The notes: generated by a model not told the origin, from the sequence alone. A DNA stretch of 64,000 nucleotides from Candidatus Brocadiaceae bacterium (GCA_963805825.1 CAWDVO010000025.1:22023-86022); one strand, 5' to 3'. Numbered from the stretch's first letter, positions 1 to 64,000 are shown. Program-made: numbers and translations.

Positions 1-1222
1 GAGCACGTCCGGCGGCGGACGCACCACCAGCACCAGAGGCGGCACGACCAGCCGCTTCGGCAACTTCGGTCGCACCACAGGCAGCACCACCAACCAGGCG
101 CTGGCCGGCCTGACCGGCGCCGTCTACGTGGTGTCGGACACTGACAGCAACTCGCTGCTGATCCGCACAGCGCCGAAGAACTTCGAGCTGGTGCGCGGCA
201 TTGTCGAGGACCTGGACCGGCCCGTCCCGCAGGTGCTCATCAAGGTCCTCATCGCCGAGGTCACCCACGACGACACGATCGACCTGGGCGCCGAGTTCTC
301 CGTGCTGAACCTGGTCAACGGCGGCCCGGGCACCCGCGGTGTGCTGACCAACTTCGGCGTGGCCGCCCAGACCCAGGGCCTCATCACCAGGCTCATCGGC
401 GGCGACACCAACGCCATCCTGCGCGCGCTGGAGAGCATCGGCAAGCTGGAGGTCCTCTCCCGCCCCTACATCCTGGCCAGCGATAACCAGGCCGCCACCA
501 TCACCGTCGGCGATACGGTGCCCTTCATCCAGAACACCCGCACCACCGATACCGGCCAGACCATCAACACCATCACGTACCGGGACATCGGCATCATCAT
601 GAACGTCACGGCCCACATCAACCCCGAGGGCCTGGTGAACATGGACGTCGCCCCCGAGATATCGAGCATCTCCGGCACCAGCGTGCCGATCTCGGAGACG
701 GTCAACGCCCCCGTCTTCACCAAGCGGTCGGCGGAGACCCACGTCTCCATCAAGGACGGGCAGACCATCGTCATCGGCGGCCTGATCGAGGACAGCAAGG
801 TGGCCACCATCACCCAGGTGCCGATCCTGGGCCACATCCCCATCCTGGGTATCCTGTTCCGCCGCACCATCAACCAGAAGAAGAAGACCGAGCTGCTCAT
901 CTTCCTGACGCCGATGGTGGCCCGGGTGCCCGAGACGCTCACGGGCATATCCCAGAGCGAACTGGCGCACACGCAGAACGTGACGGGCGCCGTGCGGCCC
1001 GGCGCGTTCCAGGAGCAGTTGGAGGGCATGGCGCCCTGCAACCCGCTGAAGCCCATAGCGCAGCCCTGCCCGCCGGCGACGGCGGCCCAGCAGACCGGCA
1101 CCCAGCAGACGACCGGCCAGCAGGCGCAGCCCTGCCCGCAGCCCTCCGCTCCGGCCGGCGCCAAGCCCGGCGCGACGGTGACGCTCCCGCCGGTGGCGCC
1201 CAAGCTGGACACTGACCCGTAA
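1..1222 (+). CDS. gspD: Type II secretion secretin GspD-like, 5' truncated by window edge
   Basis: Frame open from position 2. Secretin motifs LDRPVPQVLIKVLIAEV, LSRPYILASDNQAATITVG, VPILGHIPILGILFR, KTELLIFLTP. Pro/Gln/Thr-rich C-tail. Confidence 0.9.
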   Translation, partial: STSGGGRTTSTRGGTTSRFGNFGRTTGSTTNQALAGLTGAVYVVSDTDSNSLLIRTAPKNFELVRGIVEDLDRPVPQVLIKVLIAEVTHDDTIDLGAEFSVLNLVNGGPGTRGVLTNFGVAAQTQGLITRLIGGDTNAILRALESIGKLEVLSRPYILASDNQAATITVGDTVPFIQNTRTTDTGQTINTITYRDIGIIMNVTAHINPEGLVNMDVAPEISSISGTSVPISETVNAPVFTKRSAETHVSIKDGQTIVIGGLIEDSKVATITQVPILGHIPILGILFRRTINQKKKTELLIFLTPMVARVPETLTGISQSELAHTQNVTGAVRPGAFQEQLEGMAPCNPLKPIAQPCPPATAAQQTGTQQTTGQQAQPCPQPSAPAGAKPGATVTLPPVAPKLDTDP

Positions 1223-1267
1223 AGGGAGCCTCAACCGGCGGCCCGTCGGCGCAGGGCCGCCACCAAG

Positions 1268-1313
1268 AGGACGGCGGTCGCTACCTCCCAGCGGCCGTCG
1301 TCCTTCTCTTTTT
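1268..1313 (+). terminator. Intrinsic terminator hairpin between convergent gspD and RND genes
   Basis: Stem aggacggcggtcgct / agcggccgtcgtcct (two G-U pairs) followed by tctcttttt. Confidence 0.7.
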
Positions 1314-1326
1314 GGGGGGCGCCAAC

Positions 1327-4300
1327 CTACACCGTCGGACGCCTCTTCGGCGTGAGCAGCCGCCGCAGCGCTTCCATGTAGAGGAAGAAGACCGGCGTGA
1401 CGTAGAGCGTGAGCATCTGCGAGAACAGCAGCCCGCCCACCACCGCCAGCCCGAGCGGCCGGCGCGACTCCGCCCCCGCGCCGAACCCTATCGCGATCAG
1501 CAGCCCGGCCGCCAGCGCCGCCATGGTCGTCATCATGATCGGCCGGAAGCGCACCAGGCACGCCTCCACGATCGCCTCCTCGGCGTCCTTGCCCTCCTGC
1601 CGCTGCGCCTCGATGGCGAAGTCCACCATCATGATGCCGTTCTTCTTCACCAGCCCCACCAGCATGATGATGCCGACGAAGGCGTAGATGGACAGCTCGG
1701 TGTGGAAGACCAGCAGCGTCAGCAGCGCGCCGAAGCCGGCGAAGGGCAGCGCGGAGAGGATGGTGATGGGATGGAAGAAGCTCTCGTAGAGGATGCCGAG
1801 CACGATGTAGATGACCAGCACGGCCATGGCCAGCAGCAGCCCGAGGCCCTTCAGGGAGGACTGGAACGCCTGCGCCGTGCCCTGGAAGCTCGTCGTGATG
1901 GAGGCCGGCACGACGGTGCGTGCCAGGTCGTCCACCTGCTTCACCGCCGTGCCCAGCGCCACATCGGGCGCCAGGTTGAAGGCGATGGTCACCGAGGGCA
2001 ACTGGCCCGAGTGGTTGACCGAGAGCGGCCCCACGCCGCGCGTGAGCGCCGCCACCGTGCCCAGCGGCACCAGCTTGCCGGACGAGGAGTGTACGTAGAG
2101 CGCGGAGAGCGCCTGCGGGTCGAGCTGGTACTGCGGCTCCACCTCCATGATGACGGGGTACTCGTTGGCCGGCGTGAAGATGGTCGAGATCTGGCGGGTG
2201 CCGTAGGCGTCCAGGAGCGTGTTCTCGACGTCCGTGGCGCTCATGCCGAGGGCCGACGCCTTGTCCCGGTCGATCTCCACCATCACCTGCGGGTTGCTGA
2301 TCTGCAGGTCGCTGCTCAGGTCCTGGAAGCCGGGCAGGGCCGCCATCTTCCGCTCCAGGTCGGTGCTGACGCGGTACAGCTCGTCCGTATCCGGCCCCTG
2401 AAGCGTGTACTGGTACTGGCTGTTGGACAGCCGGCCGCCGATGCGGATGGGCGGCGGGTTCTGAAGGAACACCCGGATGCCCACCACCTTTGCCAGCTCG
2501 CCGCGCACGGACTGTATCCACTGGTCCGCCGAGAGCGGCCGCTGGTCCCGCGGCTTCAGCCGGATGAACAGCCGTCCCGTGTTGCCCGCACCGAAGCCGA
2601 CGGCGGACATGAAGCTGTCCACGCTCGGGTCCTTCTGCAGGACGGCGGCCACCTCCGCCTGGTGCCGGACCATCGAGTCGTAGGAGATGCCCTGGGCCGC
2701 CTGCGTCATGCCCGACACCTGGCCCGTGTCCTCGCTGGGCAGGAAGCCCTTCGGGCTGATGACGAACAGGTAGGCCGTGGCCGCCAGCACGAGCAGCGAG
2801 AAGACCATCACCAGCCCGCGCACGCGGATGACCTTGCGCAAGCTCCAGCCGTAGAAGCCCACCGCGTGCCGAAACAGCCCCTCGACCACCGCGTAGAAGC
2901 GCCCGTGCTGCCGCTCGCCCGCGCGCCGCAGCACGCGGCTGGCCAGCATGGGCGTGAGCGTCAGCGACACCACGCCGGATGCCAGGATGGCCACGGCGAT
3001 GGTCACCGCGAACTCCCGGAACAGCCGCCCAACGATACCGCCCATGAAGAGCACCGGGATGAAGACGGCCACCAGCGAGAGCGTCATCGAGACGATGGTG
3101 AAGCTGACCTGCCGCGAGCCGTCCAGCGCCGCCTGCATGGCGTCCTTGCCCATCTCCCCGTGACGGAACACGTTCTCCAGCATCACGATGGCGTCGTCGG
3201 CCACGAAACCGACCGAAAGCGTCAGCGCCATGAGGGACAGGTTGTCCAGGCTGTAGCGAAGCACGAACATGGCCGCGAAGGTGAAGACGATCGAGATGGG
3301 CAACGCCAGGCTGGGGATGACGGTCGCCCTGGCACTGCGCAGGAACAGGAAGATGACGCCCACCACCAGCGCCAGCGTGATCAGCAGCGTGTACTTGACG
3401 TCCAGCACGGACGCCTTGATGCTCTCGGAGCGGTCGAACAGAACGTGCATCTGGACCGAGGCCGGCAACTGCTTGCGGAACGTGGGCAGCAGGGCCTTGA
3501 CGGCGTCCGCGACGGCCACCGTGTTCGTGCCCGGCTGGCGGAACAGGGCCAGGATGATGGAGCGCGGTGCCCCCTCGTGGTTGACGTACCAGGCCGCCGC
3601 CTTGTCGTTCTCCACGCTGTCCAGCGCCCGCCCCACCTGGTCGAGCCGCACGGGCGCGCCGTTGCGGTAGGCGACGATGACGGGGTCGTAGGCAGCCGCA
3701 TCCGTGAGCTGCCCGCTGGCCTTGATGGTGAACGCCTGGTGCGGCCCGTAGAGGGTGCCGGTGGGCAGGTTGACGTTGGCGTTCGAGACGGCCGAGGCGA
3801 CCGTGTCCAGGCCGATGCCGATGGCGGCCAGCTTCTTCGGGTCGAGCCGCAGGCGCACGGCGTACTTCTGCGCGCCGAAGACCAGCACCTGGGCCACGCC
3901 GGGCACCATGCTGACGCGCTGGGCCATGGTGGTCTCGCCGTACTCGTCCAGGGAGGGAAGCGGCTGGTCGGGGGAGGTGAGCGCCACGAACAGGATGGGC
4001 GCGTCGGCCGGGTTGACTTTGCGGTAGGTCGGCGGGGTCGGCATATCGGACGGCAGCCGGCGGCCGGCGTGCGCGATGGCGGCCGTCACGTCCTCGGCGG
4101 CGGCGTCGATGTTGCGGCTCAGGCTGAACTGCAGCGTGATGTCCGTGCTGCCCAGGGTGCTCGACGAGGTCATCGAGTCCAGGCCGGAGATGGTCGAGAA
4201 CTCCTTCTCCAGCGGCGTGGCCACGGCGGAGGCCATCGTCTCCGGGCTGGCGCCGGGCAGGCTGGCGGACACGTCGATCGTGGGATAGTCCACTGTCGGC

Positions 4301-4410
4301 AGGTCGCTCTCCGGCAACTGCCGGTAGCCCATCACGCCGAAGAGCACCAGGGCGAACATCACCAGCACGGTCATCACCGGCCGGCGTATCCATATCTCGG
4401 AGATGTTCAT
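1327..4410 (-). CDS. RND efflux permease, MdtB/MdtC subfamily
   Basis: 1027 aa. Motifs IRRPVMT, LPGASPETMASAVATPLE, YRKVNPADAPIL, GFVADDAIVMLEN, GLVKKNGIMMVDFA, RFRPIMMTT. Confidence 0.95.
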   Translation of the reverse strand: MNISEIWIRRPVMTVLVMFALVLFGVMGYRQLPESDLPTVDYPTIDVSASLPGASPETMASAVATPLEKEFSTISGLDSMTSSSTLGSTDITLQFSLSRNIDAAAEDVTAAIAHAGRRLPSDMPTPPTYRKVNPADAPILFVALTSPDQPLPSLDEYGETTMAQRVSMVPGVAQVLVFGAQKYAVRLRLDPKKLAAIGIGLDTVASAVSNANVNLPTGTLYGPHQAFTIKASGQLTDAAAYDPVIVAYRNGAPVRLDQVGRALDSVENDKAAAWYVNHEGAPRSIILALFRQPGTNTVAVADAVKALLPTFRKQLPASVQMHVLFDRSESIKASVLDVKYTLLITLALVVGVIFLFLRSARATVIPSLALPISIVFTFAAMFVLRYSLDNLSLMALTLSVGFVADDAIVMLENVFRHGEMGKDAMQAALDGSRQVSFTIVSMTLSLVAVFIPVLFMGGIVGRLFREFAVTIAVAILASGVVSLTLTPMLASRVLRRAGERQHGRFYAVVEGLFRHAVGFYGWSLRKVIRVRGLVMVFSLLVLAATAYLFVISPKGFLPSEDTGQVSGMTQAAQGISYDSMVRHQAEVAAVLQKDPSVDSFMSAVGFGAGNTGRLFIRLKPRDQRPLSADQWIQSVRGELAKVVGIRVFLQNPPPIRIGGRLSNSQYQYTLQGPDTDELYRVSTDLERKMAALPGFQDLSSDLQISNPQVMVEIDRDKASALGMSATDVENTLLDAYGTRQISTIFTPANEYPVIMEVEPQYQLDPQALSALYVHSSSGKLVPLGTVAALTRGVGPLSVNHSGQLPSVTIAFNLAPDVALGTAVKQVDDLARTVVPASITTSFQGTAQAFQSSLKGLGLLLAMAVLVIYIVLGILYESFFHPITILSALPFAGFGALLTLLVFHTELSIYAFVGIIMLVGLVKKNGIMMVDFAIEAQRQEGKDAEEAIVEACLVRFRPIMMTTMAALAAGLLIAIGFGAGAESRRPLGLAVVGGLLFSQMLTLYVTPVFFLYMEALRRLLTPKRRPTV

Positions 4411-5561
4411 GCAGGCCCTTCCTTGCCGGCCCGGCCGGGCGTCACCACCTGCACCTTCGTGCCGTTCACGAGCTGGAGCTGGCCGTCCGTCACGACGGTC
4501 TCGCCCGCCTTGACGCCCTTCGCGATGACGCTCTCGTTGCCCAGCTCGCGGTCCAGCACGACGGGCCGCATCTCCACCGTCTGGTCCTGCTTGACCAGGA
4601 AGACGAACTGCCCCTGCTGCCCCACCTGCACCGCCTGCGAGGGAACGACCACGGCGTCCGGCTGCGTCGAGAGCGTCAGCACCACGTTGACGTACTGCCC
4701 CGGCCAGAGCCGGCGGTCAGCGTTCGCGAACGTTCCCTTCAGCAGGATGGTGCCGGTCGTCGCGTCCACCTCGTTGTCCACGAAGGTCAGCGTGCCCTGC
4801 TCCGGCCTGTCCTCCTCACCGGGGACGAGGGCGCTGACGCTGAGTGGGCCGGCCGCCATCCTCTCACGGATGGCCGGCAGGTGCTTCTCCGGCACGGAGA
4901 AGTCCACATAGATCGGCGCGACCTGGTTCAGGACGGCCAGCGCCAGGTCGTTCGCCTTGATCGAGTTGCCGGGGTCCACCAGGATGGCGCCCGTGCGGGC
5001 GTCGATGGGGCTGGCGATGGTGCAATAGCTGAGCTGCAGCTTCGCCATCTCGCGGGCGGCGGTGTCCGCCTTGACGGCGGCGGCCAGCGTGCCAGCCGTC
5101 GTGCGGGCCTGGTCGTACTCCTCCTGGGCGGCGTAGCCCTTGCCCAGCAGGTCCTTGGTATGGTCGGCCAGGACCTCGGCGTTCTTCTCCTGGACCGTGT
5201 CGCGCGCCAGGTTGGCCTCCGCCAGGTCCAAGGCGGCCTGGAAGGACCGCGGGTCGAGCGTGAAGAGCACGTCACCCTTCTTCACGTCCTGCCCGGCCTC
5301 GAAGTGGACGGCGTCGACCACCGCGTCGATACGCGACTTCACGTTGACCGTCCGGTAGGCCTCCCCCGTGCCGACCGCGCTCAACTCCACCGGCATGGCC
5401 TTCTGCACGGCCTGGGCCGCGTGTACGGGCACGGGCGGCGGCGCGTGACGCTGCGGGGCCTGCTTCGAGCAGCCGGCCAGCAGGCCGGCCAGGGCGACGA
5501 GGGCGATGCCCGCGGGCACGAGCCGGCGGACGCTGCGGTACGGTCTCTCAGTGGTGTGCAT
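4407..5561 (-). CDS. RND periplasmic adaptor (MdtA-like membrane fusion lipoprotein)
   Basis: Lipobox LAGC, barrel-sandwich GQDVKKGDVLFTLD, TGTILLKGTFANADRRLWPGQYV. ATGA overlap with the permease. Confidence 0.93.
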   Translation of the reverse strand: MHTTERPYRSVRRLVPAGIALVALAGLLAGCSKQAPQRHAPPPVPVHAAQAVQKAMPVELSAVGTGEAYRTVNVKSRIDAVVDAVHFEAGQDVKKGDVLFTLDPRSFQAALDLAEANLARDTVQEKNAEVLADHTKDLLGKGYAAQEEYDQARTTAGTLAAAVKADTAAREMAKLQLSYCTIASPIDARTGAILVDPGNSIKANDLALAVLNQVAPIYVDFSVPEKHLPAIRERMAAGPLSVSALVPGEEDRPEQGTLTFVDNEVDATTGTILLKGTFANADRRLWPGQYVNVVLTLSTQPDAVVVPSQAVQVGQQGQFVFLVKQDQTVEMRPVVLDRELGNESVIAKGVKAGETVVTDGQLQLVNGTKVQVVTPGRAGKEGPA

Positions 5562-5564
5562 GGC

Positions 5565-7211
5565 TTACCATTGGCGCGGTCTGGAGGTGTCCACCGGCCC
5601 GTCGCCCGGGGCCGCAATGCCGCGCCGGTCCAGCAGCGACCCCTCCAGGCGATAGAGTTCGGTCAGGGCCTTCGCGTGCGCCACGATGGCCTGGACCTCG
5701 GCTATCTGGCTGGAGAGCAGGTCGTCCTGCGCCTGGGCGACCAGCAGCGCGGTCGAGCGCCCCACGCGCAGCTTCTCCTGCTCCACCTGCAGCTTCTGCT
5801 CCTGCAGCTTGCGCGTGGCCGTGGCCGCGGCCACCTCCTCGCGGGCGTTGGCGACGGTCGCGTAGGCCGTCCGCACGTCCACCTGCACGAGCTGCGCCAT
5901 GTTGCCGACGGCCTCCCTCGACTGGCTCAGGCTGAAGACGGCGCGACTGTGGCGGGCCTCCGGCGCGCGGTTGCCGATGGGTACCTGGAAGCTCAGGCCC
6001 ACGCTGATGTCCTTGCCCGGCCCGCGGGTCACGTTCATGCTGTTGGGAAAGGAGCTGGCGTAGCCGCTCTTGCCGAGGGTCAGGAAGGCGTCCAGCCGGG
6101 GCAGCAGGCCGTTCTTCGTCTGCACCACGTCCAACTCGCCGCGCTGCACCTGCAGGCGGGCCTCGTTCAGGTCCGGCCGCATGCGCAGCGCCTCGGCCAC
6201 GTGGGTCCCCACGTCGCCCAGCTCGTCGGCCGCGATGGCGGGCCGGTCGCGCAGCACGATCTGGCGGTCCCACGCCTGCTCGCCGCCCGGATTCATCAGG
6301 CGCAGCAGGTTCAGCCGGGCCGTCTCCAGCGCGGTGCGTCCGCCGATGAGGGCCTGCCGGCGCTGCGCCACGGTGGCCTGCGCACTGACCAGCTCCGTGT
6401 CCGCCAGCCGCCCGACCTGGATCATGCCCTGCGTCTGGTCGAGCTGGTCCTGCGCGAGCTTGAGGGACTGGCTGTAGATGTCGATCTCGCGCTGGGCGAG
6501 CAGGTAGTCCCAGTAGGACTCCTCGACCTGCGCCACCAGCGCCTCCGCGTAGCCGCGCAGGACGTACTGGGAGGTCTCCGCGTCGATGCGCGCCTGCCGC
6601 AGCGTGGCCAGGTTCACGTCCGGGCCGAACCCCTGCAGCAGGTGCTGCGTGACGGAGAGCCCCACGCGCGTGCCGCCCAGCGTGCCGCCCGGTATTGAAC
6701 GGGACAGCGTCCCGCTCACCGTGGCCCCGAGCGTCGTGCCCGTGGGCAGGTACTCGGTCGGCCCCAGGTCGCCCGTCAGCGTCCGCAAAGTGGAGGAGAG
6801 CAAGCCCGCGCCGAACACGCGCGTCGAGACCGTCTTGGTCCAGGAGAGGTTGGCGTCCAGCACGGGGTCGAAGGCGGCGCGCAACTCGTCCTCTAAGGTG
6901 CCGGCGATCGATGGCCCGAACCGCTCGACGCGGAACGCCTCGTTGTTGGAGAGCGCCAGCAGGATGGCGTCGTTCACGCTCACCTCGACCGGGCCGCCGG
7001 ACGGGAGCTTGGGCGGGGGCAGCTCTGCCGGACGGGGCGCAGGGGCCGGCGCGGCGGCAGTCGCAGGGGCTTGCACGGCGGGCGCGGGGCCGACGTAATC
7101 GTCGTAGTGCGCCGGCGCGAACCCCGCGCAGGAAGTGAGTGCGACGGCCAGCACGCCGACGAGCAGGGGCATGATGCGGCTGCGGTGGAGATGGGTTCGC
7201 TTGCTGCTCAT
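5565..7211 (-). CDS. TolC-family outer membrane efflux protein
   Basis: Signal/lipobox LTSC, helical TolC repeats (VEESYWDY, ALRMRPDL, EQEKLRVGRST). Start at 7211 or 7172 preferred over the 7430 ORF start. Confidence 0.88.
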   Translation of the reverse strand: MSSKRTHLHRSRIMPLLVGVLAVALTSCAGFAPAHYDDYVGPAPAVQAPATAAAPAPAPRPAELPPPKLPSGGPVEVSVNDAILLALSNNEAFRVERFGPSIAGTLEDELRAAFDPVLDANLSWTKTVSTRVFGAGLLSSTLRTLTGDLGPTEYLPTGTTLGATVSGTLSRSIPGGTLGGTRVGLSVTQHLLQGFGPDVNLATLRQARIDAETSQYVLRGYAEALVAQVEESYWDYLLAQREIDIYSQSLKLAQDQLDQTQGMIQVGRLADTELVSAQATVAQRRQALIGGRTALETARLNLLRLMNPGGEQAWDRQIVLRDRPAIAADELGDVGTHVAEALRMRPDLNEARLQVQRGELDVVQTKNGLLPRLDAFLTLGKSGYASSFPNSMNVTRGPGKDISVGLSFQVPIGNRAPEARHSRAVFSLSQSREAVGNMAQLVQVDVRTAYATVANAREEVAAATATRKLQEQKLQVEQEKLRVGRSTALLVAQAQDDLLSSQIAEVQAIVAHAKALTELYRLEGSLLDRRGIAAPGDGPVDTSRPRQW

Positions 7212-7413
7212 GGCCGGCCGTCCCGCCCCGATGCCCCCGTCGCGTTCGTCGTCCGGGCGGGGGGCCTCGGACACCCGCCTCAGTGATGAGTCACGTTCTC
7301 CCCCTATCCGTTCAATGATACGCCGCCGGCACACCCGGCGCAACGCGACGCTCCGTGCGGCGTCCACAGCGTCCACGTTGTCCGCGCCGTCAACTGCCTC
7401 CCCCTCCCCGCGC

Positions 7414-7467
7414 TTGCACCGCTCCGCCATAGGTGCTACACTGCCCGTGTCAGTTTGACGTCAAACT
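7414..7467 (+). promoter_or_regulatory. Sigma70-type promoter plus perfect 16-bp palindromic operator upstream of the LacI gene
   Basis: TTGCAC (7414) - 17 bp - TGn-extended TACACT (7437). Palindrome AGTTTGACGTCAAACT at 7452-7467. Confidence 0.75.
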
Positions 7468-7482
7468 AAACGGGGCGCCCAC

Positions 7483-8496
7483 ATGCCCGCCACCATCCGC
7501 GAGGTCGCGATCGCCGCCGGCGTCTCCCAGACCGCCGTCTCGCTCGCCTTCCGGCAGGACTCCCGCATCAGCGACGCCACCCGCAGCAAGGTCCTCGCCG
7601 CCGCCCGCCGCCTCAACTACGTCCCCAACCTGGCCGCCCGACGACTGCGGCAGGGCCGCTCGCACACCATCGGACTCGTCGTCGCCGACATCACGAACCC
7701 CTTCTACGCCCTCATCACCGGCCAGGCCCAGGCGCTCGCCCACGCGCACGGCTACCAGATACTCGTCGTCGACACCGCATGGGACGGCGCCCGCGAACTC
7801 GCCGCCGTCGAGCACCTCGTCCAGGCCCGCGTGCAGGGCGCGCTGGTCTGCTTCAGCGAACGGGCGCCCGAGAGCGTGCGCCTGCTGCAGCGCTATAGCC
7901 TGCCCGTGGTCGCGCTGGACACGCGGCCGCCCGGTTACGGCGGCGCCTACGTGGCCAACGACCTGCGCTGCGCCGGCCGGCTCGCCGCCCGGCATCTGCT
8001 CTCCGTCGGCTGCCGCCGCCCCGTGCTGGCGCTGCCGGGTGGTCAGGACGGCCGCTTCAGCGCGTTCCGCGACATCCGTGCCGGTTTCGGCCGCGCGCTG
8101 GCGCGCTCGGGCGTCGAGTTCGCGGAACGCCACGTCGTCCCGGCCGAGATGTCCGTGACGGGCGGCATGGCCGCCTTCGACCTCCTGCGCCGGACCGTGC
8201 CGGACGCCGACGGCCTGCTCTGCGCCAACGACCTGTGTGCGCTCGGCGTGATGGAAGCGGCGGACGCGGCCGGTGTGCGCGTCGGCCCGGACCTTGCCCT
8301 GATGGGCATCGACGACCTGGAGGTCGGCCGCCTCGGCCGCATCTCCCTCACCTCCATCAGCCAGCCATACCGCCGCCTGGCCGAGACCGCCGCCCGCGCG
8401 CTGCTCGACGCCGTCGAGCACGGCCGGCCGCCCGACATCCGGCTGAAGCTCAAGCCGCACCTGACGCCCCGCGCCAGCACCCGGCGCAGCCCTTAG
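7483..8496 (+). CDS. LacI-family transcriptional regulator
   Basis: N-terminal TIREVAIAAGVSQTAVSLA HTH, LNYVPNLAARRL hinge, NPFY, CANDLCALG, LTSISQP. Confidence 0.95.
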   Translation: MPATIREVAIAAGVSQTAVSLAFRQDSRISDATRSKVLAAARRLNYVPNLAARRLRQGRSHTIGLVVADITNPFYALITGQAQALAHAHGYQILVVDTAWDGARELAAVEHLVQARVQGALVCFSERAPESVRLLQRYSLPVVALDTRPPGYGGAYVANDLRCAGRLAARHLLSVGCRRPVLALPGGQDGRFSAFRDIRAGFGRALARSGVEFAERHVVPAEMSVTGGMAAFDLLRRTVPDADGLLCANDLCALGVMEAADAAGVRVGPDLALMGIDDLEVGRLGRISLTSISQPYRRLAETAARALLDAVEHGRPPDIRLKLKPHLTPRASTRRSP

Positions 8497-8519
8497 CCGA
8501 TCGAGAAGAGGAGCCGCAC

Positions 8520-9697
8520 GTGGAAAGCCCCCGCATCCCCAAGGCCGAGTTCGACCAGCGCGTCCGCACCGTCCAGGACGCCCTCCGCGACGAGAAGCTC
8601 GACGCGCTCGCCGTCTACGGCGACGAGTACCGCAAGGAGAACCTGCGCTACGTCAGCAACTTCTGGCCCATCTTCGAGCGCTCGGTCTGCTTCATCCCCG
8701 CGCGCGGCGAGCCGGCGCTCGGCGTGGCGGCCGAGGGCGAGCGCTACGCCCGCGAGATGACGGTCTGGGACGACGTGCGCGTGCTCAAGGAGTTCGCCGC
8801 CGTCACGGTGCCCACCGAGATCGACTACCCCCTCACCACCTTCTCCTCGCTGCAGGACGTGCTGGCGAAGGTGCTGGGGCGCGGCAAGCGGCTGGGCATG
8901 GTCGGCCTGTGGGACATGTCCGAGCGGCTGCTGAACCGCTTCCGCGCGGCCGCGCCGGGCGTGGAGCTGGTCGACGCCGACAGCCTCCTCGTCGACATGC
9001 GCCTCATCAAGAGTCCGGCCGAGCTGGCCTGCCTGAAGGAGGCCGGCCGGCTGGCGTGCGTGGGCTACGAGGCGCTGATGGCCGCATGCGAGCCGGGCCG
9101 AACCGAGCTGGAAATCGCGGGCGCCGGCGAGGGCGCGGCAAGGTCCGCCGGCGCGGAGGCCATCGTCTTCCACGTGCTCGGAAGCGGCCCGCGCACCGGC
9201 ACCGTCATCGGCCGGCCGGTGCGCCGCGTCATCGAGGATGGGGACATGGTGATGGCGTCGCTGGCGGTGCAGCACGAGGGCTACGTGGCGACGGCCGAGT
9301 TCCCGTTCGTCGCCGGCCGGGCGTCGGCCGGGCAGCAGGACCTGCTGGGCGTCCTCTTCGAGGCGGCCAACGTGCAGCTCGAAGTACCTGCACGGCGGGG
9401 CCGTCTCCGGCGATATGGTGCGCGCGGTGCGCGACGTCTTCCGCCGACACCACGTGGACCAGGACCGACGTCTACCCGCCGATGCACGGCATCGGCCTGG
9501 CCGAAGCGGAGTCCCCCTACCCCGACGAGAAGAGCACCTACCCGCTGCGCCCCGGCATGTGCGTGAACTCGGACATCAGCCTCTTCGGCCACCCGGCCGG
9601 CTCCAACCGCATCGAGGAGGGCTTCCTCATCACCGACAGCGGCCCCGAGTCCATCACCCCCTTCATCCGCAAGCTCTGCGAGCAGGCCGCGAGGTGA
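8520..9697 (+). CDS. M24 (Xaa-Pro peptidase/creatinase) family protein; one frameshift near 9380
   Basis: Creatinase-N region (NLRYVSNF), RLIKSPAELACL. C-terminal HGIGL and RIEE lie in a second frame. GTG start after GAGGAG. Confidence 0.8.
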
Positions 9698-9699
9698 CC

Positions 9700-10683
9700 A
9701 TGTCCGACAGCACCGACTTCTTGATCCGCCGCGCCCGCCCGGACGAGGCAGAGCGCGTCGCCGCCCTCATCGACTCCGTCTGGGCCGGCAGCATCCGCGA
9801 GCGGCGGCCCTACCTCTTCATCCCGCGCCGCATGGCCGACTACGTGCTCTACGAGAGCGCGGGAGAACTGTGGGGCGTGGTCGGCGCGTATCCCTACGAC
9901 GTGCGCATCCACGGCGTCACGTTCCGCATGGCCGGCATCGGGCAGGTGATCACGCGTCCGGACCGGCGCGGGCGCGGCGTCATGACGGCGCTGCTCGACC
10001 GGGCGCTCGGCGACCTGCGCGCGGACGGCGTCGAGGCGGCCTGGCTCTCGGGCGACCGGCTGCGCTACAGTCGCTTCGGCTTCGTGCCGGGCGGACGGGC
10101 GTTGCGTTTCGTCACGAGTGCCCGCTACCTTCCGACCCCGCCGCCCGAGGGCGCCGTCCGGCGGATGGACCTTGTCCGCGAACTTGACCGCGTCCAGCAA
10201 GCCCGCTCCGCGCTGCCGACCTCCGTCCTGATGCACGACGACGAGCTGGCGCTGGCGCTCGGGAGCTTCGGCGTCAGCGGCCTGGCCCTGGGCGAATCCT
10301 TCGCCCTCTTCAACGGCAAAGGGGACCGGATGCTGCTGGCCTCCGGCCCGCCGGACGACGTGGCCCTCCTTCTCGCCCATCAGGCCGCCGCGAGTGGGCA
10401 ACACGACATCACCTTCGAGACCCCCGCCGCCCCCTGCCCGCTTGCGGAGATGGGCCGGCGCGTCGCGGCGCGGGCGAGCGTGGTGCCGTGCGCGCTCTTC
10501 AGCGTGGTCGCGCTGCAGCCGTTCGCCAAGAAGGCGGCCGGCCCGGGGTGGAAGGAAGCGAGAGGGATGACGGCGCTCCAGGTCAGCGAGGCGTTCTTCG
10601 ACTGGCTGCCGGGCGCGGCGCGGCTGCCCGGCGTGGAGCCGCTGGACTTCCAGATGACCCACTTCGACCACATCATCCCATAG
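9700..10683 (+). CDS. GNAT family N-acetyltransferase (Eis-like)
   Basis: Acetyl-CoA motif GIGQVITRPDRRGRGVMTALL, YSRFGF. Confidence 0.8.
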   Translation: MSDSTDFLIRRARPDEAERVAALIDSVWAGSIRERRPYLFIPRRMADYVLYESAGELWGVVGAYPYDVRIHGVTFRMAGIGQVITRPDRRGRGVMTALLDRALGDLRADGVEAAWLSGDRLRYSRFGFVPGGRALRFVTSARYLPTPPPEGAVRRMDLVRELDRVQQARSALPTSVLMHDDELALALGSFGVSGLALGESFALFNGKGDRMLLASGPPDDVALLLAHQAAASGQHDITFETPAAPCPLAEMGRRVAARASVVPCALFSVVALQPFAKKAAGPGWKEARGMTALQVSEAFFDWLPGAARLPGVEPLDFQMTHFDHIIP

Positions 10684-10691
10684 GGGATGCC

Positions 10692-11721
10692 ATGCCCGTG
10701 CAATCGGTGACCGGGCCGGTCGAGGCGGACGCGCTCGGCGTCGCCCTCCCCCACGAGCACCTGCTCATCGACCTGCGCAACCAGTACGCCGGCGGCCGGC
10801 CCGAGGGCGACGCCCCCCTGACCACGCAGAACGTCGACCTCGTCCGCCGCGACCCTTACGCCCTCCGCGACAACCTGCTGCTCGACAGCGTGGACCTCGC
10901 CGTCGAGGAGGCACTCCACTTCCAGCGCGCCGGCGGGCGGCACCATCGTGGACTGCACCTCGCGCGGCATCGGCCGCCGTCCGGCCGCCCTGCTCGACAT
11001 CGCCCGCCGCACCGGCCTCAACGTCATCGCCGGCTGCGGACACTACACGCAGGACACCCACCCGGCCGAGCTGGCGGAGTGGCCGCCCGAGCGCATCGCC
11101 GATGAGACGGTGCGCGAGCTGACGGACGGCATCGACGGCACGGGCATCCGCGCGGGCGTCATAGGCGAGATCGGCACCGGCAGCCCCATCCACCCGGACG
11201 AGGCGAAGGTGCTGCGGGCGGCCGCCATCGCGTGGCAGCAGGCGCCGGTCGCCGTCTACGTCCACACCTTCCCCTGGGGCGGCGAGGGCCTGCGGGCTGC
11301 CCGCATCCTCATCGACGGCGGGATCGACCCCGCGCGCGTCGTCATCTGCCACGGCGACGTGGAGCTGGACCTCGCCTACCTGCGCCGCCTCTGCGAGCTG
11401 GGCGTCTGCGTGGAATTCGACAACTTCGGCAAGGAGTTCGAGCCGGAGCCCGTCGAGGGCGGATTCGCGGGCGGCGCGTTCGCCTCGGACGCCGAGCGCG
11501 TGCGCGCCATCGTCGAGCTGCTCGACGCCGGCCACGAGAGCCGCCTGCTCGTCACCAACGACATCTGCCTCAAGGGCATGCTGCACGCCTACGGCGGGCG
11601 CGGCTACGACCACGTCCTGACAGGCGTCGTCCCCGCCCTGCGCGCCGCCGGCGCAACGCAGCACACGATCGACGCGTTCCTCGTCGACAACCCTCGCCGG
11701 CTGCTGACCGGCGACCACTGA
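10692..11721 (+). CDS. Phosphotriesterase-related amidohydrolase; frameshift near 10935
   Basis: VQSVTGPV..LG..LPHEHL, DCTSRGIGR, GIDGTGIRAGVIGEIG, HT, CHGD, TNDIC, GYDHV. Confidence 0.88.
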
Positions 11722-11735
11722 CAGGAGATGCCACA

Positions 11736-12539
11736 ATGTCTACCGTTCGCGACAGGCTCTGGCTCTGGGGACACGAGGCCGGCTCGCACAGCGCCGTGAG
11801 CACCAACGGCCAATGGGGCGCGCTCGGCCCCTCGCGCATCACGCCCGCCGAGGCGTGCCACTACATGGGCGTCCCGAACTGCGTCATGGTCGTCTACGGC
11901 AACAAGCCGGAGCCGCCGTTCGACCAGCACGCGCTGGCGATGGACTCCCTTAGCCGCGTCGTCTGGTCCGTCATGGGCGACGCCGGCTCGACGCGCAACG
12001 ACAAGGAGAGCGACCTCGCGGCCGTGCTCGACGTGGCAGCGAAGCACCCTAACATCGCCGGGGCCATCATGGACGACTTCTTCCGCGGCACGCGCGCCCG
12101 CTACACGCCGCAGCAGCTCGACGCCATCCGGCAGCCGCTCCGCGCCGCCGGCCTCGACCTGTGGGTCGTCCTCTACTACAAGCAAGTCGATCAGCCCCTG
12201 CAGGAGCACCTCGCGTTCTGCGACGTGGTCACCTTCTGGACGATGCCCGGCCGCGAAATCGTCAACCTGGAGGCCAACTTCGCGAAGCTCGTGGAGGCCA
12301 TGCCGGCGAAGCGCCGCGTGCTCGGCTGCTACATGTACAACTACGGCGAGAAGAAGCCGATGGACCTCGCCCTGATGGAGCAGCAGTGCGACCTCGGCCT
12401 GAAGTGGCTGAAAGAGGGCATGATCGAGGGCATCATCTTCCTGGCAAGCTGCATCTGCGACCTGCGGCTGGAGGCGGTCGAGTGGACGCGCGAGTGGATC
12501 GCTCGCGTCGGCGACGAAGCGGTGCCGGACCTGCCCTGA
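11736..12539 (+). CDS. Conserved hypothetical protein, probable TIM-barrel fold
   Basis: Host-like codon usage, RBS AGGAG, motifs LWLWGH, GAIMDDFF, DVVTFW. Last gene of the LacI-led operon. Confidence 0.7.
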   Translation: MSTVRDRLWLWGHEAGSHSAVSTNGQWGALGPSRITPAEACHYMGVPNCVMVVYGNKPEPPFDQHALAMDSLSRVVWSVMGDAGSTRNDKESDLAAVLDVAAKHPNIAGAIMDDFFRGTRARYTPQQLDAIRQPLRAAGLDLWVVLYYKQVDQPLQEHLAFCDVVTFWTMPGREIVNLEANFAKLVEAMPAKRRVLGCYMYNYGEKKPMDLALMEQQCDLGLKWLKEGMIEGIIFLASCICDLRLEAVEWTREWIARVGDEAVPDLP

Positions 12540-12609
12540 GGTTGCGGCCGGCCCGGTGTGCGGCTTAGAATGCTGCCGTCAGAGGGCGTCATCCGAAAGG
12601 GACCTGCCG

Positions 12610-13650
12610 ATGGCGAGGGGCCGCGCGCGCGCGATCATACCGCTGCTCATCATCCTCGCCGCGGCCGGCTTCGGCGTCTGGTACTGGCACACGCATCGCC
12701 CGAGCGCGCCGACCAACGTGCTCACCCTCTACGGCAACGTGGACATCCGCCAGGTGGACCTGGCATTCCTCGACAGCGAGCGCGTCGCCACGATGCTCGT
12801 CGAAGAGGGGGACGCGGTGGTGGCCGGGCAGAAGCTGGCCACGCTCGACACAGGCCGCGTGGAGCCGGCCGTCGCGCAGGCCCAGGCGCAGGTGGCGGCC
12901 CAGGCGCAGGTGGTCGCGCGCCTGAAGGCCGGCAGCCGGCCGGAGGAGATAGCGAGCGCTCGCGCGAACGTCGCCGCCGCCCAGGCGGACGCCACGAACG
13001 CCCACGCGGCCTACAAGCGCGCCGCCGACCTGGCCGCCAAGAAGGTCGTCCCGCAGCAGACCCTCGACGACGCCACGGCCGCCCGCGACGCCGCCGACGC
13101 TCACCTGAACGCCGCCCAGGAGGCCCTCAACCTGGCCGTGGCGGGACCGCGCAAGGAGGACATCGCCGCCGCCGAGGCCGACCTGCAGGCAGACCAGGCC
13201 GCCCTCGACCTGGCGCAGCGCCGCCTCGCGGACGCCGTCCTCTACGCCCCGGCGGACGGCATCGTCCGCAACCGCATCCTGGAGCCGGGCGACATGGCCT
13301 CGCCCCAGCGCCCCGCCTACACAATGGCGCTGACCGACCCGATCTGGGTGCGCGCCTACGTCGCCGAGCCGGACCTCGGCAAGATCTGGCCCGGCATGCA
13401 GGCGCAGGTGCGCGACGGACAGCTACCCGACCAAGACCTACGCCGGCTGGGTCGGCTACATCTCCCCCACCGCCGAGTTCACGCCGAAGGCCGTCGAGAC
13501 CACGCAGGTGCGCACGAACCTCGTCTACCAGGTGCGCGTCTACGTCCACAACCCCGAGGGCGAGCTGCGCCTCGGCATGCCGGCCACCGTCACCATCGCG
13601 CTCGACCAGGCCCGGCCCGACGCGGGAGCGACCATGGCGACGCCGAGTGA
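12610..13650 (+). CDS. ybhG: HlyD-family secretion protein (YbhG-like); frameshift near 13410
   Basis: LTLYGNVDIRQVDLAF, AGSRPEEI, WVRAYVAE. In the second frame ISPTAEFTPKAVET..RTNLVYQVR, LRLGMPATV. Confidence 0.85.
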   Translation: MARGRARAIIPLLIILAAAGFGVWYWHTHRPSAPTNVLTLYGNVDIRQVDLAFLDSERVATMLVEEGDAVVAGQKLATLDTGRVEPAVAQAQAQVAAQAQVVARLKAGSRPEEIASARANVAAAQADATNAHAAYKRAADLAAKKVVPQQTLDDATAARDAADAHLNAAQEALNLAVAGPRKEDIAAAEADLQADQAALDLAQRRLADAVLYAPADGIVRNRILEPGDMASPQRPAYTMALTDPIWVRAYVAEPDLGKIWPGMQAQVRDGQLPDQDLRRLGRLHLPHRRVHAEGRRDHAGAHEPRLPGARLRPQPRGRAAPRHAGHRHHRARPGPARRGSDHGDAE

Positions 13651-15397
13651 CGGACCGGTCCTGGAGCTGAGCGGCGTCGGCAAGACCTTCCGCGCGGGCA
13701 AGCGCCGCACCGAGGCGCTGCGCGACGTGAGCTTCGGCGTGCGGCCCGGCATCGTCACCGGCCTGATCGGCCCGGACGCCGCGGGCAAGACGACGCTGAT
13801 GCGGCTTTGCGCCGGGCTGCTCGTGCCGGACGCCGGCGGCATCACGGCGCTCGGCCTCGACTGCGCGCGACGAGTCGGCGCAGGTGCAGGCGTCCGTCGG
13901 CTACATGCCGCAGCAGTTCGGCCTGTACGAGGACCTCTCCGTCCAGGAGAACCTGGACCTCTACGCGGACCTGCACGGCGTGCCGCGCCGCGAGCGCGCC
14001 CGAGCGCTACGAGAGCTGATGCGGATGACCGGCCTCGCGCCGTTCACGGCGCGCCTGGCCGGCCGGCTCTCCGGCGGCATGAAGCAGAAGCTCGGCCTGG
14101 CCTGCACGCTGGTCCGCTCGCCGCGGCTGCTGCTGCTGGACGAGCCGACCGTCGGCGTCGACCCGGTCTCGCGGCGCGAGCTGTGGGAGATCGTCTACCG
14201 CCTGGTGCGCGAGGAAGGCGTGACCGTCCTGCTGAGCACGGCCTACCTGGACGAGGCGGAGCGCTGCGACGAGGTGGTGCATGCTGCACGAGGGCCGCGT
14301 GCTCGGGCAGGGGCCGCCGGCGTCGTTCCGCGAGAGGGTGCAGGGGCGGACCTTCAGCGTGTCCGTGCCGGCCTCGGCAAAGCGCCGGCTCCAGGCGCAG
14401 CTCGCCGCCGCGCCGGGCGTGATCGGACGCCATCGTCATCGGCGACGGCGTGCGCGTGGTGATGGACGAGCGCCGCCGCGCCCGACCTCGGCGCGCTGCT
14501 GCCGGGCGAGGAGGGCGTCTCGGCCGAACCCGTGCCGCCGCGCTTCGAGGACAGCTTCATCGCCATGCTGCACGCGGAGCGCGCGGGCGGCGCCGCGTCG
14601 CACCGCCATGGAAGGCGACGGCCACCACACGGCGCGCGAGGCGACGGGGCCCGTCATCGAGGTGCAGGACCTGAAGCGGCGGTTCGGCAATTTCTGCGCG
14701 GTCAAGGGCATCAGCTTCAGCGTCGAGCGCGGGGAGGTCTTCGGGCTGCTGGGCGCGAACGGCGCGGGCAAGTCGACCACGTTCCGGATGCTGTGCGGGC
14801 TGCTGCCGGCGAGCGGCGGGCGACCTCAGCGTGGCCGGCGTGGACCTGCGCCGCGCGGCGGCCGCAGGCGCGGGCGCGCATCGGCTACATGTCGCAGAAG
14901 TTCTCCCTCTACGGCAACCTGAGCGTGCGCCAGAACCTGCGGTTTCTTCAGCAGCGCCTACGGCCTGCGCGGCGGGCGCGGCGCGAGCGGATGGAGTGGG
15001 CGCTGGAGGAGTTCGAGTTCGGCCCGCTGGCCGACGCGAACAGCGGCACGCTGCCGCTGGGCTACAAGCAGCGCCTGGCGATGGCCTGCGCGCTGATGCA
15101 CGAGCCGGACATCCTGTTCCTCGACGAGCCGACCTGCGGCGTCGACCCGCTGACGCGCCGCGAGTTCTGGGCCCGCATCAACGCGCTGGCCGAGCGCGGC
15201 GTGACAGTGATGGTGACCACGCACTTCATGGAGGAGGCCGAGTACTGCGACCGCCTGGCGATCATGGCCGCCGGCGAGATCCTGGCCGTCGGCAGGCCGG
15301 CCGAGATCACGCGCCAGCGCGCGCACGGACGAGCATCCCGAGCCGACGCTCGAGGACGCCTTCATCGGCCTGATCGAGCCAGAGGGGGCGCGCATGA
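13634..15397 (+). CDS. ybhF: ABC transporter ATP-binding protein with two NBDs (YbhF-like); several frameshifts
   Basis: Walker [10 protein letters not shown] and [45 protein letters not shown] spread across frames. End approximate. Confidence 0.85.
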
Positions 15398-16521
15398 GCA
15401 GCGCGACCGCCGCCGGCTGCGAAGCGGCTCTGGATGCCGCAAGGAGTTCCTCCAGATCCTCCGCGACCCCAGCAGCATCGCCATCGCGTTCCTGATGCCG
15501 GTGGTCCTGCTGCTGCTGTTCGGCTACGGCGTCTCGCTCGACTCCGAGCACGTGCCGGTGGCGCTCGTCGTGGACCAGCCGGAGCGCGCGGACGCGGCCT
15601 TCGTCGGCGCGTTCGCGCACTCGCTCTACTTCACGCCCGTCGTCATGCGCGACATGCCGGCGGCGCAGGAGGCGCTGATGGCGCGGCGCGTCGACGCCAT
15701 CGTGCGGCTGCGCGAGGACTTCACGCGGCAGCTCGCCACCGGCGGCGCGCCCATCCAGGTGATCGTCAACGGCGTGGACGCCAACACCGCCCGCCAGATG
15801 CTCGGCTACATTCCGGCGCGTGGGCGAAGTGGCTGGAGCACGAGGCGGACCAGTCGCGGCATCGCGGCCGCGGCGCCGGTGCAGCTGGAGCAGCGCGTCT
15901 GGTTCAACCCCGAGTTGCGCAGCCGCAACTTCCTGGTGCCCGGGCTGGTCGCGGTCATCATGACGCTGATCGGCGCGCTGCTGACGGCCATGGTGATGGC
16001 GCGCGAGTGGGAGCGCGGCACGATGGAGGCGCTGCTGGTGACGCCGGCCGCGATGCGCGAGATACTGATCGGCAAGCTGGTGCCCTACTTCGTCCTGGGC
16101 ATGGGCGGCATGGCGCTGTCGGTGGCGATGGCGGTCTTTCTGTTCGACGTGCCGCTGCGCGGGTCGCTGTGGGTGCTGTTCGGCGCGTCGTCGCTGTTCA
16201 TGCTGGCGGCGCTGGGCATGGGGCTGCTGATCTCGGTGCTGGCGAAGAACCAGTTCGTGGCGGGCCAGGTCGCCATCATCGTCACCTTCCTGCCGGCGTT
16301 CATCCTCTAGCGGCTTCATCTTCGACATCGGCAGCATGCCGGCCGTCGTGCAGGGCATCACCCACGTCGTGGCGGCCCGCTATTTCGTCTCGATCCTGCA
16401 GACCGTCTTCCTCGCGGGCGACGTCTGGAGCGTCATTCTGCCGAACGCGGCGGCCCTGGCGATCATGGCCGTCATCTTCCTCGGGCTGACGCGGCGGCTC
16501 TCACGCAAGCGACTGGAGTAG
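15394..16521 (+). CDS. ybhS: ABC-2 permease (YbhS-like); frameshifts
   Basis: KEFLQILRDPSSI, WFNPELRSRNFLVPG, AREWERGTMEALL. Confidence 0.85.
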
Positions 16522-16524
16522 GCC

Positions 16525-17636
16525 ATGTGGCAGCGCATCCTCGCGCTGGCGCTCAAGGAGTTCCTGGCCCTGCTGAAGGACCAAGAGCCGCGTCGTCATC
16601 ATCGTGCCGCCGATCCTGCAGCTGCTGGTCTTCGGCTACGCGGCCACCTTCGACCTGAAGAACGTGCCCTACGCGGTCTACGACGAGGACGGCGGCGAGG
16701 CGGCGCAGGCGCTGCTGGCGGGGTTCGACGGTTCGCCCAACTTCCGCGAGGTGGCCCGCATCACCCACCAGGACCAGATGGCTCCGCTGGTGGACGACCG
16801 CGGAGGCGCTGATGGTCGTTCACGTCGGGCCGACGTTCAGCCGTGACCTGCGCTCGGCCGGCCGGCGCCGGTGCAGGTGATCGTGGACGGCCGCAACTCG
16901 AACACCGCCATGCTGGCCCTCAACTACGCGAGCGACATCGTCAGCGCTTCGGCGCCCGCTGGTCGGCCGAGCACGGCGGCTGCCGCCTCTGCCGGCGACG
17001 CTGGAGACGCGCGCGTGGTTCAACCCGAACCTGGAGAGCCGCTGGTTCATCGTGCCCGGCATCGTGGGGCTGCTGACGCTGGTGGTGACGATGCTGGTGA
17101 CGGCGCTGTCGGTGGCGCGCGAGCGCGAGCAGGGGACGTTCGACCAGTTGCTGGTCACGCCGCTGCGGCCGGTGGAGATACTGATCGGCAAGGCGCTGCC
17201 GGGGTTCGTCATCGGCGTCTTCGAGGCGACGTTCATCACGACGATGGCCATGTTCTGGTTCCACATCCCGCTTCCGGGCAGCTTGGCCACGCTCTACGCG
17301 GGCATCGTGCTCTTCCTGCTGGCCGTCATCGGCGTGGGGCTGATGATCTCGTCGCTGGCGGTGACGCATGCAGCAGGGCCTGCTGGGCGCGTTCCTGTTC
17401 CTGGTGCCGGCCATCATCCTCTCGCGGCTTCACCACGCCCATCGCCAACATGCCGCGTCTCGTGCAGGACCTGACCTACCTCAACCCGATGCGCTACTTC
17501 ATGGTGATCCTGCGCGGCGTGTTCCTCGAGGGCACGCCCTTCCACCTGCTGATCGGCCAGTTCTGGCCGATGGCCGTCATCGGGCTGGTCGAACCTGACC
17601 GTGGCGGGGTGGCTGTTCAGGCACCGCATGTACTGA
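16525..17636 (+). CDS. ybhR: ABC-2 permease (YbhR-like); frameshifts
   Basis: KEFLALLKD, FGYAATFD, DGRNSNTA, SVAREREQGTFDQLLVTP, LNPMRYF. Confidence 0.85.
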
Positions 17637-17650
17637 CCGCACTGCAGGCG

Positions 17651-17680
17651 TTGAAGGCGAAGCGGCGGGCCTGCTACAAT
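17651..17680 (+). promoter_or_regulatory. Putative promoter of the six-gene biosynthetic operon
   Basis: TTGAAG - 18 bp - TGn-extended TACAAT. GGAGAGG RBS before the GTG at 17721. Confidence 0.55.
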
Positions 17681-17720
17681 GTGATACTCTTCGTGGGCTG
17701 CCGGTATCGAGGGGAGAGGC

Positions 17721-19244
17721 GTGGACGTCCTACTCATCAACAGCAACGTGACACGTTGTGCGCTATCCGGTTACGGCCACACACCCGCGCCAGCCGGACT
17801 CATCAGCCTGGCCGGCGTGCTGAGGCGCGCCGGACACCGCGTGCGCATCTGCCAGGCCGACAGCCACGTGCTCGCCCAGGACGAGGACGAGCTGCCCCTG
17901 GCGCGCGCCGAAGCCGAGCGCCTGCTCAAGGCGGGCGTGCCGGACGCCATCGGCATCTCCCTGCGGAACGTCGGCGCCATGCGCCGCCCCACCAACCCCT
18001 TCCAACTGATCCGGTACTACTCCGCGTTCCACGACGCCCGCCTGGTAAGGGCATTGCGCACGGTCTGCGGCGCGCCCATCGTCGTCGGTGGCACGGCCTT
18101 CTCCGTCGAACCGGGCCTCTACATGCGGCACGTGCAGCCGGACTACGGCCTGCTCGGCGAGGCGGAGGAGACGCTGCCGGCCTTGCTGGCCTGTCTTTCG
18201 GAGGGCCGCGAGCCGGAGGGCATCCCCGGCCTGGCCCGCACGCCCGAGGACGTGGCGCCCGGCCGGCGCACCTACGGGCGCGTGAAAGACATGTCCGTCC
18301 TCGGCCCCGGCGCGTTCGATACGGTGGACGACTTCCGCCGCCGATACTACGACCAGGGCGGCCTGGCCCCGATCCAGACCAAGCGCGGCTGCCCCATGCA
18401 GTGCCTCTACTGCACCACGCCCTGCATCGAGGGTGGCGCCTACCGATTTCGCCCGCTGGAACACGTCATCGCCGAGATGCGGGCCTACCGCGACGCCTGC
18501 GGCGTGCGCCATTTCTTCATCGTGGACGCCACCTTCAACCACCCACCGGACCACGGGCTGGAGGTCTGCGAGGCCCTCATCGAGGCCGACCTCGGCATAG
18601 AGTGGTTCACTGAGCTGACGCCGGCCGTCGTAACGGATGAGATGTGCCGCCGGATGGTCCGCGCCGGCTGCATCGGCGTCACCCTCACGCCGGACGCCTG
18701 TTCCGAGCAGACGCTCCGGTCCTACGGCAAGCCGTTCGGCGTGGCCGAGGTGCGCAACGCCGTCAAGCTGCTGAAAGCTCACGGCATCCCGTTCGACACC
18801 TGTCTGATCGTCGGTGGTCCGGGCGAGACCGAGCGGACGCTGGCCGAGTCGATCGCATTCTGCGAGGAGCACCTGCGGGAGGACGTGGTGCGCTTCTACG
18901 ACGGCATGGTGCTGACGACCAGCTCGCGCGGCTACGGCGTCGCGGTGGACGAGGGGCTGATCGACCCGTCGCGGTCCTACGAGGACCTGGTGCTGGGCAA
19001 CGACTTCCGCGCGGTGAAGGCGTACCACTACTTCTTCCCGCACGTCAAGGCCGGCAGGGCCGAACTGATGGCGAAGGTGGATCGCCTTTGCCGCCGCGGC
19101 CGATGGTTGCTGACAAGCCGGGACTATGCACCGGACCCGGCCACCGGGGAGTTCGCACTCTCGGGGGACTTCCATCTGCAGCCCGGGGCGCGCCCGTGGT
19201 GGAGCGGCCTGCGGCGTGCCGAACCCGCGCCTTCGGAGGGTTGA
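17721..19244 (+). CDS. Cobalamin-binding radical SAM protein
   Basis: N-terminal B12-binding Rossmann (PAGLISLAGVL, PDAIGISLRN, IVVGG, GEAE), then IQTKRGCPMQCLYC (CxxxCxxC) and GGPGET. Confidence 0.92.
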   Translation: MDVLLINSNVTRCALSGYGHTPAPAGLISLAGVLRRAGHRVRICQADSHVLAQDEDELPLARAEAERLLKAGVPDAIGISLRNVGAMRRPTNPFQLIRYYSAFHDARLVRALRTVCGAPIVVGGTAFSVEPGLYMRHVQPDYGLLGEAEETLPALLACLSEGREPEGIPGLARTPEDVAPGRRTYGRVKDMSVLGPGAFDTVDDFRRRYYDQGGLAPIQTKRGCPMQCLYCTTPCIEGGAYRFRPLEHVIAEMRAYRDACGVRHFFIVDATFNHPPDHGLEVCEALIEADLGIEWFTELTPAVVTDEMCRRMVRAGCIGVTLTPDACSEQTLRSYGKPFGVAEVRNAVKLLKAHGIPFDTCLIVGGPGETERTLAESIAFCEEHLREDVVRFYDGMVLTTSSRGYGVAVDEGLIDPSRSYEDLVLGNDFRAVKAYHYFFPHVKAGRAELMAKVDRLCRRGRWLLTSRDYAPDPATGEFALSGDFHLQPGARPWWSGLRRAEPAPSEG

Positions 19245-19249
19245 TTGCC

Positions 19250-20512
19250 ATGCACACCATCGCGTGGGGCGAGGACGTGTACGAGTTCGAGGTGCCGGAC
19301 GGCGCCTGCCTGACCCGCCTGGAAGGGCCGTCGGCCGAGCCTAACGGCGATCCGCGCGAGGCCATCCGTCGCGCGCTGCGCAGCCCGCTGGGCTGCCCGC
19401 CGCTGCAGGAGCTGGCGCGCGGCCGTCGCACGGTGGCCGTCATGGTGCCGGGCAAGGACCGCGTGGCCGCCGTCGCCGACTGCCTGCCCGTACTTCTGGA
19501 CGAGCTGAACGCCGCCGGCGTGCCCGATGAGGCGGTCACCGCCTACCTGGCGACCGGCACACACGCGAAGCACTCCCCGGCCGATGCCGCCCTCGTGCTC
19601 GGCGAGGAGGCGGCCGGCCGCGTCCCCTACGTTCAGCACGACTGCGACGACCCCGCCGGCCTGCGCTCCATCGGGACGACGAGCCGCGGCAACGAGGTGC
19701 TCATCAACGCCGCCGTGCTCGACGCGGACCTGAAGGTGCTGACGGGGCGCGTGATCCCCCACTACTTCGCCGGCTTCGGCGGCGGGCGCAAGGCCCTGAT
19801 ACCGGGCGTCGCCTCGGTCGAGACCATCAAGCGCAACCACCGCCTGACGCTCGCCCCCGAACGCGGCATCCACCCCCGCGTGCGCCCCTGCTCGCTGGAG
19901 GGCAACCCCGTCCACCTGGACATGGTGGAGGGAGCGCGGATGGTGGCCGGCAACTTCGTGCTGAACACCGTCCTGGACACGAGCCACACGCTGGCGGGGG
20001 CGTTTGCCGGTGAGCTGAAGGCGGCCCATGCGGCCGGCTGTGCGGCGGCCGGGCGTCTGCATACGGTGCGGACGCCTGAACCGTTCGACGCCGTCATCAC
20101 GAGCGCCGGCGGCGCGCCATACGACTGCAACTTCATGCAGGCCCTCAAGGCGTTGTTCAACGTGCAGGAGGCCGTCCGGGACGGCGGCGCCGTGCTCTGC
20201 GCGGCGCAGTGTCCGGGCGGGATGAAGGAGGGCTTCCTCCGCTGGGCGCAGGTTAGGCCGGACGGAGAGCTTGAGCGCGGGGTGAGGGCGCGGTATGATC
20301 TGACGGGCCACAACTCCGTCATGCTCAGACGCCTGCTGAGACGCGCGCGCGTGGCCCTCTGGAGCGCACTGCCGCAGGACTCGGTGCAGGCGCTGGGGCT
20401 GGTGCCGGTGCGTTCGCTCGAAGAAGGCCTGAGCTGGCTGCGCGGGGAAGCCGGCGGCGGGCGCTGGGGTCTGGCGCCGTTCGCCAACGTGACCTATGCG
20501 ACTCTGGGCTGA
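19250..20512 (+). CDS. LarA-family nickel-pincer-dependent 2-hydroxy-acid racemase/epimerase
   Basis: ALRSPLG, ATGTH, GTTSRG, PHYFAGFGGGRKALIPG, IKRNH, NPVHLDM, GGAPYDCNFMQALKA. Confidence 0.9.
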   Translation: MHTIAWGEDVYEFEVPDGACLTRLEGPSAEPNGDPREAIRRALRSPLGCPPLQELARGRRTVAVMVPGKDRVAAVADCLPVLLDELNAAGVPDEAVTAYLATGTHAKHSPADAALVLGEEAAGRVPYVQHDCDDPAGLRSIGTTSRGNEVLINAAVLDADLKVLTGRVIPHYFAGFGGGRKALIPGVASVETIKRNHRLTLAPERGIHPRVRPCSLEGNPVHLDMVEGARMVAGNFVLNTVLDTSHTLAGAFAGELKAAHAAGCAAAGRLHTVRTPEPFDAVITSAGGAPYDCNFMQALKALFNVQEAVRDGGAVLCAAQCPGGMKEGFLRWAQVRPDGELERGVRARYDLTGHNSVMLRRLLRRARVALWSALPQDSVQALGLVPVRSLEEGLSWLRGEAGGGRWGLAPFANVTYATLG

Positions 20513-20523
20513 GGGGACGTAGA

Positions 20524-21801
20524 GTGCGCACCGGGCCGTCGAGGAAAGCCGTGCAGCACCGCTGTCTCGGCTGCGGAAGGGAGTATCCGCACAGCTTCGC
20601 CACGCTGTGCGAGTGCGGGGCGATGGTCGAGGCGTACTACGACCTGGAACGCGCCCGCATCCACGAGTCCGACAACCCCTACGTCCGCTACTTCGACCTG
20701 CTGCCCCTGGAGGACCCCGCCAACCTGCTGCCGGTCGAGCACCGGATGACGCCCACGGTCCATGCGACGGCCCTGGGCAGGAAGCTCGGCCTCTCCCGCC
20801 TCTTCCTGAAGGACGAGACCGGCCTGCCCACCTGCACGACCAAGGACCGCATGGCGATGGCGGTGCTCTCGCTCTTTCGCGAGCTCGGTATCACCGAGTT
20901 CGCCACCTCTTCCACCGGCAACAGCTCCACCGCCCTCGCCCGCCACATCCGCCTCTACCCGGACTGCCGGATGTACATCTTCATGGGCGAGGACTTCGTC
21001 GACCGGCTGAACTTTGCGCCGACGCCGCAGGTGGTCGTCTTCGGGCTGCGCGGGAGCACGTTCGTGGAGGCGTACGCCGAGGCGCTCAACTTCGCCGCGC
21101 GGCGCGGCGTGGTCTCCGAGCGCGGCTTCTTCAACCCGGCGCGGCGGGCGGGGCTGAAGACGGCCTACCTGGAGGCCGCCGAGGCCGTCGATGGCCCCGT
21201 CGATTGGCACGTGCAGGCCGTCAGCTCCGCCATGGGCGTCTACGGCGCCTACCAGGGCGCAAAGGAGCTGCTGGCCATGGGCCGCGCAACCTCACTGCCC
21301 CGGCTGCTGTGCGTGCAGCAGGAGACCTGCTGCCCGATGGTGAGGGCGTTCGAGGCCGGGTCGTCCGTCATCCGCCCGCAGGACGTGGTGGAGCGGCCCA
21401 GCGGAATCGCGTCGGCCATCCTGCGCGGCGACCCGCGGCGCGCGTATCCTTACGTGCATCGCATCGTGGTGGAGAGCGGCGGGACATTCGCGGCGGTCAG
21501 CGAGCGGGCGATACGCGAGGCGCGCCGCATGGTCGAGGACCTGGAGGGCATCAGCCCGTGCTTCGACGCTGCCGCCGCCGTGGCCGGCCTGGCGCGCTTG
21601 GCGCGGGGCGGCGTCGTGGCGCCCGCCAGCACCGTGGTGGTAAACCTGACCGGCGGGGACCGGCCCGAGAGCGGTCCGCCCGAGGGCATCCACTGGCTGG
21701 AGAGGACGGACGGCGGCTGGGCCCCCGCCGACCCGCAGGACACCGTGGCCCGGGAACTCTGGGAGGAGACGCAATGCCTGACTCGACAGCCACCCGCGTA
21801 G
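20524..21801 (+). CDS. PLP fold-type II enzyme, threonine synthase/cysteate synthase-like
   Basis: N-terminal CxxC..CxCG zinc ribbon, LKDETGLPTCTTKDR (PLP Lys), SSTGNS, NPARRAGLKT, QAVSSAMG, VVNLTG. Confidence 0.88.
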   Translation: MRTGPSRKAVQHRCLGCGREYPHSFATLCECGAMVEAYYDLERARIHESDNPYVRYFDLLPLEDPANLLPVEHRMTPTVHATALGRKLGLSRLFLKDETGLPTCTTKDRMAMAVLSLFRELGITEFATSSTGNSSTALARHIRLYPDCRMYIFMGEDFVDRLNFAPTPQVVVFGLRGSTFVEAYAEALNFAARRGVVSERGFFNPARRAGLKTAYLEAAEAVDGPVDWHVQAVSSAMGVYGAYQGAKELLAMGRATSLPRLLCVQQETCCPMVRAFEAGSSVIRPQDVVERPSGIASAILRGDPRRAYPYVHRIVVESGGTFAAVSERAIREARRMVEDLEGISPCFDAAAAVAGLARLARGGVVAPASTVVVNLTGGDRPESGPPEGIHWLERTDGGWAPADPQDTVARELWEETQCLTRQPPA

Positions 21802-22034
21802 CGGCCATCGTAGCGCGTGTGGGCCACCTGGGACCGCAGGAACAGGTCGACGAGAGCACCCCACTGGTCGGCGGCGGCGTCGCCCTCGACTCAGTCAGCG
21901 TGCTGGAGCTGCTGCTGGCGCTGGAGCAGGAGTTCGGCATCGAGGTGGACGCCGAGGAGCTGCTCGAGGCGAAAGCGCTGCACACCGTCGGCACCCTTGC
22001 CGCCTTCATCGACGCGAGGACCGCTCAGGCATGA
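21774..22034 (+). CDS. Stand-alone acyl carrier protein (86 aa)
   Basis: Acidic; ALDSVSVLELLLALEQEFGIEV phosphopantetheine-Ser motif, TVGTLAAFI. RBS GGAGGAG. Overlaps both neighbours. Confidence 0.92.
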   Translation: MPDSTATRVAAIVARVGHLGPQEQVDESTPLVGGGVALDSVSVLELLLALEQEFGIEVDAEELLEAKALHTVGTLAAFIDARTAQA

Positions 22035-23476
22035 AGACGCTCTGGGAGGGCATGGCGAAGGCGGCGGGCCGCGTCCCGCCGAAGCCCGCGCTCGTGGAGC
22101 GCGGCCTGACGCTCACCTACCCGGAGCTGCTCGCCGCCACGGCGGCCATGGGCGACTTCCTGACCGAGGCGGGTCTCGGCCCCGGCGAGACGGCGGCCGT
22201 GCAGATGCCCAACTCCGTCGACTGCGTCGTCTGCGCGCTCGGGGTGGTGCGCACGGGCGCGGGCCTCATGGTGCTGGATGCCGCACTGAAACCGCAGGAG
22301 GTGGCCCGCTGCTGCGGCATCGCCCGCGCCGGGATGCTGCTGGTCGACCCGGCCGGACAGGCAGAAGCCCCGCAGGACGGCCCGCCGCTTCTGGCGGCGC
22401 CGAGGGCACGCGAACTGAAGGCCGCCACGGCCGATCATGGCGCGCCGCCGGAGGCAGGCGAGGGCCCCTACCTGCTGCTCTCCTCGGGGACGACGGGCGC
22501 GCCGAAGGTCGTCCACCGCGAGAGCCGTCACATGGAGGCGGCCGTGCGCATACACGCGGCCGGGCTCGGCTACGGCCCGGACGACCGCACGCTGGCCGTG
22601 CTGCCCTTCTGCCATAGCTTCGGGCTCGGCAACGTGCTGCTCGGCACGCTCGCGCGCGGCGGCACGCTGTTCCTGGAGGCGTTCTCGCCGCGCAGCACGG
22701 CGGCCACAATCGAGCGCGAGCGCATCACCGTCCTGCCCGGCACGCCGTTCATGTTCCGCGCGCTGGCGCAGACGGCGTTCCGCCGGCGGCCGGATTTCTC
22801 GTCCGTGCGGTGCGCCGTCTCGGCGGGTTCGGCGCTCTCCCCGGCCATAGCCGTCGGCTTCGCGGAGGCATACGGAATACGCATCGCCCAGTGCTACGGC
22901 ACCACGGAGACCGGCCCCGTCACGCTGGCCCGGTCCGTACACGACGTGCCCGCCGGCTGGCTGGGCAAGCCGGAGCCGGGCGTTGAGGTGCGGATACTCG
23001 ACGACGGCCGGCCGCTCGGACGCGGTCTGTCGGGCCAGGTGGCCGTCCTCAGCCCCGCCAATGCCACCGGCTACCTAAGCGAGCCCGAGCTGACCGCCGC
23101 GAAGTTCCGCGACGGCTGCTTCCTGACGGGCGACGTGGGCCGCGTCGACGCGGACGGCGACTTATTCGTCACCGGGCGCGTCAAGCCGATGGTGAGTGTC
23201 GACGGCAAGAAGGTATCGCCGGCCGAGGTAGAGGCGTGCCTGCGGGCCCATCCCCGCGTAGCGGAGGCGCTGGTCGTGGCGGGCGGCGACCGGCGGGAGG
23301 GCGAGTGGGTGAAGGCGCTCGTCGTGCCGCTCCGGGAGGTGACGGCCATGGAGCTGCGCGAGCACTGTGGGCAGAACCTGGCCGCCTTCAAGGTCCCGCG
23401 CCAGATCGTCTTCGTGGACGACCTCTCGTCCGGACCCATGCAGAAACCGTCGGCCGCCGCATCGGCCGGGGACTGA
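22031..23476 (+). CDS. ANL adenylate-forming ligase (acyl-CoA/acyl-ACP synthetase-like)
   Basis: SSGTTGAPK, LPFCHSFG, YGTTETG, LTGDVG, GR..M..VDGKKVSPAEVE, FKVPR. Confidence 0.92.
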   Translation: MKTLWEGMAKAAGRVPPKPALVERGLTLTYPELLAATAAMGDFLTEAGLGPGETAAVQMPNSVDCVVCALGVVRTGAGLMVLDAALKPQEVARCCGIARAGMLLVDPAGQAEAPQDGPPLLAAPRARELKAATADHGAPPEAGEGPYLLLSSGTTGAPKVVHRESRHMEAAVRIHAAGLGYGPDDRTLAVLPFCHSFGLGNVLLGTLARGGTLFLEAFSPRSTAATIERERITVLPGTPFMFRALAQTAFRRRPDFSSVRCAVSAGSALSPAIAVGFAEAYGIRIAQCYGTTETGPVTLARSVHDVPAGWLGKPEPGVEVRILDDGRPLGRGLSGQVAVLSPANATGYLSEPELTAAKFRDGCFLTGDVGRVDADGDLFVTGRVKPMVSVDGKKVSPAEVEACLRAHPRVAEALVVAGGDRREGEWVKALVVPLREVTAMELREHCGQNLAAFKVPRQIVFVDDLSSGPMQKPSAAASAGD

Positions 23477-23487
23477 AGGGAGGACCG

Positions 23488-24444
23488 ATGCAGGGAATTG
23501 ACCTCAGCGACCCGCTGCGCCCCGCGAAGCTGCCGTGGAGCCTGGTGGCGCTGGGCGCCGCGCGCAACTTCACCTACCACGCCCTGCCCATCTCCTGGTC
23601 GATGGCCCTGACGAGGGCCACCACCCGCCTGGACATGCTCCGCCGGCCCGACCGACGGCGCCAGTTGCTCAGCGTGCTGCGCACCATCGTGCCCGAGCAG
23701 ACGGACGAGCGGGAGCTGATGCGCCAGCTCGTGCTGACCCGCGCCCTGCGCAAGTTCGGCGGCAACACGTTCGCCGCCGTCTTCCACCGCTCACGCGAGT
23801 GGCTGCTGGGCGTCCTGCGCCCCGAGGGCATCGAGCACCTCGACGCGCTCCACGCCGCCGGCAGCGGCGCCATCATTCTGGGCACGCACGTCGGCCAGAA
23901 CGGCTGGGTAGGCCCGGTGCTGCACGACATGGGCTACCCCGTGCGCCTGATGCAGCGCCGCAGGACCACGGTGGACTCGTACATGCTCATGCGCCGGGGC
24001 GGCCTGCTGCCGGAAGTCCTGCCCTTCCCTCCGCCCGAGGAGAGCGGCGCACACCTGAAGCGCATCCACGACATACTGCGCGCCGGCCGGTGGGCACAGC
24101 ACGTGGGCGACTTCCCGACAAACTCCGGCGGCGTGCGCGGCACCTACCTGGGGCGGCAGGTGCAGTGCGTGCCGGGGCCGTGGGTGCTGGCGCGGTTGGC
24201 GCGCGTGCCGGTGGTGCCGGTGGTGATCCTGTCGGACAGGCGAGGACTGCCCCGCATGGTGGTCCGGGAGCCCATCCACGTCGGCCCGGCCGCGTCCCTG
24301 CGCGACGGTCTCGACGGTCCCTTCCAGACCTACCTGGACTTCGTCACGGCCCGCGTCCGCCCCACACCGTGGAACGTAGGGCTCAAGCACTGGCAGAAGC
24401 TCTTCGAGGCGGAGTGGCCGGACGGGCCGTACGCCTGGGGCTGA
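23488..24444 (+). CDS. LpxL/HtrB-like (lipid A late acyltransferase family) acyltransferase
   Basis: EGIEHLDAL..GSGAIILGTHVG, L..G....HVGD, YLGR, GPWVLARLARVPVVPV, C-terminal PW....HW. Confidence 0.75.
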   Translation: MQGIDLSDPLRPAKLPWSLVALGAARNFTYHALPISWSMALTRATTRLDMLRRPDRRRQLLSVLRTIVPEQTDERELMRQLVLTRALRKFGGNTFAAVFHRSREWLLGVLRPEGIEHLDALHAAGSGAIILGTHVGQNGWVGPVLHDMGYPVRLMQRRRTTVDSYMLMRRGGLLPEVLPFPPPEESGAHLKRIHDILRAGRWAQHVGDFPTNSGGVRGTYLGRQVQCVPGPWVLARLARVPVVPVVILSDRRGLPRMVVREPIHVGPAASLRDGLDGPFQTYLDFVTARVRPTPWNVGLKHWQKLFEAEWPDGPYAWG

Positions 24445-24457
24445 CGGCCGGCGGACC

Positions 24458-26053
24458 TCAAGGCAAGCCCTGCTCGCGCAGCTTGTCCAGCAGGTCGCAC
24501 TGCTCCTTGCGCAGGCCCCGGCCGACGGTCACCGGCAGGTTCAGAATGAGGTGCTCGTCGTTCTGCTCGGTGAAGCGCGGCCAGGGCGCGGCGCCGGCGC
24601 CGTTGGGGTTGCCGGTCGCGGCGAAGCGCATCCAGTAGCCGATCATCTCGTCCGAGAGCCGCCGGTCGTCCGCGCTGAAGCCCCATCGCGGCGCCACGCC
24701 GAAGACGTAGGGCACCTCGGCGCCGTGGTGGCAGTCCAGGCCCATGCTGCGCGCCCAGGCGCTGGAGCGCGTGAACTGGTAGAGGTAGGTGTCCGGCTGC
24801 GCCGGGGCGGTGGCTTGCACGGCGGCGCGCGTGCTGTCGACGAAGACGTCGCCGAGTATCTGCGTAAGGGCGGCGCGCGCCGTGGAGTCGTCGTCGGCAG
24901 GATAGAGCGCCAGCACGTCGCCCGCATGGCCCTTGTAGGCGGTCCGCACCAGCATGCGGTAGCCGAACAGGCCATTCACGTGCGCCTGCCGCACGAACAG
25001 CGTGCCCTCGTCCGCGCAGGTGCCGGCCATGAAGGGCACGTGCGCCTGCGCGCCGCGTGCGAACGTCGTGCCCGGCGGCTCGGTCAGCACGTAGCCGTCC
25101 ACGCACAGGTAGTCGCGCGTGCCCGCGCCGGGCATTCCGGAGGACTCCGGCGCGGCGTCCAACACGTCCTGCCAGGACTCCGCCCGGAGCGCGGCGAGGG
25201 CGCCGGGACCGTCGGGGATGCCCAGCCGGCGGGCCAGCTCCACGCCGGAGGACTCCATGCTCGGCAGGCCGGGCAGGTCCCAGACGTGGTAGCGCAGCCG
25301 GTCCGGCGCGGCACCGCTCTCCGCGATGGCGTGCTGGAACAGGCCATTCGCCAGAGGCGTACACATCAGCGTGCAGACGCTGACCGCGCCGGCTGATTCG
25401 CCGAAGATCGTCACATTCCCCGGGTCGCCGCCGAAGGCTGCGATGTTGTCGTGGACCCAGTGCAGGGCGGCAATCTGATCCATGATGCCGTAGTTGCCGC
25501 TGGAATGGTGCGGGGACTCGGCGGCGAGCGCCGGGTGCGCCAGGAAGCCGAGCACGCCGAGGCGGTAGTTGATGGTGACCAGCACTACGCCCGCCCGGGC
25601 GAGTGCGACGCCGTTGTAGTTCCGCATGGACCCGCTGCCCTGACGCAGGCCGCCGCCGTGGATCCAGACCATGACGGGCCGGGGCGCGTCCCCCGGGCGC
25701 ACGGCGGTCCAGACGTTCAGCCGCAGGCAGTCCTCGTCCATCGGCCCGACGTCCCCGCCCAGCGCGCCGGGCGGCTGCGGGCAGGACGGGCCGAACTGCG
25801 TCGCGTCGCGCACGCCTTCCCACGGCTCGGGCGGCGCGGGCGGCTTCCAGCGCAGGTCGCCGACGGGCGGCGCGGCGTAGGGGATGCCCAGGTAGGCGGC
25901 CACGCCGTCCTCGGTCCTCCCCCAGATGCGGCCGCCCGCAATGCTGAGCACCGGCGCATCCCCGCCCTCCGCCGGCGCGGCCAGGACGGGGGCGACCGCC
26001 AGCGTCAAGGCGGCCAGCACGAGGACCTTCACGCGAGAACAGACCGTCTTCAT
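24458..26053 (-). CDS. Secreted type-B carboxylesterase/lipase
   Basis: Signal peptide, YLGIPYAAPPVGDLRW, EDCLRLNVW, WIHGGG, FGESAG nucleophile, HGAEV. Confidence 0.93.
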   Translation of the reverse strand: MKTVCSRVKVLVLAALTLAVAPVLAAPAEGGDAPVLSIAGGRIWGRTEDGVAAYLGIPYAAPPVGDLRWKPPAPPEPWEGVRDATQFGPSCPQPPGALGGDVGPMDEDCLRLNVWTAVRPGDAPRPVMVWIHGGGLRQGSGSMRNYNGVALARAGVVLVTINYRLGVLGFLAHPALAAESPHHSSGNYGIMDQIAALHWVHDNIAAFGGDPGNVTIFGESAGAVSVCTLMCTPLANGLFQHAIAESGAAPDRLRYHVWDLPGLPSMESSGVELARRLGIPDGPGALAALRAESWQDVLDAAPESSGMPGAGTRDYLCVDGYVLTEPPGTTFARGAQAHVPFMAGTCADEGTLFVRQAHVNGLFGYRMLVRTAYKGHAGDVLALYPADDDSTARAALTQILGDVFVDSTRAAVQATAPAQPDTYLYQFTRSSAWARSMGLDCHHGAEVPYVFGVAPRWGFSADDRRLSDEMIGYWMRFAATGNPNGAGAAPWPRFTEQNDEHLILNLPVTVGRGLRKEQCDLLDKLREQGLP

Positions 26054-26209
26054 CGGTTCGACCCTTCTGCCGGGAACGGTGCGTGCATCATACCCTAAAG
26101 AACACGACGCCCGCCGCGTTCTTACACGGCCGCCCTTGACCGTGGCACCCGCCTTGGCATATACAGACAGGCACTTTCGTGTCCCCCACTCGACGGCCCG
26201 GGCATCCCC

Positions 26210-27748
26210 ATGGCAGACGAGCACATCCACGAACTGCAGTGCCCGGCCGGCGAGCGACCCGCCCCGCTGCCTCGGGCCGCGCTCTACCTGGCCCTCGGCT
26301 GCATCGCCTTCGGCGTCGTGCTGCGCCTGCGCCTCTACCTGTTCAGCCCGGCGCTCTGGCTGGACGAGGCGTCCTTGGCCCTCGACCTGATGCGCTTCCA
26401 CTCGCTGGGCGTCCAGATGCACAACGGGCACACGCAGATCACGCCGCTGCTGTTCCTCTTGATGACGAACGCGTCGATGCTCCTGTTCGGCACCGGCGAG
26501 CACGCGCTCAGGCTGGCGGCCCTGCTGGCGGGCCTGGCGGCGTTCGTGCCCTTCTACTTCCTGTCCCGGCGGACGCTGGGGCCGTGGGGGGTGGTGGTCG
26601 CCCTCGGCCTGATGGCCATCGCACCGAAGGCCGCCAACTACGCCGCCATGCTCAGGCACTACACGATGGACATCGCCGTCTCGGCCGCGCTCGCCTACCT
26701 GCTCGTCCTCGCCGTCCACCGGCGGCTGGACCTGAAGTGGGGGCTGCTGCTGGCTGCGGCGGGGGCGGCGGCCGCCTGGTCGTCGTTCCCGTCCGTGTTC
26801 GTGCTGGCCGGCTTCGGCACGGTGCTCTGGACCGCTGCGCTCCTGCGCAAGGAGTGGCGCCGGGCGCTCGGCTTCGCGGCCGTGGGCGCGGTGTGGATCG
26901 CGAGCACCGGCACCTACTACGCCCTGTTCCTGCGCAAGGCCAGCGAGTCCCCCCAACTGGAGTCCTTCTGGGACCCCGGTTACATGCCGCCGCCCACGTC
27001 GGTCCACACCCTCTCGTGGCTCCAGCACACGATGTCCGGCGCGCTCCACGACGTCGGCGGCTACAGGATCACGGCGCTGGCGGCCTTCGCCTTCTGGGTG
27101 GGCTTCGTCGCGCTCTTCCGCCGCTGCCGGGAGCTGGCGCTCGCCCTGACGGCCCCGCTCGCCGTAACGCTCCTCGCCTCGGCCTTCAGGCTCTATCCCT
27201 TCGCCGGCCGGCTTCTGCTCTTCCTGCTGCCGATGCTCTGCGTCCTGGTGGCGGCCGGCGTCGAGCTGGCCTGGACGGGCACGCGCGGCAAGTGGCGGGT
27301 GCCTGCGGGCCTCCTCATTGTGATGCTGCTGGCGTTCCCCATCGAGCGCGCCTTCGCCATCCTCGTCGAGCCGGAGGCCCGCGAGGAGATCCGGCCCGTC
27401 CTTGCCTACATCGCCGCGCACCGCCAGCCGGGTGACGTCCTCTACGCCTACCGCCCCTCCTACCTGGCGCTGCGCTACTACGAGGATCGCTACGGCCTGC
27501 AGGACATGGGCGCCATCCGCGGTGGGCCGCCGAGCAAGACCAAGGCGGGCTACGAGAAGGAGTTCCGCCAGTTGGAGGGCCGCGGCCGCACGTGGGTAGT
27601 CTTCGCCCACCTCAAGGACTTCCAGCTCGAAGCCATGGTGCGCTACCTGGACACGATCGGCAGGCGGCTCGACGAGGTGCAGGCCACCGGCGCCTACGGC
27701 TACCTCTACGACATGGACCGCACGCCGCCCCCTGCCCGGGCGCCTTAG
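26210..27748 (+). CDS. GT-C (GT39/PMT/ArnT-like) integral membrane glycosyltransferase
   Basis: Multiple TM helices, LWLDE acidic loop motif, GEHALRL, RHY, LYPF.GR. Periplasmic C-terminal domain. Confidence 0.78.
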   Translation: MADEHIHELQCPAGERPAPLPRAALYLALGCIAFGVVLRLRLYLFSPALWLDEASLALDLMRFHSLGVQMHNGHTQITPLLFLLMTNASMLLFGTGEHALRLAALLAGLAAFVPFYFLSRRTLGPWGVVVALGLMAIAPKAANYAAMLRHYTMDIAVSAALAYLLVLAVHRRLDLKWGLLLAAAGAAAAWSSFPSVFVLAGFGTVLWTAALLRKEWRRALGFAAVGAVWIASTGTYYALFLRKASESPQLESFWDPGYMPPPTSVHTLSWLQHTMSGALHDVGGYRITALAAFAFWVGFVALFRRCRELALALTAPLAVTLLASAFRLYPFAGRLLLFLLPMLCVLVAAGVELAWTGTRGKWRVPAGLLIVMLLAFPIERAFAILVEPEAREEIRPVLAYIAAHRQPGDVLYAYRPSYLALRYYEDRYGLQDMGAIRGGPPSKTKAGYEKEFRQLEGRGRTWVVFAHLKDFQLEAMVRYLDTIGRRLDEVQATGAYGYLYDMDRTPPPARAP

Positions 27749-27759
27749 CCCGCCCGGCG

Positions 27760-27788
27760 TTGCAGGAGTCGGCTGCGGGCCGTATGAT
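27760..27788 (+). promoter_or_regulatory. Putative promoter of the radical SAM gene
   Basis: TTGCAG - 17 bp - TATGAT. Confidence 0.5.
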
Positions 27789-27827
27789 GCAGCGGCACCC
27801 GTCCCACGCTCCCGAGGCACACGCGCC

Positions 27828-28865
27828 ATGCACCCGCTGTTGTCGCTACGGAAGTGGCGCGCGATAGGCAACTTCTATCGGCGCGCGGCCCGGCTGTACG
27901 CGGCCGTCGGCTCGCCGTGGCCCCCGCTGCGGCTGATGGAGTACGACGCGCGCCGCGCCGTCGGCAAGTCCCCGCCACTCTTCCTGGACATCGCCCTCAC
28001 CTACGACTGCCAATGCGACTGCATCCACTGCTCCGCCCGCTCGCACGCCGGCCGTGGGCCGGAGCTGGACACCGAGGGGATGAAGGACGTTCTGACCCAG
28101 GGCGCCCGCATGGGCGTGCAGGAGGTCATCCTCTCGGGCGGCGAGGCGCTGCTGCGCGAAGACCTGCCGGAGATCGTCCGCCACGCGCGCCGCCTCAACC
28201 TGCTCACGCGCCTGAACACCAACGGCCTCGCCGTCGACCGCCGCACCATTCGCACGCTGCGCCGCGCCGGGCTGTCGCAGTGGGCGGTCTCCATCGACGC
28301 GGCGGACGCCGCCACCCACGACCGGCGCCGCGGACTGACGGGTACTTACCGGGCCGCCGTCCGCGCGCTGCGCCTGCTGCGCGAGGAGGGCGTGCTCTGC
28401 CAGATACTCACTTACGCCAGCGAGGAGGACCTGCCGGAGGGCCTGGAGCGCATCGCCCGGCTCGGCCGCGAGATGGGCGTGCTGGCCGTCTTCGCCTTCT
28501 TCCCCATGGCGACGGGCAAGTGGATGGGCCGGCTGGACCGCGCGCTGAGCGAACGGCAGCGGGAGACCGTTCGGTCCTTCGTCGACCTCGGCCTGGTCCA
28601 CGTGGAGCTGCCGACCGCGCACGACAACTGCTGCACCTACACGCAGCAGTTGCTCTACATTACGGCCGACGGCCGCGTGACGCCGTGCCCGTTCGTGCCC
28701 TACGTCATCGGCAGCCTGCGCGAGCACAGCCTGCGTGAGATATGGGCAGCCTACGCGCGCGACCTGGGCAGGATGGAGTGCCGCGGCGACTGCCCGATGA
28801 ACGCGTCTCGCCACCGCGCCGACCTTGCCCGTTACGTGCGCGAGCACTCGCTCACGCCGGTGTAA
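27828..28865 (+). CDS. Radical SAM protein with SPASM/twitch domain
   Basis: TYDCQCDCIHC, SGGEALL, TNG, VSID, CC...YITADGRVTPCPF..IGSL, distal CRGDC. Confidence 0.9.
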   Translation: MHPLLSLRKWRAIGNFYRRAARLYAAVGSPWPPLRLMEYDARRAVGKSPPLFLDIALTYDCQCDCIHCSARSHAGRGPELDTEGMKDVLTQGARMGVQEVILSGGEALLREDLPEIVRHARRLNLLTRLNTNGLAVDRRTIRTLRRAGLSQWAVSIDAADAATHDRRRGLTGTYRAAVRALRLLREEGVLCQILTYASEEDLPEGLERIARLGREMGVLAVFAFFPMATGKWMGRLDRALSERQRETVRSFVDLGLVHVELPTAHDNCCTYTQQLLYITADGRVTPCPFVPYVIGSLREHSLREIWAAYARDLGRMECRGDCPMNASRHRADLARYVREHSLTPV

Positions 28866-30453
28866 GCTCCCAGAGCGACACCGCCTGTGGCGGCAGCGCC
28901 GTCCGCAGCACAATGCGCCCCTCCCCCACCGTCAGTTCGCGCTCCGGCTCCATCGGCTCCAGCCCCTGGCGGGCCCGCAGCTCGGCGAGCTGCTCGTCGT
29001 CGGGCGCCGGCGGCCGGCCCATGCCGAGCCAGGCGGTGTAGGCGTTGCTGTGGTCGCGGTCGATGCGCCAGTGGCGGCAGCGCAGGCGGCCGGCGGGCAG
29101 GCCGGAGAGCGCCACCTCCACCTCGTGCGCGTCCGCGTAGGCCAGGTCCTCGCCGAAGTTCACGGCCATGACGCTTATGCGGCCGTCCGCGCTCGTAGTC
29201 GCCAGCACCTCCACCGGGGCATCCTCCGGCTCCTCGACCGCCAGCCGCCTCCCGCCCAGCCGCCCGAGCAGGCGCAGCGCGTTGAGGATCGGCTTGTCGA
29301 CCGACTCGCCCGTGATGAGCGTGCGCTGGCCCTCGAAGAACCGGTAGCCGGGGAAGTAGAACGTGTCCAGGAACGTGGCCTGGATGGGGTTGGCGGGGAA
29401 CTCGGCGCGCACGTCGAGCATGCGGCGGGCGAGCGCACACTGGAACGCCGCGAAGTACTCCGAGTTGCGGTAGTGCATGTTCGGATTGTGGTGGATCGAC
29501 GTGGCGGTGCCCCAATCGACGTCGCACTCGGTCAGGAAGACGGGGAGGCCCTCGGTGCCCGGGATGGAGGCGATGTCGCGCATGGCGCCGCGCGTGGCGT
29601 CGATGATGTGGCGCAGGGACGGGCTGCGGCGCTCGTATTCGGTGGTGCTCCATGGGTCGGAGAACTCGCCGATCTTGCCCGTCGGCCCGCCCTTCATGTG
29701 GAACGTGATGAAGTCGAGGGGCGCGCCTGTGCCGCCGGTGCAGTAGCTCTCGCCGGCGGTGCAATGCTCCAGAAACTGCCGGAAGATGGGATGGCGTGGG
29801 TCGGCCGGGCCGCAGCCGCCGACCTTCGCCGAGGGCAGCGCGTCCTTCACCGCCGCCGCCGCGTAGTCGTAGGTCTTGAGGAACTCCTCGGGCGTGGCCA
29901 GCCAGTAGAAGCGCAGGTCCGGCTCGTTCCAGAAGTCCCAGTACCACTGCGCGACGACATCCTCGCCGTAGCGCTCGACCTCGTGGCGCACCACGGCGCG
30001 GACGAGGTCGTACCACTTGTCATAGTCACGCGGCGGGTAGCGGTCGGCCTTCTTCCACGAATCAGCCAACTTCGCCTCCGGCGGCAGGTCGGCCTCCGTC
30101 GATCCCGGCGCGGCCGGGCGGGGCACCGCGCTAAGCGCTTTCGGCATGAAGCAGAGCCCGAAGAACGGGACGCTCTTCGGCCCCACGATGACGTCCATGA
30201 TCTGGTCCATCAGAGCGAAATCGTACGCGCCGTCGTTGTAGACGCCCGTGGCCTTGTCGATGCCGATGCCGTCGTTGAGCATACTCATCGTGCGGCGCAG
30301 CAGCGGCGCCTCGCAGATGCCCTCCAGCGTCCGCTGCAGTCGCACGCCCGTGCGCAGCAGGTTGTAGGCCATGTTGCCCATGACGGCGTGCGCCAGCGCG
30401 GGCACGTCGCCGGTTTCTTCGGTGCAGCGAACGGTGCAGCGGACGGTCGTCAT
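28852..30453 (-). CDS. Glycoside hydrolase family 39-like
   Basis: YPPRDY.KW, WNEPD acid/base, KVGG, LDFITFH, FLTE nucleophile, IDRDHSNAY. Confidence 0.85.
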   Translation of the reverse strand: MTTVRCTVRCTEETGDVPALAHAVMGNMAYNLLRTGVRLQRTLEGICEAPLLRRTMSMLNDGIGIDKATGVYNDGAYDFALMDQIMDVIVGPKSVPFFGLCFMPKALSAVPRPAAPGSTEADLPPEAKLADSWKKADRYPPRDYDKWYDLVRAVVRHEVERYGEDVVAQWYWDFWNEPDLRFYWLATPEEFLKTYDYAAAAVKDALPSAKVGGCGPADPRHPIFRQFLEHCTAGESYCTGGTGAPLDFITFHMKGGPTGKIGEFSDPWSTTEYERRSPSLRHIIDATRGAMRDIASIPGTEGLPVFLTECDVDWGTATSIHHNPNMHYRNSEYFAAFQCALARRMLDVRAEFPANPIQATFLDTFYFPGYRFFEGQRTLITGESVDKPILNALRLLGRLGGRRLAVEEPEDAPVEVLATTSADGRISVMAVNFGEDLAYADAHEVEVALSGLPAGRLRCRHWRIDRDHSNAYTAWLGMGRPPAPDDEQLAELRARQGLEPMEPERELTVGEGRIVLRTALPPQAVSLWELTPA

Positions 30454-30588
30454 GTGTGGATGCTCCCTTGATCTGGGCGAAGCCGGCGCCCTGCAGACGT
30501 GCCACGGCGGGCTCGCCCGCCGCACCCGGCAGCCCTCTGAACCGCTTCGTCAGCACGGCGGGGCAGGCCCGCCGCGGCGCACCCGGCT

Positions 30589-31518
30589 TCAGAGCGAATC
30601 GATGATTCCGCGCATGTATTCGGCCGCCATCTGTGCCTGGCTCTTCGCGTAGTCGAGGCACTCGTAGCGGTGGCCGGTCAGCACGGGGCTGCACAGCTCG
30701 TATCCGAAGTAGCCCTCGTAGCCGATGGTCTCGCGGGCGAGCCGCAGGTAAGCCGCCTCGCCCGCTCCGGCCGGCTTGCGCGGGTCCACGTTGTGGCGCA
30801 CGGCGCCGTCCGGCCCGCGCTCGAAACGCCCGCCGAAGTGAGAGAAGACCATCAGGTCCCCCGTCGCCTCCAGCGCCTCACGGTAGTGGTCCTCCGTCTG
30901 CACCTTGAAGAGCGGCTGGTCCAGGCAGACCTTCAGCGCAGGCGAGCCGACCTCGGCGACGAAGTCGAGCACGTCCTGGTAGTGCTCGGTGATGGGCGCG
31001 TGGTTCTGCAGGGCCAGCACCACGCCGGCCTCCTCCGCCATGCGGGCGGCCTCCGCCAGACAGTCACGCACGTAGCACCAGCGTTCCAACTGCGTTGTGC
31101 CGGGATAGCGGTGGTCGATATTGTAGCGGGCCACGTCGTAAGTGATGCAGCCGTCCCGGCGGGTAACGCCCGACCAGGCCGCGAAGACGCGCACGACCGG
31201 CGCGCCGAGGTCCACCGCCAGGCGGATCTGCTCGCGCGTCATCAGCAGCTCGTTCTCGCGGTGCTCGTCGATGGGGCTGGAGTAGTCGTTGTAAGCGGCC
31301 ACGCACGGAATCTCCAGGCCGTTGTCGTCGGCGGCCCGGCGGATGTCCCTGCGGACGGCGTCATCCAGGTCGATCGGGCAGCCGTGCGGACGCTTGCCCT
31401 CGATCTCGACGCCGTCGTAGCCCCACTCGCGCGCCAGCGGGAAGATGTCCGGCAGCGGCACGGCCGGGCCATCGTAGTAGCCGCCGCTGAGGGTGATGGT
31501 ATAAAGGGCGACCTTCAT
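30589..31518 (-). CDS. Sugar phosphate isomerase/epimerase (xylose isomerase-like TIM barrel)
   Basis: GYDGVE, LGAPVVRVF, LALQNH, LKVCLD, GYEG..GYE. Confidence 0.85.
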   Translation of the reverse strand: MKVALYTITLSGGYYDGPAVPLPDIFPLAREWGYDGVEIEGKRPHGCPIDLDDAVRRDIRRAADDNGLEIPCVAAYNDYSSPIDEHRENELLMTREQIRLAVDLGAPVVRVFAAWSGVTRRDGCITYDVARYNIDHRYPGTTQLERWCYVRDCLAEAARMAEEAGVVLALQNHAPITEHYQDVLDFVAEVGSPALKVCLDQPLFKVQTEDHYREALEATGDLMVFSHFGGRFERGPDGAVRHNVDPRKPAGAGEAAYLRLARETIGYEGYFGYELCSPVLTGHRYECLDYAKSQAQMAAEYMRGIIDSL

Positions 31519-31519
31519 T

Positions 31520-32786
31520 TCACTCGCTCCACCTGTAAGGTTCCATCAGTTCTGCCAGGAGCGCCTCCTCGGCCTCCTCGCCGTCTCCGTGCTCGCGCAC
31601 CAGGGCGCGCGCGTGGTCCTTGAACTCCTCCAGCGTCACCGCACGGCCGACCACCTGCGACAGGTAGGCCGCGTCGCACATGGCGATGATGTCCGCGCCG
31701 AACTCCACCCCCGCCGCCGGCGCGACGCCCGCGCGTACGCAGTCGATGAAGCTCTCGATCTCGCCTAACACCGAGATGCTCTCGCCCGGGTACTCGCGCA
31801 GCGGAACCGTCGTCTCGCCGCCGTCCCAGCGCCGCACGGCGATCGAGGTCGCATCGGCCGTCTCGATCACGCCCTCGTCGCCCTCCAGCCGGATGTAGCC
31901 GCCGGCCTGGCCGCCGGGCTTCTGCGGGTGCGGGCCGATGTGGCCGCCGCACCAGGTCGCCTCCAGGTAGATTGTCACCCAGGAGCCGTCATGCGCGTCT
32001 TCCATCAGCACCTTCACACACGCGTTGTCTTCGACCTCCATCCGCACCGGCTCGCCCTCCAGCACGCGGTGGGGGAACCGGACCTCGATGCCGACCGACT
32101 CGACACGCGTGGGCCGGAGGGCATCCCCAAGGATGAACCACGAGCCGGCCAGCCCGTGCGAGCCGTAGTCCATCAGGCAGCCGCCGCCGTTGTCGAGCGC
32201 GCTCGCCTGGCTCTTCAGCACGGTGGTCGCGTCGAGCTTCGAGCCACGGATCAGCCAGAGGCTCTGCGGACGGCCGACGGCGCCGCCGCGCACCAGTTCG
32301 CGCAGCGCCAGGTACTTCGGGTCGAAGAGGCTGTCGTCGTTGAGCTGGAAGAAGACGTCCGGCCGCTCGGCGAAGGCGCGGGCGGCGCGGTCCGCCTCGA
32401 TCCACGTGCGGGCCATCGGCTTCTCGGCCATGCAGTGGACGCCCTTCGCCAGCGCGGCCAGCGCGACGGCCATCCGCCCGCGGCTGTGCGTGCAGACGTC
32501 GACCGCGTCCACCGCGTCCAGCAGCTCGTCCAGGCTCGTGCAGCACCGCAGCTCGGACAGGTTCTCCCTCACGCTCTCGGCGGCGTCGGGATGGGCGGAC
32601 GCGTAGTCCTCCAGGAGCTTTCGGGTACTTCTCGCACGCCTGCTGCGCGCGGGCGGGGTCCAGGTCGTGGAACGCCGTCAGCCGCGCCTTGCGCCAGAGC
32701 TGCGGGTAGGGCTCCAGGTGCGCCCACTGGAAGATGCGGCCGGTGCCGACGCCGCCCACGCGGATGATGCCGTCTCTCTCAGGCAC
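31520..32786 (-). CDS. Gfo/Idh/MocA oxidoreductase; frameshift near 32620
   Basis: IRVGGVGTGRI NAD motif, EKPMA, GGGCLMDYGSH. Confidence 0.87.
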
Positions 32787-32809
32787 GTGCGTCCTCCTCT
32801 TTGCATCCG

Positions 32810-34804
32810 TCACAACGCGGGCACAAAGTGCAGCGCCAGCGCGCTCTCCTCCTCCAGCCGCAGCCGCACGCCGCGCTCCATCAGCCGGCTCCCGCTCTCG
32901 ACCATGGGCCGGCGGCCCGAGAACGGGTCGCGCACCTCGTAGCTTGCACTGGCCCACAGCCCCATCGGGTGTACCGTCAGCGTGTCCTGCCCGCCGCGGA
33001 CGCGGTAGGCCAGCACGACGGCCTCGGCGCTGTCCGGGTCGACGAACTCGACCGCGTCCCAGTCGCCCGGCCCGCGCGGGTACGGCGTCAGGGCGTGGAA
33101 GTCCTTCATCAGCAGGTGGCGGTAGGTGCGGAAACCGTCGAGGTGCAGCCGGACCATCTGCACCTGCTCGGCCGGCCAGTTCGCGATATGGCCGCTGAAC
33201 GTGATCGAGCCGGCCATGCGGCTGATCAGCTCCAGCGGGCCGACGGCGCACTCCGGGTCTTCCGCCGCGACGTAGAGCGAGCTGTTCATGTAGTTGCCGG
33301 GCAGCACGCGCGCGCCGCCGGTCTGCATGGCGCGGCAGATGTGCGGGTCCTCGGCGTGGTCGCTGATGACCATGGTGCCGGCTCGCCGCAGCGTGCCGAA
33401 GTCGACGCGCTGGCCGCCGCCGGCGCAGTTGTCGATCATCAGGTGCGGGTGGCGCTCAAGCAGCGTGTCGAGCACGCGGTAGAGGCCCTCGAAGTGGGCG
33501 AACGCCACCTTGCCGGTCGGGTCGACGGCGTCGAAGAACGGGCCGGGCGCGTGGTTGTTGTCCCACCGCAGCCAGCGGATGTCGAGTCGGCTGATCCATG
33601 CGCTGAGCATGGCGATCAGGCCGTCCTGCGCGTCGCGGCGGGTCAGGTTCAGGTGCAGGTTGGGACCGCGGCCGAGGTCCCAGAACCAGTCGGCGTGCTG
33701 CGTGGCCCAGTCCGAGCCACGCCGGGCGCGCTCCGGCTCGAACCACAGGCCGAAGCCCATGCCCCGCGCGCGCACGTACTCCGAGACGGCCTCCAACCCG
33801 CGCGGGAACTTGCCCTCGTCGATGCGCTCCCAGTTCCCCACGCCGTCGGCGTAGAACTGCGTCGCGCTGCCGTACCAGCCGGCGTCGATGACGAAATACT
33901 CGCAGCCCAGCTCGGCGGCGCGGTCGGCCTGGCGGCAGAGCAGGTCCTCGCTGATCCGCTCGTGGATGCCGAACCAGTGGTCGTAGGCGACAAGCGGCTG
34001 CGGGCGGCGGCCCTGCACGTCGGGGGCGTGGACCTCGGCGACGTAGCGGCGGACGCTGTTCGTCGCCTCCTCCCTGCCGCCGGCGAAGACGCCCACGTGC
34101 GCGCGCGGCAGCCGCACGCTCTCGCCCGGCTCCAGCACCATGTCCTGCACGGTCGGCCCGCCGCGCAGGACGAAGCGCCAGTCCTCGCGGTTGCCCATCT
34201 CCGTGCGCCAGCGGCCGGACCACTCCATCGCGGCCCACAGGCCGACGCCGCGCCCGCCCTCCCCCCAGCCGGCGAACAGGACGGGCAGGTTCGGGTTGGA
34301 GCTGCGGCCCTCGGGGCTGGAGCGCAGCGTATAGGTGCCTTTGCCCGTCCACCAGCGGTGGAAGCCGATGGTGCGCGGCAGCCAGTCCCGCGCCTTGCCG
34401 AAGCAGACGGGCTCCGGCCGGTAGGCGCGCGGCGGGTAGAAGCCGTCCGTCACGCCGCCGCCGAAGCCGCAGGCCCAGGGCTCGTCGCCGACCGTGACGG
34501 AGAGCGGCACGTAGAACGCCTCGACCTCGCGAATGGGCGGGCTCGGCGCGTCGCCGGTGTTCGTCAGCGTGACGGCCTGCGCGGCCACGCCGTGCGCCTC
34601 GCTGCACTCGATCCGCACGTCGGCCACCAGGCCCGTGCCCTGCACGACGTAGCGGCCGGGACGGTCGGCCGGCTCGATGCGGGCGTCGCCCTCGGCAAGG
34701 CCGATGCGGAAGCCGGGGCCGTCGGGCAGCGTCGCCGGCCCGATGCGGGACAGGACGCCGGCGAGGGTCCCGCCTTCACGCGCGGGCTGGAGCTGTTTCT
34801 TCAC
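32810..34804 (-). CDS. Alpha-galactosidase, GH36 family
   Basis: FVIDAGWY, KFPRGL, GLWFEPE, RWDNN, DNCAGGGQRVD. GTG start after GGAGG. Confidence 0.9.
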   Translation of the reverse strand: MKKQLQPAREGGTLAGVLSRIGPATLPDGPGFRIGLAEGDARIEPADRPGRYVVQGTGLVADVRIECSEAHGVAAQAVTLTNTGDAPSPPIREVEAFYVPLSVTVGDEPWACGFGGGVTDGFYPPRAYRPEPVCFGKARDWLPRTIGFHRWWTGKGTYTLRSSPEGRSSNPNLPVLFAGWGEGGRGVGLWAAMEWSGRWRTEMGNREDWRFVLRGGPTVQDMVLEPGESVRLPRAHVGVFAGGREEATNSVRRYVAEVHAPDVQGRRPQPLVAYDHWFGIHERISEDLLCRQADRAAELGCEYFVIDAGWYGSATQFYADGVGNWERIDEGKFPRGLEAVSEYVRARGMGFGLWFEPERARRGSDWATQHADWFWDLGRGPNLHLNLTRRDAQDGLIAMLSAWISRLDIRWLRWDNNHAPGPFFDAVDPTGKVAFAHFEGLYRVLDTLLERHPHLMIDNCAGGGQRVDFGTLRRAGTMVISDHAEDPHICRAMQTGGARVLPGNYMNSSLYVAAEDPECAVGPLELISRMAGSITFSGHIANWPAEQVQMVRLHLDGFRTYRHLLMKDFHALTPYPRGPGDWDAVEFVDPDSAEAVVLAYRVRGGQDTLTVHPMGLWASASYEVRDPFSGRRPMVESGSRLMERGVRLRLEEESALALHFVPAL

Positions 34805-34863
34805 ACTGTGCCTCCGGCATGGGGACGTGCGCAGTGTAGCGGCCGACGGGCCGGCGCGCAACG

Positions 34864-35862
34864 TCAGCGGTAGCGGTAGGCGACGAGATGGCGCGCCTCG
34901 ATCAGGAGCAGGACGGCAAAGAGGGCCGCCGCATAGCGCAGCGAGGGGTCGCGCAGCGCCAGGCGCAGCAGCAGGACGGCGGGCACGACGCGGAAGAGCG
35001 CGGTCGTCAGACCGAGGTAGTGCCAGGGCAGCTCGGCCACCAGGGCCGTGGGCTCCGGCCGCCGGCGCGCGCGGGCGACGTGGAACGCCATGCCGGCTAC
35101 CGTGAGAAGCGCGCCTCCGCCGACCGCCCAGCCCCACGAGCCGGCCGCCGCAGCGGAGCAGGCCACTCCGCCGGCCATCGCCAGGGACGCGAGCGCCGCC
35201 GCCCAGGCCAGGGCCTGGCGCGCCGTCCGTTCCCCCACCGCCACGGCGAAGGTGCGGGCGCCGGTCGCGCGATCGGCCTCCGCGTCGATGACCTGGTGGA
35301 AGTGCAGGTTGACCCACTTGTCCAGCAGAACGGCCGGGCAGACGGCGGCCAGCACCCAGGCCGGCGCGCGCGACCAAACCCAAGGGAGCACGGCGTAGGC
35401 GAGGCAGGAGGAGACGGCGTATGTGCCCGGGCCCCAAAGGCCGCGCACCTTCAGGCGCAGCGGCGGCAGCGAGTAGGCGAAGGCGAGCGCGACGGCGACG
35501 ACGTAGACGCCGGCCGTGACCGCGCCGCCTGCAGCCGCCCAGATCAGGGCCAGCCCCGCCAGCACCGGCGCAGCCGCCGCGCCCCACGCCGCCCAACCGG
35601 GCAACGCGCCGACCCAGCGGCCCTTGCCCGCTGCGGCGTCCTGCGGGCGATCGACAACGTCGTTACAGAGGATGGCTGCCAGCGCCCAGCAGGCCGCCGC
35701 CCCGAAAGCGGCCAGCGGCACGGCCCAGCCGCCTTGGCCGCCGGCCGCCAGGCAGAGGGAGAGCGGCCAGTAGACGTGGATGGCCTTGACGATCCCGCGG
35801 GGGCCCACGAGCACGTCCGCCGCGACGCGGACGGGCGATGCGGCCGGGGCCTCAGTGCTCAC
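34864..35862 (-). CDS. UbiA-family membrane prenyltransferase
   Basis: NDVVDRPQD, YSLPPLRLK, HQVIDAEADRATGART. Multi-TM. Confidence 0.85.
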   Translation of the reverse strand: MSTEAPAASPVRVAADVLVGPRGIVKAIHVYWPLSLCLAAGGQGGWAVPLAAFGAAACWALAAILCNDVVDRPQDAAAGKGRWVGALPGWAAWGAAAAPVLAGLALIWAAAGGAVTAGVYVVAVALAFAYSLPPLRLKVRGLWGPGTYAVSSCLAYAVLPWVWSRAPAWVLAAVCPAVLLDKWVNLHFHQVIDAEADRATGARTFAVAVGERTARQALAWAAALASLAMAGGVACSAAAAGSWGWAVGGGALLTVAGMAFHVARARRRPEPTALVAELPWHYLGLTTALFRVVPAVLLLRLALRDPSLRYAAALFAVLLLIEARHLVAYRYR

Positions 35863-36968
35863 GTCGGCCGGCCTCCACGGCGCGGGCCCTGCTGTGCCTC
35901 AGCGGGCAGGCCGCATCCTCGCCGTCCACGAGGCCGGTCATTGCGATGGCCGCCGCCCGGCAGCCGCCGCCGCAGACCGCCACCTGCGGGCAGTCCGCGC
36001 AGAGGCCGTGCCCCTCGGGGTGGCGCAGCAACTGGCAGATGGGCGAGTTCTCGAACACGTCCGCCAGGTCGTCGGTGCGCACGTTGCCCATGCGGGCCTG
36101 AGGCACGTCCATGCAGACGCAGGGCGAGATGGCGCCGTCCGGATGGATGGCCAGCCGGTCGCGGCCGGCGCCGCAGCCCTTGTGGACGATGCGCACCCGC
36201 TCGGCCAGCCGCACCATCACGGGATGGTACTGCGCCCACGGGATGTAGGTCTCGATGAGCCAGCGCTTCGGCAGCGCGACGAAGTGGTCGAAGACGGGCG
36301 CCAGCACCGAGAGGGCGTCGCTGTCCTGCGCGTAGGCGCCGTCCGTGCGGTGCGTGTGGACGGGGATGTGGACGGTGACGGTGCTCCAGCCCTCCGCGAG
36401 GGCGCGGTCGAGCAGGCCGGGGATGCCGCCGAGCGTCTCCGGCGAGAGGCGCGTGGAGACCGTCGTGTGGAACCCGTTCTCCTGCATGAGCCGGAGCGCG
36501 CCCAGGACGCGGTCCAGCATGTCCGGCGAGGTGCCGTGGGTCTCGGCGTAGAGCGGCCGGGTCGAGCGTGTCGATGCTGACTTGGAAGGACTTGACCAGC
36601 GTCCGCTCGCGCAGGGACTGCGCAGCACGTCGGCGTCGATCAGGCTGCCATTGGTGGCGATGCGGGCGGTCACCTGCCGGGCGGCCATCCGCCTGCAGGA
36701 TGTCGAGCAGGTCGGGCCGGGCGAAGGGCTCGCCGCCGGAGATGATGACGTCCCGGACGCCGCGCTCCGCCGCGCGGTCGACCAGCCGCAGGGCCTCGTC
36801 GGGCGTCAATTCGTCCGGCAGGGCCGGGCCGGCGTCGGCGAAGCAGATCGGGCAGCGGTAGTTGCAGGCGTAGGTGACGTTCCAGTAGAGGACGCGCAGC
36901 GGCATGGGCTCCATCCAGGAGCGCTCGCCGATGGTGCTGGGGGTGAGCTTCAGCTTGACGTCAAGCAT
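35852..36968 (-). CDS. Radical SAM protein with full SPASM domain; frameshifts at 36570-36690
   Basis: TYACNYRCPIC, SGGEPF, ATNG, QVSID, CGAG...DGAISPC, CADC...CGGGCRA. Confidence 0.88.
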
Positions 36969-37886
36969 GCCCGACCTCCACGTGCGACGGCGAAGGGGTC
37001 GCATGACTCGCAGGGCACGCCGTTCATGCAGAGCGCGCAGCCGAGAGAGTAGCCGGCATCGCGCTGCCGGACTTGACGACGGGCGCCTTCAGCATGTGCA
37101 TCTCGGCCGCGTAGGCGTCCATGCACTGCTCGCGCACGGCCTCCGCATCCCGTCAGCAGCGCGCCTTGTCCATGCCCTCGGCCGAGACGGCGCCGACCGG
37201 GCAGCGCTCCATGCACTTGCCGCAGAGCCGGCCGCCGGAGGCGCGGCACGGGGCGCGGTGGTCGTCATACGGCGCGGGCGTGGGCTCCACGTCCAGGTCG
37301 GTCACGACGCTGCCGATGCGGGCGCTGCTGCCGCGCGGGGTGATGAGGGCGTTATTGAGTCCGAAGCGCCCGAGCCCCGCCGCGAACGCCGCGTGGCGCT
37401 CGGACCAGGTGGAGGAGTAGGTGTGCTCGGGCGAGCGGAAGGCGTTGTAGGCGGCGCTCAGGATGGGTGCGACGGCCGCAGAGCCTTCGTCGCTCAGCAG
37501 TTGCACCACGCGCTCCCGCAGCAGGTGGTTCAGCGCCCCGCCGTTGTTGCGCGCCAGCGAGTAGAGGCGCGAGGGCCAGCGGCCCGCGCGGTTCGATTCC
37601 CGCACGCCCTCGGCGAACGGCAGCGCCCAGACCACCACCCGCACGCGCTCGACGGCGGCCGCCGTGCGCCTGCTCCAGCAGTTCGCGCGGCAGGATGTGG
37701 TCCTGGCTGACGACCTCGCGGAAGCGCGCGAAGAGCGGGTCGTCGCCGTCGGCCACGCCGACGAGGGGAGGCTCGTAGATGGCCTGGCCGGCGTAATCGG
37801 CCAGCCGGTTCTCGGGCGCGTCGGCCACCAGGCGCCCTATGGCCCGGCTCAGCCAGCCTGAGTAACCGCTTTCGCGCCCACCGCAT
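36950..37886 (-). CDS. Epoxyqueuosine-reductase-like 4Fe-4S protein; several frameshifts
   Basis: IYEPPLVGVADGDDPLF, WSERHAAFAAGLGRFGL, CGKCMERCPVGA, CALC..GVPCE. Boundaries approximate. Confidence 0.75.
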
Positions 37887-37952
37887 CTCCCCTGTCCGCA
37901 GGTGCACGCATAGTCTACCTGAGGCGCGGGCTATCTGCAACAGACGCGCGCC

Positions 37953-37982
37953 TTGACCTGCGCCGCGCGGCGCTGATATAGT
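37953..37982 (+). promoter_or_regulatory. Promoter of the GT2 gene, near-leaderless
   Basis: TTGACC - 18 bp - TGn-extended TATAGT. ATG follows 8 nt later with no SD sequence. Confidence 0.55.
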
Positions 37983-37990
37983 CCCTGAAC

Positions 37991-38691
37991 ATGGCGGACT
38001 CAGGCCCCAGACTGTCGGTCGTCATACCCGGTCTACAACGAGGCGGCGACCATCGCCGAGTTGGTCCGGCGCGTGCAGGCGACGGGGATGGCCGGCGAGA
38101 TCATCGTCGTCGACGACGGCTCGACGGACGGCACGGTCGAACGCGTGCGCGCGCTGGAGACGGGAGCACGCGAACGTGCGCGCGTTCTTCCACGAGCGCA
38201 ACCGCGGCAAGGGGGCGGCGCTGCGCACGGGCTTCGCGGCCGTCACGGGCGACGTGGTCATCATCCAGGACGCCGACCTGGAGTACGACCCGGCCGAATA
38301 CGGCAAGCTCCTGGAGCCGATACTGGCGGGCGAGGCGGACGTCGTCTTCGGCTCCCGCTTCCTGGGCGGGCCGCACCGCGTGCTGCTCTTCTGGCACTAC
38401 GTCGGCAACCGCCTGCTGACGCTGCTCTCGAACGCGCTCAACAACCTGAACCTGAGCGACATGGAGACCTGCTACAAGGCATTCCGCGCCGACGTGCTCC
38501 GGGACATCGAGCTCAAGAGCGACCGCTTCGAGTTCGAGCCGGAGATCACGGCCAAGGTCGCCCGCCGCCGGCTGCGCATCTACGAGGTGCCCATCAGCTA
38601 CCACGGCCGCGGCTACGACGAGGGCAAGAAGATCACCTGGCGCGACGGGCTGGGCGCCCTCTGGGCCATCGTCAGGTTCCGCTTCTTCTGA
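37991..38691 (+). CDS. Glycosyltransferase family 2 (DPM-synthase-like); frameshifts
   Basis: [48 protein letters not shown]. Confidence 0.9.
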
Positions 38692-39362
38692 TGTCCTGCG
38701 CCGGCTCCAGCCGGTAGATGGAGAAGGTCTCGAAGCACGCCCTCTTCCGCGCGACGACCTCCCAGCGCCAGCCCGTCGCCTCCGCCAGTCCGCAGCACGC
38801 GCTCCGGCCCGGCCAGCGAGGAGTAGACCATCTGGACGTAACCGCCGGGCGCCAGCCAACGGCCGGCCTCCGCCAGGAACCGGCGTGCCAGCGCCTTGCC
38901 CGGGTCGTTGAGCGCATGGTCGAACGGCCGCCTCAGGGCGCCTTCGAAGTAGGGCGGCGTGAAGAGGATCACGTCGAAGCGCCCGCCGGGCGGCAGCGCC
39001 GCGAAGAGGTCACTTTGCAGCACCTCCACGCGGCCCGCCAGGCCGTTGCGGGCCACGTTCTCCCGCGCGCACCGCACCGCCGCCGGGTTGACGTCGACCG
39101 CCACGACCCGACGCGCCGCGCGGGCGGCCGTCACGGCCAGGATGCCGGAGCCCGTCCCCATGTCCAGCACGGCGTCACCCGGCCCCACGCGGATGTTGCG
39201 GGCCATGAACTTGCTGGTGACGAAGAACCGGGGGTTGAAGACGTCCGGGGTGACGATGTAGGTGTCCCCCACCACGCGCACCGTGTGCGGCCCGAACCTC
39301 TGCACGAGCCGCACCGCGCAGGCGGCCAGGCGCTGCCGCAGATGGTTGCCCGATCGGGACAT
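38672..39362 (-). CDS. Class I SAM methyltransferase (HemK/N6-like); frameshift near 38790
   Basis: [26 protein letters not shown] (NPPY variant). Confidence 0.82.
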
Positions 39363-39462
39363 AACCGACAGCCCACTTGCCCGGAGATCCCCGCCGCGGA
39401 CCGGAGACGGATTCTAAGAGCGGCCCGCGCAGCGGTCAAATGCGCCCGGCGGCGCCCGTCCG

Positions 39463-39491
39463 TTGACTCGCTGCCGCCCGCCGGTTAGCAT
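39463..39491 (+). promoter_or_regulatory. tRNA promoter
   Basis: TTGACT - 17 bp - TAGCAT, ending 7 nt before the tRNA. Confidence 0.65.
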
Positions 39492-39498
39492 AGCCGTC

Positions 39499-39592
39499 GG
39501 AGAGGTGTCCGAGTGGCCGATGGAGCGCGGTTGGAAACCGCGTGTACCGGTATCCTCCGGTACCGGGGGTTCGACTCCCCCCCTCTCCGCCA
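39499..39592 (+). tRNA. tRNA-Ser(GGA)
   Basis: GGAGAGG/CCTCTCC acceptor stem, anticodon arm CGCGG-TTGGAAA-CCGCG, long variable arm GTACCGG..CCGGTAC, GGTTCGACTCC, encoded CCA. Confidence 0.96.
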
Positions 39593-39787
39593 CCTCTCCT
39601 GAACGCCTAACGTTCTGTGTGATATGGGGTTAGGATATTCGGCGTCAGGTTCGGGTCGAGCACCGGCCGTACCCCCAAACCACGTGACCAGCCGTCGCCA
39701 GCGTGGCGGCCTTCCCGCCTTTCGGTGCATCGGCGGCCCCGAAGTCGAACTGAAGCCTCCCGCTCAGCCGGAGTCCGGCCCTTCCGG

Positions 39788-40390
39788 CTACGGCGCCCAC
39801 TCGGTTTCCTCCAGGCTTCGCACGACGGCCTGTAGCCACATCTCGCGTGCCAGCGGGTCCTCAGCCTTGTGAAGCCGCGCCAGAAGGGGGAACACTCCGG
39901 CGGGCGTGTCTTCGGGAAGCACCTGGCACAGCGTTCTTTCCAGATCTGCAATGCGCTCGGGGTCTCCCCCGGTCATCGCGAGGCTGACAAGCTGGGCTGC
40001 GCTCAGTTCACGACGACGGGCGCGCTCCAACAGGCCGGCCCATTGGCCGGGCACTTCGGTTTCGGCGTCCAGCTCAAAGCATGTCTTCTTGTCGTCATGC
40101 CAGCCGGGGAGCCACGCCCGGCGCTCTTCCAGACTCAGCAAGAAGCGCAGCACGTCGTCCTCGGACCACCCCATCCGTCGCCCGTCCTTCTTGGGCGTCT
40201 GTATGCCGTGCGCAACACAGTAACTGAGGCCCGCCCGGTCTGCCCAGTAGCCGAAGAAGCCCCGCAGCACCCCGAAGACAGTGCTGGTATCCAGCGGGTA
40301 CTGGAGTTCCGGCCAGCTCTCGACGTTCGCAGTGATGAAGTCTCGAAGCTCCTGCCGCTTCTCACGCCGGAATGCCTCCACTCGGCTCAT
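39788..40390 (-). CDS. Hypothetical protein with a possible MerR/excisionase-like winged helix
   Basis: 200 aa ORF after a GGAGG RBS. Segment LSYCVAHGIQTPKKDGRRMGWSEDDV. Codon usage less GC-biased than the flanks. Confidence 0.55.
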   Translation of the reverse strand: MSRVEAFRREKRQELRDFITANVESWPELQYPLDTSTVFGVLRGFFGYWADRAGLSYCVAHGIQTPKKDGRRMGWSEDDVLRFLLSLEERRAWLPGWHDDKKTCFELDAETEVPGQWAGLLERARRRELSAAQLVSLAMTGGDPERIADLERTLCQVLPEDTPAGVFPLLARLHKAEDPLAREMWLQAVVRSLEETEWAP

Positions 40391-40531
40391 CGCCGCCTCC
40401 TGCGGATTCCTTAGAGACATATAGACTGCCAGGCACAGCACGGGGGCGGTCTGTCAAGAGCAATTCCACCCAGCCAGCACGTATCCCGCCCGAGTCCTAC
40501 GTGAACCATGCACTGTGCCGGTGCGTCCGCA

Positions 40532-41224
40532 CTACGCCGTGTCGAACCACAGCATCCGCTTGCAGAGGCGCGGCTCCGTGAGGTGGGACTTCTCGCAGTA
40601 GCCGGTCGGTTCGTGGCCCCAGGCGCGGACCCGGCCCTCCATCTGCCGGTCGTCGCGTTCTTCGCTATACGGGCCCAGGATCAGCCGGCCGCCGGGGGCG
40701 ACGTATTCGGCCAGCAAGCGCTCGAAGAGCTCCCTCTCCCTGTCCCGCGGCACATACGCCAACTCCGCGCAGCAGACGAAATCGAACCGGCGCGGCGGCG
40801 ACCAGTGGAGGGCGTTGCCGAGGAAGAACCGGTCCTCCCACTGCGGCAGCCGCCTCTTCGCCAGGTCGAGCAGGCCCTCGGAGATGTCGAGGCCGTACAC
40901 CTCGACCTCCAGCCCCGTGCCCTGGAGCCACGGGGCAAGCTTCTCCATCAGGTAACCGTTGGCGCAGCCCACGTCCAGGAGGCGTCCGCTGCGGTGGACG
41001 GCCTCCAGCAGCATGCCGCGCGTGTAGCGGTAGACGGCCTCGCCGCCGCCGTGGCCGGACTGGCCGCGCGGGTCGTCCGCGGCGAGGTAGTGGCCCGTGA
41101 AGAACTGCTTGTGGACCTCGAACCACTCGGCCTCGGTGATGCGGCCTTCGTCGAGCGCCCGCTGCTGCTCCTCGCAGAACTCGTAGGCGCGGTTCTTGGC
41201 GAACTTCAGGGGGTCGACGGCCAT
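40532..41224 (-). CDS. Class I SAM-dependent methyltransferase
   Basis: LLDVGCANG, YGLDISE, FDFV, PGGRLI. Confidence 0.88.
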   Translation of the reverse strand: MAVDPLKFAKNRAYEFCEEQQRALDEGRITEAEWFEVHKQFFTGHYLAADDPRGQSGHGGGEAVYRYTRGMLLEAVHRSGRLLDVGCANGYLMEKLAPWLQGTGLEVEVYGLDISEGLLDLAKRRLPQWEDRFFLGNALHWSPPRRFDFVCCAELAYVPRDRERELFERLLAEYVAPGGRLILGPYSEERDDRQMEGRVRAWGHEPTGYCEKSHLTEPRLCKRMLWFDTA

Positions 41225-41233
41225 TCCTGTCTC

Positions 41234-42151
41234 CTAACCGTCAGGGGTGTCCTCGACGAGCACACCGGGCGCTTCCCTGATGATGCTCTCCAGACCACCG
41301 GCAGCCTGGACGGCATCCCAGGCGTACTCCAGCGTCACGGTACCCGTAAAGCCGCTGCTCAGAAGCAGTTGCACGTAGCCGCGGACGCGGTCGGATTCCC
41401 GCCCCACCACCCGATGGTCCACGCCGTCCGTCACGTCGTGCAGATGGACGTGACGCACGCGCTGCACGAACTCGGCCGGCGGCGGGTCGGGCTGGCCGTA
41501 GCGGGCGACGGCGATGATGTAGTGGCCGGTGTCCCAGGCGAGCGGGGTGTCCGTCCCGGCAACGGCCTGCAGCAACTCGGCGCAGGTGTCGCCGATGCGG
41601 ATGGTCGGCTCGTCGACGCCCGTGGGCAACTGGTGCTCGGCGACGACCTGCACCGCTCCCCCATCGTTCGCCAGACGCCGCTCGATCTCGGCGAAGTAGA
41701 GGCGGGACCGCTCCAGCAGGTCGTCGCGCAGGGAGGCGCGGTCGTTGCCGTCGGGCTCATACCGGGTCTCGGCGGGATGGACGTTGACGATGACGGGTCC
41801 GCCGGCGACGTCGGCCACCCTGGCCGCAACGCCCAGATAGGCCTGCACGGCCTCTGCCGCCTCCGGACTGCGGCCGTAGCCGGCGGGGTTGTACGGCCCG
41901 CGCAGGTAGGGGTGGAAGGCGACGCCAAGACCCGCGTCGGCGCAGCGGCGCGCCTCGGCCAGCAGCAGCTCCCGCTCCGCGCGCCCCGTGCAGGAATCGG
42001 TGGCGAACTCGACGAAACGGTATCCGCAGCCCGCGAGCAGGCTGTAGAGGTCCTCAGCGTCGGCCGGAAGGCCCGAGTCTCCCCGACCTCGCCAGTCGAG
42101 GGGCAGCTTGAAGCCGAGGGCGGCAGGGAATGCGTCGAGCATGGCGGGCAC
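41234..42151 (-). CDS. Sugar phosphate isomerase/epimerase TIM barrel
   Basis: AEH, WDTGH, HVHLHD, DHR, GFTGTVTLEY. Confidence 0.8.
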   Translation of the reverse strand: MPAMLDAFPAALGFKLPLDWRGRGDSGLPADAEDLYSLLAGCGYRFVEFATDSCTGRAERELLLAEARRCADAGLGVAFHPYLRGPYNPAGYGRSPEAAEAVQAYLGVAARVADVAGGPVIVNVHPAETRYEPDGNDRASLRDDLLERSRLYFAEIERRLANDGGAVQVVAEHQLPTGVDEPTIRIGDTCAELLQAVAGTDTPLAWDTGHYIIAVARYGQPDPPPAEFVQRVRHVHLHDVTDGVDHRVVGRESDRVRGYVQLLLSSGFTGTVTLEYAWDAVQAAGGLESIIREAPGVLVEDTPDG

Positions 42152-42229
42152 CTGAAAGGAAACGGGGCGGACCAGAGCGGTCCGCCCCGCGGGTCGAGTC
42201 GATGGCCTCGTCCAATCAGGGATTAGGCG

Positions 42230-43250
42230 TCACGTCGTTGATTCCGAAGCCCGTAAACGTGGCTGGGCTGACGAGCGGGTTGGCCGTACCTCCCCCCGGC
42301 CGGCCCAGGGGCCGTCAGGCGGGTTCCCAAGGGTCGCCAAGGGCGGCAGGAAGCCATCGGTAGAGTAGGTGGCCGCGTCGTCGGTCCAGGTCCCCAAGTG
42401 AGCGTCTATCTTGGTGTCACCTGCGTAGGAAGCAGTGGCTCCCGAGCCGTTCAGCGGGTCGTCGGCGAAGATGTCGCAGATGGCCAGCGGGTCGGCCGGG
42501 AAGGACGAGCCAATCAGGTCACTGTTGCTGAGCTTGGGTTCCTGCACGCTCCCGTCGGCCCTCATCTTGCTGAACTGGGCGCTGCCGTCCGCAAAGAGCA
42601 CGTTGAGGCCCCTGCCGTGGTTGGAGGTACTGCTCGGCGGGGAACTCGCTGGTGCTGCCTCCCGTCTGGGCGGCCCAGTAATGCCTCAGCAGGGACATGT
42701 CCGGCCCGTCTGCCAGGACCGGTCTGCTCGGCCACGGGTTCAGCGGCGTGGACGGGTCGATGACATAGCTCGGGTCGTTGGGGCTTGCACCGTGAAGGTC
42801 ACTGTAGTTGTTCTGGTTGCAGACGAACACCGCTGCGAGCGTGTTGGTGTTGCCCACCCCGGCGTAAAGGGCCGGCCAACCAGTGGGGACTTCGTCATGC
42901 ACACCGTTGCCATTCTGGTCTGCCTTGGCCATCTGGACGTTGTCGGCAGTCGACGGGCACTGGAACAGCTCCGGCGACATCGCACTGGCTGTGTTGGCGT
43001 AGAGAACGGCGAGACTCAGGGAAGAGTCGTAGTAGGTGCCGTTCGCATCCCTGTAGACCCAGCTTGGGAACCTCCGGGTGTCGTTCTGGAACATGACAAT
43101 GAAATTGCCGATGTTCTTCTCATTGTTCAGGCACTTGGTCCTGTAGCCCTGCTCGCGGGCGTGACTCAGAGCCGGCATCAGCATCCCCGCAAGGATGGCT
43201 ATAATCGCGATAACTACCAGCAACTCGATCAGAGTAAACGCCTTTCTCAT
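42230..43250 (-). CDS. Prepilin-type N-terminal cleavage/methylation protein with H-X9-DG C-terminal motif; frameshift near 42620
   Basis: [31 protein letters not shown]....[24 protein letters not shown] lies in the second frame. Confidence 0.88.
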
Positions 43251-43308
43251 GACGCCACCTCCCGGCAAGAGAGCATGATGTATGAATGCTCCGATTTCTC
43301 CATCCCTT

Positions 43309-43336
43309 AGTATAATGGGCGGGGGGCGAGTGTCAA
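43309..43336 (-). promoter_or_regulatory. Near-consensus promoter of the prepilin-type gene
   Basis: TTGACA - 16 bp - TATACT on the minus strand. Confidence 0.6.
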
Positions 43337-43519
43337 GGGGCCGCGCGGCCACGCCGCCCGCAGCGGCCTGCGAGGGCCGTGTGAGGGGGGCGGGAGAACG
43401 CTGAAGGGCTCTGCGGCGGCTGCGGGGCCGCCGGGCGCGCTCACCGGGATGCGCTGCCTTGGCAAAAGTTGGGACTGCAGGCAGACCGCGCGGCGGCCCG
43501 CCGCGACGGCCCCGTAACG

Positions 43520-43548
43520 TTGGACGCCTGCGGAAGCCATGCTATAAT
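43520..43548 (+). promoter_or_regulatory. ftsH promoter
   Basis: TTGGAC - 17 bp - TGn-extended TATAAT. Confidence 0.65.
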
Positions 43549-43645
43549 GGCCCGCACGGGGGTGCGCGCGAGGCGCCCGGCGCCCTGCCGAAGGGGCGGC
43601 CGGGCGGCGATTCATCCATTCCATTCTGATTCGTAGACCGAGCAG

Positions 43646-45655
<2,010 letters not shown>

Positions 45656-45689
45656 CGCGGCCCGGCCGCCCCCTTTGACGAGACGAGCG

Positions 45690-47380
45690 TTGGCAGAGAA
45701 CGCCGCCCCCAAGAGCCCCCCGCCCCGGCCCGACGACAGCCATCTCCACCGCCCGCAAGGTGCGCCTGGCGCTGCTCTGCGCTGTGCTGGTGGCGCTGAT
45801 GGTGACGGCCGGCGTGCTGGCCCTGCACCAGCACGCGCCGGGAGCGCGCCCAGGAGCGCCAGGTGGCCGAGGCCCTCGACCAGATGCGCCAGGCGCTCGG
45901 CGGGCTGGTGACGCCGTCGCAGCCGAGGCGGGGTGGCGGAAGGTCAAGGAGCTCGACCCGGCAGAACGTCGAGGCCGACCGCCTGCTGGTGCCCGCCTAC
46001 CTGGCCGCCGACGACCTGGACGCGGCGATGAAGCAGTTCAACGCGCTGGTCGGCAGCGGCGCCGTGCAGATGCCTCCGCGCCCCCGAAGCCGGCGCGGAC
46101 CCCACGGTCACGGCCGTGCTGGCGCGCCTGCAGCCCGGCCGCGGCACGATGCTCCAGGGGGACATGGGCTACGCCGCGGACGAGCTGCTGCTGGCCACGC
46201 CTGGCGCGCCGCATCACGAGCGGCGCCGCCTCCGACCGCGACCGCGCGCTGCTGCTCTGCCGCTGGTTCGCCCTGCACGTGGAGCCCGCGGACCCCTACG
46301 GCCTGCCGGCCGACCCGCGCACCGTGGTCGAGCGCGGGTTCGGCTCGCCGGAGCAGGCGGCGTGCGCCTACGGCGAGCTGGCGCGGCAGGCGGGCCTGGA
46401 CCTGCGCGGTGGTCGTGCCCGCCTCCGGCTCGGTGCGAGCTCGTGCAGGTCTATCCCGGCGGGTCGCAGCCGTTCCTCGTGGACCCCGGCCGCGGCGTTC
46501 CGCTGATCGACCCGGCGTCGCACGAACTGTTGTCACTCGCATCTCCTGCACTTGGCCGACAGTTACGACGCGCTGCTGGCCCTGGCCGGCGAGAGGCCGG
46601 ACCGCCCTGCGGCCGACCTGCAGGCGGCCACGCTCCGGCGCGCCGTGCCGCCGTCCGCTCTGATGCCGCGCTTCGCCGCCTTCGATCAGCTCTGCGCCCC
46701 CCTGTCCGACTCCGCCGCGCCTGGCCTGGCGGCCGGGCGCCCTGCCGGACGGCAGGGCCGCCCCGCTCTGGGCGCGTGCCCTTCCGGACGGTCGACGTCT
46801 ACGGCGACCCGGACCGCGCCGCTGCCTTCTCGACCGCCCACGCGCTGGCTTCGGGGCATTGGCAAGCTGGGCGACCTGCTGCTGGCGGCCCCGGACGCAA
46901 AGGCGGACGCCGTCCTGGCCGGCGCCAGGGACCAGATCGCGAAGGCCATCGCGAACCCCGGCCCCGACGACGTGCCGGCCGTGCTGCAGGACGAGGCGGA
47001 GGCCCTCGCCTTCTGGCAGGGCAGCAACGCCCACGACGCGGGGAACACGCGAAGGCGGCGGAGCTACTAAAGGCGTATGCGGACACCTACCCGAAGGGCC
47101 GGTGGACGGCCGTCGCGGCCGCGCTGCGGGCGGACAGCCTGGCCGCGGACGGCCAGACGGACGCCGCGAGGGCCGCATGGAGCGGGATGCCGGCCGGCCG
47201 GCGTCTCTACGGCGCCATGCGGGCCGCCGGGCTGCTGCCGCTCGCCAGGCCCGCCGGGCGCAAGAGCGTTCCGTGTGCCACGGCCGGCTTGCCCGGCCGT
47301 TCGGAGGGTCGGCGGCCGGGCGTTTCGGCACGGCGGGACAAGCCCGCCGTGGCACTCGTCAGGGAATCCAGGGACGGCGC
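45690..47380 (+). CDS. Membrane-anchored hypothetical protein, transglutaminase-like core plus TPR-like C-terminus; frameshifted
   Basis: TM helix RLALLCAVLVALMVTAGV, PRTVVERGFGSPEQAA..ELARQAGLD, FLVDP, LKAYADTYPKGRW. Boundaries approximate. Confidence 0.5.
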
Positions 47381-47381
47381 G

Positions 47382-48825
47382 ATGGATGGGCTGGAGAGCA
47401 AGGTGCTGGGCTTCATCCGGCGCCACGGCCTGCTGGACGGCGCGCGGCGGGTGGTCGCTGGCCTTCAGCGGCGGACCGGACTCGGCGGCCCTCGCCCTGC
47501 TGCTGATCGAACTGGCCGACCGGCTGGGCGTGAGCCTGCGCCTTGCGCACCTGAACCACTGCCTGCGCGGTGCCGAATCCGACGCGGACGAGGCGTTCTG
47601 CCGTGCGTTCGCGGCCGAGCGCGGGCTGGAGATCGACGTCGAGCGCGCCGACGTGGCCGCCGCGGCAGCCCGCGATGGCCGCTCGGTGGAGGCCCAGGCG
47701 CGCCGGATGCGCTACGACTTCCTGGGCCGCTGCGCCAAGGCGTGCGGCGCCGAAGCGGTCGCCACCGGCCACCACGCGGACGACGTGGCGGAGAGCGTGC
47801 TGCTGCGCCTGCTGCGCGGGGCCGGCGTGCTGGGTCTCGGCGCGATGGCGCCGCGGCGCCCGCTGGGCCGGCGGCACCCGGACGTGCGGCTCGTTCGGCC
47901 GATGCTGGAGGTGCGCCGCGACGATGTCCTCGACTACCTGAAGACAGCGCGGGCAGGCCTGCCGCACCGACAGCTCGAACGCGGACACCACCTACGCCCG
48001 CAACCGCGTGCGCCACGAGCTGATCCCCCTGCTGCGGCGCGAGTTCCCGACGTTCTCGGTCGATTCCCTCTGCGCGCTCAACGCCTCCGCGCTGGAGGTG
48101 GAGGCCCTCGTCGACGGGCCTGGTCGACGCGGCCTGGGCCGGCCTCTGCCGGGAGCGCACGGCGCGCCGGGTCGTGCTGGACGCAGCGGCGTTCGGCGCC
48201 CTGGCGCCGGCGGTGCGGAAGGCGGCGGCCCGGCGGGCAGTGGCTGCGCTGAACGCGCGGGCCGCGGCGGCGCTGCGGGCCGGGCACTACGCCGGGCTGG
48301 CGGCGCTTGCGGAGGCGCCGGTCGGCGCGGCGGTCGCCCTGCCGGCCGGCTGCAGCGCGCGGCGGGAGCACGGGACGGTCTGCCTGTCGCTGGGCGCCGG
48401 CGGCGAAGCCATCACACCGCGCGAGCTGACCGTGCCGGGGCGCAGTGGAGCTGCCGGAGGGCGATATAGCGATCACGTGCGAACTGCTACGCGCGGGGCC
48501 TCAGCAGGCCGCGCGGATGGCGTCCGACCGGGAAGTGTTCGTGGGCGCCGTCCGGCTGGAGGGGCCGCTGACGGTGCGCTCGCGGCGGCCGGGGGACCGC
48601 TTCCACCCGCTCGGCGCGCCGGGTGAGGCGAAGCTGAAGGACTTCCTCATCAACGTGAAGGTGCCGCGGCACGAGCGGGACCGCATCCCGCTGGTGACGA
48701 CGGCCCGGGGAGAGGTGGTCTGGGTGGTGGGCCGGCGCATCGCGGAGCCGTTCCGGCTGACGACCGAGGGCGAGGCGGCCGTCCACCTGAAAGCGGAGAG
48801 GCTGGAGGAGGACGTGGAGGCCTGA
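47382..48825 (+). CDS. tilS: tRNA(Ile)-lysidine synthetase; several frameshifts
   Basis: SGGPDS PP-loop, HLNHCLRG.ESD.DE, AR..RY, ATGHHADD.AE, RNRVRHELIP, C-terminal RSRRPGDRF..KLKDFLI..KVPR. Confidence 0.93.
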
Positions 48826-48945
48826 CGGAACGGCAGAGGCCGCAGGCGAGGGCGCCTGCGCCACACGGGCTTACAGCGCGTGGCACGAAGGTTGCTTTAG
48901 GCGCGCCGGCTGGGGTAGGATGGACCCCTGCCCGCGGAGACCCGT

Positions 48946-51671
48946 ATGCGCATCTGGACGTCCATAAGGCTCATCATCCTGGGGGTGGTCCTGCTGGCCG
49001 CGGGGCTGGCCCTCAGCGCCCTGACGCACTTCCTCTCGCCGGAGAACCTGCGCGGAACTGGTGCTGACGGGCTTCGGCCGTTCCGTCAACGCCACGCTGC
49101 AGGTACAGCGCGTCGACCTGGACCTGCCCGGCACGGTGCGCGTGGCCGGCGTCAAGCTGACGCCCCCCTCGGGCGGCGAGCCCGTCTTCGACTGCCCCCA
49201 CGTCCAGGTGGACCTGCGCACCTGCAGCCCTTCTGAGGGGCAAGGTGGTGCCCCGCAGCGTCGAGCTGCTCTCGCCCGTCATCCGGCTGACCTACTCCGC
49301 CGACGAGAACCGCTGGAACGTCGAATCGATCACCGGCCGCGGGAAGGGTGGCGGCGCCCCGTCCGGTGCCCTGCAGCAGGGCATCGCCATCGAGAACGCG
49401 ACGCTCGTCGTCACCGACGAGAAGCTCTTCGGCAGCGCCGGTCCGCGCAACTACAGCGGCATCTACGTCCGCCTGACGCCGGACAACACGGGCGTCTGGC
49501 ACTTCGAGGGCAGCAGCCTGAGCGGGCCGCTGGCGGGCGCCCGCTTCTCCGGCTGGTATGCTCCGGGCAAGCCGCCGCAGATCAACCTGACCTTCAACAT
49601 GGCCGTGCTGAACGTCGACAAGGACCTCTGGGGCATGCTGCCCGCCGGGTCCCAGGTCTGGAAGGACTTCCAGCCGACGGGCACGATGGCCGTCTCCGGC
49701 GAGCTGAGCCTGGACAAGGACGGCCGGCTGCTGCACACCATCGACGTGCAGTTGCGCAACGCGACGGCGCTGCCGAAGTACTACCCCTTCCCCGGCCACT
49801 CCGTCAGCGGCACCGTCGAGGTCAACAATGAGGGCCTGGTGCTGAAGGACATCACCGGCATCGCCCGCGCCGGCGACCTGGGCGCCGCCGGGGACGGCCT
49901 CGTGAACTTCCGCGTGAGCGGCACGGAGCGGTTTGCCGACGGCGACCACCTCTACTCCATCCAGGCGTCGGACGTGCCCCTGACGCAGCAGGTCATCGAG
50001 GCCATCCCCGAGGCGGGCCGCGAGGTCTGGCAGCGCCTGAAGCCCAGCACCGGCACCTGCCAGTTCTCCCTGACCATCAGCCGGCCCGCGGTGCGGGGAG
50101 CCCGACCGCTTCCGCGCGCAGGTGGACGTGCGCTCGGCCACGCTGCACCCCCGGGAGATACCCCTGCCGCTGCAGCCAGGTGAACGGCACGGTGATCGTC
50201 GACAACGACGCCGTGCAGCTCCAGAACCTGAGCGGTGTCGTGCAGCAGGACCTGCCGGACGGCGCCTCCACGGCCCGGTTCCGCGTGCAGGGCCTGGACG
50301 ACCTGCACAACAAGGACACCTCCCTGGACGTGACCCTCGACAACGTCCACACCACCGAGGACCTCGTGAAGGCCATCCCCGAGCAGGGGGACAACGATCT
50401 GGCGCACCGTGAAACCGAAGGTGGCGCTGGACGCCCGCCTGCTGGTGGGCAATGACGCGGAGGGCCGCCTGAGCGTGCAGAGCGCCCTGCTGAACGTGCA
50501 CGGCGGCACGGGCCAACTGGAGTTCTGGCCGCTGCCCGTCTACGGCCTCAACGGCACGCTGAAGCTGTCCGGCGCCGACCTGCTGATCGAGCGCATCGAC
50601 GGCAACCTGCACCTGGGCAACGCCTGGGACCAGAACCTGCCCGCCAGCAGCCAGTTGACGGCCCACGGCGTCGTGGACCTGAAGGCCGGCTCCGGCAACG
50701 TGCACGTCAACGGGCCGCGACGTGGTGCTTCTGCGAGGAGCTGCTGCGCTCCATCCCCGCCGTAGGCGCCAGGATATGGGACGAGGTGCGCCCCGCCGGC
50801 GTGGGCAGCGTGGACGGCCAGATTGTCTACGACCACGGCGAGGAGCAGCCGTTCCACTGCTTCCTGGACGTCGGGCTCCAGGACGTGTCCATGACGCCGA
50901 AAGAGCTGAAGACGCCGCTGACTGCCGTGGCCGGCCACATCCTGGTGACGGAGAAGCAGGCGTTCAGCAACGAGTTCTCCGGCCTGGTCTGCGGCGGGCG
51001 CTTCACGGGCCGGGCGGTGGTCTCCTATGGCCCGGACGAGAAGTTCCCGCGCTACGGCGCCAGCGCCAGCGTGGAGAAGGCGGACGTGGCCCAACTGGCC
51101 AAGTGCCTGACAGGCCAGGACCAGGGCATCCTCGGGCAACTGTCCGGCTGGGTGGAGATGGGCGGCTTCTACGGCCAGGACTCGGGCATGGCCATCAACG
51201 GCTACGTCTCCCTGACGGACGGCCACCTGATGAACATGCCCTTCTTCGCCCAACTGCTGAGCGTGCTGCGCCTGAACCTGCCCGGCCAGGAGAAGGCCGA
51301 CCAGCAGGGCGACCTGACCTTCAGCCGCGCCGGCGACCGCGTCAACATCGAGGACTTCGAGTTCACCGGCGGCGGCCTGAACCTGAGCGGCCTAGGCAGC
51401 ATCGGCCTGGACGGAAGCTTGAACCTGACCCTCATCGCCGTCGGCGCGCCCAAGGGCGGCATACCCATCCTGAGCACCCTCGTGGACTGGCTGCTGAGCA
51501 ACATCGAGCGCCAGCTCGTCCGCGTGGACGTGAGCGGCACCCTGAGCAAGCCCGTGGTACAGCTCCACTGTGCTCAGCACCATCACCTGGCCGCTCAGGA
51601 GCCTGCGCTCGCTCCTGTTCACCCCCATCCTCGGGGGCGGCTCCTCATCATCCTATGGCAACGGCAAGTGA
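48946..51671 (+). CDS. AsmA-like (AsmA/TamB/YhdP superfamily) beta-rich envelope protein; several frameshifts
   Basis: N-terminal TM anchor, long amphipathic beta repeats, C-terminal LSGLGSIGLDGSLNL..VDVSGTLSKP. Confidence 0.72.
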
Positions 51672-51690
51672 CGCGCTGGAGGACCCGCAC

Positions 51691-52625
51691 GTGGCGAAGG
51701 CACGCATAGTCGTGGTGGGCAGCACGAACACGGACCTGACCGTGCTGGCCGAGCGCCTGCCCGCGCCGGGTGAGACCGTCCTGGGCGGCGAGCTGATGCA
51801 GGCCGGCGGCGGCAAGGGCGCCAACCAGGCCGTGGCCGCCGCGCGGGCCGGGGCGCACGTCGCCTTCGTCGGCCGGGTCGGCGCGGACGACTTCGGCCGG
51901 GCCACCATCGAGGACCTGCGCCGCGAGGGCATCGACACGACGCACACCGGCGTGGATGAACACGCCGCCAGCGGCGTGGCACTTATCATGGTGGACCGCG
52001 GCGGCGAGAACCTGATAGCGGTCGCCTCCGGGGCGAACGCCCGGCTGACGCCCGGAGCACGTGGGCGCCGCCGCCGACACGATTGCGTCCGCCGGACCTG
52101 GTGCTGCTGCAATTGGAGATACCGTTGCCGGCCGCGCGCGAGGCCGTCCGGCTGGCGCGGGACGCCGGCGTGCCCGTGCTGCTGAACCCGGCCCCCGCAC
52201 CGCCCGTCGGCGCGCTGGACGACCTGCTGGGCGGCCTGAGCTACCTGACGCCGAACGAGGGCGAGGCCGCCCGTCTGCTGGGCGGCGGGGAGGCCGTCGG
52301 CCCGGAGGACGCCGCCCGGCGGCTCGTTCAGGCCGGCGTGGGCGCCGTGGTGCTGACGCTCGGCGCGCAGGGCGCCTGCCTCTGCGAGGGCGGCGAGTGC
52401 CGCCGCATTGCCCCGCCGCCCGTGAAGGCGCTCGACACGGTAGGCGCCGGCGACTGCTTCAGCGGCGTGATGGCCGTGGGCCTGAGCGAGGGCATGCCTC
52501 TGGCGGATGCGGCGCTGCTGGCCACCTGCGCGGCCGCGCTCTCGGTGCAGAAGGCCGGCGCGCAGCCCTCGATGCCGAACCGCGCCGAGATCGACCGCCT
52601 CTACAAGCGACAGAAACCGGAGTGA
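51691..52625 (+). CDS. rbsK: Ribokinase; frameshift near 52060-52090
   Basis: VVGSTNTD, GGKGANQAVA, GENLI.V..GAN, LQLEIP, NPAPA, PNEGE, DTVGAGDCF. Confidence 0.92.
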
Positions 52626-52638
52626 CCGGATACCCCCC

Positions 52639-55395
52639 ATGGATAGAGCATTCCAGTATTCCCTGAGGACGGCCCTGGTGCTGTGCATACTGGCCGGGGT
52701 CGGCCTGATCGTCTACTCCGTGCTGAACCCCGGCCCGACGCGCGCCCGCGTGGAGAACATGCCGGCGCTGCCGCCGGCGACCGGCTCCGCCATCACGGTG
52801 CCTTCGGCCGGGAACGGCCCCGCCGCGGGCTCCCCTGCGACTCCGGCGCCGCAGACCGCCTCGACAGGCCCCGCGCAGCAAGCCGCTGCCGCCCCCGGCC
52901 CGGCCAGCCCGGAGATCTCCATGCGCGAGTGGATCTATAAGTTCACGAACCAGCAGACCCAGCGCCAGGAGGGCGTGATCAGCGGGCAGCAGGCCGTCTT
53001 CAAGGGCGACAACGCCGTGGACATCGTCAAGCCGCTTCTCGTGCTGCTGGGCCAGGGCGACGTGGACGTAGACCTCGGCGAGGTACACATCACGGCGCAG
53101 AGCGGCAGCGTCGACAAGAGCAAGGGCCTGGTGCGCCTCTTCACGGGGGTGACGGCCGACGGCCGCGACTTCTCCATCCACGCCGACCACGTCCTCTACA
53201 ACGCCAGCGACCACACGATGACGTCCGACGGCCCGGTCGACATCGTGCGCTACAACGTGGCCGCCGACGGCACAAAGACCCCGGCCATGACGCTGAGCGG
53301 CCAGGGCATCGAAGTGAACACCGACCTGAACACGATGAGGATCCTCTCGCACCCCGTCGCCCACATCATCAAGGTCTCCAAGGACTTCCTTGCCGTGGGC
53401 ACCGACGCGCAGCCCTTGCCGCTGGAGCCGATGGACGTGACCGTCACCTCCGACGGCCCTATGACCTACCTGCACAAGGACCGCAAGGTCACCTTCACGA
53501 AGAACGTGAAGGCCGTCTACGGCCCGCGGACGCTGACCGGCGACGAGCTGACCGTGGAGCTGGGTGACGTGGAGGGCAAGCGCGATCCGGTCGTCAGCCG
53601 CATCCTGGCCGTCGGCAACGTGACTCTCACCTACCAGGACCAGGTGGCCCGCGGGCAGCGGCTGGAGTGGCAGATCGTCACGCAGAGCGCCACCCTCGAG
53701 GGCGACACTTGCGAGGTGGCCTCGCCGGAGTTCCGCCTCGTCGGCCAGACGCTGGTCCTCTACCGCCTCACCAGCCGCTTCGACGTGAAGGGTCCGGGCG
53801 CCCTCTACTGGGGCCCACCCGCCGTGGCCGACCCGCCGCAACCCGCCGCCGCTCCATCCGCGGCCGCCGGATCGAAGCTGCTCGGCCCCCGGGCGCTCGG
53901 TCCGTGGGCCGCAGCAGCCGCCGCCCCCGTCGGCATCCTGACGCTGAGCAAGGACAACAAGGTCACCGTCACGTGGCAGACGTCCATGTCCTATGACGTG
54001 CCCGCCCGCTACGCGACCTTCGCCGGCGGCGTCGTCGCCCAGCAGACGGACAGCTCCCTGAAGTGCGACCAGCTCAAGATCAACTTCCGCCAGGAATCCT
54101 CCGACATCGACAGCGTCGTCGCCACCGGCAACGTCAGCGTGCGCGACGTGAACGCCACCAGCGGCCGCGACATCCTCTGCCAGGAGCTGACGTGGAACGC
54201 CGGGGCGGACACTATCGAGCTGACGGCCGTCAAGGGCCAGACGGTCACCATCACCCAGGGGCCGCAGACGGTCTCCTCCTCGCACCTCGTGCTCGACAAC
54301 GCCCAGGGCGCCCTCGACTGCCCCGCCCCCGGCCGCCTGACCATGGCGCCGGCCGGCGCGCAGGAAGGAGCCGCACCCGTGACCGTATCCTGGCAGCAGT
54401 CCATGCACTTCACTCAGCGCCCGGCGCCGCAGGCCAGCTTCAACGGCGGCGTTGTCGCCCAGCGCGGGGACGAATCCCTGAAGGCCGACAGCCTGGGCAT
54501 CGACTTCGACGCGAAGATGAACCCGCTGAAGGTGACGGCGCTGAAGGGCGCCGACATCGAGGTGCGCTCCAACTCGGCCCTCTTCCCGAGCGCTTCCTCG
54601 GCCGCCCCGTCCGCGCCGGCTGTGCCCGCCGCCGTGGCCGCCGCAACCGGCGACGGAAGTTTCTGGAGACTCTCCGGCGACTCCATCACCATCGAGCCGC
54701 CGAGCCAGACCATCTCGTCCGACGCGCCGGGCACGCTGAGCGTCCTGCAGCACGGCTCCTCGGCCGGCACCATATCCTGGCAGAAACAGATGCGGCTCGA
54801 CTCGGTGAAGAGCGAGGCGCAGTTCGAGGGCGGCGTCGACGCGCAGATGCCGGCCGGCACACTGAAGTGCGACAGGCTGACCGTCACCTTCGAGGTCATC
54901 GACGGGGTGCGCCAGTTGAGGCACGGGCGCGCCGAGGGCAACGTCCGGTTCGAGTCCACCGAGCAGAACCCGTGGCGGCTCAAGTCCGCAGTGGCCGACG
55001 CCATCTTCGGCCCCGCCAGCGCCCTGCGCCAGATCATCGCGCGCGGCGACGACACGCACATGGTCGAGGCGTCGGGCCGCTACGGCGACGAGACCGCCGG
55101 CCAGAGCAGCACCGTGACCTCCCGGCGGCTGACGCTGTCCCTCGACACGGCCGCGGGCGAGGGCAATCCCAGCATCTCGCGCGCCGTCGCCGAGGAGGAC
55201 GTCACCGTCACCTACGCCACTCAGCCGCCCGTCCAGGGCACCGGCGACAAGCTGGAATGGGACCGCAGCACGGACACCTACACGCTGACGGGCGAGCCCG
55301 TGGCGCGCGTCGTCCGCGGCGCGCTGGTCACGTCCAGCCGCAAGATCAACCTGAACCGGCGCACCGGCGCCACCACCGGCACGCCGGGGGAGTGA
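52639..55395 (+). CDS. Large LptC/LptA(OstA)-like beta-jellyroll repeat protein (918 aa)
   Basis: N-terminal TM helix, LptC-like segment (ITAQSG, MTSDGPVDI, LSGQGIEV), four repeats of F.G.V.A.....L..D.L. Confidence 0.72.
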   Translation: MDRAFQYSLRTALVLCILAGVGLIVYSVLNPGPTRARVENMPALPPATGSAITVPSAGNGPAAGSPATPAPQTASTGPAQQAAAAPGPASPEISMREWIYKFTNQQTQRQEGVISGQQAVFKGDNAVDIVKPLLVLLGQGDVDVDLGEVHITAQSGSVDKSKGLVRLFTGVTADGRDFSIHADHVLYNASDHTMTSDGPVDIVRYNVAADGTKTPAMTLSGQGIEVNTDLNTMRILSHPVAHIIKVSKDFLAVGTDAQPLPLEPMDVTVTSDGPMTYLHKDRKVTFTKNVKAVYGPRTLTGDELTVELGDVEGKRDPVVSRILAVGNVTLTYQDQVARGQRLEWQIVTQSATLEGDTCEVASPEFRLVGQTLVLYRLTSRFDVKGPGALYWGPPAVADPPQPAAAPSAAAGSKLLGPRALGPWAAAAAAPVGILTLSKDNKVTVTWQTSMSYDVPARYATFAGGVVAQQTDSSLKCDQLKINFRQESSDIDSVVATGNVSVRDVNATSGRDILCQELTWNAGADTIELTAVKGQTVTITQGPQTVSSSHLVLDNAQGALDCPAPGRLTMAPAGAQEGAAPVTVSWQQSMHFTQRPAPQASFNGGVVAQRGDESLKADSLGIDFDAKMNPLKVTALKGADIEVRSNSALFPSASSAAPSAPAVPAAVAAATGDGSFWRLSGDSITIEPPSQTISSDAPGTLSVLQHGSSAGTISWQKQMRLDSVKSEAQFEGGVDAQMPAGTLKCDRLTVTFEVIDGVRQLRHGRAEGNVRFESTEQNPWRLKSAVADAIFGPASALRQIIARGDDTHMVEASGRYGDETAGQSSTVTSRRLTLSLDTAAGEGNPSISRAVAEEDVTVTYATQPPVQGTGDKLEWDRSTDTYTLTGEPVARVVRGALVTSSRKINLNRRTGATTGTPGE

Positions 55396-55397
55396 CC

Positions 55398-56690
55398 ATG
55401 ACCACCATCTTCGCCGCAGGCGGCACCGACCGGACCATCACCGAGGACGTCAAGCGCCAGGCCGTACGCGCCGCCATCGAACATGCGGGCGACGTCTCGC
55501 GCACGCTCGCCCTCCCGCCGGACGGCACCCGCATCCACAGCGATGCCGGCACGCTGACCCGCATGCTCTACGAGGAGGTCGGCGCGGGCGCGCACTGCGA
55601 CGTGATGCCGGCGCTCGGCACGCACTTCCCCATGGAGTGGGACGAGTTGCGGCGCATGTTCGGGGACGTGATCCCGCTGGAGCGCTTCTGCGAGCACCGC
55701 TGGCGCGACGACCTGGTGCGCCTCGGCGAGATGCCGTCGGACTACGTCCACGAGGTCTCCGACGGCGTGCTGCGGGCGAGCGTGCCTGACTGCGAGATAC
55801 CGGTGCAGGTCAACCGGCGGCTGATCGAGGGCGGCTACACGGCCATCTTCTCGCTCGGGCAGGTGGTGCCGCACGAGGTCATCGGCATGGCCAACGAGGT
55901 CAAGAACATCCTGGTGGGCGTCGGCGGCGGGCAGACCATTCACCGCTCGCACTTCCTCGGCGCCGCCTACGGGATGGAGCGCATCATGGGCCGCACGGAC
56001 TCGCCCGTGCGCGACATCTTCAACTACGGCTTCGACCGCTACCTGAGCGGGCTGGGCATAATCTTCATCCTCACCGTGATGGAGCAGGTGAGCGCGGGGG
56101 AGGTCGTCATGCGCGGCATCTTCGTCGGCGACGACCACGATGCCTACCGCCAGGCCGCCGAGCTGAGCCGCCAGGTGAACGTTACGCTGCTGGAGGAGCC
56201 GCAGGAGCGCGTGCTGGCTCATCTGGAGCCGGCCGAGTTCAAGAGCACGTGGCTGGGCAACAAGGCCGTCTACCGCACGCGCATGATGATGGCCGACGGC
56301 GGCGAGCTGACCGTCATGGCGCCGGGGGTGAAGACCTTCGGCGAGGACCCGGAGATCGACCGCCTGATCCGCCGCTACGGCTACCACGGCACGCCGGCCA
56401 CGCTCGACGCGGTGAGCGCCAACGCCGAGCTGCAGGCCAACCTCTCCGCCGCCGCCCACCTGATCCACGGCTCCTCGGAGGGCCGCTTCCGCATCATCTA
56501 TGCGACCGACCCATCGCTGATGACGCGCGAGGAAGTGGAGGGCGTAGGCTTCGAATGGCGCGACGTGGCGGACGTCATCCGGGAATACGACGTGGAGCAC
56601 CTGCCCGGCGGCCCGAACGACGGCTTCTACTACGTCGACTGCCCCGCCCTGGGCCTATGGGCCGTCAGAGACAAGTTCGAGACGGCCTGA
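55398..56690 (+). CDS. LarA-superfamily (lactate racemase domain) protein, probable sugar-acid 2-epimerase
   Basis: LPPDGTR, PALGTH, GQVVPHEVIGMAN..KN, HRSH, STWLGNKAVYRTR. Confidence 0.8.
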   Translation: MTTIFAAGGTDRTITEDVKRQAVRAAIEHAGDVSRTLALPPDGTRIHSDAGTLTRMLYEEVGAGAHCDVMPALGTHFPMEWDELRRMFGDVIPLERFCEHRWRDDLVRLGEMPSDYVHEVSDGVLRASVPDCEIPVQVNRRLIEGGYTAIFSLGQVVPHEVIGMANEVKNILVGVGGGQTIHRSHFLGAAYGMERIMGRTDSPVRDIFNYGFDRYLSGLGIIFILTVMEQVSAGEVVMRGIFVGDDHDAYRQAAELSRQVNVTLLEEPQERVLAHLEPAEFKSTWLGNKAVYRTRMMMADGGELTVMAPGVKTFGEDPEIDRLIRRYGYHGTPATLDAVSANAELQANLSAAAHLIHGSSEGRFRIIYATDPSLMTREEVEGVGFEWRDVADVIREYDVEHLPGGPNDGFYYVDCPALGLWAVRDKFETA

Positions 56691-56721
56691 TTCGGCCGTC
56701 CGCCGTCCACGAACAACGCCC

Positions 56722-57966
56722 TTAGCCTTCGGTCAGCACGTAGTTCGCCCCGCTCTCGACGATCCGCACCCCGAACCCGCCCAGCCTCTGCGCCACCGCC
56801 GCCCTTGGCTCCTCCCCCACCGACTCACCGAACCCGACGGTGTAGGCCGACAGCTCGTGGCGGGCGTAGGCCCTCTCGTAGTTCTTGCGCATGGCGTCGA
56901 ACAGGGCGCCGCGCTCGGGTGAGGCGAGCGTCGCCTTCAGCTCGGCGTCGACGGCGGTGATGTCGTGTATCTGCGCGAGCAGCGCCCGGACGGCGGCGTC
57001 CGCCGCGTCGGCCGTCTCCCCCCTGGCGCTGAAGGCCACCGGCTCGCCGGTCGGCGGGCTGAAGCCCCGCATCAGCAGCGGCGCCGTGTCCTGAGGCTCG
57101 ATGCCGAAGGCGCGGCCCAGCGCCTCGTAGATGACGACCGCCCCGCGCCGCTTGCCCTCGACGGCGTAGCCGGCTATGTGCGGCGTGGCCAGCGTCGTCC
57201 GCCCGATCAGGTCCGGCGTCGGCTCCGGCTCGCCCTCGTAGACGTCCAGCACGGCGTCGATGACGCCCTCTTGCAACGCGGCCGCCAGCGCCGCCGAGTC
57301 CACCACCGCCCCGCGCGAGCTGTTGATCAGGCAGGCCCCCGGCTTCATGCAGGCCAGTTCCGCCTGGCCGATCATGTGGTAGGTGGGATACGGCGTCTCG
57401 CCCTTCTTCGTCAGCGGCACGTGGCAGGTGACGAAGTCCGCCGCGATGGCGTCCTCGAACGCGGCCGACGTGAAGGCGGGGTCGCGCTCGGCCAGCGGCG
57501 GGTCGCAGGCCAGCACCTTGATCCCGAAGCCGGCGGCGCGTTTCGCCACGCGGCTGCCGCAGTTGCCGTGGCCGATGATGCCCAGGCTGCGACCCGTCAG
57601 CGGCCTCTCCTGCAGGCCGGTCACGTGGGCCAGCACGTAGAAGACGTAGTCGGCGACCGAATCGGCGTTGGAGCCCGGCGCGGAGGCGACGGTGATGGGC
57701 GCCTCGCGACCGGCGTTGGCCTGCTCGATGTAGGCCGTGTCGATGTGGTCCGTGCCGATGGTGGCCGTACCGATGAAGCGCGTCCGCACGGCTCGGTCGA
57801 CCAGGGCCGGGGTCACCTTCGTGACGCTGCGGATGGCGAGAGCGTCGAAGGTCTCCAGGCCGGGCATGTTCTCGTCCACGTCCCGGCCGGGCGCCAGCAC
57901 CACCTCGCCGAGCGCGCCGAACAGCTCACGCGCCAGCGGTATGTTCTCGTCTACGAGTATCTTCAT
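56722..57966 (-). CDS. pdxB: 4-phosphoerythronate dehydrogenase
   Basis: MKILVDENIP, RSVTKV, GTATIGTDHID, APGSNADSV, HVPLT, LDVYEGEP, TPHIAGY. Confidence 0.92.
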   Translation of the reverse strand: MKILVDENIPLARELFGALGEVVLAPGRDVDENMPGLETFDALAIRSVTKVTPALVDRAVRTRFIGTATIGTDHIDTAYIEQANAGREAPITVASAPGSNADSVADYVFYVLAHVTGLQERPLTGRSLGIIGHGNCGSRVAKRAAGFGIKVLACDPPLAERDPAFTSAAFEDAIAADFVTCHVPLTKKGETPYPTYHMIGQAELACMKPGACLINSSRGAVVDSAALAAALQEGVIDAVLDVYEGEPEPTPDLIGRTTLATPHIAGYAVEGKRRGAVVIYEALGRAFGIEPQDTAPLLMRGFSPPTGEPVAFSARGETADAADAAVRALLAQIHDITAVDAELKATLASPERGALFDAMRKNYERAYARHELSAYTVGFGESVGEEPRAAVAQRLGGFGVRIVESGANYVLTEG

Positions 57967-57987
57967 AGCGGTACCACCATGGCGGCC

Positions 57988-58944
57988 TCAGAGCCGCACG
58001 ACCTCTCCCGAGATGGCCGACTGGATGACGGCCTCGGCCGCGGCCATGACCTTCAGGCCCCAGCGGACGTCGGCCACGGGCTCGGCGCCGTGCTCGATGC
58101 AGTCCAGGAAATGGGCGTGCTTGTCGTAGTTCGGCTCCAGGTCGGCGGCGACCTCCTTCTCGCCGGCCTTCGTGTAGAGCGCGCCGCGGCCCCAGCGGTC
58201 GGTGATCATGCCGCCGTCGGCGCCGATGACGCCGCGCTGGTACTCGGCGCTCGGCGACGCCTGGCTGCCCTCGTGGCTGCCGACGGCGCCGTTGTCGAAG
58301 TTGAGGATGAACCAGATGTGGTCGTTGTCGCGCGGCGACTTGCGGTCCCGCGCCCACGTGCGGCCGTAGACCGACGTCACGCTGCCGCCCAACCGCATCA
58401 TCCACTCCAGTTCGTGGACGTTGACTTCGAAGAGGATGCCGCCGCTGAGGGACTGGTCCGCCCGCCAGCCGCGGACCCTCGACGGGTCCATATACATCAG
58501 CCGACGCGACCAGACGGACACCAGCGTGCCCAGCCGCCCCTCGCGCAGGTACTTCTGCATCGTCTGGATGCTGTCGCTGAAGCTGACCGAGAAGCCGACC
58601 AGCGACTTGACGCCCGCCATCTCGACCGCGTCCGCGATCTCCTGTGCCTGGTGCAGGCTCAGGCCCATCGGCTTCTCGCAGAGGATGTGCTTGCCGGCGC
58701 CGGCGCAGGCCAGGGCGTGGTCGCGATGGAGGAAGTTCGGGGAGGAGATGACGACGGCGTCCACGTCGCCGAGGAAGTCCTCGTAGCTCGCGACGGCCTT
58801 CGCGCCGGCCTCCTCCGCGACGGCCTGCGCGCGCTCCTGGTCCGGGTCCGCGATGGCGACGACGGTGCTGCGCGGGCACTTGCTATAGTAGCGGGCATGG
58901 CCGCGTCCGTTACCGCCGGCTCCGATGATGCCGATCCTGATCAT
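57988..58944 (-). CDS. Gfo/Idh/MocA oxidoreductase
   Basis: IRIGIIGAG, SPNFLH, CEKPM, SGGILFEVNVHE. Confidence 0.92.
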   Translation of the reverse strand: MIRIGIIGAGGNGRGHARYYSKCPRSTVVAIADPDQERAQAVAEEAGAKAVASYEDFLGDVDAVVISSPNFLHRDHALACAGAGKHILCEKPMGLSLHQAQEIADAVEMAGVKSLVGFSVSFSDSIQTMQKYLREGRLGTLVSVWSRRLMYMDPSRVRGWRADQSLSGGILFEVNVHELEWMMRLGGSVTSVYGRTWARDRKSPRDNDHIWFILNFDNGAVGSHEGSQASPSAEYQRGVIGADGGMITDRWGRGALYTKAGEKEVAADLEPNYDKHAHFLDCIEHGAEPVADVRWGLKVMAAAEAVIQSAISGEVVRL

Positions 58945-58991
58945 TCTGGCAACTCCTGTTGATAGCCGCCTCGGGCGGCGAACGTGCTTGC

Positions 58992-61768
58992 TCACGCCTC
59001 CTGAACGACCTGCACCTCGACCTGCGGCGGGGCCTCGCAGCGCACCAGCAGCCGGTCGCCGCGGATGCGCCACTCGACCGTCAACGGCCCGGCCGGCAGC
59101 GGGTAGACGCCGGCCGCCCACTGCAGCCCGGCCGGGTGCGGCTCGATGCGCACCAGGTTCGGGTTGCCGGGCTCCGGGAAGGTGACCCCCAGCACGCTGC
59201 TGGAGAGGTAGTGCGTGGGCAGCTCGACCAGGCGTGGCACGCGCTGCCGCCGTTGAACGTCTCCCACCAGGTCCAGACGCCCTTCTCGAGCATCCAGCCC
59301 CAGCAGTCGCGGAAGAACTGCAGCGCCTCCTCCACGCGACCGTGCTTGCAGAGCGCGCCCGCCGCGTAGTAGGCGAAGTAGGGCATGCAGTTGAGGTCGT
59401 CGTCCTTGACCGGCTCCGGCACGCGGAAGTTGCTCAGCAGCGCGTCCGTCAGGTAGTCGAGTGCGCCGGCCACCTGGTCCTCCGCCGCGATGTCGTAAAG
59501 CAGCGGCAAAGCGTTGGATGCGACGGACGGCGCGGTGTCCGGCACGTCCACGGGGCGCCGGTCGGTGAAGGCCCGGCGGCCCATGTCCCAGAACTGCTCC
59601 CGGATGGCCGCGGCCAGCCGGTCGGCCATGGCCTTGTGCCTCTCCCACGCGTCGGAGTCGCCGACGACGACCATGATGCGGGCGGCGTCCGCGAAGGCGC
59701 GCTGGTAGAAGCAGTTGAGGGCGCAGTTGATGCCGCCGCGGTCCATCCTCTGGCGGTCGATGTATGGGCCGAGGTCGCTGCCGTCCAGCAGACCAAGCCC
59801 CTCCACCTCCAGCGAGGCCAGGCCGGCCATCAGCCGGTCGATGCGCGGCTTCATCCGGATGAGGAAATCGGCGTCGCCCGTGCGCGCGTAGTAGTGGTAG
59901 AGCGCCTGCACGGTGATGGCCGAGTAGTCCGGGTGGCGGCCCGGCTGTATGCCGTGGGCGCCGGCCGCCACCAGGCCGTCCGCGTGCGGATCGCCCGGCG
60001 GCAGCGGGTTGTCCTGGCTGAGGAGGAACAGCTCCAGGCAGCGGCGGAAGAGACGCGTGTCGCCGTAGGCGGCCAGGTCCGTGTAGAACTGCACGAGCAT
60101 GTCCCCGGCGTAGAGGCCGCGCTCGCGGCGCGGGCAGTCGAGGTAGGCGTCCTCCATGCAGGCGTGCTGCGTGGCGCGGCCGACCTCCCACATGCGGTTG
60201 AGCATCGGGTCCGAGCACTCGAGGCTGCCGATGTTGCGCACCGGGTAGTTGGCGCGCGTGAGGGCCAGGCCGTGCAGCTCGAACTCGTTCAGGTCGCCGG
60301 TGACGAGCACCTCCAGGTAGCGCATGCCGCGCGGGTGGAACGTCTGCCACTCCTGGCGCCCCTCGCGGGCGACGCAGCGCTCGGCCATGCGCACGTGGTG
60401 CGGCGTCTGGTCGGCAGGCAGGCCGTCCGGGCCGAGCTTCTCGGAGTAGGACAGGTCGACGAGCGTGCCCTCGGCGGCTGTGAAGTCCAGCATCGGCCGC
60501 CCGAGCACCTCCCCGCCGAAATCGTAGAGCAGCGCCAGCGTGCCGTCGCCGACGTCCTCCGCGTAGTCCGCGCCCATCACCTGGACCGCGTGGACGTTCG
60601 GCAGCGGGGAGAACGTCTTCCACGCGCGCTCGGCGTAGGCCGAGCAGGCGCTGCGACCGCGCGCCCAGGGGCGCCAGGGGCCGAGTTCAGCCGGCAGGTC
60701 GTCCGGCTCGTGCGGCGGCTCGGTCAGGGCCTCCGCGGCCCGCGCCGCATCGCCCTCGAACGGGCCGGCGAGCAGGAAGATGTTCGGCGAGTGCAGCCCG
60801 CGCTCGGCGCTGACGGCCACGGCCGCGCTGCGCGGCAGCCCCAGGTAGAATTCCCAGGCGCTGTAGTAGAGCCGCTCGAGCACCACGAAGCTGTTCCACC
60901 CCTCGCGCAGCCGGACGTGGAAGTCCTGCCGCAGCGAGATGTCGTCGCGGCGGATCGGCTGCAGCTCCTCGCCGTTGAGCCAGTAGCGGCCCCAGAACGC
61001 GCCGATCGTCACCTCCTGGTCGACCACCGAGTGCAGGTAGGTGAACGCCATCGCCGGCAGTCCGCGCTGACGGAAGCGGGTCTCCTCGGCGATGATGGCG
61101 AAGGAGTAGAGGTCCTCGTCCTCGGCGAAGCGCGCGGCGTGCGTGGCGATGCGGCCGGCGGGCCAGACCTGGCGCTCGTCCAGGAGCGCGATGGAGCGCG
61201 GACGCAGCTCGCCCCAGTGCTCCTGGTCCGCGACGGGGACGGCGTCCGGCCAGGCGGAGTCGTCGAACTCGGGCGCGGCCCAGTCCGGCTCGAGGCGGGC
61301 GGCGTGGAACGTCTCCCCCGGGTTGAGGGCGAAGGAGAGCTTGGCCGCCTCGTTCTGGTGGGCGGGGCACTCGACGGCCTGCCAGCCGGCCGGCGTCGCC
61401 AGGTCGACGCGGTTGCCCGCCCTGTCCGCCGCGTGGCCCCAGGCGACGAGGCCGCCCGTGCTGCCCTCCGAGTGGAAGGTCACGCAGCCGTAGCTGTTGA
61501 CCATCACGGCGATCGTGTTCGTCCCCTGCTGCAGGAACGGGCTGATGTCGACCGAGTCGTACTCCGGCTTCGGGGTGAAGAAGCGCGCCGGGCCGTGGCC
61601 GAGCACCACGCCGTTGACCAGCAGGCGGTAGCGCGTGTCCGCGAAGATGTGGAGCGTGCCGCCTTCGGGCTCGCCCTCCAGCCGGAAGCTGCGCCGGAAC
61701 AGGGCGTAGCGGTTGTAGCCCCGGCCCCCCGCGTCATACCAGATGAAGTCCGCCTGCCTCGCTGTCAT
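58992..61768 (-). CDS. Alpha-L-rhamnosidase-like GH78 glycosidase; frameshift near 59220
   Basis: ADTRYRLLVNG..GP, DFG.E, RGMRYL, DCPRRER, TWWE, SACHAWS. Confidence 0.88.
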
Positions 61769-61778
61769 GGTCCCTGCC

Positions 61779-62795
61779 TCAGGATGTGAGATGGTCGAGG
61801 AGTTCGTCCATGTCCGCCGTGGCCAGCCCGACGACGCGGTCCGCGCCGCCGTAGTAGACGAGCAGTTCGCGGCCCGGCTCCCACAGGGCGGCCGTGGGGA
61901 AGACGACGTTGGGGATGATGCCGACGCGCTCGTAGTCCTCCTCGGGCTCCAGCAGGAAGTCGTCCGTGCGCGCGATGACGCGGGTGACGTCCTGCAGGTC
62001 GAGCAGCGCGGCCCCGACGCGGTAGACGTATCTGTTGTCTACACCGTGGTATATGATGAGCCAGCCGGCCTCGGTGCGCACCGGGGGCGCGCCGGCGCCG
62101 ATCTTGGCTTCCTCCCAGCCGGCCCTCGGCCGCATGAGAAGGTGCTCGCCCCCCTGCCCGTAGTCCCAATGGACCAGGTCGTCGCTGAACGCCAGCCAGA
62201 TGCCCGGCAGGTCGGTGCCGTACGCGGGGCCGACCCAGCTCGACGGCCGGTGGAGCATGCAGTATCGGCCGCCGACCTTCTCCGGGAAGAGCACGCCGTC
62301 GCGGTCGTCGATGCCGGCCGGGGTGACGAGACCCTCGAAGCGGAAGCTGTGCAGGTCCGGCGAGCGGAGCAGGCCGGTGTAGGACTCGCCGAGCGGCGGG
62401 ATGCCGGGGCGCTCGGTGAAGGGGTCCTGACGGGCCGCGCGGAAGAAGTCCATCTGCTCGTAAACCGGCCCCGGCACCTTGGATACGGCGGCATAGGTGA
62501 CGAGGTAGCCGTCTTCGTCGCGCGTGATGCGGGCGTCCTCCACCCCGCCGACTTCGTGCGCGCCGTGCGGGCCGTAGACGGGGCCGTCGCCGACGCGCTC
62601 GAAGGCGCGGCCGTCCTCGCTGACGGCCAGGCCGAAGCGGGAGACGTACTCGCCGATGTCACTGACGGCACGGTAGAGCATCTGCACGCGGCCGTCGACG
62701 AGGATGGCGCCGGGGTTGAAGACGCTGACGCCGTCCCAGAGGCCCGCGCGGGGCTGCAGGACGGGGTTGCCGGCGTATCGCTTCAGGACGCCCAT
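61779..62795 (-). CDS. GH130 glycoside phosphorylase/glycosidase
   Basis: NPVL, VFNPGA, MLYRA, GVEDARI, LFPEK, MLHRP, KIGAG.PP, IYHGVD, PNVVFP, YYGGAD. Confidence 0.92.
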   Translation of the reverse strand: MGVLKRYAGNPVLQPRAGLWDGVSVFNPGAILVDGRVQMLYRAVSDIGEYVSRFGLAVSEDGRAFERVGDGPVYGPHGAHEVGGVEDARITRDEDGYLVTYAAVSKVPGPVYEQMDFFRAARQDPFTERPGIPPLGESYTGLLRSPDLHSFRFEGLVTPAGIDDRDGVLFPEKVGGRYCMLHRPSSWVGPAYGTDLPGIWLAFSDDLVHWDYGQGGEHLLMRPRAGWEEAKIGAGAPPVRTEAGWLIIYHGVDNRYVYRVGAALLDLQDVTRVIARTDDFLLEPEEDYERVGIIPNVVFPTAALWEPGRELLVYYGGADRVVGLATADMDELLDHLTS

Positions 62796-62898
62796 CGGCG
62801 TGTTCTCGCGTGGTGGCTGAGGAGGTGAGTGACAAGCGGAGATTGCCCATGTTACTCCTGCCACGATACGGATACAAGCGACGCATGCAGGGGCCGTG

Positions 62899-63002
62899 TG
62901 TAGCGCCGGCATCTTGCCGGCATGCCGCAGCCTTCCAGCCTGCGGAAAGGCCCTGCCGGAGGCAGGATGCCTCCGGGACGCCGCCTGGAAGGCGGCGCTA
63001 CA
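62899..63002. repeat. GTAG-type REP/inverted-repeat element in a divergent intergenic region
   Basis: Terminal inverted repeat TGTAGCGCCG...CGGCGCTACA enclosing several short hairpins (gccggcatcttgccggc, gaggcaggatgcctc, gccgcctggaaggcggc). Confidence 0.75.
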
Positions 63003-63105
63003 GACGGCGAAACCGCGCTTTCTCTTGCGGAGCTTGCTGCCGACGGTAGAATGCCCCGCTGTCATTCCCACCGCCCGAACACCCCCTTATTACCCGGAGG
63101 AAGCC

Positions 63106-64000
63106 ATGGCAGACGAGGTGAAGCTGGGCATCATCGGCGTAGGACAGATCGGCAAGAGCCACCTGAAGCGCTACCAGGAGGTGGCCGGCGCCCGCATCGT
63201 GGCCGCCTGCGACACCAACGAGGCGGAGCTGCAGCGCGTAGCGGCCGAGTACAAGATACCGAACACGTTCACCGACTTCCGCCAGTTGCTGGCCATGGAC
63301 GAGATCGTGGCCGTGGACGTCTGCCTGCACAACAACCTGCACGCGCCCATCAGCATAGCGGCCATGGAGGCCGGCAAGAACGTCTACTGCGAGAAGCCGC
63401 TGGCCGGCTCGCTACGCCGACGCCCTGCGCATGGTGGAGACGGCCGACAAGCTGGGCCGCAAGCTGTCCATGCAGTTGGGCAGCCTCTACGGCCCGGAGA
63501 CCGCGGCGGCCAAGCGCCTGATCCGGGACGGCCACCTGGGCCAACCCTACTACGCCAAGAGCAGCTACTACCGCCGGCGAGGGCGCCCCTTCGTCGACGG
63601 CTACGGCACCTACTCGTTCGTGCGCAAGGAGACGGCGGCAGGCGGCGCGCTCTTCGACATGGGCGTCTACCACATTTCCCAGATACTCTACCTGCTCGAC
63701 AACCCCGAGGTGCTCACCATCAGCGGCGCCACCCACCAGGAAGTCGACATGTACGAGGAGCGGCGGCGCGAGGGCAGGTACGACGTGGAGGAGCTGGGCC
63801 TGGCGCTGGTGCGGCTGGGCGGCGGGGTGACCTTCTTCATCGAGGAGGCCTGGGCCATCCACCTGAGCGGCACGGACGGCAGCAAGATAGCGGGCAGCAA
63901 GGGCGGGCTGACGCTGAGCCCGTTCGCCTTCCACACGACGATGAGCGACATCGAGATGGACGCCCACTTCGACCTGGCGGGCGCGCAGACGCGCTGGGGG
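63106..64000 (+). CDS. Gfo/Idh/MocA oxidoreductase, 3' truncated; frameshift near 63410
   Basis: KLGIIGVGQIG, HNNLH, YCEKP, GGALFDMGVYH. Confidence 0.88.
   Translation, partial: MADEVKLGIIGVGQIGKSHLKRYQEVAGARIVAACDTNEAELQRVAAEYKIPNTFTDFRQLLAMDEIVAVDVCLHNNLHAPISIAAMEAGKNVYCEKPLAGSLRRRPAHGGDGRQAGPQAVHAVGQPLRPGDRGGQAPDPGRPPGPTLLRQEQLLPPARAPLRRRLRHLLVRAQGDGGRRRALRHGRLPHFPDTLPARQPRGAHHQRRHPPGSRHVRGAAARGQVRRGGAGPGAGAAGRRGDLLHRGGLGHPPERHGRQQDSGQQGRADAEPVRLPHDDERHRDGRPLRPGGRADALG

Follow-up and report, generated by a model that had tools for sequence, protein, structure and literature searches.

Within the window, that is the whole stretch of 64,000 nucleotides analysed here, inspection of ORFs and reading frames revealed six intact genes on the plus strand, designated g1 to g6 and spanning positions 17721–24444. 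None of the six ORFs contains an in-frame stop codon, GGAGG-like ribosome-binding sites lie upstream of their starts, and third-position GC is 0.87–0.97 for every proposed frame in 300-nt windows inside one gene (values are lower in windows spanning a gene boundary, and no window falls within g4, which measures 261 nt). The intergenic spacing is +5, +11, −28, −4 and +11 nt in gene order, which agrees with the gaps of 5–11 nt or overlaps reported in the initial annotation. A candidate sigma-70-like promoter, recognized solely by its match to the consensus (17651–17680, plus strand; TTGAAG, 18-nt spacer, TACAAT, TG-extended), precedes the genes, and a consensus scan of positions 17300–24800 returned two promoter-like sites as compared to 0.2 expected. 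The arrangement described initially, namely six co-oriented, frameshift-free genes behind one putative promoter, is thus borne out. Pfam matches exceeding the curated cut-offs also reproduce the proposed enzyme order (radical SAM, LarA, ThrC-like PLP enzyme, ACP, ANL ligase, LpxL-like acyltransferase), and the g1–g6 operon encodes no KS or C domain, as had been stated for KS and NRPS condensation genes. Upstream of the operon lies an ABC-2 permease gene that, unlike the intact g1–g6, is broken across three frames.

The first gene, g1 (17721–19244, plus strand, GTG start, 507 aa), encodes a putative B12-binding radical SAM enzyme, with matches to PF04055 Radical_SAM (82.6 bits) and PF02310 B12-binding (40.3 bits, cut-off 32.1). 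A CxxxCxxC cluster motif (CPMQCLYC within GCPMQCLYC) together with the N-terminal B12-binding domain characterizes g1 as a class B (cobalamin) radical SAM protein; the closest solved structure is TsrM (72 bits). Its top NCBIfam match is TIGR04072, the ‘lipid biosynthesis B12-binding/radical SAM protein’ of anammox-type Planctomycetota clusters, a family that is present in 11/11 genomes of one family within the host’s class and has ACP genes in its vicinity in 6 of the 16 regions examined. However, g1 is just 28–36% identical to these proteins and its score of 230.3 bits does not reach the curated cut-off of 360, and membership was rejected. The group of g1 orthologues is small, comprising about 40 clusters at an identity of at least 47% before values fall to 38% or less. 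One of these orthologues (P0157) is a fusion of radical SAM protein and ACP, which suggests that g1 more likely works on a carrier-bound acyl group than in monomer building.

The second gene, g2 (19250–20512, plus strand, ATG start, 420 aa), is assigned to the LarA superfamily of nickel-pincer nucleotide enzymes by matches to Lar_N (183.2 bits, cut-off 23.3) and LarA_C (30.9 bits, cut-off 25). In the alignment, its GTHAKH, PHYFAGFGGGRK and NH segments match those of 2yjg and 6d6z. In L. plantarum LarA, the catalytic and cofactor positions are His108 and His174 (catalytic), Lys184 (cofactor) and His200 (nickel ligand). By alignment, g2 retains this LarA catalytic set, i.e. both catalytic His residues, the Lys that tethers the cofactor and the His that ligates nickel. 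Domains and catalytic residues are accordingly common to g2 and the racemases and epimerases of the superfamily (LarA, MAR, HGR, GntE and LarAH10-type HHR), from which g2 differs in three respects. First, Met takes the place of Tyr in the N-x-Y-Q-x-x-K motif, the substrate motif of LarA-type enzymes. Second, it scores below every curated subfamily cut-off: the NCBIfam models for LarAH10 and malate racemase give 336 and 320 bits, and assignment to a named subfamily (LarA, MAR or LarAH10) was discarded at 336/540, 320/500, 269/462 and 255/460 bits relative to the equivalog cut-offs. Third, its gene is part of a biosynthetic operon that includes a carrier protein; the part of the LarA-homologue literature available to us describes no characterized homologue adjoining carrier-protein or adenylation genes. 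Regarding cofactor supply, to which the initial annotation had drawn attention, LarC (492 bits), LarE (328 bits) and LarB (204 bits) are all encoded in the host genome and exceed their curated cut-offs. On the B12 side, CobS was not found in the host MAG, which is 78% complete.

The third gene, g3 (20524–21801, plus strand, GTG start, 425 aa), encodes a ThrC/cysteate-synthase-like fold-type II PLP enzyme (PALP, 129 bits); the start was placed with reference to the N-terminus of the family and to a GAGGGGA ribosome-binding site, another GTG being present at 20551. Threonine synthase and cysteate synthase are fold-type II PLP enzymes with phospho-amino-acid substrates. In common with them, g3 has the PALP fold, a Schiff-base Lys motif (TTKDRM, whose Lys does not vary in A1 and A6) and a Cys4 ribbon at the N-terminus, which aligns with cysteate synthase 9k3c; among solved structures it matches ThrC 2zsj (89 bits) and 9k3c (77 bits). 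However, the scores against threonine synthase PRK08197 (142.6 bits, cut-off 303) and cysteate synthase TIGR03844 (137.4 bits, cut-off 324.9) miss both equivalogs by far, and neither name was adopted. A homologue search yielded 1257 matches at E ≤ 1e-10 among 8000 candidates scored, the best 120 of which are 54–81% identical to g3, and the group carries its own motifs, ERGFFNPxRR and VQAVSSAMG. As judged from these alignments, g3 is a member of a separate, well-conserved family.

For comparison, we used 80 species loci holding a g3-family PLP gene. The six-gene order recurs in two of them, L003 and L004 from Planctomycetota MAGs, where the frames are intact as well. Because the same order is kept at 41–64% identity (58–61% for g1), the six-gene arrangement is beyond chance, in support of the unit claimed at the outset. 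Two more loci have the operon form without the radical SAM gene, one with five genes (L005) and one with an ANL::acyltransferase fusion (L009). Single-protein fusions also link Lar_N to PALP (P0391), DAO to PALP (P0392), PLP enzyme to ACP (P0037) and, in P0262 as in L009, ANL ligase to acyltransferase, although all fusion proteins are single-member clusters and may be assembly artefacts. One could still argue that the six genes are chance neighbours, or two unrelated operons consisting of a catabolic LarA/PLP pair and a lipid module, since the characterized LarA homologues covered by the sources available to us all racemize or epimerize free 2-hydroxy acids. This explanation is highly improbable in view of the overlapping stop and start codons, the order kept in L003 and L004, and the fusions joining PLP to ACP, radical SAM to ACP, ANL to acyltransferase, and LarA or DAO to PLP.

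A ThiO-like flavin amine oxidase occupies the place of g2 in the majority of relatives: the PLP gene follows such an oxidase in 57/80 loci, a LarA homologue in 19 and neither of them in four, two of which lie at contig edges. The oxidase matches glycine oxidases, including 6j38. LarC was detected in 6/6 other LarA-type genomes as compared to 1/4 oxidase-type genomes tested. The loader of the sister cassettes is an adenylating A-T-TE NRPS-like protein of ~865 aa, found within 8 kb of the PLP gene in 54/80 loci; in 6 of the 19 LarA-type loci, no adenylating gene was seen in the DNA examined. Alignment to LgrA places Ser at the A4 Asp position of the A-T-TE proteins, and FDxS occurs in none of the 36 A4 windows listed. 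In a quick, unrooted tree of the PLP family, LarA-linked rows group together in one starred clade (18 rows, support 96), two others, L020 and L077, falling outside. Nested within this clade is a second starred one, made up of the five ACP/ligase/transferase rows (support 99). The LarA–PLP pair is the core of the cassette and represents an ancient linkage, and the ACP/ligase/acyltransferase form, in which free-standing g5, the ACP g4 and the LpxL-family protein g6 replace A-T-TE, is placed by the tree as a nested sub-branch of the PLP family. The radical SAM gene, present in 2/80 PLP loci and three genomes in all, is a late addition. Hence, the initial view that the first three enzymes build the monomer stands for the LarA–PLP pair and fails for the radical SAM enzyme on account of its rarity and the ACP fusion P0157; it was also too simple, the pair being pre-existing and usually partnered with flavin oxidase and A-T-TE. 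The operon thus represents a rare branch of a widespread three-gene cassette, the LarA/oxidase–PLP cassette, of which our literature searches returned no description. Some LarA-type loci adjoin Wzm/Wzt, a Polysacc_synt flippase, GT2, Acyl_transf_3, sulfotransferase or AsnB-like genes, and efflux or ABC exporter genes flank both L003 and the window. No envelope theme dominates the LarA-type neighbourhoods, where any one family accounts for at most 2–5 of 95 neighbours.

Parts of this cassette resemble known systems. Some NRPS-like A-T-TE enzymes, for example the synthetases that dimerize aryl pyruvates, are partnered by an amino-acid oxidase or a transaminase. The sister cassettes are similar in having A-T-TE, a non-Asp A4 and an adjoining amine oxidase, and the latter two features fit loading of a 2-oxo acid. 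In contrast, the window lacks A-T-TE, and we know of no counterpart to the PLP partner or the LarA swap in such partnered A-T-TE systems. SbnA/SbnB and CmiS1/CmiS2, in which a PLP or addition step is followed by oxidative C–N cleavage, share with the sister cassettes the pairing of a PLP beta-replacement enzyme with an oxidase. However, the PLP enzyme of the cassette is ThrC-like and not CysK-like, and an Asp, as would be expected for a diamino-acid product, is missing from the A domains downstream.

The fourth gene, g4 (21774–22034, plus strand, 86 aa), encodes a putative dedicated acyl carrier protein (PP-binding, 38 bits), whose phosphopantetheine Ser (LDS) is invariant in 5/5 orthologues; two PPTases are encoded in the host genome. 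It is followed by g5 (22031–23476, plus strand, 481 aa), predicted to be an ANL adenylate-forming ligase of the CoA-ligase type (AMP-binding, 211.7 bits, plus AMP-binding_C) with the A10 Lys kept in 4/5 orthologues. The Vibrio cholerae AlmEFG system, which attaches glycine to lipid A, likewise consists of an adenylating ligase, a small dedicated carrier with a phosphopantetheine Ser, as in g4, and a distant LpxL-family transferase, the likeness between g6 and AlmG being at superfamily level only. That these three genes belong together, as initially proposed, is supported by the fusions L009 and P0262 and by the LpxM/PatA matches of g6 (see below), whereas the AlmE-like logic of the ligase is not: the closest solved structures are feruloyl-CoA, oxalate-CoA and malonyl-CoA ligases, and the A4 core (PFCHSFG) lacks the amino-binding Asp of DltA/AlmE-type enzymes, an assignment that was therefore dropped. 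These features make glycyl-type aminoacylation unlikely. Since g5 and the A-T-TE A domains alike lack the alpha-amino-binding Asp, the acid loaded is probably a 2-hydroxy or 2-oxo acid and not glycine, and the operon further departs from AlmEFG by its additional radical SAM, LarA and PLP enzymes.

The last gene, g6 (23488–24444, plus strand, 318 aa), is placed in the LpxL/LpxM/PatA superfamily by Pfam (PF03279 Lip_A_acyltrans, 37.2 bits, cut-off 22.3) and by its predicted fold. All 14 Foldseek matches of the AlphaFold2 model (pLDDT 90.3) at E ≤ 1e-3 are LpxM or PatA (best E values 1.4e-11 and 1e-10, respectively), with no other fold among them. Nevertheless, g6 is divergent: the HX4(D/E) catalytic motif is absent, the sequence reading H-V-G-Q-N-G without an acid at His+5; the canonical LpxL of the host reads H-F-G-E-W-E. 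His134 is kept in 13/15 family members and is conserved together with Asp208, both being lost in P0243 and P0252. The two residues align with H122-D192 of A. baumannii LpxM, to which they may be equivalent judging from the alignment and a review. Besides g6, the host genome encodes LpxC (258 bits) and the canonical LpxL (134 bits).

The closest NCBIfam subfamily of g5 is the long-chain fatty-acid CoA ligase PRK06187 (269 bits, below the cut-off of 476), and a fatty acyl load may therefore be considered. In this scenario, g5 would act as acyl-ACP synthetase charging g4 with an ordinary fatty acid, and g6 would O- or N-acylate the small hydroxy or amino acid that g2 and g3 provide, or else a lipid bearing this acid, to yield a membrane lipid of the lipo-amino-acid or lipo-hydroxy-acid type. 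The presence of FadD13 among the structural matches of g5, the fatty acyl groups transferred by characterized LpxL, LpxM and PatA enzymes according to structure titles and a review, and the naming of g1’s nearest curated family for lipid biosynthesis, with ACP nearby in 6/16 regions, point in this direction. However, at 481 aa g5 is a short protein whose best structural matches are ligases for small or aromatic acids, common fatty acids need no dedicated ACP, and the A-T-TE loaders of the sister cassettes adjoin the oxidase/LarA–PLP pair without any lipid gene, indicating a small acid as the natural load. We consider a fatty acyl load unlikely.

With a small acid as the load, the acceptor might still be other than lipid A. 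That is, g6 could off-load the ACP-bound acyl group to an undecaprenyl-linked sugar, a capsule or O-antigen unit or a soluble alcohol, similar to the TE of the A-T-TE forms, giving a small secreted or polysaccharide-bound acid. Most family members indeed have a TE rather than a lipid transferase, polysaccharide or related genes lie beside some LarA-type loci, and exporter genes flank L003 and the window. This route is nonetheless not very likely, given that LpxM and PatA, both membrane-associated lipid acyltransferases, are the sole fold matches of g6, that the neighbourhood tally is weak and that the upstream exporter in the window is broken.

Taken together, the operon seems to produce a small hydroxy acid of an unusual kind, which is attached to a carrier of its own and passed to a lipid A-type acyltransferase. 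We favour the view that the operon serves acyl decoration by way of a carrier protein and has a conserved pair of enzymes as its core, and we assign this view a probability of roughly 45%. In this model, g3 would start from a phosphorylated amino acid of the O-phospho-serine or O-phospho-homoserine kind and yield an amino acid substituted at the beta or gamma position. The carbon skeleton would then be taken to the 2-oxo/2-hydroxy level, a role of the flavin oxidase in the sister cassettes, and g2 would set the C2 configuration of the 2-hydroxy acid via its nickel-pincer cofactor. The resulting non-amino acid would be adenylated by g5 and loaded onto holo-g4, the ACP-bound acyl group would be modified by g1, most likely through C-methylation, and g6 would pass it to a hydroxyl group on a glycolipid of the membrane, for which lipid A or an LPS precursor is the foremost candidate. 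The conversion of the 2-amino to the 2-hydroxy acid is a gap in this scheme, because the operon encodes neither a transaminase nor a dehydrogenase.

In a bolder and doubtful proposal, g2 would be more than a racemase and would itself replace the flavin amine oxidase of the sister cassettes in an oxygen-independent manner. The amino acid made by g3 would give up its C2 hydride to the nickel-pincer cofactor, the imine would be hydrolysed and the hydride returned to give the 2-hydroxy acid, followed by loading, methylation by g1 on the ACP and esterification to lipid A. The net reaction would be a redox-neutral hydrolytic deamination, which to our knowledge is not a known reaction type for this cofactor. 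If true, the nickel-pincer cofactor would for the first time be assigned an anabolic role linked to a carrier protein, and the decoration of the envelope would be of a new class.

With a G+C content of about 71%, the window yields crowded raw ORF lists, but third-position GC content and stop-to-stop translations pick out six genes on the plus strand. These genes encode a B12 radical SAM protein (g1, 17721-19244, Pfam Radical_SAM and B12-binding), a LarA homologue (g2, 19250-20512, Lar_N and LarA_C), a ThrC-like PLP enzyme (g3, 20524-21801, PALP), an ACP (g4, 21774-22034, PP-binding), an ANL ligase (g5, 22031-23476, AMP-binding) and an LpxL-family acyltransferase (g6, 23488-24444, Lip_A_acyltrans), all scoring above the curated Pfam cut-offs. 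The genes are spaced by +5, +11, -28, -4 and +11 nt. For g3, the GTG at 20524 agrees with the N-terminus of the family and with a GAGGGGA ribosome-binding site; another GTG lies at 20551. A candidate promoter with a TG extension (TTGAAG-18-TACAAT, 17651-17680, +) precedes g1 in a region where the scan returned two sites against 0.2 expected. The initial annotation had described six co-oriented genes behind one putative promoter in a stretch starting at 17651, and coordinates, spacings and Pfam matches bear this out, with the promoter-like site beginning at exactly that position. All six genes are intact, unlike the ABC-2 permease gene just upstream (16525-17640, +), whose coding sequence is scattered across the three frames and changes frame at least four times. 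The HlyD, ABC ATPase and ABC-2 genes before it (13800-16310) have odd ORF boundaries as well, and either the exporter has decayed or the assembly contains indels here. Downstream, 13 nt separate the end of g6 from a convergent gene for a secreted-type carboxylesterase (24458-26053, -; PF00135, 386 bits), which is followed by genes for a PMT_2/ArnT-like GT39 glycosyltransferase (26210-27748, +) and a radical SAM-SPASM protein (27828-28865, +).

The gene order on which the initial annotation had built its reading is kept in other genomes. A pattern scan with one genome per species gave 95 confirmed relatives, and tblastn with the six proteins was applied to the best 80 of these loci. Two of them, L003 and L004, both from Planctomycetota MAGs, carry the complete radical SAM-LarA-PLP-ACP-ANL-transferase order at 41-64% identity; neither retains the carboxylesterase, GT39 glycosyltransferase or radical SAM-SPASM gene beside the cluster. 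A Lentisphaerales locus (L005) has the LarA-PLP-ACP-ANL-transferase series without the radical SAM gene, its transferase being verified by Pfam, and a further locus (L009) shows the order LarA, PLP enzyme, a fused ANL-transferase protein (801-aa ORF) and ACP. With the complete order present elsewhere, we regard chance adjacency of the six genes as highly improbable. A search of 60 relatives of the host for g3 gave a single, weak match (32%). In metagenomes the g3 family is nonetheless large and well conserved, with 1257 matches at E <= 1e-10 among 8000 candidates scored and 54-81% identity to g3 for the best 120 of these matches. Two differing g1-like radical SAM proteins (P0128 and P0133) and a g3-like PLP protein (P0004) each have a longest contig of 29137 nt, and six more g1/g3 pairs have matching longest-contig sizes. 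These equal sizes suggest that further copies of the radical SAM form are present in metagenomes. A search of sequencing runs listed none from RNA, and each of its eight runs contained at most 0.08 of the words.

To describe the surroundings of the PLP gene, all ORFs within 8 kb of it were clustered and scanned with Pfam and NCBIfam. Its usual partner is a 373-aa FAD oxidase encoded directly upstream on the same strand (57 of the 80 loci), whose best NCBIfam score, 162 bits for the ThiO glycine oxidase, stays under the cut-off and whose nearest solved structures are glycine oxidases. At the same position, tblastn located a LarA homologue in 19 of the 80 loci, and only four loci have neither, two of them at contig edges. 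Across many phyla, the LarA homologue is interchangeable with the flavin oxidase (76 of the 80 species loci), and the cassette of oxidase or LarA, ThrC-like PLP enzyme and adenylating carrier module is widespread. The adenylating module is mostly an A-T-TE protein, that is an NRPS-like loader of ~865 aa (54/80 loci); among the 19 LarA loci it is of this type in nine and of the ANL/ACP form in four, and six have no adenylating gene in the DNA examined. In a quick, unrooted maximum-likelihood tree of 81 PLP proteins, from which ORFs below 330 aa were left out, the LarA-linked proteins form a clade (18 rows, support 96), within which a smaller clade (support 99) unites the window with the four other ANL/ACP/transferase rows; two LarA-linked proteins, L020 and L077, fall elsewhere with weak support. 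Fusions of Lar_N with PALP (P0391), DAO with PALP (P0392), PALP with PP-binding (P0037), radical SAM with PP-binding (P0157) and ANL with transferase (L009 and P0262) tie the parts of the cassette together, although these are single-member clusters, a few of which may stem from misassembly. In an Actinomycetota MAG, the oxidase is followed by two PLP gene copies in tandem (L041:400-2803), and cultured carriers of the oxidase form include Sphingomonas hankyongi SE220, Oceaniferula spumae NT6N and Phormidium tenue FACHB-1050.

The nearest solved structures of g5 are feruloyl-, oxalate- and malonyl-CoA ligases, FadD13 and MenE. Its A4 core reads PFCHSFG, the same type of motif occurs in its four orthologues, and the A10 lysine is present in four of these five proteins. 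Overall, A domains from the A-T-TE proteins are NRPS-like; in their HMMER alignment to LgrA, however, Ser takes the place of the Asp of FSFDGS. In a survey of 48 adenylating proteins, 12 of which were not parsed, F-D-x-S occurred in none of the 36 A4 windows printed. In NRPSs, the A4-core Asp binds the alpha-amino group of the substrate. Since this residue is absent, the loaded acid is, judging from these signatures, probably a 2-oxo or 2-hydroxy acid, which is consistent with the adjoining amine oxidase or 2-hydroxy-acid enzyme. The likeness to AlmEFG on which the initial annotation had drawn consequently is unlikely to extend to an AlmE-like glycyl transfer, as A4 cores without the amino-binding Asp point to a non-amino load. 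A diaminopropionate product, as in SbnA/SbnB-like pathways, was dropped on the same ground. That g5 instead loads a fatty acyl group, a reading for which FadD13 among its structural neighbours speaks, we consider quite unlikely.

When g2 was aligned to LarA (2yjg) and malate racemase (6d6z), the motifs GTHAKH, PHYFAGFGGGRK and NH were conserved, whereas N-F-M-Q-A-L-K replaces the N-I-Y-Q-x-x-K of LarA, and g2 does not reach the cut-off of any curated LarA subfamily. Matches above cut-offs to LarC, LarE and LarB, the cofactor genes proposed earlier as a check, were all found in the host. LarC is likewise encoded in 5/5 other LarA-type genomes tested and in that of L021, and among four oxidase-type genomes in that of L067 and not in those of L057, L075 and L055. 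The characterised LarA homologues, as far as PMC11770544 describes them, act on free 2-hydroxy acids, racemising or epimerising lactate, malate, 2-hydroxyglutarate, gluconate/mannonate or hydrophobic 2-hydroxy acids; g2 differs from these enzymes of free acids in sitting in a biosynthetic operon. A 2026 paper reports a structurally distinct family of nickel-pincer enzymes that shuttle hydride between molecules. The PLP enzyme g3 scores alike for threonine synthase and cysteate synthase, below both cut-offs. Cysteate or sulfolactate as the acid was discarded, because the cysteate synthase score does not exceed the one for threonine synthase and a gene for sulfopyruvate reductase is lacking. Action of the PLP enzyme on an ACP-tethered nucleophile was not adopted either, the sole hint being the P0037 fusion.

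The radical SAM protein g1 combines a CxxxCxxC motif with a B12 domain. Among curated families TIGR04072 matches it best (230 bits against a cut-off of 360), and among solved structures TsrM, AprD4 and TokK come closest. Its orthologue group comprises ~40 clusters at 47% identity or more, the next being at 38% or less. TIGR04072 occurs in 11/11 genomes of one family of the host's class, and an ACP-like gene lies within 3 kb of TIGR04072-type genes in 6 of the 16 regions fetched. The host itself has two further TIGR04072-like B12 radical SAM paralogues (G000 C20:200965-202305, 318 bits; C11:53158-54267, 237 bits), with no ACP, ANL or transferase match within 8 kb of either (L139, L140). A search for CobS (PF02654) in the host MAG, which comprises 4.99 Mb and is 78% complete, was negative; two PPTases are encoded.

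The acyltransferase g6 is a divergent PF03279 copy that the host has in addition to a canonical one. It has few orthologues (22, 29 and 349 matches at E <= 1e-30, 1e-10 and 1e-3, respectively, among 1.84 billion representatives), and a metagenome scan with the acyltransferase alignment returned only three short contigs (L093-L095), too short for context. At E <= 1e-3, the AlphaFold2 model of g6 (pLDDT 90.3) has no structural matches besides LpxM and PatA. The acid of the HX4(D/E) motif is missing from g6; in the family alignment His134 is kept in 13/15 and Asp208 in 12/15 members, both being lost together in two. According to a review (PMC6286764), H122 pairs with D192 in Acinetobacter baumannii LpxM. 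The host makes lipid A, because it encodes LpxC and a canonical LpxL; its LpxC and a FabZ-like dehydratase form one fused protein (436 aa; L090:1033-2343, -, on G000 C10), and the nearest Atlas clusters of this fusion are mostly from Planctomycetota, with Gemmatimonadota and Verrucomicrobiota also among the dominant phyla. Together with the TIGR04072 pattern, these clusters give a lead on the taxonomy of the host.

Elsewhere the surroundings of LarA-type loci vary. In a Gemmatimonadales MAG (L012:13086-19084), the LarA-PLP-adenylating genes lie between Wzm/Wzt-type ABC exporter genes upstream and, downstream, an NRPS module (C-A-MT-T) plus a free C domain; the acid of this cassette may enter a peptide or glycan. 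Other neighbours include a flippase (L008), a GT2 together with a PPTase (L010), Acyl_transf_3 (L020), sulfotransferases (L005) and an AsnB-like gene (L009). AsnB-like genes (4-5), methyltransferases (4) and sulfotransferases (3) were commonest, with no dominant family, among 95 of 97 neighbour ORFs from 17 LarA-type loci, after removal of the cassette's own transferase (L005:12705-13820) and a partial ORF (L026:1-438). A glycan or soluble acceptor for the acid of the window, for which the L012 arrangement and the LpxM- and PatA-like model of g6 have to be weighed, appears unlikely.

From the observed gene linkage, family memberships, cofactor genes, non-amino-acid signatures and fold we infer the following chemistry, to which we assign a probability of about 0.45. 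g3 would convert a phospho-amino acid to a substituted amino acid, whose skeleton would be brought to the 2-hydroxy level with g2 setting C2; g5 would load the hydroxy acid on g4, g1 would modify the acyl group on the ACP, and g6 would esterify it to a membrane glycolipid, lipid A being the first candidate. The operon encodes no enzyme for the amino-to-hydroxy step, which motivates the alternative proposal that LarA acts as an oxygen-independent, redox-neutral deaminase in place of the flavin oxidase.

Acyl transfer from a carrier protein by an LpxL-family enzyme is known; new is the previously undescribed LarA/PLP core that would feed such a transfer. In the literature searched, no description was found of genes for LarA, a ThrC-like enzyme and a carrier protein together, a point to which the tables of LarAH genomic contexts in PMC11770544 and PMC7583248 may be relevant. 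The window contains no KS or C domain, as the initial annotation had noted for the operon, and parts of the cassette are presently labelled 'threonine synthase' and 'radical SAM protein' by cluster-detection rules and annotation. Once solved, the cassette would add a new PLP reaction to those of the ThrC/cysteate synthase lineage, define the natural substrate of a LarA subfamily and possibly reveal a new modification of lipid A or another glycolipid in Planctomycetota-like bacteria.
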